In this document: one piece after another, positions 1 to 64,000 of the stretch
Numbering within the stretch: the stretch's first letter is position 1
How the letters are laid out: every line of letters starts with the position of its first letter
Source: Podarcis bocagei
Lineage: Eukaryota
Direction: 5' to 3' (one strand)
NCBI GenBank assembly: GCA_964188305.1
Contig: OZ076886.1
DNA: 64,000 bases
Program-made: the position numbers and the translations under genes
The notes under the pieces: generated by a model
What the model was told of the DNA's origin: nothing
The model's input: the letters and a program-made list of their open reading frames with translations, nothing else
Database searches by the model: none

Positions 1-345
1 CCATGGCCTCAAGCCCGGTATGGTGAGGCAATCATGTGACCTAACTTTTGAGTTTTCCCCATTCTAGTAGCAGTTCACATGTGGCCCGAGGAGTTCAGTG
101 ACCATCGGATCTGCTTTTGGTCTGATAACCAGGTAGTGGTGAGCGTCTTGGCTAAACAGTCCTCATGCTCCAGCAGAGTCTCCGCCCCTCCGCTCACGCT
201 TTTGAGCTGCACCGCTTAAGGTTTAATATTGTGCTTTCTGCTCTCCTGATTACGGGATCCTCTAATGATGTCTCTGACACTCTATCCCATTTTCAGATGG
301 AGCACTTCAGATCCTGGGCTCCAGACTCAGCTATTGCCAGACTTT
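1..345 (+). pseudogene. RNase H domain remnant of DIRS/Ngaro pol (frameshifted)
   Basis: Frame from 61 reads ILVAVHMWPEEFSDHRICFWSDNQVVVSVLAKQSS; the shifted frame continues RFNIVLSALLITGSSNDVSDTLSHFQMEHFRSWAP, matching the DIRS RNase H SDN and N-x-x-ADxLSR motifs. Confidence 0.85.
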
Positions 346-384
346 TCCAGACCACCTGTGGCATTTTGACAACAATTAGTAATT

Positions 385-1252
385 ACAGAGAGCAGCAGCT
401 TCCGTTTCCCCTTCTGCTTTTAGCTCTTATGGGAAGGCCTGGATGGATTTCTTAGCCTTAAGCTGGCAGTCCTCGGCCATTCAGATGAACTGGCCCCCAT
501 CCTCTGAGCAGATCCTGCAGTATTTGGTCCACCTGCCGCAGATTGGGCGTGCTGTTATAACTATAAGAATTCAGTCCGCTGCAATGTCTGTTATACTGAA
601 GCTTTATTTTTCAGAGACCCTTGCATAAAGTTTGTAATGCGCAGGGCCTTGGAAGGTTGGAATAGGCTCCAACCTCATAGGACAGTGGGCAGGAAGTCGG
701 TCAATTTTACCTATGCAGGATCTGCAACAAGTTAAAACTTGTCTGCTGGTAAAAGATCAAGGCGAGACTCCTTTCAGTATTCCATTGCATTTTGGGCACT
801 GAGGGTTGGGGAAATGGTTGTTGGAGCCAGCACAGGGCTGAGAGTCTGGAGGCTTATTGCTTCAGGACTTTTCCTTATCTGCTTTGGAGCTTGTCATTAG
901 AGTTGGGAACTCTAAAACAGACTTAGTGGGCAGGAGTGCCACAAACAGGCTTCCCATTACAGATGAGGAGGGCCCTTGCACGGTTATGGATACCAGAAAA
1001 ATTTGGCTTTTCATTCCCCTGGGGGCTGGCCCACTCCTAGTGCATGAAAATGGGTTCCCGTTAGCCAGGCATTAATGTGCTTACGTCGTGCACCAGTTAT
1101 TACGGCCTGCGGCTTTCCTACCACTGAACACGCCTCATTCCTTCCGAATAGGGCTGCTGCAACGGCTGCACACTGGGGGCCTGTCTGTAGACATGATTGT
1201 GAATACGGGTCATTGGAAGTCTGACGCTGACAAGGGTTATATCAGGAAGTGT
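385..1252 (+). pseudogene. Tyrosine recombinase (phage-integrase family) remnant with frameshifts and stops
   Basis: WPPSSEQILQYLVHL N-terminal part, ALRVGE (~797-815), SKTD, HSFRIG and GHWKSDADKGYIR give the catalytic R-K-HxxR-W-Y order. Confidence 0.88.
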
Positions 1253-1614
1253 CACAATGATGTCTGTGCTGATGCTTGTCTGTTATTTCCTTTTCTCATA
1301 GGAGCAGCGGTGCACATTTGGGCCACAGCATTGTACACTGGGCTGGCAAGCGCGCTGACAAGTCTGGACTGGGGCGCCATCTCAGTCTTCCTGCCCATGT
1401 GGACATATACTGGATATCCAGATGGGGAATGCTTTGGGAGGAGGTCCTTCCTTTGGTGCGGTCGAGTGTGACCTGTGCAGGTCCTCCCGCAGGGCTGGTG
1501 GTACAGCTGGGCGAGAATGATTTGCTGTCTTCCTCCAGCATAAGTTTGCATTCCTGCATGCAAGAGGGCTTGGATTGAGTTGATGGCAGCTCTCCCTGGA
1601 CTCAAAATAATTTA

Positions 1615-1896
1615 AGGCATTTGGTTCAAGGTGGTCTGGAGGGGGGGTTGGAGCACCTGTCCCCTCCAATGCGCAAAGATATTCCATTAAAGGAAACCAA
1701 GGATTTGCCATGCTTTGTCAACCCATTTCGAGGGGTAGGGCCATGCAAGAATCCCTGGGAGCATTTGGGGTGAGCTTGAGTCTGATCCTGGTTCATTGCT
1801 CCCCCACGCTGTTTACTTGTACTGACGATATGGTGGGGCCCAGTCGTCAGTGCTGCCCTGCTGAGGTCAGGTGCAGCTAGTCGGGAACCAATGCCT
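1615..1896 (+). ncRNA. Predicted multi-stem structured RNA domain, copy A (diverged paralogue of 2533-2824)
   Basis: Helices 1615-1627/1885-1896, 1637-1644/1661-1668, 1682-1685/1692-1695, 1701-1712/1742-1754, 1721-1736 hairpin, 1757-1763/1797-1803, 1821-1828/1844-1851, 1852-1860/1868-1877. Confidence 0.6.
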
Positions 1897-2478
1897 AGAC
1901 AAACTACCACCGAGCAGGCCAGAAAGCATGTTAATATGGCGGTGGAAAATAAAATAAATAAAGTAAATAAAATAAAATAACATATAAAATAAAATAACAA
2001 ATAAAATAAAATAGGTCCTTGCTTTAGGTGGTTCTGTGATATTGCACCCTGCTATTTTCTTCAAGACTGTTCCCCTCTTTGGGGCAGATGGGGGGTGCAT
2101 CTTTCCCCTATGGGGAACGACACCTGGCGGGATGCGATTGCCTTGGGATTCATTGCTCCCCCACAATGTTGCTGGTACTGACGATATGGTGGGGCCCAGT
2201 CGTCAGTGCTGCCCTGCTGAGGTCAGGTGCAGCTAGTCAGGAACCAGTGCCTAGACAAACTACCACCAAAGAGGCCGGGAAGCATGTTAATAAGGAAGTG
2301 TAAAATAAAATAAAATAATAATAAAATAAAATAAAAATAATAAAGTAAAATAGGCTTTGCTTCAGGTGGTTCCGTGATTTTGCACCCTGTGATTACCTTC
2401 AAGGCTGCTGCCAGCTTTAGGGTGAATATTTCCCCTATAGGGAACGACACCTGGTTGGCTATGGTTGCTTTGGGATTG
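1792..2478 (+). repeat. Diverged tandem duplication (~360 and ~330 bp units): half RNA domain, (AAAAT)n tract, SGNH C-terminus
   Basis: 1792-2149 aligns with 2150-2478; for example actgacgatatggtggggcccagtcgtcagtgctgccctgctgaggtcaggtgcagctagtc is identical in both units. Confidence 0.9.
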
Positions 2479-2493
2479 AAGGAAGGGTTGCAT

Positions 2494-2838
2494 TTGTGAG
2501 TGGTTTGGCGGTGAGCTAAGGCTCTGTGGCGGTTAGGCATTGGTTAAATTGGTTGGTGGAGGGGTATGGATTGGCTGTGCCTGCCCCTCCAATGCTGCTG
2601 CTGACGGGTATTCCGTTAAAGGAATTCTGAAGCTTACCATCCCCTTCGTCCAAACCCTGACGGCAGGGTGCGGGCCACGTAAGCTTCAAGGAACATGCGC
2701 GGAGTAGCTGAGGGCCTGTGACGCAGCTCCAGCTGACTCTGTCCCTTGTTCCTCCGGGACTGACTAGGGAGTCAGTGCTGTCCCCCAAGGCGGGGGGTGA
2801 CAGATAGTCATAACCAATGCCTAAGCAACCACTCTCAA
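2494..2838 (+). ncRNA. Predicted multi-stem structured RNA domain, copy B, spanning the 3' UTR from the hydrolase stop codon to just before AATAAA
   Basis: Outer stem 2494-2505/2827-2838; perfect 14-bp stem 2533-2546/2811-2824; inner helices 2557-2566/2582-2591, 2610-2614/2621-2625, 2628-2637/2679-2688, 2654-2659/2664-2669, 2689-2695/2747-2753, 2759-2765/2770-2776, 2778-2786/2794-2803. Confidence 0.65.
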
Positions 2839-5800
2839 TTTGTATGAAAATAAAGTTGTGGCCAAAAGTATGCCAAAAACCTTAAACAAAATTATGTGTG
2901 ATGTGTGAGTTATTGGGGTAGGGGTTTGGGGGGACCTCAGCACGCAATAGGTAAACCTGTGAGACTGGTTAATAAATCTATATAGTTTTTTTAAAAACAC
3001 TAAAAGGGGACAATGGGGGGGGCTTGGGGGCACAAAAACAATTAACACCACAGTGGGATGCCTATGGCAGTAGTCAGTTAAAAAAATGCAAAATGAATTT
3101 TAAATTGTTGGAGGGCAGCAAAATAATTTTAAACATTTTTTAAATAGAAAAATGGGAAGGGGTGGATTTGAGAAACAAATTTATATTCTGTAGGGTGACG
3201 GCCATGAGAAGAATTTCCCCAGATGATCTAAGTCACTGGTCCTAAGACCCACTAGTGGATTGCTGCCTGACCCAAGGTTACAACAGGAGCGCTACCACCA
3301 TTGGTTCCTAAATGCATGCTTGGGTTAAAAGTGCGACCTGGATCTGAAAAGGTAGAATTTACCCAATTTAAGTGATCTTACAGGTCTACACAATGGCAAG
3401 TGGTCTTTCAGTTGCAGCCCAATAAATTTTGGGGGTCACAGATGCCTCATCTTTGCATTAAGTATATATCACTGCAATCCTATATATGTCTACTTAGAAG
3501 GTAGTTACATTGACTTCAGCATGACTTTGCTCTCAGATAAGTGTGTATAGGATTGCATTTACTTCTATTTCAAAGTTTGGAGCTTTTTGTTTTTAAAGTG
3601 TGTCAACAATTCTCTAGTAGCTAGCAGCAAGTCTTATGATCCTTCAGAGTTATCAGAAATTCGGGAGGTTTGTTTATAACAGAAAGCTCAGCCATGGTAG
3701 AAAGCAGGTATTAACTTCGTTTCTGTTCTCATCTAATGATGCAGTGTGGAGCTCTCTAGCTTGAAAGAGGCACCTCTCAAAAGAAAATGTGACCAAGTAT
3801 ATGGAGAGTCATGTTCCTTTTAACCAAGCTCAAAAAAAGGCATAGTGCTGAACAAATAAATGAAGATGCAGCAGGGCTCCTGACAAGCCAAAGATGACAG
3901 GAGGTTAATAGTCTGTCTGGTGGGCCTAAAAGCTCATTTTTCTAGTAGCAGTCTACACCGAACCTAACCAAAGGCATACCTTTTCAAGGTTATGAAGTGG
4001 GAATTTTCTTTTTTGGGTGTGTGTGTAGAGGGGTGTTGCTTCGGAAAACTAAAGCAAGCAGCAAATCCAAGCCCCAGATGTCATATGTATGCCCCTCTCT
4101 GTCAAACCAGGTGACAATCCAAGCTCATAACCTGCTGAACTAAACCACCAACACTGCACAGACAACTCAAACTATTAAAGGACAGAAGTCAGCTGAGCTG
4201 CTGTCTGACTTGGTACCTGCAGTCACAACATAATCATGCCTGGAAGGTTGAGAGAAATGATTGACAAAAAGAAATTAAAAAGTCGTGCATATTTATAAGA
4301 TCAGTGAATAGGAAGATGTGATAGCCATCTACCCACTTCTGAAGTGGGGATGATCGCGATAGTAAAGGAAACATGGAGTGTAGCTTAGAGTTATGGGATT
4401 AAACCACAGCCAAAAGAGCCACCCGGGCCACTCCTTTGGCTTGCCAAAAGCAAGCTCCTTCAAAGTCATTGCCTGTCACTTGAGGCAAGCTTCTTCAACA
4501 TTCGCATAAGGCTGTGCATGCTGAGCCAATCTCTATCCAGCAATTTAGGAAGAAGTATCCAAAAGCCTTGAAGTTGCTCAAAAACAATACATGGCTTATA
4601 TAAGCTGTTAACTAATGAACCAAAGTTAGTTCACAACTGCAGGAAATTTTGCAGGTTTTCAATATACAGTATATTGATGCGTCTGTGATTCTTGAGACTT
4701 AAAAGCTAAATGTGGTGCATCCTTGCCAAATGAAATCCATTTTAAATGTTTTCAAAAGAAACTGAACTTTTTTTTTAAAAAAAGCACCCTGTTCTTGACT
4801 GAGATCATCCTGTTAGAAACCTTGCTTTTTCCTCAATGATAAAAGTAGGTAGTACATATTTTGACAGAACTTTCATAGTATTATTTTGTATTAATACTTA
4901 GTATTAATCTTGGCACAGTTGTTACTAACTAATGGTTGGGGAACACTGCCAAGTGAAAGACAAGGAAATGGTGACCAATCCTTCAGTAAGGATAATGGAT
5001 GCAAATACTGTGAGGAACAAAGAAAAGAACCGAGAAATATACCTCTTATGCTGAGATCAGAAGATCCAGACACTGGTTTCCCCCTTCTCCAAATCTTTGT
5101 TTGAGACTGCTGGGACACCACATCATGCACTCCCTCTCGAGGTTTTAACCAGGCATTTTGAGCTACATGCATATTAGCTCCCTCCATGCCCCCCACCATT
5201 CCAGCATGACTGGAATGGAAAGGAACCAGGATCACTCTCAGAAATGGTGGCAAGGTAGAGGGTCCTTGGCACTCCCTGCAGAACCAGAACCCTTGTTACG
5301 GGTTCCCCTTGCCCTATCAGAAGACTTCTCTCTCTTTTTAATAGAAAAAATGGCCAGGTGCCAGATGAACAATTCAGCAGCATAAAGTCTCCTCTCTCAA
5401 GAAGCAACCAGTTGGTGATCCTAGCAGCTTAACTGGCATGCATAAATGTACATTTCTTCTCAACATCGTCTGTCTCACACAAGTAGCACTGTAACTGAAA
5501 TGTAGATGAGATGAGTGAGATCGCAACCCAATTTCCCAATGCCACTGATAAATATCTGCTGTTATGTGAGGTTTTTAGCCATTATGTTGGCACAGAAGCG
5601 ATATGTACACAAAAACAACTTGTCACTCCACACTAAATATTTTTTCCTCTTCCCATGTCACTGATAATTCCATCCAATTTTCAGGATGAAAAGATGAATG
5701 CATCAGCCACAGTTCTGAAATGAATTCATAACCCTGTATTAAGATAAACAGAACTGACATTATTTAAAGCTCAAAATGCTTCCTTGACAGCTGTATTAGA

Positions 5801-6309
5801 TATCAGAGAATTTTATCTAGTGCTAGAATGACCCTTCGTGCTGTTGCTTTCTACCAAAATGGAATAAAAATTGCTATTTGCAGTCTTAGTACAGGATTTT
5901 TTAAAAATGGCATTTTATTGAACAACAAATGCAGATTGTTGTGAAGTGAGATGGAATATTTCACACACACCTTAAGACTCTCCTTCTGACTGGCCCAGCC
6001 AGCTCTACAAACATTCAGTAGGAGGGGAGAGGGTTGCTTGTCACCAATCTTCCTTCCCCTAATTCCAGGCTTCCTCTGGCTCTGAGACTACCTTCCCAGA
6101 ATCCTTCCTTCAAAGCACCTCTCATCTCTTATAGGTGGCTCTTCAAACTGCACCCATTTCTTAGTCCCCCAACTTCATTTTCTGCAAATTTAACTCTTGT
6201 TCACAAACAGATCATGGTCTTGATTCCTAACTGGGTGAGTATTTTGGACCATAGCACCCCTTTCTCAACACACACATCCTTTTCTATCCCCCATCCATGT
6301 GAGTAAGAG

Positions 6310-7110
6310 GTATGATCAGAATTCATGGGGTCTGAGCTGGCAGTGACTGACAAGGAACAAGGCCTTGGTATGGTAGAGGCAGGTTGATGAAGATGCTGAC
6401 TCAGTTTGGCAACAGCTGTAAAAAAAGGGGGGTGAATACCATGCTAGAGATAATTAGGAATTAGTCCAAAAATAAAACTCCAATATCACAATTACAACAT
6501 AAAAATCTATGGTGCAGCCACACTTTGAAGACTGGGTGTAGTTTTGGACACCTCACCTCAAAAAAGATGTAGACACAGGAAAGGTTCCGAAAAATACAGC
6601 CAAAATGATAAAGGGGATGGAGGAACCCCCCTATAAGGAATATTTGGGGCTTTTTAGTTTAGAGAAAAGGTGAGGGATTTGGGGGGGGGCATGATAGAGG
6701 TCTATAAAAGTATGTATGGTATGGAGAAAGCAAACAGAGAAAAGTCTTTCTTCTTCTACCATAACACTACGACTCAGGGACATTCAATGAAACTGAATGT
6801 TAGAAGGTTCAGGACAGACAGAAGAAAGTTGTTCTCCAACAAGAAGCCAGTATGGTCATCAACTTGGATGGCTTTAAAAGAGGTTAGACAAAGTTATGGA
6901 AGATAAGGCTATTAAAAGCTGCCAACCTTGATAACTGTTTGTTCTCCCTCCACCATTAGAGGCAGTACGCCTTTGGATACCAGTAGCTAGGAATTCCAGC
7001 TGGGCAGAGTGCTGTTGCACTCAGGTTTCCCGTTTGATTGGCCACTGTAAGAACAGAGTGCTGGATGAGATGGGCCTTTAGCTCGATCTAGCAGGCTCTT
7101 CTTATGTTCT
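6310..7110 (+). mobile_element. Old CR1 LINE 3' fragment (end of RT ORF2 plus 3' UTR)
   Basis: Degenerate CR1 text such as RDLGGGMIEVYKSMYGMEK...TQGHSMKL...RFRTDRRK and a 3' tail cagg-ctcttcttatgttct; ends approximate. Confidence 0.75.
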
Positions 7111-9350
7111 AGATCCAGCCAGTAGCTGAGACCTGCCTTATTTCCAAAAAGATCTCAGTTACTCTCTAGAGTTACCATGCTCTAAAAAAATTCCACAGAT
7201 CCCATGAATGGTCTGGGAAGATATGATGCATCAGTTTCTTGAATGTGAAACTGCAGAGAGGCCCATGTAAAGGAAGCATAAATACAATAAATCATTTTCA
7301 TAACATAAAGAAGATCCCAGAAAGCCTTTTGCCAGGGTAATGCCTTGCAACTAGCTGTAGACAATTCTTATTTTTCATTCTTATCTGGGTATCTAGAAAG
7401 CTTACAAACATTTCAATAAATGTGCATAAACCAGAGATGTTATTTTAACAAAGAGGTTTAAAATATTATAAAGAAATCACCCAAATAGTTAGCACAGCTA
7501 ATTGGAGATTATTACATTTAACATGACTGGTGACAAACTGCACAATTCCAGCATGAAATGTCTATTGTTTCTTCTGATGCTCAGCTGTATGCCCTTTCCC
7601 TTCTCCTCTTTAATTACTCAGAGGTACAACATATTCACCCAGCTATCTCTCCGAGTTAGACACTGCTACATGGCAAGTTTTGCTTCAGTGCTGCCTATTC
7701 CCTCCAGTATACGTCAGACACATTATTCTTCATCTTGGGTGACAATAAACTCCATCGAACACTCTCCAGGGAAAGGCAGATTTTCTGCCTTTGTATGGAG
7801 ATGACTTCACAATCAGGAGCCAGTGATCATGATGTTCTACACTTCAAGATGAAGATGTTGTTCATATAAAAAGTCTGAATGACCACTGAACCTCTCTTAT
7901 GCTATTTTAAAAAAAGTTTGAGGAAGAAAAATATGAAGGGAAACATTTGTGACCTGGATGAGTATTCAAGCTAATGCAGGTTTTAGATTTGTACATTGTC
8001 TGAAGAAAGGATCACTTTAAGCTTCAAGCGTGAAAACAAATTTGACTGGTCCAGGGGTCCTTTACTTTTTACCTTTACCTGCATTGTTTATGGGCTGTGT
8101 GTTACTGATCCAAAACCTCACCTCCACCCCAAATCCCACCTTGTTATCATCAGATGGACTATTTTAGTGCCCAACCAACTATGCATGTAAGGATTTAACT
8201 GATAAATCTGCAGATTATTAGTAAGTCAAGATATAAGTGGAGCACCCAGCTGATTTAACAGGGACAGTAGCAGAACCAAGAGCCAAATCCTATGTAGCAG
8301 AAGGATCTCAGAAGATGTGCACATCATTTGCTCCTAGCAGCATTGAGGAGAAAGAAGGGATACGCTGAATGGAATAAAAGTTAAGAGACGTTCAGGATCT
8401 GGATGCTCGTGGCTGTTTTATAAGATCTTAGAAAAAGAAAAGTGTTAAAGAGATCATACTGAGAGAAGGAGGATGGGGCTGAGACTAGGAGCTGTTATGC
8501 CAAAGGCTTAGAAATCATACTGAATTCCTAATAAAGACTCTAAGGCTACTGGCCATAAGCCCAAAGAAACTAAGCCAGCTTCTTCATTGATGCATTCCCC
8601 AAAGCCCAGTTCACCCGAAAAATCAACTTTCTCCTACTCTGCTGCATCTGCCCAAAGAAGAGAGACCACAGAAGAGAAGAAAAGCAGGCTAGGAGGTTGG
8701 CTATTTACAGCCACACTGCTCAGGGGTGTGGGTGTGGGTGGAGGGGGCAGCAGAGCTTAGGAGGGACAGACTAGATGGAAATATTTAAAGTCTCGATCTA
8801 CCTATAGCCTTTGTCAGAGTGAATTTTGCACCTGGAGCTTTCCACTTTCCTGCAGCCACTGGCCTGCTTTGTTGGTGGTTCAGCAGACCTGAGGGGAAAT
8901 AAATGCCAGTAAGTAGCATAGTTCAACTTGGAGCTCGAGTTTTTCAAGCAGAGCTCTTTAGAATTCTTCAGCCTTAGGAAAACCTGAGATCTACATTGTG
9001 CTTTCATAACATCTTCCTTGCCCCAGGAATAACATGCGGGGCTCATAAATTGATGCCTGAGACTAATGATTGCAGTGCTAAAGAAAGGGAACTACCTGCA
9101 AAGACACCAATGTGTCATCTTTTATTGCCAATATAAAGTTATATGAATTCTTATTTTATTTTATTTGTTGTAGCTGAGGCTTTTTATCTGACACCAGAGA
9201 AGCCTTTTTGGGAGAAGCAGAAAAATAAAATATGGATGTAGTTTAAACCTTGCAAGCTTGGTTTTTTCCTCCCCTTATTGGGTGCTTGAATAAAAATGGC
9301 TCAGTTAAAAATTGAAGTAAAGCAGATGCTTTCCAGATGAAATGTTACTA

Positions 9351-9564
9351 CAGTGGTACCTCTGGTTACATACTTAATTCGTTCCGAAGGTCTGTTCTTA
9401 ACCTGAAACTGTTCTTAACCTGAGGTACCACTTCAGTTAATGGGGCTCCCGCTGCCGCCGCACGATTTCTGTTCTCATCCTGAAGCAATGTTCTTAACCT
9501 GAGGTACTATTTCTGGGTTAGCGGAGCCTGTAACCTGAAGCGTATGTAACCCGAGGTACCACTG
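9351..9564. mobile_element. Tc1/mariner-type MITE (cagtggtacctc family)
   Basis: TIRs cagtggtacctc...gaggtaccactg with TA on both sides; same family at 20057, 53422 and 55725. Confidence 0.9.
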
Positions 9565-9928
9565 TATTGTTTCTATAAACCTGAGGGTGGCCTGACCTTT
9601 TTGCTAAACCAATAGATGTTTTGGATATGGGTTTCCAGAAAGTTACTAGAAGCTGGTGAGCCAAATATTGATATAGAATTCTATTCCTACTGGGATACAT
9701 GGTCTCAAATAGGTTTAGGATAGATAGGTTTCCCATGGTTGTGCCCACAATGAACTATCTAAGAAGAGTCTGCTGGATCAGACCAATGACTTATCTAGTG
9801 TTCTTTCTGGGGCCAACCAGATGCCTGTGGAAAAACCAGCAAGCAGAACCGAGAACGGGAGCACTCTCTCCTCCTATGGTTTCCAGCAGTTGGTATTCAG
9901 CAGCAGTAATAATATGGGAGGAGGGAGA

Positions 9929-10120
9929 GAGGGCCACAGCTCAGTGGTAGAGCACCTGCTCTGCATGCAAAAGGTCCCACATTCAATCCCTGGTATATCC
10001 AAGGCAGGGCGGGGGGGGGGGGAATCTCTGCCTGAAATTCCTGGACAGCTGCTGCCAGTCAGTGTTAAGAACACTGAGCTAGATGGAACCAATGGTCTGA
10101 CTCAGCATAAGGCAGCTTCG
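9929..10120 (+). mobile_element. tRNA-derived SINE (related copies or fragments at ~16470, ~39100, 43390-43560, 58808-58975)
   Basis: A-box agctcagtggtagagc and degenerate B-box, followed by body ...ctgctgccagtcagtgt...ctgagctagatgga... Confidence 0.7.
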
Positions 10121-10879
10121 TAGGTTTCATGCTGAAACATAGGTAATTAAGGCCAGAAAGTAAAAGGAATTAATCAGAAACAACCAGATGTCAATGATAA
10201 TGGCAGCTGAGCATCAAACAAAATGCAACTCGAGGATCAGAGGTGGGGATGGGAATAATATCTGCACTGATAGATCCTAAAAATGCAAACAGGCAGAGAA
10301 CTAAACAAGAGAGACTAGACACAATGCATTTCCACTGTTTGCCACAAAGCTTTTGAATGCAAAGCTTTTAGTTATTTATTTTCATCCACCCAGTCATTCA
10401 ATAAATATACCGCCCTTCATCCAAAGATCACAGGATGGCTTACAGTATAAAAAGCTACACTGTAGACTGCACAATACAGCAATGCTGTTTTCTATAACAT
10501 TTTAATTAGTTTCTTGGATAAGCTGGATGTACTGTTGATTCCTTCCGCGCCCCCCACTGGTACTACCATCATGTCCCGAGTACAAAATAATTCCAGCTAA
10601 AACCTTATATTCATTTTTCATATGGTCTAGTGCTCATCTGAAGACTGCAAAAACAAAAACAAGCCATGCTTTGCCTGCCTGTCCCCTTAATATTCTTCTG
10701 TGGGCCCCTTCTCCAGTTTTCAGAGAATGACTGGAAGTGGGGAGGCAGAAAAAGGTCCTCCTTTCCTTCCGCTCTGCAGACAAGCTCTAGATTTTCTCTA
10801 CACCCCTTTTCCAGCAAATCTGGGCACCATCCACAGCATACAGATCTGCAGCAGCAGATCTGGCCCACATCCACAGCAT

Positions 10880-11185
10880 ACATTTAAAGCACTATTATGC
10901 CACTTTAAGCAGTCAAGGCTTCCCATCCCAGCATACTTAACAAACTACAGCTCCCAGAACTCTTTGATCCTGGGTGCAGTAATTTAAGTGTGGTGAGAGC
11001 TAATAAGAGTCTTATAACTCTTCTAATAATTCTTCTCTCACAGAGTGACAATTCTCAAGAATTTCCTCTTCTCAGGGAATTGTAGCTGTGTGAGGGGGTT
11101 CCTAACAATTCTCAGCACCCATAAAAAATTACAGTTCCCAGAAGCCATGCCTGCTTAACGTGGCATCATGGCGCTTTAAAATATA
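10880..11185. mobile_element. Old palindromic non-autonomous DNA element
   Basis: Ends tttaaagcactattatgccactttaagcag and ctgcttaacgtggcatcatggcgctttaaa are imperfect reverse complements. Confidence 0.5.
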
Positions 11186-12754
11186 TTGTGTCAATGTGGT
11201 CTTGCTTTGGGGTTTGATTTTCTTTTTGGATTTTCCCAGGATTGGGAAACTGAGTGATTGAGATTGCTCAGAAAAGGGAGGAGGTTGGGATGAGTTCTAG
11301 TTGAGGGTAATGTCATATGAACAATGCCCAGAAATCTTGGATTCAGCTTCAGACTCACAGTCAAACCCAGTATTTCTGTTCTACACATACCAAGTGCCAT
11401 ACTCAAGAAAGCCCTTTAAAATGACTTCTGCTGACGTGGTAAGTTTTCATTTTTCCTAGATAAGTGCCATTTAACCACAAATGGTTCCCCATTTTTGAGC
11501 TAGCACAGTCCCCAGGTGAGGACTATTCCACAAAAATGGATCACATCACAATATTCTTTTTGCCCTTTGTGGGCTTCCCCTGAGGAACATGTCTAGGGAC
11601 AAATACTGGAAGCAGCAGCAAAATGCAAAACCACATTTTTCTATAAAGGTGGAAACAGAAGGATGTGGGGATTCTTGAGGACAAGGCATCAGATGAAAGA
11701 TATTGATGGTGTGACTGAGCATTCAGCCAAAATGGGAAGTTTGAATATCTCTCTCATACACCCCCCCCCCACCAATCATTTTTTTCCCCAGGGGGAATAG
11801 AAATGGAACAAATGTGTTCATCTATTGGTGCAAGGCAGGTATCCGAAAGAAGAGACAGCAAGTCTATATTGTCATGATAAGAGGGATGTATTCCTCCTCA
11901 CTCCAGCCAGAGGAAGGGGGATGACAGTTGTTTGTGCTCACTGGCATCACCACAGAGCCAATCAAGTTTTGAAACATCACTCTGTCACCAAGGTCAACCT
12001 GACGTTACCCTGACTTTGAAGAGGGGAGATACGAGACTATTGTTTAGTGAACCAGGCAAACATTCTGTTTTGCACTGCTGTCTATCAGACCACCTGCCAA
12101 GAGAAGACAAACAGACAGGGGGTGTCAGTCCAGTTGTCTTTGCAATGGAGAAATGTTCCATCCCCAGTGCTGGGCCAAGACGTTTTGCTGGCTGAAGGAG
12201 AGACCAAACAGACTTCTCTCTGCCCACATGGTGCCACCCTATGGCAAATGCTTTAAGAAGCCTTTCTGCATGATTCAGAAACCAAATCCTTGTCTTCATC
12301 AATCACTTCCCATTGTGCTACCTGAAGCAGGTCACTTGGCTCATGATGGGGTCACATTGTGAAGAAACCTTTTTATAAAAACATCCAAGGAGGGAGGGAG
12401 CGCCTCTGAACAACCACAAATAAACATGAAATAAACCCTTTTTTTGCCCTGAAAAAGTTCACTTGCAAAATCTGGCACAGTTTGAGGACTACCATAGTAA
12501 GGGCAACAAGTCTAATTAAAAATATCATAATGCAAGTCAATGACAGACTTTCCTCCTTTCTTATCATATTTGCAAGGATATGCAATTTTAAAAATAATAA
12601 TGATACAGTAATTAATAATGATAATAATCATGCACTTACCAGTCTTGAGAAGAGTAGGGCTGTCTTCCTGGAGGCAGATGAGCAATAGTAGGAGCAGAAG
12701 TGGCTTCCTTCTGTCTGGGTCTAACCAGTGTTCACACACTAGAGAATGCTTTTC

Positions 12755-12923
12755 NNNNNNNNNNNNNNNNNNNNNNNNNNNNNNNNNNNNNNNNNNNNNN
12801 NNNNNNNNNNNNNNNNNNNNNNNNNNNNNNNNNNNNNNNNNNNNNNNNNNNNNNNNNNNNNNNNNNNNNNNNNNNNNNNNNNNNNNNNNNNNNNNNNNNN
12901 NNNNNNNNNNNNNNNNNNNNNNN
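12755..12923. other. Assembly gap (169 N)
   Basis: Run of N in the sequence. Confidence 0.99.
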
Positions 12924-13923
12924 GCTCTGTTTTACCTGTGAGGCTTATTACATGACTATGCTGGTCCAAGAGCATACTGAATGAAACAGGGAGATGGTGG
13001 CAGATGAACTATGCCTGTACAGGAGACTGGGCACATTTAAGTCAAGTCAAGAGTGTTTATTTTGAGCACTGTGGAGTTCAAACCAGCAGCACCCATTAGG
13101 CACAAGGACCTCTGTCTCTATCAGGACTGCTGGCTGGAAGAGAGAACTGCATACAGTTCAAGCTACACGCACACAACAGCACAGAATCCTTATGGCTCAG
13201 GAAATCGGGTGACACCACAGGGCTCATCACACCCCATTGTCCCATATAAAGTTCCCAAAGACCTTTAGTCTGGATTCACTTGTCTGCCATTGAGCATTGG
13301 CGGCAATGATCTTGTAAAGAGTCTCAAAGTATCTATTGTGGAAGTCAAGGAATGACAAGTGTTTTTAAAATCTGAAACTTCTTTACTTTGGACTTTTGCT
13401 GCTTTTTTTGGTAACCATCAAGTCTAAATGGACACCCAGGGACTTAAGTGTAATGACATTTACAGAGGGTTGCAATTTAAAAACCCTACAGTGAGGCTAT
13501 GTTGGATAGCTGAAATGGTGGGATTCCTACGGTGTGTTGCTTTTTTCATCCCATTGTGCTGAATGCTAAGAACCCTGGGATAGTTAGACTTAGGATGTTT
13601 CTCAGAGATACAGATTTTAGAAATTGTCCTCATATCTTTAAACAGGGGAATGGGCCTGGCTTGCCTGCATTATTATTATATTTGTGGGGTACATTTTTTC
13701 ATTAATCTGCATGTGACCACACCAAACCAGAGATTTCACACAGTATACACTGAAAAAGGTGGTGCAAAGTAGTCATATTCAGTTTGCAATACACAAGATA
13801 AATTTCTACAACTGGAAATCTCAGGATGCAATACTTTGTGTGCATATTGGGCAGTAAGACCCACTGAAATCAGTTGGGATTGATCCCAAATATGAATGCA
13901 TAGGATTGTGCTGCCATTGTTTT

Positions 13924-14168
13924 AAGAAGAGTTTGGATTTGATATCCCGCCTTTCACTCCCTTTAAGGAGTCTCAAAGCGGCTAACATTCTCCTTTCCCT
14001 TCCTCCCCCACAACAAACACTCTGTGAGGTGAGTGAGGCTGAGAGACTTCAGAGAAGTGTGACTGGCCCAAGGTCACCCAGCAGCTGCATGTGGAGGAGC
14101 GGAGACGCGAACCCGCTTCACCAGATTACGAGTCTACCGCTCTTAACCACTACACCACACTGGCTCTT
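13924..14168 (-). mobile_element. Squam3-like tRNA-derived SINE
   Basis: Minus strand reads agagccagtgtggtgtagtggttaagagcggtagactcgtaatctggtgaagcgggttcg, then CORE-like ctgggtgaccttgggccagtcac and an L2-like tail. Confidence 0.8.
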
Positions 14169-15292
14169 AAAAAGCACATCAAACCTGGAATAAAGAAAAT
14201 CTCCCTTATGCAATTTGCAAGCAACCCATTCAATATGACCTTGATGTATAAAAGCAATCCACACCCAGATGCAGGGGAGAACAAGCCAGACCAAACCATG
14301 TCAAGACCATCTCCCTTTAGGGAGAAATGTTCCCTTAAACTGGACAAAAGTGCTAACTGATTTCTGGATACAAAAGAGAACTGTACAGAAATGATTTGTG
14401 GTTAAGCAGAAACAAGGAACAGTCACATTTTGAGGGCAGGGAAACCAGAGGAGATGCTTCCTGTAGGAACCCTGGGCAGTTCCTGCTGCCCCCTGCAGAA
14501 GAGATCCAGTTTTCTATACAGTGTTAAATGTGAATTCTTTCCACCATCCCTGACCACGCTAGAGAGAGAGGAGCAAAAAGGAGATGAACCCTGAAACAAA
14601 AGAAGTTTAAAATCCATGGTGGTAGAAAGGTATGACAGCTGGCTCAATGAACTGATTTCGATGCCAAAATGAATGACAAGCTGCTCGTTGCTAGCAGGCG
14701 TTCAGAGCAGCGAGGGTCATGTAGGAAGCAAAGCATGCCTATTCCACAGCAGTCATATATAATGGTTCACAGGAGCAACAATGTTCTTGGCCTGATGGTT
14801 AGTGGAAGGCAACCACTTCTTTAACTGGTTCACAAAGTAAGCTTTTCAGTGTATGACCTGTTAACTTGCCACTCACTAAAGCAAAGGGCCATAAGGAACT
14901 CTTAGAAAGAACTGATCTTAAAGGGATGGGTCTTATGGGAAAGCCAGAAGCAGAGCCACCAGCATTATATAGACATATAATGTATAGATGTGCAGTACAG
15001 CTGCACACTAGAAAAGTAACTTGGAATTAGGGTCTCTGTGCCATATGGCATGTGATCCCGACTTTCCAGATAAACACCTAAAGAATATGGAAAACAAGCA
15101 CTATTCAAATGAATAATAGAAAAGCCGCCACTGAACTCAGTGGGGCTTAGATTGTGTTGATACAGTTTTTACTGTGAATTTGATGATAGCATCATCGGCA
15201 TTTCAGTGGCTTACGGAGCCTGGGGCTGTGCAAACTTTGAAGATGACAGTCTAACCTTGTTAACAGGCTGCGACAGCTTGAAGAAGGCTTAC

Positions 15293-15390
15293 TTTGGTTC
15301 CTTATATCCCCAAACTGCACATTTCACCAAATAGACCAATCCTGACTTACCTGCAAAAAGAAAAAAGAGAAAGACAAAAAACACAAAGTT
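15293..15390 (-). other. Strong 3' splice site directly followed by a consensus 5' splice site (recursive-site-like), with a candidate 58-nt exon 15350-15293
   Basis: Minus strand ttttttgtctttctcttttttctttttgcag|GTAAGT at 15351/15350; downstream donor CAAA|GTAAGC at 15293/15292. Confidence 0.5.
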
Positions 15391-17409
15391 GTTTGATTGG
15401 ATTATTGCTCACATGCTTCAGCAGAAATGTGTGTTGGCAAGGGCTAAAAAAGAAATAATGATTCTTGAGAAAAACAAAATCACAGCAGCGTGAGCTAAGA
15501 CAATTTCAATGTGTCTGATGATTTATTTATTTAGAGGGTTCCCTCCCTCTCTCTCCATTTGAATAACTGCAATAGCCTTTTCATCCTGGTAATTTCATTC
15601 TAAAAGGATGTGCTGTTAAATGGTAATCTATAATGCGTTCCACTTTTCCACTCCAGATTTTCTCTCTGCCAATATGATCTGGTGGTCTGTTTTGAAACAG
15701 TCCATTTAATTTCTTTCTCTACTGAGTCAATGTGGTTTGCAAAATGTTCATTGAAAAATGACTCTGTAGGGATAAACATCTCTAACAGCATGTGGCTGTC
15801 CCCTTTGTTCAATTTTAATTTCTTTTTTTGAGGGGCAGACAAGACAATCTGTCTGCCACCATGAAGCTGATATCCTGAAACAGGAAATGAATTCTTGATC
15901 ATGCTCCACAAACATAATAAGAGGAGTAAGTTTGGCTTTAATATTACATCTCTATAAAATCAATCTCAAAAGTGTTGACATTCGACTATAAAAGTGGAGT
16001 GGAGGGACAGAGAGAGAGGGAGAGAATATTAAAGAGATGCATCTCTTGTGCTCTAACCAAATTGAAGTATATTCATTACAAGCAATTTAATAAAACAAGC
16101 ACTGGGTGTTATCACAGCATGTATGAACCCAAAAATCATGGTCCTCCATGTTTCCATGTTGCCACTTGTAACTAAACACACTGGAAGAGACAATGCAGAG
16201 TGTCTGTTTTGCCTGCAAAAGGTGCCAGCTTGAATCCCAAATGGTATCTCCAGGTACAGCTGGGAGAGACTACAGGCAACTTCCCATTTATGTGGATGTT
16301 ATGTTCCAAGGCACTGCACATATCAGTGAAATCATGTATATTTGAAACACCACTAGAAAAGCTGCACCCCACCCCACCCCAACCCCACCCCTTTCTGTGA
16401 CGTTTCTGTGATGGTGCAGTCACACACATTTGAATGTGTGTAAATGGGGGAGGGGGTTGCCTGTACTAGCCAAAATCCTGGAGAGACACTGTCAGTCACT
16501 GTTGCCAATACTGAGCTAGATGGACCAATAGCCTGACTCCATATATGGCAGCATCCTACCGTCCCAACAGATTGCATTTTCAAAATCATTCTGGGGAATC
16601 GACTACCAGTATGTACAGCAGAAAAGGGAAAAGGGGGACAACTTAAATTAGAAAAGTGCAGCTTTTTAAAGAAAGCGGCAGTCATTTCAGATATGGGAAA
16701 ATGAAAGATGATCAACCCTTATTTGCAAATATTGCAACCCAATTAAGCCACAATGCAATCTCAACACTGATCATTAGCGAAAACTCAGATTACCCTTTTT
16801 AAAATGGCCTGGTGACAATCAGACAGATTTTACAAGGACTATCCACCAACTGGCAATCCTAGTGCTCCAAGGATATCACTGAGAAAGCAACGACTCTGGC
16901 AACGGTAAGTGTGGGACAGAATAATGATCCACCACTGGTTCTCTTTGGAGGCTTGTTGTTTGTTTATTCTGCTTTAGAACAACTGAGAATCACAGCTGGA
17001 GAAAAGAGGAGAAGATGCTAGACATTATTACTTGTTTTGATTGCTATCTGTTGGCACTAAGTGCCAAATTTCCTTTGGTCACTTTGAAAAGTTCAGTCAC
17101 AGCTAGGTGTTAAGCATTCACACACACACACACAACCATTGAGCTGCCCCAAATATACACCATCTGAACACACCTTTTCTATGAAACCTTTGGCAATTCC
17201 TAGAATAAGTAGGTGTGACTGAAAGGTGTCAGAGCACATTTTCCACATATACAGAAAAAGCAAGATACAGTTGTTACGTATTGGATCAATTTTTAAAATA
17301 GTAAATGAAACTGATAACTAAAACAGGAAAATCTTAGACCTGGGTGGTTCTAGCTGTCCATTTAAGAATGTGCATCACATTCCTCCAGAGGTTCATCTCC
17401 TGCAATGGA

Positions 17410-17700
17410 TGATCTTCCTCCTTCCTTAGGGGTGCATGCTTGCCCTATGTTGCTGTTCCAGGACAGTCCATGTGGGCCTTGAGTTGCTATACCTTCTCTT
17501 CCAGCAAGGCAACCAGCTCGCAATTGCTGCAGATATAGTTTTGCACATTCTCAGGCAGGAAGATAAACATGGCACAAGTGTTGCAGGTCACTGCAGCAGG
17601 ACCCTTGTCATACCCTTGTCATCCAAGTCTCTTGGTCCTATGTACATTGTGAGACAGCATGTCGGGCCTCCCCTTCAAGCTCCCCCACTAAATGCCATCA
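17410..17700 (-). mobile_element. CR1 LINE 5' fragment, ORF1 N-terminal zinc finger and coiled coil (decayed)
   Basis: Minus strand translates AAVTCNTCAMFIFLPENVQNYICSNCELVALLEEKV*QLK, the typical CR1 ORF1 start; 11-bp duplication acccttgtcat at the start. Confidence 0.8.
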
Positions 17701-18999
17701 CAAACACTCCTGTTTACAAGTCCTGATCATGACCTCACAGAAGCTGCAATCAGCTAAGTATGACTGCTGCTGGCTGCTAATTCCTCCCTCAACTCAATTC
17801 CTCGCTTAGCCTGGCTGCCTCTCAGCAGCAGCCCCTCCACTTAACATCCGTGCATAGAACACTGACGTGAGCATGTGTTGGTGCCAACTGCCACACATGA
17901 CTTCCAGAGTGAGACAAGTGGCACAGTCCCACTCACCTTTATTCAATTAAACCCTTAGACTCATAAAACACACCATGTCTAGATGGATGCCCTCGCCTCA
18001 CCACCACCTATGTTTCCATGGATAACTGACTCTTACTCTCTTCTCCCATCTTTTCTCTTTCATCTCAGAACTGTCCAGAATTTCCTTGTACTCGCATTAG
18101 TGCCAATGCCCTGTTATACTGATTATAGTGGTGTTTCACTATAATAAAAGAAAATGAATTAATGAGAAGCCAGTAATTAAAGCCCATTCCATGGGGAACA
18201 GGAACTAACTAATTAAGGCTCATTTAAAGGACAATTCATCACCAATGACCCCTGCTGAAATGGAAGCAATTAAAAGCAGAACCTACAAGGAGGGAGCTTC
18301 TAATTAAAGTTGTAAAAGGCTCTTTGCTGAATGTGACTTGCTTCTGAATTACCTTAAAGAAGGATATTAGTCATTGGGTCATACACTGCCAGGCTAGGTA
18401 GTGCTATACAATGTACCACATGGAACTATAGTTTTATTCCTCTTTCAGCTGACTATCCAAAAGCAATGCTAGAGGCTCATGATGTAAAAGCCATCTTAGG
18501 CTCAGTGTGACAGTCACTTGAATGTATTTTCAATGTGACAGCCACTTGAAAATACAACTGCCTGACAAAGACAGGTCTAAATGGCATCCTGTCTGGGTAA
18601 GCTGGTCTCCAAATGGTTTTGTCAAGGTTCGGCATGCTAACACAAACCAGGGTGAAAAAAAGGCTGCATTCTTGTTTTGAAAACCGTAACAGATGTTGTG
18701 GGTGAGACACTCCAAGCAAATCACTTGCCATACATTTCCAAGTGGCTACCATGTCCCAGCACACACGTGTGGGAATGGCGCTGTTCCCCCTCTTTGAAAT
18801 ATTCAACATGCATTCCCGGAGTAATAAGATTTTACCACTCCAGAATAATAAAATTCTGCAGCAGAAACTTATTACAGTATGAATATTTTATTAACAGTCA
18901 AATTTATTTATAAGCTTCACTAACTTAATAGCTCAAACAGGTGCAGGAAATATAAACCACATTCACTCCAGTTCATTTGACATGAGATGGTAAGCGTAA

Positions 19000-19016
19000 T
19001 GCTGCCCTCTGCTGTC
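19000..19016 (-). promoter_or_regulatory. CTCF-like motif
   Basis: Minus strand gacagcagagggcagca resembles the CTCF core CCAGCAGAGGGCAGC; motif match only. Confidence 0.35.
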
Positions 19017-20056
19017 TATTCTGGTTCAATAAATGATCAAATATTTTAACATTCCTCTATAAACTTTCCTGCTGCATATATCACATATATAAGCTTTGGA
19101 TAGAACTGCTAATCCTGTCTCATTGGTAGTTTATTTTATACTGTTGTTTTTATGACATTATAATTTTTAATGGTATAGGCTGCCCTGAGTGTTGCATATA
19201 AATGCTTTAATAAATACCAAAAATATTCCTGACTTGCGATATGACCCTGCACCATTCCTTTAATGCTTTATGTGGGCTAGCATTGATTCAGCACAAGTAA
19301 TGCAACACTCTGCCCCCTTCTAATTGAAGGTTCACAGCCTTCCTCTGGGTAGGACCATCTTGTTCTTAGCTTGTGTGAAATGAAGGAGAAAGGAGGCAGC
19401 CAGACTCCTGGTTGTTGCTGCTGTTGTTATTTTTTAAAAAAATCACGTTCCAGCCTTAGACAGGAAGAGTAGACAGCCTTGAAAGAACTAAATACATAAA
19501 AGGAAAATATGCACTAAATTGGAGATTCTCATTTTCTCCTTCATGGACCACTTGAAAATTGCTGAGGATCCAGGTGGGCCACTAATGCTTTTTTCTGTTC
19601 TACAAATCACAGGGTGGGATTCAACACACAAACCCTGCTTCTGCTTGTGCAATGGGGCTTTCCCTCCTCCTCTCCCTGCCCCTGGGATTTGGAGAGCCCC
19701 CAGAACAGTAGGGTGGGTGGGTAAGAGGGGGTGATAGTTACATCCAGCAAACTGAAACACTTGGGCATTTGTAATTACATGATGTTGAATTCCACCCAAA
19801 GTGCATAACTTGCACATTAATTATCACAATCTTACCTTTCTAATGCAATGGATAAATATAAATAACAACCTCCTTCTCCAAACCAGTACTGGGGTATGAG
19901 AAACACAGGCCTTGGGCTGAGAAAGAGCTATATTTTAAGGAATCTCAGGTTCTGAGCCAGTGCTTTATTACCCTGTTTGAAAATCCAGCCCTGTCCAAAA
20001 TGGTCTCAATCTCCATTGTCAGACAAAAATAAATCAAGCACAGGGCTATGTAGATA

Positions 20057-20282
20057 CAGTGGTACCTTGGGTTATATACGCTTCAGGTTACAGACTCCAC
20101 TAACCCAGAAATAGTACCTCGGGTTAAGAACTTTGCTTCAGGATGAGAACAGAAATCGTGCAGCTGCGGCGCAGCAGCAGCAGGAGGCCCCATTAGCTAA
20201 AGTGGTGCTTCAGGTTAAGCACAGTTTCAGGTTAAGAACGGACCTCCGGAACGAATTAAGTACATAACCAGAGGTACCACTG
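20057..20282. mobile_element. Tc1/mariner-type MITE (cagtggtacct family)
   Basis: TIRs with TA TSD; opposite orientation to the 9351 copy. Confidence 0.9.
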
Positions 20283-23200
20283 TAATTGTGTGATGCTTCT
20301 ACAACCTTTCCACTGACCACGTGAATATAGCCTGTAGACCACTATTGGTGTGCAGCCCACAGGTTGAGAACCTTCACATTAAATGTGTGGTGTGGAGTAG
20401 AGGAGAGAGATGACTGGCTCGAGTTCATTGCTTTTTGCTTGCTAAAAAGCATTGTGTGAGTGCTCTCATGTTTCAGTGGTACAATATGGGACCCTTCAAT
20501 CTCTGAAGAAGTAAAACAAAAGAAAAGAAAAACAGGTTGAGGACAGTGTTCAGCTGAGTGTGTGCCTGGTACTTGTGGCAAAAGTGAAAATATGCAGCAT
20601 GACCCCAAAACAGCATTCCCACATGAGCAGATTCAAGAGAGTTCCCTCTAGTTCTGCGCTGAACACACACACACACTTCCACAAACCTACAGAAGAAAGT
20701 CTGCGAATAAAATCTGAGCCCCACCATGAATTTGCTATGAGGCCTTCACTTAGCAGTGAGGAACAGCTTTCTCATGGTCCTTAATGTTTTAAATTTGTTG
20801 GAAACCACTCAGGATGGCTGCGGCAACCCAGTCAGATGGTTGGCATATATATATATAAACAAACAAACACAATAATAAGACAAATTGGACATCCCCATTT
20901 GGCCTGCGAGGCCATTTCAGCCAAGAAATGTCTACCTGGTGTCAGATGTGGGGCAGGTTAAGATGTAGATGGACCCAAAGGGAGGGTGTTTGAGGCACTG
21001 CTGATCAACTGATTGGCAGCCTGTTGAAAGTGCCAACAATTAGTTGATCAGCAGTGCATTTGAAGTGCAGGACTCTGCCCACCTGTCAAACTTGACCCAT
21101 GGAAGGTGGGTGGGTGGGTGAGGATCCAGCCTGCTGCTAATTCCAGTCCCCTACCCTGCCTAACTCAAATAATTTTACCTTCAGGCCTCTCTCCTGCCCC
21201 ACAGTTGTGATTAATGCCTAGCATAGTCTTCCCTCCAGCCTTTCCCACAGAATATGCAGTGTCGTTATACCCCAACAACTTTTTGTACGGTATGTTTAAA
21301 ACTTGTGCTGGACTCAATACTTCTTTATGGCATATCCATAACAATATATAACGATTCATATGAAATTTCCAAAGGCTGCCTAATGGCACCTGAGAAAGAG
21401 CGTTGAGTAGAGCTTTGCTCTGTAGACCTTTAAATACTCTGGTGTTTTAGGTGCTGTAAGTAAACGCTGCTTCTCTAAGCTGGTACTAGCAGCACTGTGA
21501 AAGCTCTTATATATCGATCTTGTTCCAAAGGGTCCCTCCAAACCCTTAGGCTTTTTCTGGGGGGTAGTGGCTGCAGAGAGGGAGGAAGGGAAGAATAAGA
21601 TCCATTGCAATGAGTTGCCTTTTGCTCATATAACCATTAAGTGCAACCTATGAAAATGTTTTCTTACAATTTAAAAGCATTTTCTTTTTCTTTATAAGTG
21701 TATCTCCAGAAGACCTGCTCACTGAGCAGGTCCTGATTTGTTTGTACAAAACTCATGCAGAAGTTAGACTGTGTCCAGTCTTTGCAGAGCATTCATTTTG
21801 ATTTTTTTTTGCAATTCATACATCATCCGGCCAACCTTTTGTTTGCCTCACACTTTTCAGTACATTTCCCCATCACTTCCCTAACTGCAAAAGTCCATTC
21901 TTTAAAGAGGATTTGTTGTGATAGGTCAACAGAACACTTTAATTGCACCAACCTGAATTTCTGGTGTGCACTTGAATCCCTTCACCCAAAAAGTGACTGT
22001 CTGGAGGCACAAGTGAAACTGCAGGCAAACATGTTACAATGCCATTAAAACTGGATAGGACCACTAGGGTGCCACATAAAGCTCTTCTACTAGGGGGTCA
22101 CATAAAATCCACCTAGTTGCCTTCACTTTACAGGCTGCTAGGTTGTCAGACTTGCAATAAAGGATGCACTTTCTAGATGCTTAATGACTGTCATTGTCTG
22201 GAATTTTCACAAGTGTTTCCTAATTAGGGAAATCATCAGTCGTTTCCTTGTTGTGCCCAGAGCCCTCATATTTACCCTGACAGTTATGCCAATTACATCC
22301 CACTTTCTTAAGGCCTAATGTAAACAGATGCACTTACTGGCATCTGTTGTCTCATCAACCAAACCTCCACATTCCCTCTATTTTAATTTTAACCACGATT
22401 GGTGTTTAGATTTTGTGATTGCAGTTTTCTTTTCATTTGTGAAATGGCAAACTGTCACTGAAGACGCACACACAATTTTTCTCTATCTACGGCTTCTAAC
22501 CTGACAAACGTGTCTGAATCATGTCTGAACACTAGGTGGCAACCAAAACTTACAAACTTCCTTTAAACATCTGGCAAAATAGCTGGTGAAGCTACTTTGA
22601 TATTGCTTTTACGGGTTAAATCTAGAAATAAAATATCTCCTGGATAAACACACGATAAATGATCTCACAACAGCTAGAATACATTGGTCAACAGAAATAA
22701 GGAAATATGGTCAGAGTAGCTATTAATGACAGAACCCCCTGGAATCCAAAATCTGATAGGTTTGAAATAAAGCAAGGTGGGTGAAACTGTTGCCTCAAAT
22801 CTAGGGACACATTGTAAGCACTGCCCAAGTTATATACAGCCGTGGGGGGCGAGGAGTTGCAGGTGGCCAACTAGGCAACTGGGAGTGGGCAATTTAATAG
22901 CACCTCTAATTCTGCTGAAATGACAAGTTGCTCAGCTAAGGAGTCAGAGGCAGATTAAACCAGGTAGAACTGTATTGGACTCTTGGGTCACATCATCCAT
23001 GCAGAATAGGTAACTGCAGTATTCTGCAGTGGTAGCTCTGCAGTGCAGTAAAGAGCAGGCTAAGAGCTCTTCCTTATTCCGCTATGCTGTCATGGTGGCC
23101 CAAAGAGTAAAAGCACCTGAATTTACAGCTAGATTCTCCAGTTTTATTTATTTTACTATTTATTTGCCAGTTTTGTATGTATGCCTCTCACCATATGTTC

Positions 23201-23299
23201 TCTGGGAAGCTTATAGAACAAATAATGCAGTGTAAAGGTGCAATACAATGATTGAACAGCTGGAGTAACAACAGCCTTAGAATTTTCTAGCAGCGGGGG

Positions 23300-23530
23300 T
23301 GGAGCGCTAATCAGCATCTAAGATTATAAACCAAAACATAACTTGGACCATGAAAATGTTCTTTAAAGAACATAGTATGTTCAAAAGGCCAAGGTGAATG
23401 TTAGCAAAGGTCTTCACTTGGCCCTGAAATAGCCATAAAGATGACATCAGAAAAAGTTGCACTGCCAGACTATTGCATAGCCAGGGTGCCACCACCTAGA
23501 AGGTCCTCATCATAGTCACCACCTGTTTCT
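23300..23530 (-). mobile_element. Old L2-type LINE 3' fragment
   Basis: Degenerate text ccagggtgccaccacctagaaggtcctc; related 3' tails at ~20790-20860 and ~44560-44600. Confidence 0.45.
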
Positions 23531-23609
23531 CTTCACTTGGTGGAATTGGGACCTCTGGAAAGGAGCTTAAACACTGAGTAATATGCATGGAAGAAGGCAG
23601 TCTTCCAGT

Positions 23610-24000
23610 TAGTGAGAGAATGGACATTCAATTCAGTCTGCATTTAAATACTAACCTACCTAATCTGCACTTTCCAAAACAGTATGCAAAATGAAACACA
23701 GCCATCCTTCAAAATTTGCACTTTTCTGAATTTTCCAGTACCGCTCTCTAGTCACGTAATGAGTACAAAAATGCATATATTAATGAAACTAAGGTACAAA
23801 AATGCATTAAATTGGGGGAAATTGGTTTGCAAAATATTTGGCAAAATTGCATACAAAAATGTGTCCATAGAATAAATTTACTTTAAAATGTTGATGAATT
23901 TTCATGAGGAGTTTATATGCAAATGTGGAGAAGTGAACATAGGGGGGAAAACAAGAAATGGAGAAAAACCAAAATTGACAGATTTGTTCATATCTACTTC
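23610..24000. repeat. AT-rich dispersed non-autonomous element; inverted related copy at ~50815-51340
   Basis: ccttcaaaatttgcacttttctgaatttt here vs aaactcagagaaatgtgaatttcgaaggg at ~51216-51244 (reverse-complement similarity). Confidence 0.5.
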
Positions 24001-24084
24001 CAGGTAGGCCAGTAACAAGCCAGTTTCAAATCAGTTCATTTGAGATCTCTTTTCTCCTTCACTCAAAATTCTAGGACTTTGGGC

Positions 24085-24840
24085 CATCCCATGAAACTGA
24101 ATGTTTGGAATATTCAGGACAGATTGAAATATACTTCTCCATACATCACATAGTTAAACTCTGGAATTTGTTCCCATAGGATATAGAGACTTAAGGTAAA
24201 GGTAAAGGTACCCCTGCCCGTACGGGCCAATCATGTCCGACTCTAGGATTGTGCGCCCATCTCACTTAAGAGGCCGGGGGCCAGCGCTGTCCGAAGACAC
24301 TTCTGGGTCACGTGGCCAGCGTGACGAAGCTGCAGCTGGCGAGCCAGCACCAGTGCAGCACACGGAAACACCATTTACCTTCCCGCTATAAAGCGGTACC
24401 TATTTATCTACTTGCACTTAGGGGTGCTTTCGAACTGCTAGGTGGGCAGGAGCTGGGACCGAACGACAGGAGCTCACCCCACCGCGGGGATTCGAACCGC
24501 CAACCATACAATCGGCAAGTCCTAGGCACTGAGGTTTTACCCACAGCGCCACCCGCGTCCCTCTATCCCATAGGATATAGGGACTTAGAGAGCTTTAAAA
24601 GAGGACTAGACAAATTCATGGAGAATAAGGCTATTGATTGCAACTGGCCACAGTGGTGAAGTTCTACTTCCACTGTCAAAGCCAGGATCCCCCTGAATAC
24701 CAATTTGCTAGGAATCACCATTGGAGAGAATGCTGCCTTCTGCTGTGGGCTTCCCCCTCGGTTGGCTATTGTGAGAACAGGATGCTGGACCAGATGGGCC
24801 TGTTTCTCGATCCAGCAGGGCTCCTGCTGTGTTCTTGTGT
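24085..24840 (+). mobile_element. Old CR1 3' fragment interrupted by a Sauria SINE
   Basis: GHPMKL-like ggccatcccatgaaactgaat, FKRGLDKFME and a CR1 3' UTR ending ctgtgttctt. Confidence 0.7.
24194..24561 (-). mobile_element. Full-length Sauria SINE
   Basis: Minus-strand head gggacgcgggtggcgctgtggg, B-box ggttcgaatcc, (ACCTTT)n tail; 22-bp TSD tcccataggatatag(a/g)gactta at 24172-24193 and 24566-24587. Confidence 0.92.
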
Positions 24841-27040
24841 ACCTTACAAAGCAGAGTTAGGTGGAAGCGTATAGCAGTATCTCTTTACTCAAGAGCTCAG
24901 TCTGTATTCCGAATAAAGTATTTGTACAGATCTGCTGAACTGTGTACAGAAAAGCTTGTGCAAGTGCAATATATGAGAAGATAAAAGGACATAAGCTGAA
25001 GTGAACAGGAAAGAAAATTCTAAAGGTGGATTTTTGCTCCAGAATTGCGCATTTAACTCCTTAGTTACTACACTGCTTATTAAATTTTACTACTGCAATA
25101 GTAATAAACAGTAGGTAGTACAGAAAATTGTGTAACTCAGTACTGTCCAGGCCATATTCTAGGCCCCAAAAAGTGGAATACAGAGTATGCCTAATATGTG
25201 CTGTTCAGACCACTATAATTTATGCATATGTAACTAAGTACTAGAATATAGTACTAGAATATAGTCACAGATTGCAATCCAGCTAGACACTGGACTATTC
25301 ATGCAGAGGGACTTCGTTTTTTCTTCTTTTCCTTAACAGCTGCCCTCTTGTCACATTGTGAGCAGCTCTTGAACTTTCCCTCCTTACCTTCACCAGAGTA
25401 GCCTGAAATGCTGTGCCTGCGCAGTGTGGGTGGGATCTGCAATTCTGAAAAAGCTCTACTTTGTGCCTTCAAAACTGTGCCCATAAATAAATAAAAATGA
25501 AGAACAGCTCATGAGTCCCATTGTTCCCACTTTGGAGACTAGCAAACCCCCATAAATATATATTGCTTTCCTTGCTTGCTCTACAATTCATGCTCTGTTC
25601 AAACGACACTCCCCAGGCTCTTAATGTGTATGTAATACATGTCTATAACTACAGTAAAAAAAAGTAACATCTATTAAATTCCAGAGAGTACAGAACAGCA
25701 GTGACAGAAAGATAAATGTCTCCTGTGACACTTAGTAATGAAGGGGAGGAAGAATCATGGTACTTCTAAACCTCCCTCTTTACATCACCATGGGCTGAGT
25801 CTTCCCTCTATATAGCAGTAATTTCAGTTGAATGCTGTGAATTACAAGCAGGGCCTAAACTATGCTGCAGGGCTCAATGTGGATAATACTTTTCCCTTTT
25901 ATATGTAATTTAAAAACAAACCAGACAACCGGGCTAACAGATGACAACTTCCCACGTCTTCAGCTTCTTTCTAGCCAACAGTGTAGCTTAATTACAATCC
26001 TTAATAGCAAACATAAAATAACCACATGGTTTTCATCTTGAGGAGGGAACAGACATGTTCAACAGCAAACCATGAGAATAAATGTGCATGGACCATGGTA
26101 ATCACTTTTTACATATGCACCAGATTCTCATGAGCTTCTTCAGATTCAGCTGCAACCTCAAAGTTCTCCAGCTACAGACGGGGGAAATCAACTCTTGCAC
26201 ATTGCTAAGGAAAGTCTAGTGGGAAAGCTCAATGTACTTCTGGTATAGCTAAAACAATGAAGCAGAGTGCTTGGCACAAAGCATATTGGTAGTTCTTGTT
26301 TGAGAATCTCAGGGTTATTGTAAACAGACTTGAGGGTGGGGGTGGGGAGATCTGGACAATTCTAGTGGGAAAATGAAAATGACATCTGATATCAATGGCT
26401 GATCATGGGGTGAGTATGTCTTATCAACAGGGATGAGCCATAATGGTTTAAATGGAATCTCCATATTAAGAGTTTATATATACAGGACCTATAAATACAA
26501 GTGCTGGGGACAATCAACGAGGAAAGCCTTTTGCCTTTATGCCCTCCTTATCAGAAGCATCTTGAAAAGGATACCGCTGGAAAATCCTACCCACTACATA
26601 CCTGAGGAAGCACTAGAACCCATACAACCCATTTATTGCAGTGGAAAGAAGAGTCACTCAAATTTACGTATTTTCTTTACTTGCACAGGATGCCATGATG
26701 AATATAGATTTGATTTTATATATCTGGAGAGCCTTTTGATTTTAAACTTCAGCATCAATAGTCTGGCCTTATGCATCCTGCAACTGACTTCTTAGTGCAT
26801 AATTTCCCAAGTGTATATGCTACTGAACTACCAGCTGCTTTCCATAAAAAAGAACATTTTAACAACTGCATCTGCCAGTCTACCTGTGGACAGTAAGCAT
26901 ACGGACTACTTCTAAACTTTGCTACAGCCGTTATTTATTATGCCGTGATTCGAGAATTCTTTGGGTTATATTCTTTTAATCTGAATGCATTTCTCCCTTA
27001 TGTCTTACTTCATGCTGTCAGAGCTCTGGAGTTTGGTATA

Positions 27041-27349
27041 CAGTGGTGCCCCGCAAGACGAATGCCTCGCAAGACGGAAAACTCGCTAGACGAAAGAGTT
27101 TTCCGTTTTGGAGGTGCTTCGCAAAATGAATCTCCTATGGGCTTGCTTCGCAAGACGAAAATGTCTTGCGAGTTCCTGCGGGTTTTTTTTCCTCCCCCCC
27201 TTTTTCTAAGCCGCTAAGCCGCTTATCAGCTGATCCGATAAGCCGCTAAAAGCCGCTAATCCGTCAATGGGCTTGCTTCGCAAGACGAAAAAACCGCTAG
27301 ACGAAGAGAATCACAGAACGGATTCTTTTCGTCTTGCGAGGCACCACTG
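27041..27349. mobile_element. Tc1/mariner-type MITE (cagtggtgcc family)
   Basis: TIRs cagtggtgcc(c/t)cgcaagacga, TA TSD, internal gcaagacg and aagccgct subrepeats. Confidence 0.9.
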
Positions 27350-27476
27350 TATAAACTTTCCCATCTGGAACTTGTAAGCTTTTTCTCAACAGTGACTGAT
27401 ATTTTATAGAAACTAGTATAGAATGTATTTTCTGCTGGCTTCCAAACTCCATCCAAATATAATTGCAACACTCAAG

Positions 27477-27505
27477 TATTGCTATTGCTATTGCTATTGC
27501 TATTG
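27477..27505. repeat. (TATTGC)n microsatellite
   Basis: About 4.8 perfect units. Confidence 0.9.
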
Positions 27506-29026
27506 TTCAGTTAATTGGTACATCTTCTTTTTCTTATTCAGGAGCATATATCTCCTGCAGTGGGAAAGGGGAAAGGGAGGCATGCTGCTTCCTTGCACAG
27601 TTATTGTATTTTTAGAGTCTTAGAAGATCTCTACCAAATTAGACAAAAATGAAGGTTCCATCCAAGTTTGAATTTAGAAACCCAAAAGATGGAAACAATG
27701 GCAGGCAACCAGGCTGCCCCTTGTTCCTCCACTCTTGTTTCTAGAGTAGCCAGTTGAAAAAGAGGACAGGGTTCCCAGAGCTTTCAAATGGGAAGTCTAG
27801 GTTCTAAGAACAATGAAGCAGCAATTGCTCACACAGTTCTTGACACACACATTAGATGCAAGTGTGGACCACCTGGGTGATGCTCATGAACCACTGGTGA
27901 TCTGAGGACCACACTTTGAGAATCCCTGTTCCAGATTGTCAGGATGTCGATCATCATCAAGCATCACTTTCATTTCCTAAAAGTCTTCTCTATGCACACC
28001 TTTGCAAATAAATACTAGATCTCAGCAACTTGGATCCAGTCTGATATGGGATAACATGAAGAAATGTACCATGAACCAGCAGGATGTCAGCACACTTTGA
28101 AGCCATTTAAACATTACAATGGCTTCCTACAATCTTGGAAATGGCTTCACAGAGTAACTGTACACCACCAATTCAACTGAAATTCCCCAGCATGACTCCA
28201 GGCATTTTCATGCCCAAGAACAACCACAAAAATGACTGTGTGAAGTAACCATTTACAAGATTTCACAATATATTATGTGTTTGGTATATTTGCACTGCCC
28301 CCAGTAACTCTTCAGCTCCTAATGCTCCAGAATACACAATCCATTATGTGAGCCAATGTGTTATTCAGACCATGAGTTTTGTGCCCCAGTGGATTCTCTC
28401 AGTACGGTGAAATTATTGACATTTTTCTACTGGACAGGAAATCATAATTCTGTTAATAGCTAAGTGGCCTGCAGTTCCTGAATTATAGTCCCTGCTCTCT
28501 CTTTAATAAGAGAACTATTGATTCTCATTCTTTGCGTGGAAAAGCATGCCAATAAACACAGCCCAAGTCTCTTTGCTTGCTATATAGCATATCAATTACA
28601 CATATATGGAACACAGAGTGTTTGTATTCATGCTACATTCTACAAAATTACTAAATGTGGTCAAAGTATGTTTCTTAATTATATATGTGTGTGTGTAGAC
28701 ACATACACACACAGTTGTAAAAGAGTTATTTTTTAAAAGGACACATTGCTCAACACAAAGCTCAACAACTTTCCTTTAAAAAGCTCAACAACTTTTTGTG
28801 TCTGGATTTTTACTTCTTAAAATATAAAAACCCTATATATATATCCCATCTTTCATCCCTGAACCCCAGGGCAGGCTACAAGTCAAATAGTCAACAAAAT
28901 TGTCTCTTAAAAAAGAATCCATGTAGTCTATACCAAACTTACTCTATGTTCCTACTCTCTATTCTTTCTAACACATCTATAGTCCTACAATCCTAAACCC
29001 TAAATAGAGACCAGTGCAGGGATTTA

Positions 29027-29192
29027 CCGTATTTTTCCATCTATAAGACTCCCCCGTGTATAAGACACCCCCTATTTTGGGGAACTCGGATTTCAGAAAA
29101 TGGCCTCGGCACTACCCGTGTATAAGACGCCCCCTAATTTTTGACATAATTTATTAGGAAAAAAGCCTAGTCTTATACACGGGAAAATACGG
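29027..29192. mobile_element. pogo/Tigger-like MITE
   Basis: TIRs ccgtattttt.../...aaaatacgg with TA TSD and tataagac subterminal repeats. Confidence 0.85.
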
Positions 29193-30862
29193 TATATAGG
29201 ATTGTCCTACCTAATGGGAAGTAAATGCCTTTGAATTCAAACTGCATTTAATTCTTGGCAAACTTTCTTTAAATTGCACTGTTAATCACCTTTCCCTACA
29301 CCTCAGTTTTTTATGCATGCAACATCAGAGCCACCACCTTCCAATGATGCATTTAAAGTAGTCCGACATGATTAGGATTACTGTCATTTTAGTGCTTTAG
29401 ATTACAATATATCAACTGGCAGTAAGATTATCTGGAGATGTCTGCACCAGAAGAACACACCTCAACCACCTTTCCCCTGACTTGGTTGATAACAGGACAT
29501 TAATCTTTATTAAAAGAGAGGCTCTTAAAAATTGTAGGCTACGCTACCTTTGCATATACACACTTTTTATATAAAAAGAAAAGAAGCTTTGCTCTTAATA
29601 AAAAGAAAGCAGCTCCTACACGTAAATGCCCCCCCCCCATCCTGTCCTACTTGTTAATTCCTTATGCTGTAGTCAGGGCACTCTTCAAGTAATTTCTCAG
29701 ATCACAAATCATTTTGGGAAAACACACTGCTCAACTACCAGGTTTTCATAAACCACCCCACACAACCCTTAACACATAAAATTTACAGAACAATTTTAAA
29801 CAAATGTCACATTGGAGAGATGATTGTCCTTCCAAACAGCAGCTACATCAATACAAGATTATAATGGCAAGAGGTCTGATCTGCTGGTCGATGTAAGACC
29901 TGAGCGGTATGCTAAAACTCTGACCAATATTGGCTATGTCTGATAAGTGATGAGTGTCTGGGGATGTTATGGTTCTGACTACTGATGCTGTGCCCTGACA
30001 AAGGTATTTTCGAGCTGGTTCAAGGTCCTCAAGTGGCAGATAGATTGACACTATCAGACTTGCCAATAACAGATTATTCAAAAGAAAAACAAATGAGTTC
30101 AGATTTGTGACCTTTTCTTCTAAATAAACCAGAAGCCTCCAGGATCTGGCCTATGCCCCCAACCAAGTTAATTTGTTTCTCAGGAATTCATGGAATGTGT
30201 GAGTAGTATGAGACTGGTAATTATCCTGCATTTACCTTGACTCCATTTAGAAACAGATTGCCTTACACAAGGACAAAGAAAGACCCAAACTAACAAAACG
30301 GGGAGCTAAAATGGCATTTCTACAGATTTATATGCCAAATGATATTGGAGTGCGATTGATTTTTCAATCAGAAATGACTGAGTAGTTCACTGAGCTACTC
30401 CTCAGAACGCAAGGCTTTCCAAAATGCAAAAGGCAATACAAAATTGTCCAAAGCAAAGGGTACAGTGCAAAGAACAGAAATGTTAACAAATGTGTTTCAG
30501 TCTTAGGTATCTACTGTGAAAACCACAGCCTTGTACTTAACTCTCTCCTCCTACTCTGCCATGTCTAGCAGTGCTTATCCACATCATAAATGCACAGCGT
30601 ATTTCCCAAGCAATACCCCACAATATTGGCTGATGACAATGGAGGCTGCTGTGTCATCAGAACACAAGTAAGAACAGAGTAGGAATGGTGAGCTAGATCA
30701 GTAACTGCTGTTATTGGCAGTAAAACTATCTCATTTGGGCCTCAGTAAAGTTGAAATTAAAAATATAAAAATTGCTTAGTTGGATCAGATCCTTTCCTCC
30801 TAAAATGCCCTGATCATTTTAGTTTCATTTCTGTACTCTTTAAAGTTCTTTGGTATCCTTTT

Positions 30863-31185
30863 CAGGGGTGTAGGAAGGGGGGTACGGGGAGTGCAGTCCA
30901 TCCTGGGTGTCATCCTTGAGGGGGGATGACAAAATAGCACACCACAGGGGGATTATCACGGGGCCTGGCCTGCAGCGCGACCAAGCCACACGTCTCTCCT
31001 GGGAGTGACGTGGTGGCTTGGGCCCCATGCCGCCAGAAACGGCAGCGTGTGGCTTGCGTCCACCAGGCGGACTCTGTGAGTGGATTGCCACACCAACCCC
31101 ATGGGCAGATCACCGTGACGCCCCCGTGGGCAGATCGCCCTGCCCCCCGCAGCTACAGGTGCCGGAGCAGCTAGCTACGCCCCTG
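30863..31185. mobile_element. hAT non-autonomous element
   Basis: TIRs caggggtgtag/ctacgcccctg; 8-bp TSD atcctttt/atcctgtt (1 mismatch). Confidence 0.8.
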
Positions 31186-31211
31186 ATCCTGTTGCTTTTT
31201 GAGATTGAATG

Positions 31212-31476
31212 TGTTATGTAGTGTAGTTTCACCCTGGGCCAACAGGGGAATACTGTATATAGTTTTCACTCAGGTCTGTAGATAGTTTTCACTCAGGTCC
31301 GCGGCAGTTAGTTTAGGCGGGAACTCTGAGCTGTGTGGTTACAATGTTGACAGCCGGCTGCCTATAAATACAGGCCAGCTGAGCTGTTCGCAGTCAGTTC
31401 TATTCCAGCTTATCTTAATAAAGAGCTACTTGAAGAAATCGCTGTGCCGGCTGCTATGTCAACCCACTACTTAATA
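31212..31476 (+). repeat. 5' LTR
   Basis: TG...TA ends, 23-bp internal tandem ctgta(t/g)atagttttcactcaggt, TATAAATA at 31363-31370, AATAAA at 31417-31422; 264/265 identical to the 3' LTR. Confidence 0.97.
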
Positions 31477-31477
31477 C

Positions 31478-31495
31478 TGGCGACGAGGATGGGAT
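31478..31495 (+). promoter_or_regulatory. Primer-binding site, tRNA-Ser(GCT)
   Basis: TGGCGACGAGGATGGGAT is the reverse complement of the vertebrate tRNA-Ser(GCT) 3' end ATCCCATCCTCGTCGCCA (tRNA sequence recalled, not searched). Confidence 0.88.
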
Positions 31496-31538
31496 AGGAT
31501 GGACATCAGAGCACAGCCAGATGCGGCCAGCCTCTGAA

Positions 31539-31592
31539 CTGAGCTAAATCACAGAGCGAAATCACTGAGCGAAATCACTGAGCGAAATCACT
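31539..31592 (+). repeat. 13-bp tandem repeat (ctgagcgaaatca) x4 in the Gypsy 5' leader
   Basis: ctgagctaaatca cagagcgaaatca ctgagcgaaatca ctgagcgaaatca. Confidence 0.85.
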
Positions 31593-31672
31593 GGGCAGAA
31601 CCAATTCAGAGCTGACTGTTCTGGCTAGAGCACTGTGTTCCATCCATCGCCCTTCACGCCGGCATCGGAATC

Positions 31673-34600
31673 ATGGCTTCATTTGTGCCTCTACCGCCGT
31701 TTGCGCCAGCCTCTGAGTCATGGGACTCCTACCTCGCTCGGTTCGACTGCTACCTCCAAGCCAACGAGCTGACAGCAGTATCAGTGGATCAGAAGCGGGG
31801 CCTATTCCTCAGCCTCTGTGGGCCTGAGGTGTTTGAGACGGCCCAAGCATTGGTTGCGCCGGAAGCAGTCCAGGCAACACCATGGGACACGATCCAAGAG
31901 AAGCTCCGCAACCACTACGCACCAAAGCCGTCCAAGATTGCTGCCCGCCATGCGTTCTACCACCGGAACCAGGCAGAGGGGGAGTCAATCAACAACTACG
32001 CCACCGCCCTGCGACAGGCTGCAATGCACTGTGAGTTCCGAGACTTAGACGATGCCCTGATGGATCGAATCGTCTGCGGGGTCCGGGACATCCATCTGCA
32101 ACGGCGTCTCCTAGCCAAGCCAGACCTCACGCTACAGAAAGCCATTGAGGAGGCTGTGGCCTCAGAAGCTGCTGAACGCTCCGCCCAGGAGATCCGCAAG
32201 TCCAGCAGCCCGCGTCTTGCTAGGGGGCCAGTTCCGGTGCATCATGAAGAGGCCAGCAGTGACGAGGCATCCTCCAGTGAAGACGATGACGTGCACCAGA
32301 CAAAGCGGGAGCGCAGGAAGCTCCAACAGAAGTCCAAGGGCCAACCGGAATGTGCTGGCTGCGGAGGCGACCATTCCCGTGCCAAGTGTCGATTCAGAGA
32401 CGCCATCTGTAGGAGGTGTTCCAGAAGGGGCCACATCGCTAAGGTCTGCCGATCAGCTCCGTCTGACACCCCCCCTTCATCGACTCGCAAGTTCAAGTCT
32501 TCACTCCAGTCTGCCAAGGAAAGTTGTTTCGCTCTCACCAACTGCCGCTGCCCGTCTGGAACCACGATTGGCCAAACCGACTCATCTACGCGACGCAAGC
32601 TGAACGTCACGGTGCTCATTGAAGGAGCTCCATGTGACATGGAGATCGACACCGGGTCTGCCCTGTCCGTCGTGTCATGGAGCACCATCAAAAGACTGGT
32701 ACCCAGAGTATCCAAAAGGCAACTCGACTCTCACCGCGTACACCTGAGAGACTACCAGGGAAACGACATTCCCGTGGTAGGCGTTGGCCGGTTCCGGATC
32801 GCCTTCCAGGATTTTTCGGGCCTGCTCCGGTTGGTGGTGGTCGAAGGTCAGCGGCCAAGCCTCCTAGGGCTAGACTGGTTTGATGCCCTCGGCCTGGAAG
32901 TCACCGGCATCAACTGCATCTCTAACGCAGAGACTGAGGGTCTGGTCAAAGACTTTGCCGAGGTTTTTGACGGCACCTTGGGACAATATACTGGTACGCC
33001 CATCTCCTTTAGCCTTGATCCACAAGTCGCCCCCATCAAGCTTAAGCCACGCCGGGTTCCCTTTGCTCTCAAGGCTAAGGTGGACGAACAACTGGACAAA
33101 CTGATCGCCCAAGGAGTTTTGGAGCCCGTTGACCACGCAAAGTGGGAAACCCCCATCGTCATGCCTGTCAAGCCAGATGGGTCGGTGAGAATCTGCGCTG
33201 ACTACAAGTGCACAATCAACAAGGCACTTCAGCAGCACGCTTATCCGGTTCCTGTTGTCCAACACCTGCTGCATTCCCTGGGTGAGGGTAAGGTCTTCGC
33301 CAAGCTGGACCTTGCCCAAGCCTATCAACAACTGCCAGTCGATGATGCCACTGCTGAAGCCCAGACGATCGTCACCCAACGGGGGGCATTCCGTTGCCGC
33401 CGGTTGCAGTTCGGGGTGAGTGTGGCTCCTGGCATCTTCCAAAGCCTTATGGAGCGTCTCCTGCAAGGGCTTCCGGGCGTGGTACCATATTTTGATGACG
33501 TCTTGGTGTCTGCAGAATCACACCAGCAGCTGTTCGAGCGCCTCCGTGCCGTGCTGACCAGGTTCCAGGAGGCCGGGCTCAAGGTAAAGAGGGAGAAGTG
33601 CCTGATTGCCGTTCCACAGGTAGAGTTCCTGGGCTATCTTATCGATGCCTCCGGCCTTCATCCAACCACATCCAAGATCCGCACTATCCAGCAGGCCCCC
33701 ACCCCAAAGGACAAAACGGAGTTGCAGGCATTCCTGGGGCTGCTGAACTTTTATAACATGTTCCTGCCCCACAAAGCCACTGTGGCAGAGCCTCTTCACC
33801 GACTCCTTAGCACTAAGACGCCTTGGGCCTGGGGTCATCGAGAGACGGCGGCCTTCAACGCAGTCAAGGCTCTCCTTTCTTCAGACAGTGTACTGGTACA
33901 GTACAGTGAATCCAGGCCGCTGGTCCTTGCCTGCGACGCCTCACCTTTTGGCATCGGTGCTGTCCTTAGTCACCGTTTCCCAGATGGAAGAGAAGCACCG
34001 CTCGCCTACTTTTCCAGGACACTATCTCCGACGGAACGGAATTACAGCCAGCCCGACAAGGAGGCATTGGCACTTGTGGCTGGAGTGAAGAGGTTCCATG
34101 AATACCTCTATGGCAGGACTTTTGACCTCATCACTGACCACAAGCCACTCCTGGGCCTCCTCGCCGGTGATCGTCCGACTCCACCGGTCCTCTCACCGCG
34201 CATGCTGCGATGGACTGTTTTCCTGGCTGCCTACCACTATCGGCTCATCCATCGCCCGGGGAAATCGATGGGCCATGCCGACGCCCTCAGCCGTTGCCCT
34301 CTTCCAGCATTTGTGGAAGACCCGGCTCCAGCTTCATCGCTCCTTCTGATTGAGGATCTTCTGGCAGCGCCTGTATCGGCTGCCACTGTGGCCTCCGCGT
34401 CTGCCCAGGATCGCACCATCAGCCGGGTGCTCAACTGGGTGTGGAGGGGGTGGCCACAAGGGCCTTTTGCATCGGAGTTCCAGCCCTTCGCAACCAGACA
34501 ACATGAACTCTCAGCTCATCGCGGCTGTCTGCTGTGGGGAGACCGCGTCCTGATTCCCCAGGGACTCCGTCAGCGCGTCCTGGAGGCTCTGCACGTTGGC

Positions 34601-35785
34601 CACCCGGGAATTGTCAAAATGAAGGCGTTGGCTCGGTGTTACGTCTGGTGGCCTAATATGGACGATGCCATCACTGCCTGGGTATCCGCCTGTCAAGCGT
34701 GCCAAGAGTCGAGGCCTGCACCACCGGCAGCTAAGGGACACACCTGGGAGACGCCAAAGACACCCTGGTCGAGGGTACACATCAATCTGGCTGGCCCTCT
34801 TCACGGCCGGACCTTTATGGTAGTGGTGGACGCCTATTCCAAATGGCTGGAGGTCGCCCTGATGCCCTCCACCACTACCGAAGCTGTCATCCGGGTGCTG
34901 CGAGGCCTGTTTGCAACGCATGGGTGTCCTGATGTCCTTGTCTCTGACAACGGACCGCAGTTCACGCCAGGCACGTTTGAGCGGTATCTTTTGGGACTGG
35001 GCATCCGCCATGCCCTAACGGCACCTTTTCATCCATCCAGCAACGGGCAAGCGGAAAGAATGGTGCGCTCGACAAAAGAGGCACTGGCGCGCCTGGACCG
35101 GGGAGACTGGCATGAGCGGGTCGCCGAATACTTGTTCGTGCAGCACATCACTCCTCATGCGGCCACAGGGAGGAGTCCTGCTGAACTGCTTATGGGCCGC
35201 CGCCTCAGGTCACCGCTCGACCGGCTACACCCAGACTTTGCCGTGGCTGAACCCCCAGGCTGTGCCAACGCACCACGGTCATTTGTCCCAGGAAACCAGG
35301 TCTTTGCCCGGAACTATGTGGGGGACATCCCTTGGGTGCCAGCCACAGTAGTGGGAGTCACTGGACCTCACTCGTACCAGGTGGCACTCGAAGACGGACG
35401 TTTGTGGCGACGGCACATAGATCAGCTTAGGCGCAGGGTTGGCGACTTAGACACTACCGAGGTGCCCCCAACTGCGCTTGCGGCTCCAGAAGAGACACGT
35501 ACAGATGGCGAGGCCCCACCTACACCTCCCTCGCAAACTGCCAGCGTGGAGCCGAACCAAGCCGTCTCAGAACAGACTCAGACCACTCCACTTGCGGAGG
35601 CTCCACCCACAGCAGCGGATCCAGGGGAGTTGGTTCCAACGCCACCTAGGGTCGCACCACAGCCTCAGCGAGAACTGTGTGGCCCTCCGGACTTGGCTAC
35701 CAGTCCCCGGCGGTCTGGCAGAGTTTCCAAGCGCCCAACTCATTTAAAGGACTACGTTGTTGGACAGGTATCACTCTTGGTCTAA
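31673..35785 (+). CDS. Gag-Pol polyprotein, 1370 aa (two CCHC knuckles, aspartic protease, RT, RNase H, integrase with first catalytic Asp changed to Asn)
   Basis: CAGCGGDHSRAKC and CRRCSRRGHIAKVC; IDTGS; YFDD; CDAS/DKEALA/TDHKPL/ADALSR; integrase zinc region HVGHPG...CQAC, HINLAGP, SDNG, NGQAER; C-terminal RRSGR...LKDYV. Confidence 0.97.
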   Translation: MASFVPLPPFAPASESWDSYLARFDCYLQANELTAVSVDQKRGLFLSLCGPEVFETAQALVAPEAVQATPWDTIQEKLRNHYAPKPSKIAARHAFYHRNQAEGESINNYATALRQAAMHCEFRDLDDALMDRIVCGVRDIHLQRRLLAKPDLTLQKAIEEAVASEAAERSAQEIRKSSSPRLARGPVPVHHEEASSDEASSSEDDDVHQTKRERRKLQQKSKGQPECAGCGGDHSRAKCRFRDAICRRCSRRGHIAKVCRSAPSDTPPSSTRKFKSSLQSAKESCFALTNCRCPSGTTIGQTDSSTRRKLNVTVLIEGAPCDMEIDTGSALSVVSWSTIKRLVPRVSKRQLDSHRVHLRDYQGNDIPVVGVGRFRIAFQDFSGLLRLVVVEGQRPSLLGLDWFDALGLEVTGINCISNAETEGLVKDFAEVFDGTLGQYTGTPISFSLDPQVAPIKLKPRRVPFALKAKVDEQLDKLIAQGVLEPVDHAKWETPIVMPVKPDGSVRICADYKCTINKALQQHAYPVPVVQHLLHSLGEGKVFAKLDLAQAYQQLPVDDATAEAQTIVTQRGAFRCRRLQFGVSVAPGIFQSLMERLLQGLPGVVPYFDDVLVSAESHQQLFERLRAVLTRFQEAGLKVKREKCLIAVPQVEFLGYLIDASGLHPTTSKIRTIQQAPTPKDKTELQAFLGLLNFYNMFLPHKATVAEPLHRLLSTKTPWAWGHRETAAFNAVKALLSSDSVLVQYSESRPLVLACDASPFGIGAVLSHRFPDGREAPLAYFSRTLSPTERNYSQPDKEALALVAGVKRFHEYLYGRTFDLITDHKPLLGLLAGDRPTPPVLSPRMLRWTVFLAAYHYRLIHRPGKSMGHADALSRCPLPAFVEDPAPASSLLLIEDLLAAPVSAATVASASAQDRTISRVLNWVWRGWPQGPFASEFQPFATRQHELSAHRGCLLWGDRVLIPQGLRQRVLEALHVGHPGIVKMKALARCYVWWPNMDDAITAWVSACQACQESRPAPPAAKGHTWETPKTPWSRVHINLAGPLHGRTFMVVVDAYSKWLEVALMPSTTTEAVIRVLRGLFATHGCPDVLVSDNGPQFTPGTFERYLLGLGIRHALTAPFHPSSNGQAERMVRSTKEALARLDRGDWHERVAEYLFVQHITPHAATGRSPAELLMGRRLRSPLDRLHPDFAVAEPPGCANAPRSFVPGNQVFARNYVGDIPWVPATVVGVTGPHSYQVALEDGRLWRRHIDQLRRRVGDLDTTEVPPTALAAPEETRTDGEAPPTPPSQTASVEPNQAVSEQTQTTPLAEAPPTAADPGELVPTPPRVAPQPQRELCGPPDLATSPRRSGRVSKRPTHLKDYVVGQVSLLV

Positions 35786-35886
35786 GTAGGGGAAATGTAA
35801 CCGATATGCTTTTGTGCCTAATTGAACCATTACGCGTAGTGCTGTATATAAGGAAACCATTACGATTGTAACTAACGCCTTATCTC

Positions 35887-35898
35887 GGTGGGGAGGGG
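35887..35898 (+). promoter_or_regulatory. Polypurine tract
   Basis: ggtggggagggg abuts the 3' LTR. Confidence 0.85.
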
Positions 35899-36163
35899 TG
35901 TTATGTAGTGTAGTTTCACCCTGGGCCAACAGGGGAATACTGTATATAGTTTTCACTCAGGTCTGTAGATAGTTTTCACTCAGGTCCGCGGCAGTTAGTT
36001 TAGGCGGGAACTCTGAGCTGTGTGGTTACAATGTTGACAGCCGGCTGCCTATAAATACAGGCCGGCTGAGCTGTTCGCAGTCAGTTCTATTCCAGCTTAT
36101 CTTAATAAAGAGCTACTTGAAGAAATCGCTGTGCCGGCTGCTATGTCAACCCACTACTTAATA
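35899..36163 (+). repeat. 3' LTR
   Basis: Copy of 31212-31476 with a single A/G difference (ggccagct vs ggccggct). Confidence 0.97.
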
Positions 36164-39100
36164 GAATGCCTAGAACTGTGCACTGCATTCAAAATGTGTC
36201 TTTACCATAGATTAATGACATTCTATGTTATTTGCTATTAGGAAAGAGAAAAAGCAGGAATATCTGAAATGAGCTGCAATTGCATTTTCTGTTCCTTGCT
36301 GTGCAAACCAACATGGAACAAATATTGGGCGGTGGGATACAGTACCTTGCTCTCTCTTGGTGGGCAAATATACTCAACTGATTTCTGTGGATATGGTATA
36401 TTAGTATATAAAAATTATTAGAACATTTAAAAAGTTATTGTCTCAAATTTAATAGTTATCATTTTAGTCATCTGATGTAATCATATTCAACTCTTAAAAG
36501 TTTGCCATTAATCTACATGAGATGGATCCAATTCATTTAATTAATTAAGTGCCTGAACTAGTTAGTGATCCATCTTTTTAAAAAAGAAGAAGCTAGCATA
36601 TGAAAGAAAAAAAAAGGATGAATACCAATAGGAACAAAGGCATTTTTAAAAATGTGATAAGGGGCAAGTTCCATCGACTCCCACTAAAGCATGCTAATCT
36701 CCCAGTTATCCTCTGACAACCAAGGTTAGGTCAGATTAGTCACAACTGCCACTGTATAGACTCTGAACATATTGTCAGACTCAGGAACGACGACAGCATG
36801 GCACAGAAGCTACAGCACGCTCAAAAACCAGGATGTCAGCCTGCCATGTGCCACACGATCCTGGTTAGTCAGTTGCATTTTAGGGCACAGCCAAAAAAAC
36901 ACACACTTCTGTTCTGTTATTGGAAAGGTAGTAGAGACAGAGTCTGTTTTCTAAAATTCCCACCAGCTCCAGCCAACACAACTAATAGTCATGCATGATG
37001 GGTGTTATAGACCAACAACATCTGGAGAGCTACAAGTTTCCCACTCCAGCCTCACAGGCTGAGGAGATGAATTTTTCTCTGCCTTCCAGTGGTTCGTGTG
37101 TAAAACTCCCAAACTGCTTTTTGAAAAACAGTTTTAGACGTCTGTGAATCAGAGCCTGAGAGGAAATACTTTTAAATCAAATCTGTATATGTACACAAGA
37201 GTGAATTTGGAGGGTTTTGTGGCAGGGGGGTGGGGGGGTGGGGAGTCAGAGGAAATTTGACAGAAGCAAAATGCATTTCTATAAGGCTAGCAAAATCTCT
37301 CAGAGTTCTGCACTTCCAGTGCACACCCATCTAGATTACATCCAGTAGTTATTATCTTTTAAATCACTTTTACTACAGGCAGTATCTTCTATGTGGGTTT
37401 TTTCTAGGTCAATCTCATTCAAACTGAGGTACAAAGCACATATATTTAAATAAAATAAAAAAGCACTGAGGAAGTAGATCAGTCCCAATTCCATAGAAAT
37501 ATTCCCCAAAGCTCCACTGATGTCACATTTGCTGTATTCTAATCTTCTCCACTGAACTCCAAAGGAATAAACTGCCAAGCAAAACTTGATACCCTGGGAA
37601 CACTCACTTGCCTATGTTGCAAAAAGATGCATACATAAAATCTGGCCATTTCAGGCCTTGAATAATTTACAGAGTAATCCTACCTTCCTGGGTGGGCAGA
37701 GCCAATTGCTGCATCTGCTGCTGCTGCTGCTAGGCAATGTGGAAGGTGAGTGAAGACTTTTCCTGGGGGTTTTTCATCCTTTCCTTTCTTTTTCTTTTTA
37801 AGAGTCTATCTCATTGATCACAATGGGAAGGAATTAACCCCACCATCTCCAGGGCCTCTAGGGGGCAGGAAATGAGGGCGCTTTGGAGCTTATAGATCCA
37901 CAACCTTCCCCCACATACTCCCAGCATGCCCCTGGAATGCCCTGTTTCTGGCTCTGCAACACATGAGGAAGTGTTAGCATGTCGGCAAGAGTTACGGCTC
38001 CATTCTGCTGCCACACTGAGGAAGCTACTCTTTTCAAAGAGGGAGATCTGCAGTATCCTTTGAGTGTAGGCTTGCTCCCTTAACCACAGGTATGACTCTG
38101 GAGTCTATTTAGCTAAGTACCTTATACGTTTCTGTTATCAATTGGTTCTTCAATGTGTGGAGAAGGAGTGTTTAGCAGACCACTGGAGAGCAACTCTCTA
38201 GGGTTCATCACTCTGATGTTTTTCTTCTATACTAGACATTCCCCAAAGCCCAAATCATCAAATTTTAGGGTTTACAGTTGCTGACTTGGAGCTACAAACA
38301 TGAATACTTTAAAATAAGAGATTAAGTGGCTGGATGTTTAGTTCTTTATAACCACTGAATGTATAATTCTATGCATAAGGCAAACCTTTACTATTAGTTT
38401 TATAAAAGATATGGATACCAGCCAGGAGCTGGTGTGAGGGACCTTGCTACAAAAGCCATTGAACAGCTGTCATGTAATCACATTCCATCAGTCTCTACTT
38501 CGTTTTGCCAGATTTAACTCACAGTGTACCAAACTCCTAGAAATCATCTTTGCAAACAGTAAACAGATTGGTACTGTGTTTGGTTACTGCAGAGCAGCAG
38601 TCTGCTCAAAAACCTCTCTTCTAGCTCAAATCAAAACAGTAGGAGTTTGGAACAGAACACTGCAATGATTTGAAAGGCCACAGCATGTGAATGTTTGAAA
38701 GCCCATTTTGTGTGGCTCCTCTGTTGTGATATTAACAAGTCAATGCTGCAACTCGTGTTCATGGTGGGTGGTATACTAGGGAATATCGATTGTACATGCT
38801 ATTCAAGGTAACACAAGGAATTCACGCTTTTCTCCCGTCGAATTATACAATGTGTGAAACACAATATGTGTAGTAGCACCAATAAATAAATAAATACACT
38901 TTAAAAATCCTAATCTTCATCAGTTTATCCTGTGCTGGCTGCCAAGAAAGCACACATTTGGAGATCAGAAATGTGTAAATTAAGTACTCCTGCTGTGCAG
39001 AATTGATTCTGCTTCCTGGAAGGTGGACTATAACTCAGGTCCCAAGTTCAACCACTAGTAGCTTCAATTTAAAGGTTGTAGGTAATAAGGGGAAGACCTC

Positions 39101-40538
39101 TCTTTAAGACACTGGAGAGCCACTGCCAGTCAGAATTAACAGTGCTGGACTAGATAATTTTCAGTTTGTCACAACATCAAGTGCTACTGCATCCAACACT
39201 ACAATAAATACAAATTGCCATTAGTTTCTGGTACATTGCTGCAGGGAGAAAAAGTTTTAAATTGTGCTAGCTTCTTTGAGCTAAGCAAGATTTCAGAGAC
39301 CAAAGATGGGCAACTCAGTAAGTTGCATGCGCACCCTGCATTCCAGTTTTCCCCCTGAAGATTGCCTCTGCAACCCAGCTTCTGGCCACTGTGTCTCTTC
39401 TTCCTAGGAAGGAGAGGGAGAGTGGCCAGGTGGTGGGGAAGTGAGCATAGTACAATGGCATCAGCAGGAGTGCCAGATTAGCTGGATCACTACTTTTGCA
39501 CCAACCCACCTCCCTGCTGCCTCGCCATTCCTCTCCTTCCCAGCATACAGCAATAACTCAGCTGTCAGGGGGTCATTTGAGTGTCATTTCAACCATGCCA
39601 CCCACTACTGCAAATCACAAGCAAAACACTAAAGGAGTTAATGAAAAACTCACAACACAGAATAGAAGACCACAGCCATTTCAGGTTTCTGTGGATAAAG
39701 TCACCACAGCTTTCAATGATCTGAGTTTGTAGTTTATTTAATCCAAAGCCACCATGCCCATGAGCTCCAGGGCAGGTAACTGTTTCTAGGGGAAAGGGTT
39801 CATATTTACCTATCTAATTTTTTATTCCAATAGTAAGTGGGTAAAGATTATCACTGAGAGCAGGTGTGGTTTTTCCTGAAGATGTGAAAGAAAAATAGAA
39901 GCAATGTGCAGAGTGGTGCTACAGAAATGACAGAAAGTCTTCTGTCTGCCCTTGAAATTCTCTGAAGGTGCTCAAGCGGCTGTAAGCAAAAACAGAGGAA
40001 GAACTGGCCCCCCAAAAGAAAATCCTTAGGCTGGGAAATAAGGATAGTTATTATACCAATGTATTAGTCACCCTCTGTTTTTAATTTTCTAAACGGGGCC
40101 CAGGGGCAGCTCTGCTCTTCCCCTCTGGAGAGAGTTATCTGCTGTAAATTTGCATATTTAACCATTGTTACATATGAATAATCTATAAAACAAGGCAATG
40201 TTGCAAAATGCAAAAGGCCTGCTAGGGAGGAAAATAAGTCATATTAGTATTCATTACAGACCCCATAATCACCATTTGGAGATGAATTAATCGCTAATAG
40301 CTCCATAGGCATATTTGAGGCTGTTGATAGCAAAGAAAAGTTTAAGAAGAAAGGGCTGCTGCCAGGGAGGGAATCAGTTTATGGGATCCAACTGATCAGC
40401 ATTCTATGCAAGGAAGAGGAAAACATAAAAGACTGCAGTTGGGTGTTCTAGCGGAGGAGTGATTAGTACATCAACCCCAACATTGGGTGGCTGGTCTCTA
40501 AAGACAGTGCCTTTATGGGAGATATTGTGCCTCTAACT

Positions 40539-41235
40539 TAAGGTTACCAGATTTTTTTCAATGAATCCGGGGATACATTAATTAATTAATTTCTACACGT
40601 TTGGGGCGTTGATGCTGCAGCGATGGTGGTGGCAGAGGGGCCGCCGCCGCCTTGACCTCAACCGCCACGTTTCCGCTTTCTCCAAGGTTTCTATCTCCTT
40701 TCTCCATGAGCCTGAGTTGTTGGTTCTTTGGTGGTGGTGGTGGGGAAGTGGTGTGTGATGGGTCAGGCATGGAAAGTGGAGGAGGAGGGCCGAGAGTTGC
40801 GGTGGCGAGGCTTGGGCAGCGCGATGCCTCCCTTCCCATCGGAGCAGCTCCAATCCCACTCCTACTTGCATGCAAGCAGGAGGGGGCGGGGATCCCTCAG
40901 CTGGGAAGGGAGGCTTCCCGTTGCCTAACTGAGAGATCCCTGCCCCCTCCTGCTTGCATGCAAGCTCTGATATGCAGCATGAAGCCTCCCTTCACAGCTT
41001 AGTTGCTGGGGTCAGGGAAGGTGGAGGCAGCCCGGAAGCTGCATCTTAGAACCCCTGCACCACCATCATATGGGGACTTCCGAGCAGCTCCTGAAGCCAG
41101 CCAGAGCCAACTGCTCCGGGCTGCTGAGACTGCCACTGCTGCGTTTCCTGGGGACATTAGATGAAATCCTGGGGCATTCCAAGTAATGGAATTTGTCTGG
41201 TGACTTATTCGCAAATCTATGGTCTGATAACCATA
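40539..41235. mobile_element. hAT (Tip100-like) non-autonomous element with GC-rich interior
   Basis: TIRs taaggttaccaga/tctgataaccata; perfect 8-bp TSD ctctaact (40531-40538, 41236-41243). Confidence 0.85.
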
Positions 41236-41385
41236 CTCTAACTGCAATAGAGGCAACCCTGTACTTTACAAATATATCTCTCAATGAATGACTGCCAATG
41301 AGAAAAAGTAGAATGCTATACCTGGAGATACTGTTGGAGTGAGAGCAAACATTTGTCTCCTGATTGTCTACCTGGCCTCCAAGGA

Positions 41386-42035
41386 CAGTGGTATGGCAGG
41401 GATCCATGTGTCCCTGCTGCCACAGTTGGAGAAAAGGGGGGGCAGGAGGAGTGACCAGCCACAGGTGCCACAGAGCTGCATAGTGGGGGCGGGCACTGTC
41501 GGGCTCCACTGCTCCCTTTCCCCCCTCCCTCGCCTTCCCTCTTTATCGGTGGGAGAGCATGTGCCTGTGCCGCCACCCCCTGAATCCACTCAGGCTCAGG
41601 CATTGTCCTTACTGGCACCACCAGGAGGCAGAGGCAGGTGACAGGCAAGTGCCTGGGAGCTGCACAAAGCCGCTTCTCTCTTGGCTGCAATGCACTCAGT
41701 AGCCCTTAAGCACCTATACTCAGGTATTCATGGGTTACTGTTCCCGAGTAATGGGCTGTGTTTTGGAAGTTGAGAACAAATTAACAGGGCAACTCTTTTC
41801 TCTCTCCCTCTGCCCCCTCCCACCTTTCCACATCTCCCTGCTTAACTCTTTCCTGCCTTGCTGCCTTTCGGGGATTTTTTAAACGTGGAATTTTGTGAAG
41901 CACTTACCTAGATTTGGGAAGGTTTAAGATGGCAGCCCTCATCTGACCATACCACCAACTCCCTATGGCTGAGGGGACCTCAGACCCCACCCCCCAAAAT
42001 GGAATGGGGCTAAGCCCCCCCTAGCTATGCCACTG
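41386..42035. mobile_element. Older hAT-like non-autonomous element
   Basis: Imperfect TIRs cagtggtatggcaggg/ccctagctatgccactg; TSD not recognisable. Confidence 0.5.
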
Positions 42036-45000
42036 CCTGCTGCACAGAATTCACAGACACACAAACACACAGCAACATACACAGGCTTCCAGCAGAGTAC
42101 AAGTTATCCTTATTCACCCCAAGCCCACTTGTCATAATGATTGGCATTTCATAAGTATAATTATAAATTGTGCGACAGCTTAGCCTTCAACACTTCTTCA
42201 GTGGCTATAATAATTCACATTTTTATCGACTGTCACAGCAAGTGTCAGAATTCCAGAAATCTGCAAATCATTTTCAAGGTTTTCTCAAAGGCTTTGGTAG
42301 GGTTTTACTTGCTAGAGCACTGGCAGGACACAAATACGTCCAAGATGCGCACATGGGTGTTTTTGCATTTGTTCCTAGCTACACTGTGTTGCCAAGGCCA
42401 CCTCACATAATAATATTGTATTTGCACCAGCTAGCCTGTGGTCTGAATGTATTTTGATTAATTTAGCATCTACCCATGAATCCTCTGGTATCTTTCAAAT
42501 GGAAGCCGGATGAGTAAGAGATCCTATACAGAAAACAACTCTACAGTCTCACAAGGAATGGCGGTAATGAGGCTCTTCATAAATAGATTTTATACAACTG
42601 CCCTCAAAATTGTCAGAATTAAATGGAAAACTGTTTCGCTCCCTAATACAAATCCCTAATTTTCCCCATCCAGCTGAATACAAAACTATGTCATGCTGTT
42701 GAACAGAGAAGTTTGCCTTAAAAATCTCATAGAAAGGTTATTGCTGCCTCTTAAATTCTATAGGATTTTAAAGGTTAAGATTTGAATATCTAAGCTCTCC
42801 GACTCTCACTCAGCAGCCTCAATCTTCACTGTGCAGTTTGAAGCAGCATTAATCAGCCTGAAATAACAAGACTCTTGCAGGCAAAATGATTTCTTTATTT
42901 CACTTTAATTATAACATACAAGCTTAATGCTGAGAATCTGACAAATGGGCAAGCAGGAGGAATTGTTGCTTTAAGGGCAATTATGGCCAGATAGAGCGAT
43001 ATATTATACCTCAATGAAACACAAACCCGTCTTGATCAGCTATAACAGAAGATGTGTGCTGTAATTAAACCAGATTTCATGTTGTTTGAAAAGAAATATG
43101 CAGGTGTTTGAATGAACCATGCACTGACCATATTCTGAAAGCGGAGTTTGCTTTGTAGCACCCCCGTTGACAAGTACCACAATACATACATAGCACAGCC
43201 TTCTTTCAGCACCTTTGCCGTTAGTATTCCAGGTGAAATAAAAATGCCTGTCTTTTCAAGATGCTATTCATAGAGCAGAACTACACACTGTGCAGAAAAT
43301 AGGGCTACTGCCCCAAATGGACCCCTGGGTTGAGTTTTGCACCTCTGCCTCTAACATCACAAAGCCTGTGTCCATATATTACTGTGGCAAGGGCTGCTGC
43401 TCAGTAGTGGAGCTACTGCTTTGCAGGAAAAAGGTATCTGGTTCAACCCCTGGCATCTCCAGGCAGGGCTGGAGAAGACTTCTGTCTCAAACCCTTTGGA
43501 GCCACTGCCCCTCAGTATAGACACATCCAAGTTAGATGGACCAATAGGAAGTTTCCTATGTTCGTAATGTGTGTTTCCCTGACCATGGCAGGATATCAAG
43601 CAGCATGCGATGGTGGGTAGACACACCACAAGGTAAATTATAATGGCAGTAATGCCCCCTTAGCTGTGGAATTATCTTCACCTCAAGGGCATGGGAAACG
43701 CTAACATCTGCTTTCCTATGAATTTGATAAATAAAGTCTAGGCTATTCAAGATCTGGGATGAGTTGGACCACTGCTGTTATCTTTGGTGGTTGTAATATT
43801 CATAGAATTCTTTGTTGTTTTATGGTTGCTTCTTTGTATAATAGATTGTTAGATATTAATGTAGGATATCACGCTATGGTTCTTTTGTAATGAAAATTGG
43901 TCTAAAAGTGGTCAGTCAATCAATGAATAAAGCTGCATGCTATGGGGGGAAACTCAACACCACCCTCGTGTTCCACATAATGTGTAGCTCTACCCTTAGG
44001 GCTAAGCTAGATGCACCATTTATAAGGCTGGTGTCTCTTGTGGGTTTTTCTTTTTAAATAACAGAAATCGGGACTACAGTGTGGAGAGAACAATGGTGGC
44101 TGATCCCTTAGAGAAAGTGAGGCATTACCTCACCAACCTCATTGTCTCCAGCCAGCCAGCCTGCCTTCTTACTTACAACAAGTCTGGAATGTGACACTGC
44201 TTGTCAGCATCCTCCTCCTCAGTCTCAGTGTTGCCTAGGTGCAACTCAGTGGGGAGGAGGGGAGGGAGAAAACTCAGATTAGTGGGCTCTACCTGTCTTT
44301 GGTTCTGGCTCCACCACCTGTTGGCCTCCCTGCATTCCACCCTATCAGTTCAAATGGGCCTTAGCCACTGTTGGGAGGTAGGTTTTTAACTCGTTCCAAA
44401 GCTGTTGCTTGCCCACAAATGCATCACTGCAATGTGGTTTTTGGTAGGGAAAATGCAAGGCAGGAGGATAGGGTTATACAAAAACACACACCACTGTCTT
44501 TTTCTGGATCATCCCTCTGAAACCCTGGTGACTGCTGTTTAAAAAGGAGATAACACAAGTAAGACAAGATGGGTGGGGTATAAATAATAAAATTATATTA
44601 TCAACATGTTTAATGCCACATCTAGCTTGCCCCCAATGTCTGAAGTAGAGAAAGGGTTTCAGAATGTGGCTGTGTGCCAAGTGTAAATTACTGTCTGAAA
44701 GATACATTTAAAAATACATTTTCTAAATAGACAAAACCTGCCCTCAGTATGGTTGAAAATTATCAGGAAACATATGCTTATTAATGAGTTGGGCAATATA
44801 ATTGTGATCATCTAAATTGCTCTACTCTGAAAAAATAGATAAGTTAGAAAAGTTGGTGATGAGGGACTGGTGAGCTCTTTGTCAACAGGATCTCCCTATG
44901 CAAACAAGGATGGCTCTAAGTGCCTCTCAAAAGGTGGCTCCCAACATATGCTGCCTGGTCCTTAATTCCAAGTTCTGCTAGACTGTGGGGGGCATGCTTG

Positions 45001-45639
45001 GAAGATGTGTAACATTTGAGGGCTAGAGAAATTCTGCTGCCATTTCAGATCGTACTGCTTCTGATAAGTTTTCTAGGCACCAAACTAAGGATTTATAGGC
45101 TAATCAAGGTTACATTTATGTGAGAACAGAATTTCTGCAGCATAAAGCTCAGCTTTATGTAATTGAGGCTCCTCCATTTTTCGTTCATTCATTTTCTTCC
45201 AATTGCAGCCACTTCTCATGAAAGCGACCAAAGCAAGCCAGCATCCTCTAAGGGGCTTATGTGCTCTTCAGACATAATTATCTACACACTAGTAAAGAGC
45301 TTTTAAGAGAAGTAAAGAGCTTTTAAGACAAGATACTAAACATGCTCTTCGGTGACCTTGCCTGGTGCTCACTGTGCATGCAACTTCCGGACAATAAAAC
45401 AATGCAATTGCAGAGATCAATGAGTTCAGGCAATGGAGCAAAACAAAAATGTCATCCGGAAAACTTCAGAGCCGGATCAACTGCTATATATCTTCTGCTG
45501 AACTTAATTACCCCTGGAAAATAGATTCCTCTTTTTTAAAAAAGTATGTAAAGTCAGGTGAGCAGAGATGAGGTGAAACTGAACAGTCTGATTTCCCTAT
45601 AAGCTTATATTGGCAGAAATATCAGTTGTATACCTAGGA

Positions 45640-46720
45640 ATTATCATAAGAACATAAGCCCTGATGGATTAGAAGAAATGTCCATCTAGTCTAATATCTC
45701 ATTTCCCACATGGCCAATTGCATTCCTCTAGAAATCTCCTTTCCACTTCATTTTCTCCTCTTCAATGGATATTCAGTCCTTTACTGCCTCTGATCATATA
45801 GATATCATGGCCAAAAGCCACTGACAGACTTGATTCCTATGAATTTGTCTAATTTCTCTTTAAGCCATCTAAACTACTGGCCATGACTACATCCTGTGGC
45901 AATGAATTATAGAAATTAATTATGCATTGTGTGGAAGAGTAATTCATTTTGAATGTGATGAATCTACTGCAACCCCTTTTGTTGATTGAAATAAATTTAT
46001 AATATTACGAGAGTGAGAAAAGCACTTCACGTGCCAGTGTTGTGTAGAGGTTTGAGTGCTGGAATAGGATTTGGAAGACCAGGATCTAAATCCCCACTCA
46101 ACCATGAAGCTTTCTGGGAGACCCTAGGACCTTGGGAGATCTAGGAATGCTGGAGGAATCTGCTGAAAATGGACTATCAAATGGATTTCCTTCTGTCCAG
46201 TCAATACAATTCCCAATGATCCCTTGTTAGATGGCTAAGATATCCTTCTCTATTGTGTGTTCCATAAAGAACAACAACAACAATAAAACACATATATTTC
46301 TACATCAGTGGTCAACATAAGGGAAGACAAACTTGTGCAAAATAAGCTAATAGCTGTGGAATGGAAAATACTAGAGGAAAGTGAGAGTGAATGCTGGAAT
46401 TCAGGAATGTTCATACATCCCTAGACCAGCCACTGTCTCACAGCCTAAACCACATCACAAGGTTGTTCTGAGTATAAAATGGGTAGGGGACAACCATGTG
46501 AGGAACTTTGTCAAAAACTTTTTGGAAGTTTAGTTATGGTATATAACATCTACCAGATCTCCCTGTTTGCTTGGATACTGACACCTCTGAAGAACTGCAA
46601 AAGATTAGTGAGGTAAGACTTTCGTTTGCAGCAGCCCTACTGATACTTTTCCAAAAATACATTTTATCTTTAAAAATGTGTCATCCAGTAAATAAGGACA
46701 GACATTAACTGGCATGTAAT
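45640..46720 (-). mobile_element. Old CR1 fragments with a nested tRNA/CORE-like SINE remnant (~46030-46500)
   Basis: cataagaacataag tail, gccatctaaactactggccatgactacatcctgtggcaatgaat, ttgtcaaaaactttttggaag; ends approximate. Confidence 0.55.
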
Positions 46721-47316
46721 GACTGATGTGTAAGTTTTCAAAACCATGGTGCTTACTCATTCCTAGCTTTGCACAAGCAATCAATTATTTTTGAAACAGC
46801 AGATAGCTCCAGTCAATCTATGTATATGAGAGGTTACTTTTATGTTATGACTGAAACAGATGTGATGCAAGATATATGATCCAATATTTGGGGGCTCCAA
46901 ATTTGATCAGAGCATTGGCTAGGAGTTTAACCCTCTCTCCCTTGCCATTTTACTGATATTAATCCACTCCAAACCTGCTGTTAGTCCCTGGGGGAAAATA
47001 AAAGCGTGAAGCAAGTCCACCCACCCACCTGGGCTAGCAACAGATGCGGAGGGAAAAATAGATTAGGCAAACAGATCTGACAGATAAACTATTCCCATCA
47101 CTGCTGCTCTGATAAAAATTGGAGCATCCTGTATCTAAGTTTTTTTTAAAAAAAGAATTATAATGTTAAGAGCCCCAGTTACAGATGTCTCACATATGGG
47201 ACTAAATTCTGCCACTGAGAGTGGCATAAAAACATAGTACTTATGGAGCATATTTCAGAATTTGAGGTGAAGGAGACAGTAAACACCATGAGGGTACATC
47301 TGATAACTGGATTCTA

Positions 47317-47371
47317 AAATGCTTCTTGGCATTACATGAGTAAATGCTTCTTGGCATTACATGAGTAAATG
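47317..47371. repeat. 25-bp tandem duplication
   Basis: aaatgcttcttggcattacatgagt repeated twice. Confidence 0.9.
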
Positions 47372-49391
47372 TGGCAGTGTGCGTGCATGTGCATTGATTG
47401 GAATGAATATGCATTTACCATTCATTGTTGCTGAAATGCTGTCCTCCCATAGGAACACCTGGGTAATTGTTAAGCAACAGCCCCCAAGTGGTTATGGCCT
47501 TTCATGCAACTTGTAAATGATGGGAACAGAGCTCATATGAGAAGATATCACTGGTTAATGTTTGAAAGCAGGAGGCATATCATTCCTTCCATTGTGCTCA
47601 TGGTGGTGATTGATGTTTCTATTGTTTCTCCAATAAGTCAAATTGGCCTGTTACTGCCTGGCAAGGACATTTATTTAAAAGATGCTTAACACAAAACATT
47701 CTACCTCAAAGAATTATTATCTTCAGGAGATAAATGAGAAGGGTTTTTTTCCCCCTCCTGTAAAAGAAATTAAACTGGCTTCTTCTGGCCTATAATCTAT
47801 GCAGTTCCTTGTATTTTTGTCTATATAGCAGAATGTTTAAACAGCCCTCTTTAAGAATGGGCTGCGGGGAAATGATTTTATTCAGCAAGCATTTGTTATA
47901 TGTTGAAAATTAAATGGTTTTAATTATGAGTTCAGTAAGAGGGTAGGTGCCACCGCATTCCGTGAGCCACCATGCTGTCTATAAGACTTCCTCTCTTTCC
48001 TTGTCCACTTTTGCTGTACTAGCTACACAAAGGGCACCAGAGTATATTAACAAAATCCCAAATGATCTGATGTTTTAGAAGTCAGTACAAATATGTTGGC
48101 CACTGAATGCAAGTTACCTCAAAATTCATTTTGGTTAGACTGCAATGATATCGAACAGAAGATGCTCATTGAATGGAGCCACAATGACTAATTTCTGTAA
48201 TTTATCTTTAGACCTTTTATACTGTCACTGAATGAATGGGTACTTGAAGCCAAGTTCCCTGGATATGCATCCAACTCCTTATATAACTATTTCCATTGCA
48301 TATAAATGAATTAGACATACAGAATATGACTTGTCTTAAAGATTCACATTTGTTATTCTCACTTCCCCCTTTTTGTACTGTATTTGTGTAATGTACAATG
48401 AAATCCTGTACATGAGGGATCTTCAGTCTCTTTAGGCTCAAGAGCACATCTGGAAATCTAAGGAACTGTTATGGACACCACAAAGTACCCATTTCACAAA
48501 ACAAAAGGCAAAAACCTACTCACACACCCAAAATAAAGCATAAACAAAAAAAACCCCAGTCCTTCCTAAATAAAAAGGCCCCCAAACAACCAAAAATGTT
48601 AACAACCCCCATTTCACTTAACTATTTAAAAAACAGGAGTGACAGGGGGCCTTAGTAGGTGGCAAGGGGGGTGTCTGAGGGTGACGCTGTGCCATTGGGC
48701 AGCATGTTGGGAACCCCAGCTGTGCATGTTTATTCAGAAATAAGTCCCATCACGAAACTTATTTCCAGGTGATCTCCCATCCAGGCTGCAGACAGAGTCA
48801 GTCATGTTTAGCTTAGCTTTGCAAAGGTTTGCATCACCATGTGACTTCCAAGACAATGCCAGGAACCATGCCATAATTGGGAATAAAGATATCAAATTAA
48901 TACCTTCCAACAGGAATTTAATGTATGGAGGATATCATTCTCTTCTTTAACAATTCATCAAAGTTACAACTTGTGAGGCAATTTCTCCCCTAATCAGATT
49001 CAAAGGTGGTTTCTGCTCACTTGGCTATGTACTGTATCATTGGCAGAGATAAATAAAGGACAAGCAATTCCTTTCAGTATCAGAAGGAAGAAAAAAAGTT
49101 GATCTATTTACTCCATGGCAGCCTGGGCAATACATCACTTTGATCTAAATCAAATTCATATTGATGTTTTACTCAAACCATATTAAAATGAATCCCAGTT
49201 GCTAGAGATACATGAAATATTTAGAGGGCACAAAGGATATTTCCTTCCCAGTAAATATGCTTCTCTTTGCAGAACAGTGAGGTTAAGAAATAGAAATTGG
49301 CTCTTTAAAAAGGGGGAAAGGAAAGCTGGATTGAATATGCTTTTAATTCCATGTTTGAACCACTCTGAGTTGGTGGATTCTACCATATGAG

Positions 49392-49465
49392 ACAGGAGTG
49401 CCTGGTGTGCTCTGGTCCATGGGGTCATGAAGAGTCGGACAGGACTAAATGACTAAACAACAACC
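49392..49465 (+). mobile_element. 5'-truncated BovB (RTE) LINE 3' end
   Basis: gcctggtgtgctctggtccatggggtcatgaagagtcggac with (CAA)n tail; TSD accatatgag (49382-49391, 49466-49475). Confidence 0.85.
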
Positions 49466-50110
49466 ACCATATGAGTGTTTACACCAACAAGCCGGGTTAA
49501 CGTTAATCAAGCTGCACACACAAGTAAAGAGAAGGCTGCCAGGTTACTGTATGCAGCTGTTTCACCCACTGTGAGTTGTCAGTGTGGCATGCAAAAGTAG
49601 CCAATAATTGCCATTAAAAGTAACCAATTACTACATTTGAAAACCTGAGTAGAAAGCAGGGAGGAGTAAGAGACTTTGTGCTGGACACCAGGGGGTGGCT
49701 TTTTTCCACCTGCCTTGCCCCATCCTCCAACCCTAGGAGCCTTCAGAAGGGAGATGCTGCCAGAAGGACAACTGTTGCTTAATTAATAGATATATGTTTA
49801 GTTAAATGTTTCTTTATGTCAAATGAATTGTTACATGCTGATTTTTTTTAGTGTTATGTTGCTGTGATATTACATGGCTTACTACATATTGCTATTGTAT
49901 TATTGTATTTATTTATTATTGTATTTATTCTGTGAAACTTTGAGCACAGATTCATTTGTGGAGAATGCAATTTATGAAGAAAATTACAATGGCAAAGTTC
50001 TTTTCTGCACCACACATAAACTGAACAGGACATTCTGCAAGGGCAGGGTGGTGGTGGCTTAGTAAAGGTATGCTGTTAAGACTTTTTCTTTTTATGCCGG
50101 AGGAATAGAT

Positions 50111-50597
50111 CAGTGTTTCCCAACCACTGTTCCGTGGCACACTAGTGTGCCGCGAGATGTTGCCTGGTGTGCCGCGAGATGTTGCCTGGAGGGAGGCGGG
50201 CGAGTCGGGCGGCGAGAGGTGGGGCGGCGGCGGCGAGGAGAGGCCGCCCAGCGCGGGGCTCTTGCCGTCTGCCTGCCTGGCTGCCTGCGAGCTCGGCGGG
50301 CAGCGCCTCCGTCCGCAGCGCCCGCCTCGCGGCTCTCATTCCCTGCCCCTGCCAAAGCTCACCCAGCCAAGCCGCGCTCTCCTTCCTGCCTCGCTTTGCT
50401 GCCTCCTCCCCCCCCCACCCCCAAAGCTTGGAGGTTCCCCGGCAAGGGGGAGGGGAAAAAATTGAAACTTACACTTTCGTGCGTCCCTCCCGGCGTGACG
50501 CTGCACGCTGACGTCACGGGGCTGTAATGGTGGTGTGCCTCGAGATTTTTTTCATCAAACAAGTGTGCCTTTGCCCAAAAAAGGTTGGGAAACACTG
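50111..50597. mobile_element. hAT (Charlie-like) non-autonomous element with CpG-rich cargo
   Basis: TIRs cagtgtttcccaacc/ggttgggaaacactg; perfect TSD gaatagat (50103-50110, 50598-50605). Confidence 0.93.
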
Positions 50598-53063
50598 GAA
50601 TAGATCATGAGGCGCGTGTACTTGCTGGGGAAGGGACTCTGGGCCACTCTTCAAATCCCCTTTTATGTTTTGTTTTGTTTTTCTCCAGAATGGGGGCATT
50701 GTGGGGCTGTTTCTTATCTCTTTCCAGGGTGTCTGCCACCTGCTTCTGGAGTTGGAGGCACTCTGTTGTGATAGCAAGTCGACTCCTCAGTGAAATATGC
50801 ATAGTGCATAACTGGGGATGGGCCAATCCATCCATTTTGGTTTCACTTTCTTATTCTCACAATCTTAGTTTAGTTCTCTGTACTTCCAAAGCAGTGTTGC
50901 TGTTGTTTTTAAAACTCTCATGAAAATCCATTGGCGTTTTATTGTTTAAATCTTAGTTCTCAGTTAGTTCATAAGTTTATTGTTGTAGCCTAAGACCATG
51001 ACAAACTCGTAGCAATACTGTTAATAAAATAATACATTTTGGGGTGAATTTATTCTAATATACATATTTTTGTACACACTTTTGCCTAATATACACATTT
51101 TCCCAATGTTTTGTATTATAATTATGTTGCTTTCACTAATATATGCATTTTAATACACACTTCACCCAAGTACATGATTTCTTGTGTACATTACTTGGCT
51201 GGAGAAGTGCACTGCAAACTCAGAGAAATGTGAATTTCGAAGGGTTGCTGCATTTTGGTTCATGTATTGCTTTGGAAAGTTGATTTAGGTAGTTTTACCT
51301 TCAAATGTGAATTAAATTGAATCCCACTCACCCCCATTCCTACATACAGCTGCCATTAACACCACTGGAAAATGCACAGGCTCAGATCGAGAGACATCTT
51401 GTGCATACAGAAGGATCTTCTCCTTGTGAAATTTCCCTATCCCGTTCCAACCATTCGTGCCCTATAAGGAGTGGCTTTTCAAGGTGCAAAAGTCTGTAAT
51501 GAGGGAGGAGCCAGGAAAGCCCTGTTGCAAGCACAGAGTTTTGCTCATCTGCCTATGGATCCATCCCATGGATTTGGGAGAATAGGAATATGTATGTTGG
51601 ATTAGTGTTGCTTCAGAAACACTAGGATTGACAGCTTGCTTCTCTTAAAGTCTTACTCAAGTTCATGAATTTTCAGCTTGAATTTTATTTTTCAATAACT
51701 TTCCTGCATGCTTTAAGAAAGCTTCAGGTCCCCCACCTGCTGTTCATCCTTTTAACAAGCCTTCAGGTAGTGCTGTTTCATTACAAAATGACTTGGGACA
51801 CATCACAGCATGCCTTGTGTTAGAAATTGTAACCTTAGCTGTCAGTGAAAAGTGTGATGTAACAAACTTTTTTTTCTTTGAAAAATGTCGAAGTAGAACT
51901 AAACCTGGCACTTCAGCGTTCTTACTGCCTCTCTCAATTACATCCAATGTGATTTCCTAATTGTTGAAGTGTCAAAGGCCACAATAGCTTAAGAAAAACA
52001 AAATGCAACCATATCAGTTCACATTATTAGTCTGCTACTAGATATAAAAATATACCGCAGTATGTGCTATTTGGCCAAGTTGCCCCTTTATAACATATAA
52101 GTGGGCAGAATCATGGCAGCATCCAAAGCCACAAGCCAGAACTCCTTACACTGCAGCATTTCCTGAGAGTCCCCCCAATGCTTTGTCTTCCCCAACTTTA
52201 CCAGAATGGAACATGCCATTGGGGAAATATCCTGAAAAGTGCAAAAAAATATGGTCTCAGTGTTTAGACACACATATCTGCCCACCACCTCAGGCATGTA
52301 GCCCAATACTGCTTCAGGTATTATACCACTAAGTCTGGAAAAGAAGTTGTTGTGGGAAGGTTTCTCTGGAAACACTCCCTCAATTCTGTAAGTTTGGGAA
52401 GGTAGGGCAGCTCTGGAGTAACCTGGTTAGTTGAAATATCATTTTTTATTTAATGGCTCTCCAATGGAAATATGGGTCTGATACGAGATGAAAGCAGTCA
52501 CAGACTTCAGAAATCAGATTCCAGCTGCATCCTTATTTTCAGATTCTGCTCCACCATTAAAAGTGTATCCAGGAAATACTTTGACTTTTGTGCAATCAAA
52601 AATCCCAATGCAAAAAGCAGATTATTCATTAAATTAATCTATACCATTTCATCACTCTCATTTACGCTGTACTTTTTATCACTCTTAGGATGCAATACTC
52701 ATTCAAAGCCACCTGTTCAAAGCCTTTAAACATTTAAAATTTCAAAGCACGTTGTCTATGCAGATTTCTCCAGTGAATGGTACCTGTACTGCAGCATATT
52801 TGGAAGGTCAAAACTCATGTTCAAAATCCTAACTAAAACTAATGTTCCATGTCCTCTAGCATAGTTTTAAGCGTTTTGCTGGTTTGCAGGATAATCTTTC
52901 CTTCCTACGGGAGGGAGGGACTTTATTCATACAACATGGCAAGGGGAAACAGCATATGTCTGAAAGGATATTATGATCAAATGTGGAATGCCAAATTGCT
53001 GCTAGAACTGGAAATAAAAATCCAGCTTTTGAATATTAATTGGGTACGTTAATACCCTACGGG

Positions 53064-53203
53064 ATAGAATCATAGAATTGTAGGTCTGGAAAGGACCACA
53101 AGGGTCATGTAGTCCAAACCCCTGCAATGTAGGAATCTTTTGTCCAATGTGGGGCTTGAATCCACAACCCTGAGATTAAAAGTTTCATGCTCTACTGACT
53201 GAG
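53064..53203 (-). mobile_element. tRNA-headed SINE with CR1-type tail
   Basis: Minus strand ctcagtcagtagagcatgaaacttttaatctcagggttgtggattcaagcccc...ctacaattctatgattctat. Confidence 0.7.
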
Positions 53204-53421
53204 GATTTTCATTTCATTTCACTTCTCTTTTAACTTGTATACCACCTTTCAATATTACTATACATAAGGCAGTTTACAAAGAACACCTTACAATAATCTG
53301 ATCCAATACATAAAGTCATAATAAAACCTAACTTTAAAATGGAACTTGTATCAAATAAACTAATATTCAATAATCTGTTAGAATAGTACACAATAAAATT
53401 AACTCAGAACATCAGCAAATA

Positions 53422-53663
53422 CAGTGGTACCTCAGGTTAAGTACTTAATTCGTTCTGGAGGTCCGTACTTAACCTGAAACTGTTCTTAACCTGAAGCACC
53501 ACTTTAGCTAATGAGGCCTCCTGCTGCCGCCATGCCACCGGAGCACGATTTCTGTTCTTACCCTGAAGCAAAGTTCTTAACCTGAAGCACTATTTCTGGG
53601 TTAGCGGAGTCTGTAACCTGAAGCGTATGTAACCTGAAGTGTATGTAACCTGAGGTACCACTG
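53422..53663. mobile_element. Tc1/mariner-type MITE (cagtggtacctc family)
   Basis: TIRs and TA TSD. Confidence 0.9.
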
Positions 53664-53883
53664 TAATAATTAAACAGAAATTCACACTTAGCCATTACAA
53701 TATATAATTACTAAACTATGATAAATAAAAATAACTGAAAGTCACAATTTATAAAATATCACAATACATACAAAACTATGTAAGAGGATCAAATTGAAAA
53801 ACAAACACACAACTCACAAAATGATTATTTAAATCCCAGAACTCCTCTTCTCCCTTCTCAGCTGCTTCTGCTGTTCTTAAATT

Positions 53884-54012
53884 CAGCGCTACTTTTCTAG
53901 AAAAAGAGGGCTTGGAATTTACCATTAACACCTCCCTTGTTTTGTTATAATGGCACCCACCTGATGGGTGCTGGAACTGAGTTGCGGTGAGTTCCCGCTG
54001 AAAAAAGCCCTG
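53884..54012. mobile_element. Short old hAT-like MITE
   Basis: Ends cagcgctactttt/aaaaaagccctg; degenerate TSD cttaaatt/cttgaagt. Confidence 0.5.
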
Positions 54013-55524
54013 CTTGAAGTCATGGCCTGGGAGAGGCTAACTGCTCAGCTGGACTTGATTAAGAGTGGTGGAGGGGAGGCTCTTTCCCCTTCTTTGCACT
54101 GCCTAACTGGGGAAGCTGACTTCTGCTGAATTATTTTAGAGTCTTTACCCAGTTCTCCCCACATCAAATGGGTCTGTGACATCCATTGAGTAGAAAGTTA
54201 ACACTACTGATCCTCAAGAGTTGGATTACCATAGATAAATTAAGAAATCCATGATAATTTAGGTATTCTGGAAGTTCATACAGAATAACACATTTAATAA
54301 GGATAGTATGTCGAGTTTTGCAGAAACCACTCTGAAAGTTTAGGTGTTAAAGTAAAACCACAGTGCGTAGGACAGTTGTGTTCCCATTAACAGGCCCTTT
54401 TGCACAAGGTCACATTCCAAGTAGTTTGATGTAAAATTGCCTGGAGAAATTGAAAAGACTGCCTGCTGGAACTATTTGCCCTCTTCAGAGACTGCCTGGC
54501 TCAATCTGCTGAGAAGAAAATCATTTTGGAGTCTGTGCAACTAATTCTTCATGACTCAGGGAGCGAGCACCTAATTTGTGCAGGAAGCAAGCTAGATTAT
54601 TGGATGCAGCAAGACCCAGCCACCCTGACCATTTGGAATGTATTTACTTCACATCTATTCTTTCAGCTGCTGCTTCCCCAGTATTACTCATTATCCACAC
54701 TGCAAATCACTGGTGTTCAAATACAAATATATAAGATTCAAAAACCATGATTGTTTTGTTTATGATCCAAATTTTATACGTTGTTGTTATCATACTAACA
54801 GGGCAATTCTCTATATGTCTTCTCAGAAATAAGCACTGTTTTCAAGTGTAAGCACCAGCAACTCAGCTGTTGGGAGTTGCTGGTAAGTGTTAGGTAGCTG
54901 CTGCTGTTGCACCAGAGTCAGAAAACCAATATATTTAAGTTCTGCAGATGCACAGTGATATTTGCTGCTATCCCACACCTCCCACTTAAAAAATGGCAAA
55001 GTGGCAAGCTCTGCATGTTGACCTCTAAGAGTTCACCAGGAATGTTATATGCTACAACCAGTTGCTGTGAGAGAACTAAAGCTCCTTCAATACAATCCTT
55101 TGCATGTCTACTCAGAACTGGACTCATTTAAGTTGAGTTCCTAGGTAAGTGACTATAGGACTGCAGCCTCCTGTAGATTTGCCCTATTAAACCCAGTGTC
55201 CCTTATTTGTAATAACTTTTTTGAGAAATCCCTTGCAGGGCCGTCTTAAGCATATCCGATGCTGTGGTGCAATTGTCTCTCCGTTGTCGTCCCCCCCCCC
55301 CCCGTTTCCCAGAGTTGTCAACCTTTTTTTAAGGGGGGGACCTGCCCCCATCCCGGGAAGTCCGTGCCACAGGAGCAGTGGCGTAGCAAGGTCAGATGGT
55401 ACCCGGTGCAGAAAATTTCTTGTCGTCCTCCCCCCAAATTCTTAAAAGAAGGAGAAATAAGATACTCACAGTGAAAAGTGTTGTTTTCTGGTTTATTTAC
55501 TTAACATTGTGAGCATTAGCACTT

Positions 55525-55640
55525 AAAACCCTTTTCCCCCTAACTTTGTTCTCTGCAAATTTTGAAATCACATCATCAAAATCAATTCCTTTCACTACTT
55601 TGTTTTCAGTTGACAAGATGACTAAATCAGAGAGCTTTGC
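55525..55640 (-). pseudogene. hAT transposase C-terminal (dimerisation-domain end) fragment
   Basis: LSDLVILSTENKVVKGIDFDDVISKFAENKVR resembles the RLxxLAILSIE...IDFDDVIxxFAxxKxR C-terminus of Tip100/ZMYM1-like transposases. Confidence 0.75.
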
Positions 55641-55724
55641 CAATCCCAACCTGGAGGAGCTAGGCTGCCCCAGAAGTCCTGCCATGCTATGTGTTCCATC
55701 AGCAGAAAACATTAGTTGAGGTTA

Positions 55725-55939
55725 CAGTGGTACCTGGGGTTAAGAACTTAATTCATTCCGGAGGTCCGTTCTTAACCTGAAACTGTTCTTAACCTGAGGT
55801 ACCACTTTAATTAATGGGGCCTCCCACTGCCGCTACACAATTTCTGTTCTCATCCTGAAACAAAGTTCTTAACCCGAGGTACTGTTTCTGGGTTAGCAGA
55901 GTCTGTAACCTGAAGCATCTGTAACCTGAGGTACCACTG
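55725..55939. mobile_element. Tc1/mariner-type MITE nested in the composite hAT
   Basis: cagtggtacct/aggtaccactg TIRs, TA TSD. Confidence 0.9.
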
Positions 55940-56888
55940 TACTGCCTTGCATAAAGTTTATTTTATCCACGCGGCAGCCTTTGTTCAACCTTAACAAAGG
56001 TCCTTTCCACATCAAGCCTACATCCAGCGCCAGAAACACCCAGCATCTTGGGTCAGCTGCTGGAGCTCCCCCATTGTTTCTTTACCATTAATTTCCACAA
56101 TTAACCACAAATAAAAAAGAATAAAAATAGAAGATCCATACAGCAATAACACTTCAAAATCTTATCTTTGAGATTCTTTATTTTTTAAATGTGTGTCTTT
56201 TTTTTAAAAGGTGCGGAGGGTGACAGTGGACTACAACAGCCCTGCCATGTAGTCTGCTCTCTATACTGCACGGTGGGCAGCCCGAGGGAGTAACATAGAC
56301 AACCCTGTTGTGTAGACCACTTGTATTATTATGCTCTATTGTGGTTTGGAGGAAGACCATGGCTGAGAAGAGTTTACAACAGCCATATGGTGTAGTCCAC
56401 TCTCATTTTGCCCCTAAGGCAGCTTGGTGCTTGGTGCATGTGGCTAAGAGGTGGGGTGGTGATAGGGGGTTCACAGCAGCCCTGCAGTGCAGGCCACACT
56501 TTCTCTCCACATGCAGCTCCCTTTTCTCTTTTCATAGCTCTGTAACAGGAATTGCATGCAGGGAAAGCATGCCTCTGAGCATATACAGACCACCACCCCA
56601 GGCCCCAACACCCCATAGGGGGTTTTTTGGGGGGGTGAAGAGAGTGGGTGAAAAAGTTGCCTCTGCTGCCTTCTGTTCACCCGTCTTTTCTGCCTCGCTG
56701 GTACGCCTCCCCCCTCCCCCCCCAAAGCCAAACTTCAAAGGCCCTAAGGAGGCCTACCCTGTAGCGCTGCTTGGAGTAATCTTCGGTCTCTCAAAGGGTG
56801 ATGGGGGCTCCTCCCACCGTGAAGTCCCAGGAAAAAGGATGGAGAGCCTTCTTTGATGCTTGCAAGGCATGTGACTTCTTTTTAAAAG

Positions 56889-57851
56889 CAGTGGCATAGC
56901 GTGGGGGGTGCCAAGGGTGCCGGCCGCACCGGGCGCAACATCTGGGGGGGGCGAGTCCAGAGGGAAGGGACAAGTTCCTTCCTCCGCCGGGCTCCCCGCA
57001 GCCACCGCCAGCCTTGCGCCGTAGCGCGCGCGCGCCCCCCGCCACCGCTGCGGCTGCGCTCCACTCACTGCTTGCAGGAGGAGCAGCCGCTGCAGCAGCG
57101 CCGACACCGCCACCGACGCCTGGCCGGCACGGGCAGCCTCCGCACCCCGACGCGCCGCCGGGCCTCGCCGCGCCCTACGCTCCCCCAAAACCTCCGAGAG
57201 GAAGCCGGTGGGCGGGCGAGGCCCGGCTAAGCCTCTCGCCAGCGGGTTAAGGGGCTTTCGGTTTTAAAAGGATTAGCTTGGGAAGGGGGGGGATGCTCGC
57301 CGGCAAGCGCCTGCTCCGCGTTTCCAAAGGCGCTCGCCATCCGAGGGACACGGAGCGCTTGCAAGGAACGGGCTCCGTGGAGCAGGTTAGGAAGAGATCC
57401 CTTCCCTGGCAGGCCGCCGGCTTCGCCAGCTGTTTCCCATTCACGATCAGGAGGAACTTCAGGCTGCTTTCAGCTTTGGTAGAGGGAATCTAAGCAAGGG
57501 GATGGAGCCGGTGCCCTGAGGAAAGGCGGCAGCATTGGGTTTGTTTTTAGTTTAGAGAAAAGGCAAGCAAGAGGCGACAGGAGAGAAGCCTGCAAAACTA
57601 AGGCATGGCAAGGAGAGAGTGGACAGAGAGGAAAGTTTTTATCCCTCTCTCTGTACAATATAACTCGTGGGCATCCAGTGAAGCTGAACGTTGGAACAGT
57701 GGCGTAGTGTGGGGGGTGCCAAGGGTGCCGGCTGCACCGGGTGCAACATGGGGGGGGGCGCTCGCTCGCACTCGGGTGCTAAAATCCACGGGTTAGGGGG
57801 CGCAAATTACTTGCCTTGCCCCGGGTGCTGACAACCCACGCTACGCCACTG
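56889..57851. mobile_element. Nested hAT element with duplicated left end and CpG-island-like cargo
   Basis: TIRs cagtggcatagcgtggg/cccacgctacgccactg; perfect TSD tttaaaag (56881-56888, 57852-57859); second left end at 57697. Confidence 0.9.
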
Positions 57852-59334
57852 TTTAAAAGCCCCTTTTCACACTACACCGTGCCAGGATTGGGGCCTCTCG
57901 CCCCCCCTTCTCTCTTTTCTGGGAGCGGGGCTCCTTGCTGCCAGGCAGGCGAAAGGGGAGAGTTGCAAAGAAACTGAGACAAATGCCTAGAGAGGCTTGT
58001 GCTGGAAGAAAATGAGTGAGAAAGACGTGGGGGGGGGGAGTGGCATGAGAGAGAGAAGCTTCTTTTTGAAATGCACCAACTGTTTAATTAAGGGGCATTT
58101 TTAAAAAGAAAGAAAGTTGTTTAAACACTAAGAAATGAGATGATAAGCTCTGGGGTTTGCACCTCTATTTGGATTCAGTCGTGGAGGGGGCACCGAATGT
58201 CACTCTCAGGGCGCCCCCCCACTCCCAAGCCTACCGCGAGCAGGGGGGGGGAGCCGCTTTGCCGTGGCTTGTCTGAGACTCAGCCAGAGAGGGGAGGGGG
58301 AGTGGGCTGCCAATTTGTGCAGCCGCACCATCCGCCCACCCACCGGGGGTGCCGATTGGCGTGGCCAGCCACTCATCGGGGGTGCCGATTGCAGGGGGAC
58401 GGGGGGGTGGTGCTTGCCAATGCTTTGCCACTCAGCTTTGCCACTCAGCTTGTGGGAGTCACGGGGGGGGGGGCTGAGAGGAGAGGAGCGGGCTGCCCCA
58501 GAGTGGGGAAGTGAGCGCACCCTGACTCTCCTTTCTGGACACTCAGCCTGTGGCGCCCTCCAAAATCTGATGCCTTGGCGCCCCGTGCCACTAATATCTA
58601 TGGGTAAGATGCCCCTGATCCCTTGATCTGTATGAGTGGAAATCATAAAGTTTGGATGTTTTTAAGCACTGGAAATCAGGGCCTGGAACTATAAAGTAGA
58701 GTTAAAAACAGCCAAAAATTGAGGAGAAAATCAGGTGAAGCGGACGCCAATTACCAATTCACCTCAGGCCTTGAAATGACAGTCTATGTTTATTACCTAG
58801 GATCCACAGGAAGCCACCTTGGACAATTGGTCCATGTAGCTCAGTATGTCTGCATTAATGGCAGTGGCTTTGCAAGACTTCTGACAGGAGTCTTTCTCCA
58901 GCCTCCCTCGAGATGTCAAGGGATTGAATCTGGGACTCTGCATGCTAAGCATGGGCTCTACAGCTAAGCTACATTCCCTTGCAATGCACACACTGTGTAT
59001 ACAGTCTGAGCAGCAGGTGGGGGTTCAGTTGGCTGGTATTCATCCAGTCCATTAGTCTGTGAACCACAACAAATACTAAAAGCATCACTTTCCAGGAAAG
59101 CAATCGTGGCTCCTTCTGTAATGCAGCTTTTCAAGCTCACTTCAACTATATCCCTGATCCTTGCCGTTTCCCATAAGGATGGCTGTCACCATCTCCACAG
59201 GTCAGAAGCCATGAAAAAAGAAAACAGAAGCACTTTGCTGTGAGTACGTGCCTCACATGTCTCTGGACTTGCATTCAGTTTTTTTAGACCAAGCTACCAT
59301 AATGTTTAGTAGATGTCTGAATTTTGAATTCATG

Positions 59335-59739
59335 TGTGTGCGTCCTATGGGGCGAATGCAGGCTTTTGCTGAAGCCTGGAGAGCGAGACGGGTCGGTGCG
59401 CAACCTCGCCATCGCTCTCCCACCCGTTCTGGGGACTGGGGTCAGGGGAAGCTCAGGCTTCACCATTGCTCTCTGACATGTTCTGGGGGCTGGGGTCGGG
59501 GGAAGCTTGGGCTTCCCCCGCCCCCTGCCCCGCAAGCTCCAAGAGCGATGGCGAGGTTGTGCAACCTCGCCTTCGCTCCCGGACCCCCAGCCCCAAGGCT
59601 AAAAACGAAGCCAGGAAAGCGAGCGGGATCCATCCCGCTCACTGCCATGGCTTCTTTGCTCTTTGGGGCCGGGGGGGATATTTCCCCCCCCCTGTATCCC
59701 CCCCCCCAAAAAAGTGCGTCCTATAGGGCGAAAAATACG
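59335..59739. mobile_element. One-ended pogo/Tigger-like element with GC-rich interior
   Basis: Right end gtgcgtcctatagggcgaaaaatacgg|ta; internal gtgcgtcctatggggcgaat; left TIR not found. Confidence 0.6.
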
Positions 59740-61565
59740 GTAATAGTATTATACACCTTTGGCTTAAGAGGTGAGTCAAAGCAGTTTGCAGACAACAGGA
59801 GGGTTTCTCCTTCCATGCCACAGCACGAGAATGCTCCTTGCTTTACCTTAAGCTGTTTGGTAAAGCAGGGGTAAAAGAAAAGGAAAGTAAAGTGGGGGAT
59901 AGACTTGTTAGCTGTTCTTTTTTGTGGGAGGGAGGCTATCCTCATTTGAATAAGTTTTCTGGTATGAATTATCTGCCAAATACATCTAAATGCCTGAGAT
60001 AGGGGTAGAAGACTGGTGTTAAGAAGGCAGAGTTTTGTTGTGTTTGTGGGTAAGGATAGGCAGATTTGTCATTTTCAGTTTTTCATTCCCCCCCCCCCCC
60101 GGAAGAGGAGAGCCTCTGAAATGTCCAGGTCAAACCTTCAAATCCATCTGTGAGACTTGGCAGTCACCAGTTGCCTTGCAGCAGAGCACTTATTCCACTG
60201 CTTTGGAACCTAAAGCTAAACTTCCAAGGATCCCTCCAGATGGTGCAGGGACACCAGTTGTTACAAAGGACATAGAAAAAACAGCTTTTGGCAGCAGAAT
60301 GAAAATCTTGCCCAAAGAAAGAATTAAGAGAAGGCAGGCAGCATCCAGACTAGCAATTCCACACAGCAAGGAGCTGTTTTAAGAAGCAGTTTTAAAGAAC
60401 TTAACTCAGCAGGCAACAGGATGTGTTAGGCACAGATATCTTTTACAAAGCATGCATTAGTGTTTGAGAAGCTGTACTACAGGAGGTTCCCAAAAAGAAT
60501 TCTGGTAAGTCTCCACAGTCACCTGTTTGGCTCAACTTTCAAGGAAGGTCACAGGAGGGTTATTGTATCTACTGTTTAGACATAAAGTATCAGAACTCCA
60601 TAATATCTGCTCACCTTCTCCCTTGGGTGGGCGGGGTTTGCGACTCCGCGCGGGCTCCTAGGACAGGTGAGCCACCCACCTTTGTTCCAGGGAAGCCATT
60701 GCCCTGCCCCCATCTCAGCAGGCCTAATGGGAAGCTGGCTGGGGTGGAGCGAGGATCAGCATAAGGGGTTGATGCCCCTCGGCCCAGGCTCACTTGTTTC
60801 CTTTACAGGTTCCTTTCCAGGTTCCAGGACCTTTGCTGGTGAGGTAAGTGTGTCCCGTCCCCCTGACCATGTGGGTTTTGGGCTGCTGTGCTGGCTCCGC
60901 AATACTGCCCTGCTAGCATGTGTGTGTGTGTGCCTAGCAACTGTTTCCTTTTACAGAGCAGTGCGCACTGCTCAGCTGGGTTGGAACTCCCGCAACCGCA
61001 GGAAGCACTTTGTTGTTGCGTGTGTGCTGGTTTCTGTGGGGGGCAAGAGACACTGCCAGCCTATGGGTTCCTTTTCAACCCCCCTGTACTGTTCTTTGTG
61101 GCTGTTTTTTCTCTGCTACCATACCCTTTTACTGGCTAGTTTTAACCGGGTAGCTCTGGGTGTCTGATTGTGTTGCGGCAGCAATTTGCGAGGTTAGAGA
61201 GGCTGGTTTCCTCCCTCATAACCTTTTTAAAATTCTTCTATGCTGGCCGATCGTTTGCCTGATTGTGCTTGTGCACCATGTGTGGTTGGTTTTGATTGTG
61301 GGTGTGTTTGTTGTGCTGGCGCTTGTTTGTTTGTTGTTGTTGTTGTCCTGTTGCTGGGTTTGAGAGGGAATCCCTGCCTGTATCCTCCATTTGGGAAAGG
61401 AGCACTTGTTCGGTGGCGGCGTCCATCTTAAGTTTAACCACGTGGCCCCGTCGCCAGGGACATTAGCATCCGAGACAACTGCATCCTGTACTCGGCTAGG
61501 GCAGTTCCTGTTGCTGCTTTCAGTCTCAGCAGTCACTGCACACGTTGCGAGGGAATAATTTAGAG

Positions 61566-61947
61566 CAAGGGTCAGCAAACTTACCACGCCTCGGGCTGGT
61601 GTCTCCAGCACTGATCATGCGGCGGTTTGGAGGGTGGGGGAGCGCATGCCCATACACGTGCGCACATGCTATTTCCAGCACACTTCTGGGTTGGAGAAGC
61701 ACCAGAAATAACTTGTGTGGATGTGCATGGGCCTCCTCCAACCCAGATGTGCACCAGAAATAACGCTTGCGCATGCACAAATAACCCTTGTGCATGTGCA
61801 CAAGCTATTTCCGGTGCTCCTCCGACCCAGAAGTGGACAGCTGCGCAGTGCAGTGCTGGTAAGAGCGGGCAGTGGCAGCGGGGGTCACTGTGGGCCAGGT
61901 AAACGAGTCCCTCGGGCCTTATCCAGTCCTTAGTTTGGGGACCCCTG
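61566..61947. mobile_element. hAT (Charlie-like) MITE nested in the YR element
   Basis: TIRs caagggtcagcaaact/agtttggggacccctg; perfect TSD atttagag (61558-61565, 61948-61955). Confidence 0.88.
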
Positions 61948-62534
61948 ATTTAGAGCATATCGATATAACATTAATAACAGTGTTTTTATATATCCAGATA
62001 CTGAATATTACCTGTGACACTTTGAAGGTGTAGATATTATCGGTGCATTTTGTAAAAAATAAAATAAAATGCAACCCCCCACCCCTTGGTTTGCAACCCC
62101 CCACACCACTTCACGTTTGATTGCTGTTGATGGTTCCTGGTTCATTTACTGTTAATTTGCCTCCATTGTTTGTGTTATTTGTAATCATGGGCTGCCTGAA
62201 GGGCTTTCCACAGTCTGAGGTGGTTAGTCTTTTGGTTCATTGTTTAAGACCTGCAGATACTCATAAGTATTGCTGTTGGTTTAAATTAATTCATTTGCTT
62301 TAGCTTTTCATTTTGGTTTATTTCATTAAAGTTGCATCTGCAGGAATTTATTATAGAGGTACTCTTGGCAATCATTAAATGATAAACAGTGGTGGTGGCC
62401 TTGTGGATTCATTTTAATTAAGTTTATACCCCTTGTTCTTCCCTGGCTGCTTTGTGCTCTTGGGGGTTTAAGCATCTGGGTTTTTTCTTGCATTTCATTC
62501 CGTTGTTCAATTGGTTTAATTTTATACAGGACCA

Positions 62535-62675
62535 CTAGATAGCTCAGTTGGTTAGAGTTAGTGCTGATAATACCAAGTCACAGGTCCAGTTCTCACTTGG
62601 GTCAGTGGCGTGTTCCTGCATTACAGGGGGTTGGACTAGATGATGCTCAAGGTCCCTTCGAACTCCATAATTGTG
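62535..62675 (+). mobile_element. tRNA-headed SINE with CR1-type tail
   Basis: tagctcagttggttagag head; gggttggactagatgat...aggtcccttc tail. Confidence 0.7.
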
Positions 62676-63195
62676 TGTTTCAAATATGGTTGCTGTTCCT
62701 CACTTTCCAATTTAATTAAAGTTATTACCAGTAGCTTGAAAGCAGTCAATTACTAGGAGCCACCTATTTTCAGCCCTCCTCAGGGTGCGTTGTGCAGGTG
62801 CATCCTGGTTCAAGCATGATGCGCCTGGATGTAATCTAACATATTACTGTATTTAGCTTGCAAGTTTGCATTTTGGCTTTGGGGGTGCAGTTCTTGCGGC
62901 TAATGTATTGCATGGGTTGCCTCATGGTGGCTTACAGTTTTGGCTACCAGCACACGGCTTGGGTGATGCAGTTCTGATCTCAAGCATATGATTGTGGGAA
63001 TCTAACATATTATTTTGCTTGCCCTTCAGTATTGCCTTTAGCGTTGCATGTGCAGTATGGTTGCTGGTGCTATCTGTTAGACCTTAGTTTAGCAATCCAA
63101 CTGTTAGATTTCAGCTTGCTCCCACAGTGTTACATCATCAAGCAGCTGGTTATTCCTTGTTTTCACATGCTGGTTTTACCATCAGGTCTCCCGCT

Positions 63196-63815
63196 ATGGC
63201 AACTGAACGCAGTGATATCTCCCTAGTAGTGCTGTGCAGGCAGCTAATAAGATCAAGAAAAGGGTCCTGTCTACTGACAGGAAGGTTGTCCCTATCCCAC
63301 GTGCCTCAGCCAAGGGCAAAGACACCTCCTTAGATGGCCCACCCTCGGCGGGGGCTGGACCTAGCAAAAGTGGCCGTCTAGACAAGAAGGTGGCCACTTG
63401 CCACCACTGTTGTGATACTTCAGCACCTTCCTACTCTCCTACCTCATGTGTCCCAGCTAGGGGCAAGGGGATGTACGCCCAGCTAGATGGCCCCTCCTCT
63501 TCAGGCCTGGGGCCTAGCAAGAAAAAACATCCAATCAAGAAGCCAGCCACCAGCCGTCGGAATAGTTTGTCACCTGATGTCTCCCCTGACTGCTGCAGCC
63601 TGGAGGATGGCGCCTCTCAGTCAATCGGGGAAGAAGTTCTCAACTTAAAGCGTATAAATCACCACTTACAGCAGCGTTTGGAAAGGGCAGAGGCCCACTT
63701 AGATAAGTCCCCGCGACATCGCTCTCGCGTAGGTTGGCGTGTGCATACATCACCGATTATGAGTTCTTCCAGCCCCGACTCGCACAGAGTCCACCGCAGG
63801 AAGAAGAGAACATGC
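63196..63815 (+). pseudogene. Truncated ORF1 (gag-like) N-terminus of the YR element
   Basis: ATG at 63196, a frameshift into ORF 63234, internal repeat LDGPxSxGxGPSK, coiled coil EEVLNLKRINHHLQQRLERAE, then SSSS...RRKKR. Residues after ~63815 are read-through into the terminal tract. Confidence 0.5.
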
Positions 63816-64000
63816 AAGTTGTGGCCTAATTTAAACCCATACATTGTTGTCATGTCTCATCTCTTGGGGGTGTGGTGGGCACCGGGGACAGGGGTTAGTG
63901 CATGGGCTCGCAACCACAACATGTTTGGTTCCTTTATGTGAGTTTTTACATATGCATTTAGATATCTCGTTTACCACATTCAGTTTCACATTTTGTAAGT

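Follow-up and report, generated by a model that had tools for sequence, protein, structure and literature searches.

A fold conserved by compensatory change lies within the B split direct repeat of Ngaro-type retrotransposons

Tyrosine-recombinase retrotransposons (DIRS, Ngaro, PAT, VIPER) form the least understood order of retroelements, and to our knowledge they possess neither a primer-binding site nor a polypurine tract. In R2-type elements the 3' UTR forms an RNA fold of a few hundred nucleotides at the 3' terminus, just before the RNA end, in which the helices are conserved and the sequence only poorly so; R2 and other non-LTR elements rely on an endonuclease and target-primed reverse transcription. 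These reverse transcriptase-binding structures and the stem-loops of LINE/SINE partners resemble the domain described here. However, Ngaro elements use a tyrosine recombinase and extrachromosomal cDNA instead of an endonuclease and target priming, and the domain has no sequence or Rfam similarity to the R2 and non-LTR structures; the mode of action proposed below would match theirs.

According to the one experimental study of the DIRS order (PMC7192593), neither the primer nor the starting point of reverse transcription is known. DIRS-1 has an internal complementary region and a 14-nt 3' hairpin, the latter noted by Poulter and Goodwin (PMC7192593). The Ngaro domain is similar to these in being a cis-acting element close to the 3' terminus that would be tied to starting or completing cDNA synthesis, and in Ngaro the role of template for the circle junction is taken by B1-A2. 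Yet the internal complementary region is complementary to the termini of the element whereas the Ngaro domain is a conserved intramolecular fold, which, at about 350 nt and 8-9 helices, far exceeds the 14-nt hairpin. Ngaro elements carry split direct repeats in the order A1 ... B1-A2-B2 (Goodwin and Poulter 2004, as summarised in PMC9210276), and those of amphibians, like the elements studied here, have a hydrolase ORF after the recombinase. The repeats have so far been described by position and identity only; here we report a conserved fold inside B. The literature searched contains no description of the folded domain and no mention of a conserved secondary structure in B, of anchoring at a stop codon or of a GGCGG/hairpin module.

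The 64,000-nucleotide stretch of lacertid lizard DNA analysed here (the window) holds the 3' end of a decayed and rearranged Ngaro-like (DIRS-order) retrotransposon, whose 5' part lies outside the window. All of its features are on the plus strand. Three-frame translation places a decayed RNase H end and tyrosine-recombinase ORF at 1-1262, and tblastn with P0012 detects the recombinase downstream of RT/RNase H, as in Ngaro, at 791-1267 (39% identity, motifs HSFRIG and GxWKSDA..YIR included). An additional ORF for an SGNH/GDSL-type hydrolase follows, which is broken in the window. Its N-terminal half (1270-1614; GHSIVHW, GENDL) was recognised by phmmer, with 238 relatives, named in the sources 'SGNH hydrolase-type esterase domain-containing protein', and by tblastn (P0003-P0007, 45-54% identity over 1318-1575); its reading frame shifts near 1575, and the TAA at 1612-1614 directly adjoins the first copy of the domain. 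In the intact element L001, RVT_1 scores 51 bits in Pfam, above its cut-off, whereas Phage_integrase (E 1.6e-4) and, for ORF4, Lipase_GDSL_2 (E 3e-4) fall below their cut-offs, in the latter case a curated one.

Copy A (1615-1896, with B-type homology to about 1904) is the P1-P7 domain of a second Ngaro subfamily. Behind it, at 1897-2150, tblastn with P0003-P0007 finds hydrolase C-terminal coding remnants (..ARKHVN.., then GGSVILHP..DGVHLSPMGNDTW), broken by an (AAAAT)n-like microsatellite at 1943-2015 (repeat family D3). A tandem duplication of 357 bp (1792-2150 against 2149-2477, 80% identity) adds a second hydrolase C-terminus and a third, partial domain copy, A' (2150-2255), which comprises the P5 3' arm, P6, P7 and the P1 3' arm. 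The 5' arm of an outer stem (2494-2505) pairs with a 3' arm at 2827-2838. Enclosed by it are the P0 module at 2505-2532 (TTGGCGG 2505-2511, hairpin GAGC/GCTC 2513-2524, TGGCGG 2527-2532) and copy B (2533-2824), the multi-branch P1-P7 domain delimited by folding and branch parsing, which forms the 5' part of a B split direct repeat. A poly(A) signal with the conserved motif AATAAAGTTGTGGCC follows at 2849-2863; the motif is exact in L001, L003, L005-L009 and L011, nearly exact in L010 and degenerate in the decayed L012. The remainder of the B repeat (2864-2947, ..CAGCACGCAA) extends to the 3' terminus of the element, as the alignment with the B repeats of L003 and L001 ends at 2947, k-mer depth drops there from 10^4-10^5 to about 90, and a single-copy contig begins at 2945. 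The window thus retains one terminal B (2528-2947, starting at GGCGG) alongside the foreign copy A but lacks A2, and no further copies of the domain were found within the window.

The sequence-only reading had proposed a large multi-stem domain with helices P1-P7, P4a and an outer stem, and each helix string that it quoted is present at the position given for it. P1 is formed by 1615-1627/1885-1896 in copy A and by 2533-2546/2811-2824 in copy B, where it is a perfect inverted repeat of 14 bp; P2 is formed by 1637-1644/1661-1668 and 2557-2564/2584-2591, and P3 occupies 1682-1695 and 2611-2624, respectively. Minimum-free-energy folding with ViennaRNA yields the same architecture for both copies, in which a long stem, P1, encloses 5-7 hairpins, at -116.9 kcal/mol for copy A (z -2.4) and -139.7 kcal/mol for copy B (z -5.4, with 0/200 shuffles folding equally well). 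The outer stem was said to start on the hydrolase stop codon; it does overlap the stop, but the TGA (2497-2499) lies inside the 5' arm and not at its first base. Copies A and B align with 73% column identity and many gaps, and two copies alone could not prove covariation; this was established from ten further relatives, which, together with the folding, bear out the claim of a real multi-stem fold under selection.

These ten related elements, retrieved from lacertid, gecko and agamid genomes by way of hydrolase proteins, share one fold (10/10), which lies between the stop codon of the hydrolase and AATAAA. In the 11 sequences compared, minimum-free-energy z-scores of the stop-to-AATAAA stretch range from -2.1 to -8.0 and the order of branches is alike, with helix number (5-7) and length varying between families. 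To score pairing, helix arms were taken from MAFFT columns, not from folding, and the duplex energies of native arms were compared with those of arms swapped between lineages in 20,000 permutations. For P1 the native energy is -23.2 kcal/mol against -15.4 +/- 1.4 for swapped arms, with 1/20,000 permutations as good; the corresponding counts are 1/20,000 for P0 among squamates, 11/20,000 for P4, 12/20,000 for the outer stem across families and 158/20,000 for P2. Double changes in P1 include A-U to U-A in L005, U-A to C-G in L007, A-U to C-G in L011 and U-A to A-U in L007 and L008. The loop of P3, GUUAAA, is constant and its stem varies (UUCC/GGAA, GCCC/GGGC in L011, AUCCC/GGGAU in L012), and P0 and P6 consist of unrelated sequences at the same place in different lineages. 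RNAalifold on the plain MAFFT alignment of the full stretch recovers P0, P1, P2, P3 and P4a and no other helix. In lacertid, gecko and agamid lineages alike, compensatory changes maintain the fold, and secondary structure at the 3' end of the element is conserved despite turnover of its sequence.

The two domain copies of the window come from different lineages. Copy A, a B domain with 64% identity to that of L001, belongs to another subfamily; it is joined at 1612 to the truncated hydrolase ORF and returns to hydrolase coding sequence at about 1904; the 1612 junction also occurs in another genomic contig, with 13 differences. Copy B (2492-2947) stems from yet another lineage and is 94-95% identical to the intact element L003, its P1-P7 domain (2533-2824) being 96.7% identical to both B copies of that element. 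We rejected the idea that copy A is an intron-like insert of an active element, because other genomic copies have the same domain type followed by a normal tail and AATAAA (joints 1904 to 2849). Weak peptide echoes (WRG..CP, RK.RI) raised the further possibility that A and B are degenerate duplicates of the hydrolase C-terminus, which was likewise discarded as intact relatives combine an uninterrupted ORF with the same fold after the stop codon. Both copies in the window are located in dead, rearranged DNA. The claim that the domain forms the whole 3' UTR needs to be divided: the fold does fill the space between hydrolase stop and poly(A) signal, but copy A is no normal 3' UTR of this element.

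The domain does not lie outside the terminal repeats, which the sequence-only reading had missed: it makes up the 5' two-thirds of the Ngaro B split direct repeat, about 300 nt from its start. The arrangement A1 ... B1-A2-B2 is present in L001, L003, L006 and L007 with repeats of 96-100% identity, B1 and B2 being 99.5-100% identical in L001, L003 and L007 and 98.8% in L006; in L001, A1 (365-572) equals A2 (7079-7286) and B1 (6653-7080) equals B2 (7467-7894). The window element is of the same type as described Ngaro elements and has the same split direct repeat. In all four elements B1 starts at the same GGCGG, and as the repeat runs onward from there, a full-length transcript has the domain twice, once in each B (B1, B2). 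P1-P7 are identical at the two sites, whereas the outer stem and P0 are found at B1 only, beyond the limits of the repeat. A TATA-like box is located within the A repeat, and AATAAA within B, about 25 nt past P1. A repeated terminal segment that holds the poly(A) signal is reminiscent of the R/U5-PBS region of LTR retroelements, and the TGG-starting motif beside a stem superficially recalls their primer-binding site. TGGCGG alone is conserved, the sequence downstream of it differs completely between lineages, and ARAGORN found no tRNA-like gene.

The base of the fold extends well beyond squamates. Metagenome data contain 27 loci that encode a relative of the hydrolase, 14 of which also match the recombinase query upstream, and in about 11 of the metagenome loci UUGGGG, a hairpin and GUGGCGG lie inside an outer stem 15-115 nt past the stop. 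The arms of the P0 hairpin covary across 14 lineages, these marine elements included (0/20,000 permutations as good). On the P0 module across distant lineages RNAalifold recovered nothing, because the hairpin arms are misaligned; the MAFFT columns of the module are off by one between rows. A base of UUGGSGG, hairpin and GUGGCGG within an outer stem is thus common to squamate and distant marine Ngaro-like elements. The distant marine elements examined lack the large branch P1-P7, which hence cannot be essential to all Ngaro elements.

We infer that the domain probably provides the genomic RNA with a cis-acting signal for the recruitment of reverse transcriptase, for priming or for packaging. 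On balance we favour, as the best explanation of the whole, a conserved fold of the Ngaro B repeat that would act in cis on the plus-strand genomic RNA as a platform recognised by the proteins of the element itself. In its architecture, an outer stem at the hydrolase stop encloses the P0 hairpin, set between UUGGCGG and UGGCGG, and a P1-closed branch holding P2-P7, and the fold ends about 10 nt upstream of AAUAAA; on the genomic RNA it would lie next to the 3' end. Its most likely role would be to recruit reverse transcriptase or to position the start of the first strand; a Gag packaging signal would be less likely. Transfer of nascent cDNA between B2 and B1 may take place at the junction, marked by its GGCGG direct repeats. 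More tentatively, the UUGGSGG-hairpin-GUGGCGG junction with its squamate P1-P7 expansion might specifically be the reverse-transcription initiation signal of Ngaro-type elements, a protein-recognised RNA platform at which first-strand synthesis would start or would transfer between B2 and B1. If so, this would explain why the B repeat starts exactly at GGCGG.

There is a smaller chance that the fold acts on single-stranded cDNA and not on RNA, serving second-strand synthesis, circle formation or the action of the tyrosine recombinase, with the folded B region holding two ends together or presenting double-stranded sites. DIRS-1 provides a precedent, its intermediates being linear single-stranded DNA and its internal complementary region acting after first-strand synthesis (PMC7192593), and the B|A circle junction is formed by the repeat to which the domain belongs. 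Then again, the likely crossover site at this junction, the palindrome AACACGC..GCGTGTT, is situated about 130 nt past the end of the domain, and in DNA a hairpin does not depend on a conserved loop sequence like GUUAAA. Folding of the minus strand is nearly as good (z -3.9 to -7.3), but energy is lower on the plus strand in 11/11 sequences and base pairs and G-U pairs are more numerous there in 10/11. As base composition largely predicts the G-U excess (0.100 on the plus against 0.040 on the minus strand; 0.162 against 0.083 when shuffled), this test favours the plus strand only weakly. It also seems improbable that the fold controls 3'-end processing, the structure at B1 damping or timing the first poly(A) site to allow read-through transcripts with A2 and B2. 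LTR elements face the same problem of two poly(A) sites, and here AATAAA and a GU-rich tract follow the fold by 25-60 nt in both B copies, with the outer stem and P0 confined to B1. Moreover, the RNA reads, at 54 and 40 too few for the mapping of ends, include some that span the junction of B2 with the ~180-nt unique stretch after A2 (loose ends 2527 and 2544), so that RNA with sequence downstream of B1 exists. These reads could, however, come from an A2 promoter, a 290-nt domain of seven helices far exceeds the needs of poly(A) occlusion, and P1-P7 do not differ between B1 and B2. In the distant elements, furthermore, the module at its variable distance from the stop has no conserved AATAAA beside it.

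For catalysis, which the sequence-only reading had listed among the possible functions, we found nothing in support, and it is very improbable that the domain is a novel catalytic RNA which trims the transcript by self-cleavage or otherwise. A multi-helix junction with few invariant unpaired motifs (GGCGG, GUUAAA) would be compatible with such an activity, and ribozymes occur in other retroelement orders, namely hammerheads in Penelope-like elements and HDV-like ribozymes in R2. But the variation in helix number and length between families is unusual for a catalytic core, and the reads, at their low depth, show no pile-up of ends. Rfam offers no match either: a covariance-model search of Rfam 15, ribozymes included, gave best matches at chance level only (MIR528 with 21.7 bits, where the gathering score is 62, others below 21 bits), and no ribozyme family matched even at E<=1-5. 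Equally hard to credit is that the fold has no function, its hairpins arising from repeat biology (template switching, palindrome-generating mutation, GC-rich composition) and the likeness of A and B reflecting common descent. It is true that the window element is pieced together, with junctions that resemble template switches and with a tandem duplication, and that between close relatives (L001/L006, copy B/L003, L007/L008) change is only weakly depleted in the pairs predicted from a single sequence. Under neutral descent from one ancestral hairpin, however, native arms should have no advantage over swapped ones, whereas in five separate helices their pairing is much the stronger, and the constant position of the unrelated P0 and P6 sequences also speaks against such descent.

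A conserved, covarying RNA fold at the B repeat boundary and a small core motif common to very distant relatives give the problem of where reverse transcription starts in these elements a concrete, testable object. Annotators gain a structural signature for the 3' ends of Ngaro elements and their non-autonomous derivatives. The lacertid genomes sampled contain thousands of copies, and L007, which is without gag, RT and most of the recombinase, has kept the full fold and repeats of 100% identity.

The first part of the window (1-2900, plus strand) is the 3' part of a tyrosine-recombinase retroelement, as seen by translation and in agreement with tblastn searches with the proteins of its relatives. 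By the same two approaches the end of RNase H and remnants of the recombinase extend up to about 1262 and are followed from about 1270 by an SGNH/GDSL-type hydrolase ORF with GHSIVHW and GENDL motifs, all on the plus strand; recombinase and then hydrolase ORF is the published order in vertebrate Ngaro-like elements (PMC9210276). Searching 1.8 billion representative proteins with the hydrolase piece at 1273-1575 gives 238 relatives, and those that are named are lizard proteins (Podarcis, Eublepharis, Phrynocephalus, Paroedura). The C-terminus of the hydrolase, on the same strand, lies between two copies of a folded domain, copy A (1615-1896) and copy B (2533-2824), and is also present in a tandemly duplicated unit. 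This 357-bp duplication (1792-2150 versus 2149-2477, 80% identity) is the source of a partial copy, A'. Contigs identical to each tandem unit reach 20-55 times the single-copy k-mer depth, and thus the rearranged form is multi-copy in the genome. In both units an (AAAAT)n-like microsatellite (1943-2015 and 2292-2352) has grown within the hydrolase coding sequence at lysine-rich ..AKKV.. codons.

A sequence-only reading had proposed that 1615-2838 is a covarying RNA domain with one helix plan in both copies. The helix strings given for copies A and B are indeed all present where they were placed, and in the predicted folds of both, hairpins P2 to P7 are enclosed by a long stem, P1 (-116.9 kcal/mol, z -2.4 for copy A; -139.7 kcal/mol, z -5.4 for copy B). 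As claimed, some 10 nt separate the end of the fold from AAUAAA, and comparison with Rfam, also called for in that reading, gave no match for the domain. The outer stem (2494-2505/2827-2838) does contain the hydrolase stop codon, but does not start on it, since the stop (2497-2499) lies inside the 5' arm. No further copies of the domain were found in the 64-kb window. Covariation cannot rest on the two sequences from which it had been read, and relatives were therefore sought; with these added, it could be demonstrated by arm-swap tests and double changes.

The relatives comprise 12 loci from contigs encoding hydrolase relatives: five from one lacertid assembly (L001, L002, L003, L007, L008), a short Logan contig from a separate sequencing run (L004), one from a second assembly (L005), two from Podarcis lilfordi (L006, L011) and one each from P. 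raffonei (L012), the gecko Eublepharis (L009) and the agamid Phrynocephalus (L010). L001 is intact, with ORF1, an RT ORF (Pfam RVT_1 above cut-off), a recombinase ORF and a 207-aa hydrolase ORF that is unbroken at the place where the window carries copy A. Downstream of its hydrolase stop it has the same fold as copy B, and an identical second copy follows about 814 nt further on. Its split direct repeats, A1 (365-572) and A2 (7079-7286) as well as B1 (6653-7080) and B2 (7467-7894), are 100% identical within each pair, and repeat analysis finds this canonical Ngaro layout in L003, L006 and L007 too. In these four elements the B repeat starts with GGCGG, 1-6 nt 5' of the P1 5' arm; it contains the entire P1-P7 branch, followed by AATAAAGTTGTGGCC, and reaches the element terminus about 100 nt further on. 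The folded domain thus makes up the first two-thirds of the known B repeat, and the outer stem and P0, a small hairpin before P1, lie just outside it, at B1 only.

One of these elements, L007:2642-4988, is an internally deleted Ngaro copy of about 2.35 kb consisting of A1, a C-terminal recombinase fragment, the hydrolase ORF and B1-A2-B2. Its A and B repeats are 100% identical and the full fold is retained despite the deletion. The copy has the look of a non-autonomous derivative that inserted recently; such a make-up is the expected outcome if cis requirements reside in the repeats. All four elements also carry a unique stretch of about 180 nt between A2 and B2 (L001:7287-7466), ending ..AAGGTT before GGCGG. 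Its junction with B2 is crossed by RNA-seq reads of a related species, and a short transcript might run from the A2 promoter through B2.

Positions 2492-2947, copy B with its tail, match L003 at 94-95% identity from precisely the stop codon on; upstream of it the hydrolase sequence does not resemble that of L003. The element terminates at about 2947, where the alignment to L003 stops, a single-copy contig begins (2945) and k-mer depth falls from 10^4-10^5 to about 90 in two genome runs. Neither an A2 nor a second B follows copy B. The 3' end has a single B with a B1-type left and a B2-type right context, as expected after B1-B2 recombination or template transfer. Copy A is a B domain that belongs to a different subfamily. 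Its left edge directly adjoins a TAA (1612-1614) by which the hydrolase ORF is truncated after ..PGLKII, and a further genomic contig, with 13 differences, spans this junction. Toward the right, homology of the B type persists to about 1904, where, at a short CCAC common to both, the sequence changes over to hydrolase coding sequence (..ARKHVN..). Elsewhere in the genomes this domain type is followed by the customary spacer of 18-20 nt and then AATAAA (joints 1902/1904 to 2849, two species). The window's copies are dead, non-coding, rearranged DNA and in effect represent two Ngaro subfamilies joined in one element, which is why they show covariation. The proposal that the domain forms the 3' UTR of one element applies to copy B and the relatives, where the fold follows the stop, but not, in the usual sense, to copy A.

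Helix order is the same in 10 of 10 independent relatives despite considerable divergence: copies B and A are 68% and 64% identical to L001, and the domain interiors of L005 and L007 to L011 cannot be aligned. From stop to AATAAA the plus strand gives z values of -2.1 to -8.0 in 11 sequences. Helix arms were taken from the columns of a MAFFT alignment (A3) with conserved motifs as anchors, without structure-fitted alignment, and for each lineage the duplex energy of the native arms was compared with that of arms exchanged between lineages in 20,000 permutations, a test that is not phylogeny-aware and covers about 9 independent lineages for the large domain and 14 for P0. Native arms paired better in P1 (-23.2 versus -15.4 +/- 1.4 kcal/mol swapped; 1/20,000 permutations as good), P0 of squamates (-10.7 versus -7.4 +/- 0.8; 1/20,000), the outer stem (-17.0 versus -12.2 +/- 1.2; 12/20,000), P4 (-22.8 versus -18.7 +/- 1.2; 11/20,000) and P2 (-19.3 versus -16.9 +/- 1.0; 158/20,000). 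Neutral descent from one hairpin, which predicts equal native and swapped pairing, does not fit these five helices. Double changes in P1 include A-U to U-A (L005), A-U to C-G (L011), U-A to C-G (L007) and U-A to A-U (L007, L008), and in P3 a UUCC/GGAA stem is replaced by GCCC/GGGC (L011) or AUCCC/GGGAU (L012) around a constant GUUAAA-type loop. The outer stem reads GAGUGGUU/AACCACUC in L001, GAGUGUUGGC/GCCAACACUC in L005, GGUAUUGGC/GCCAAUACC in L007 and GGAGUGUUGGCG/CGCCAAUACUCC in L009, while P6 and P7 keep their position with sequences unrelated between lineages. A weaker test, of substitution placement between close pairs against the fold predicted from a single sequence, showed paired positions to be only slightly poorer in changes.

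Part of this structure is older. Scanning metagenome contigs with the hydrolase alignment yielded 27 loci, 14 of which also match the recombinase query upstream and are thus distant Ngaro-like elements (hydrolase identity 26-37%, mostly AT-rich marine contigs). About 11 loci carry a compact module 15-115 nt 3' of the hydrolase stop, in which an outer stem (e.g. GAAUUUUU/AAAAAUUC) surrounds UUGGGG, a hairpin and GUGGCGG. Squamate elements share this arrangement (outer stem, UUGGCGG, P0, UGGCGG) but in them the outer stem's 3' arm is preceded by an insertion, the large P1-P7 branch. P0 is GC-rich in lizards whereas it is AU-rich in the marine elements, and over 14 lineages its native arms pair at -9.9 versus -5.5 +/- 0.6 kcal/mol when swapped (0/20,000 permutations as good). 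Downstream of the marine module no large structured domain was found (z 0 to -2.3), and P1-P7 is thus a lineage-specific elaboration of an older junction. A separate observation concerns GTTGTGGCC, which follows AATAAA in nearly all squamate elements: one distant marine lineage has it too, about 180 nt downstream of its P0 module (L021:1464, L022:1469, L032:1269), perhaps by chance, perhaps as a second ancient signal.

But what would such a domain do? According to the literature, neither the primer nor the starting point of reverse transcription is known for DIRS-order elements, and a small 3' hairpin of DIRS-1 is the only such structure mentioned (PMC7192593); our literature search found no published structure in Ngaro repeats. 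In the best-supported reading the domain would act in cis, as an RNA platform on which the element's reverse transcriptase is recruited, its start site is positioned or B2-to-B1 transfer takes place at the GGCGG repeats. As the fold stops just short of AAUAAA, any transcript polyadenylated in B would have it near its 3' end; a TATA-like box is present in the A repeat. RNA reads (54 and 40, from about 12% of two runs of a related species) show only low-level transcription of the region, B2 junction included.

Rival readings are that the domain is a packaging signal, controls poly(A)-site use or acts as single-stranded DNA. The last draws on the finding that both strands fold. The plus strand has the lower energy in 11 of 11 sequences and more pairs and more G-U pairs in 10 of 11, but its G-U fraction (0.100 versus 0.040 on the minus strand) exceeds that of the minus strand nearly as it does in shuffled sequences (0.162 versus 0.083), the plus strand being G+U-rich, so that the preference for RNA is modest only. 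For the core tyrosine-recombinase site on a circle junction a better candidate than the fold is the near-perfect palindrome AACACGC-AAA-GCGTGTT formed by the B end and A start across the B|A junction (B1|A2, L001:7065-7095), about 130 nt beyond the fold; the same motif stands at the element ends (L001:365 and L001:7894) and at the window's element end (2938-2947).

Beyond the element, k-mer depth rises 30-fold at 3306-3386 in an otherwise single-copy flank, with some RNA reads, and this is probably another small repeat. A run of N occupies 12755-12923, and two blocks (32000-36000 and 56000-60000) are GC-rich, at 0.52-0.58 against a background of about 0.41.
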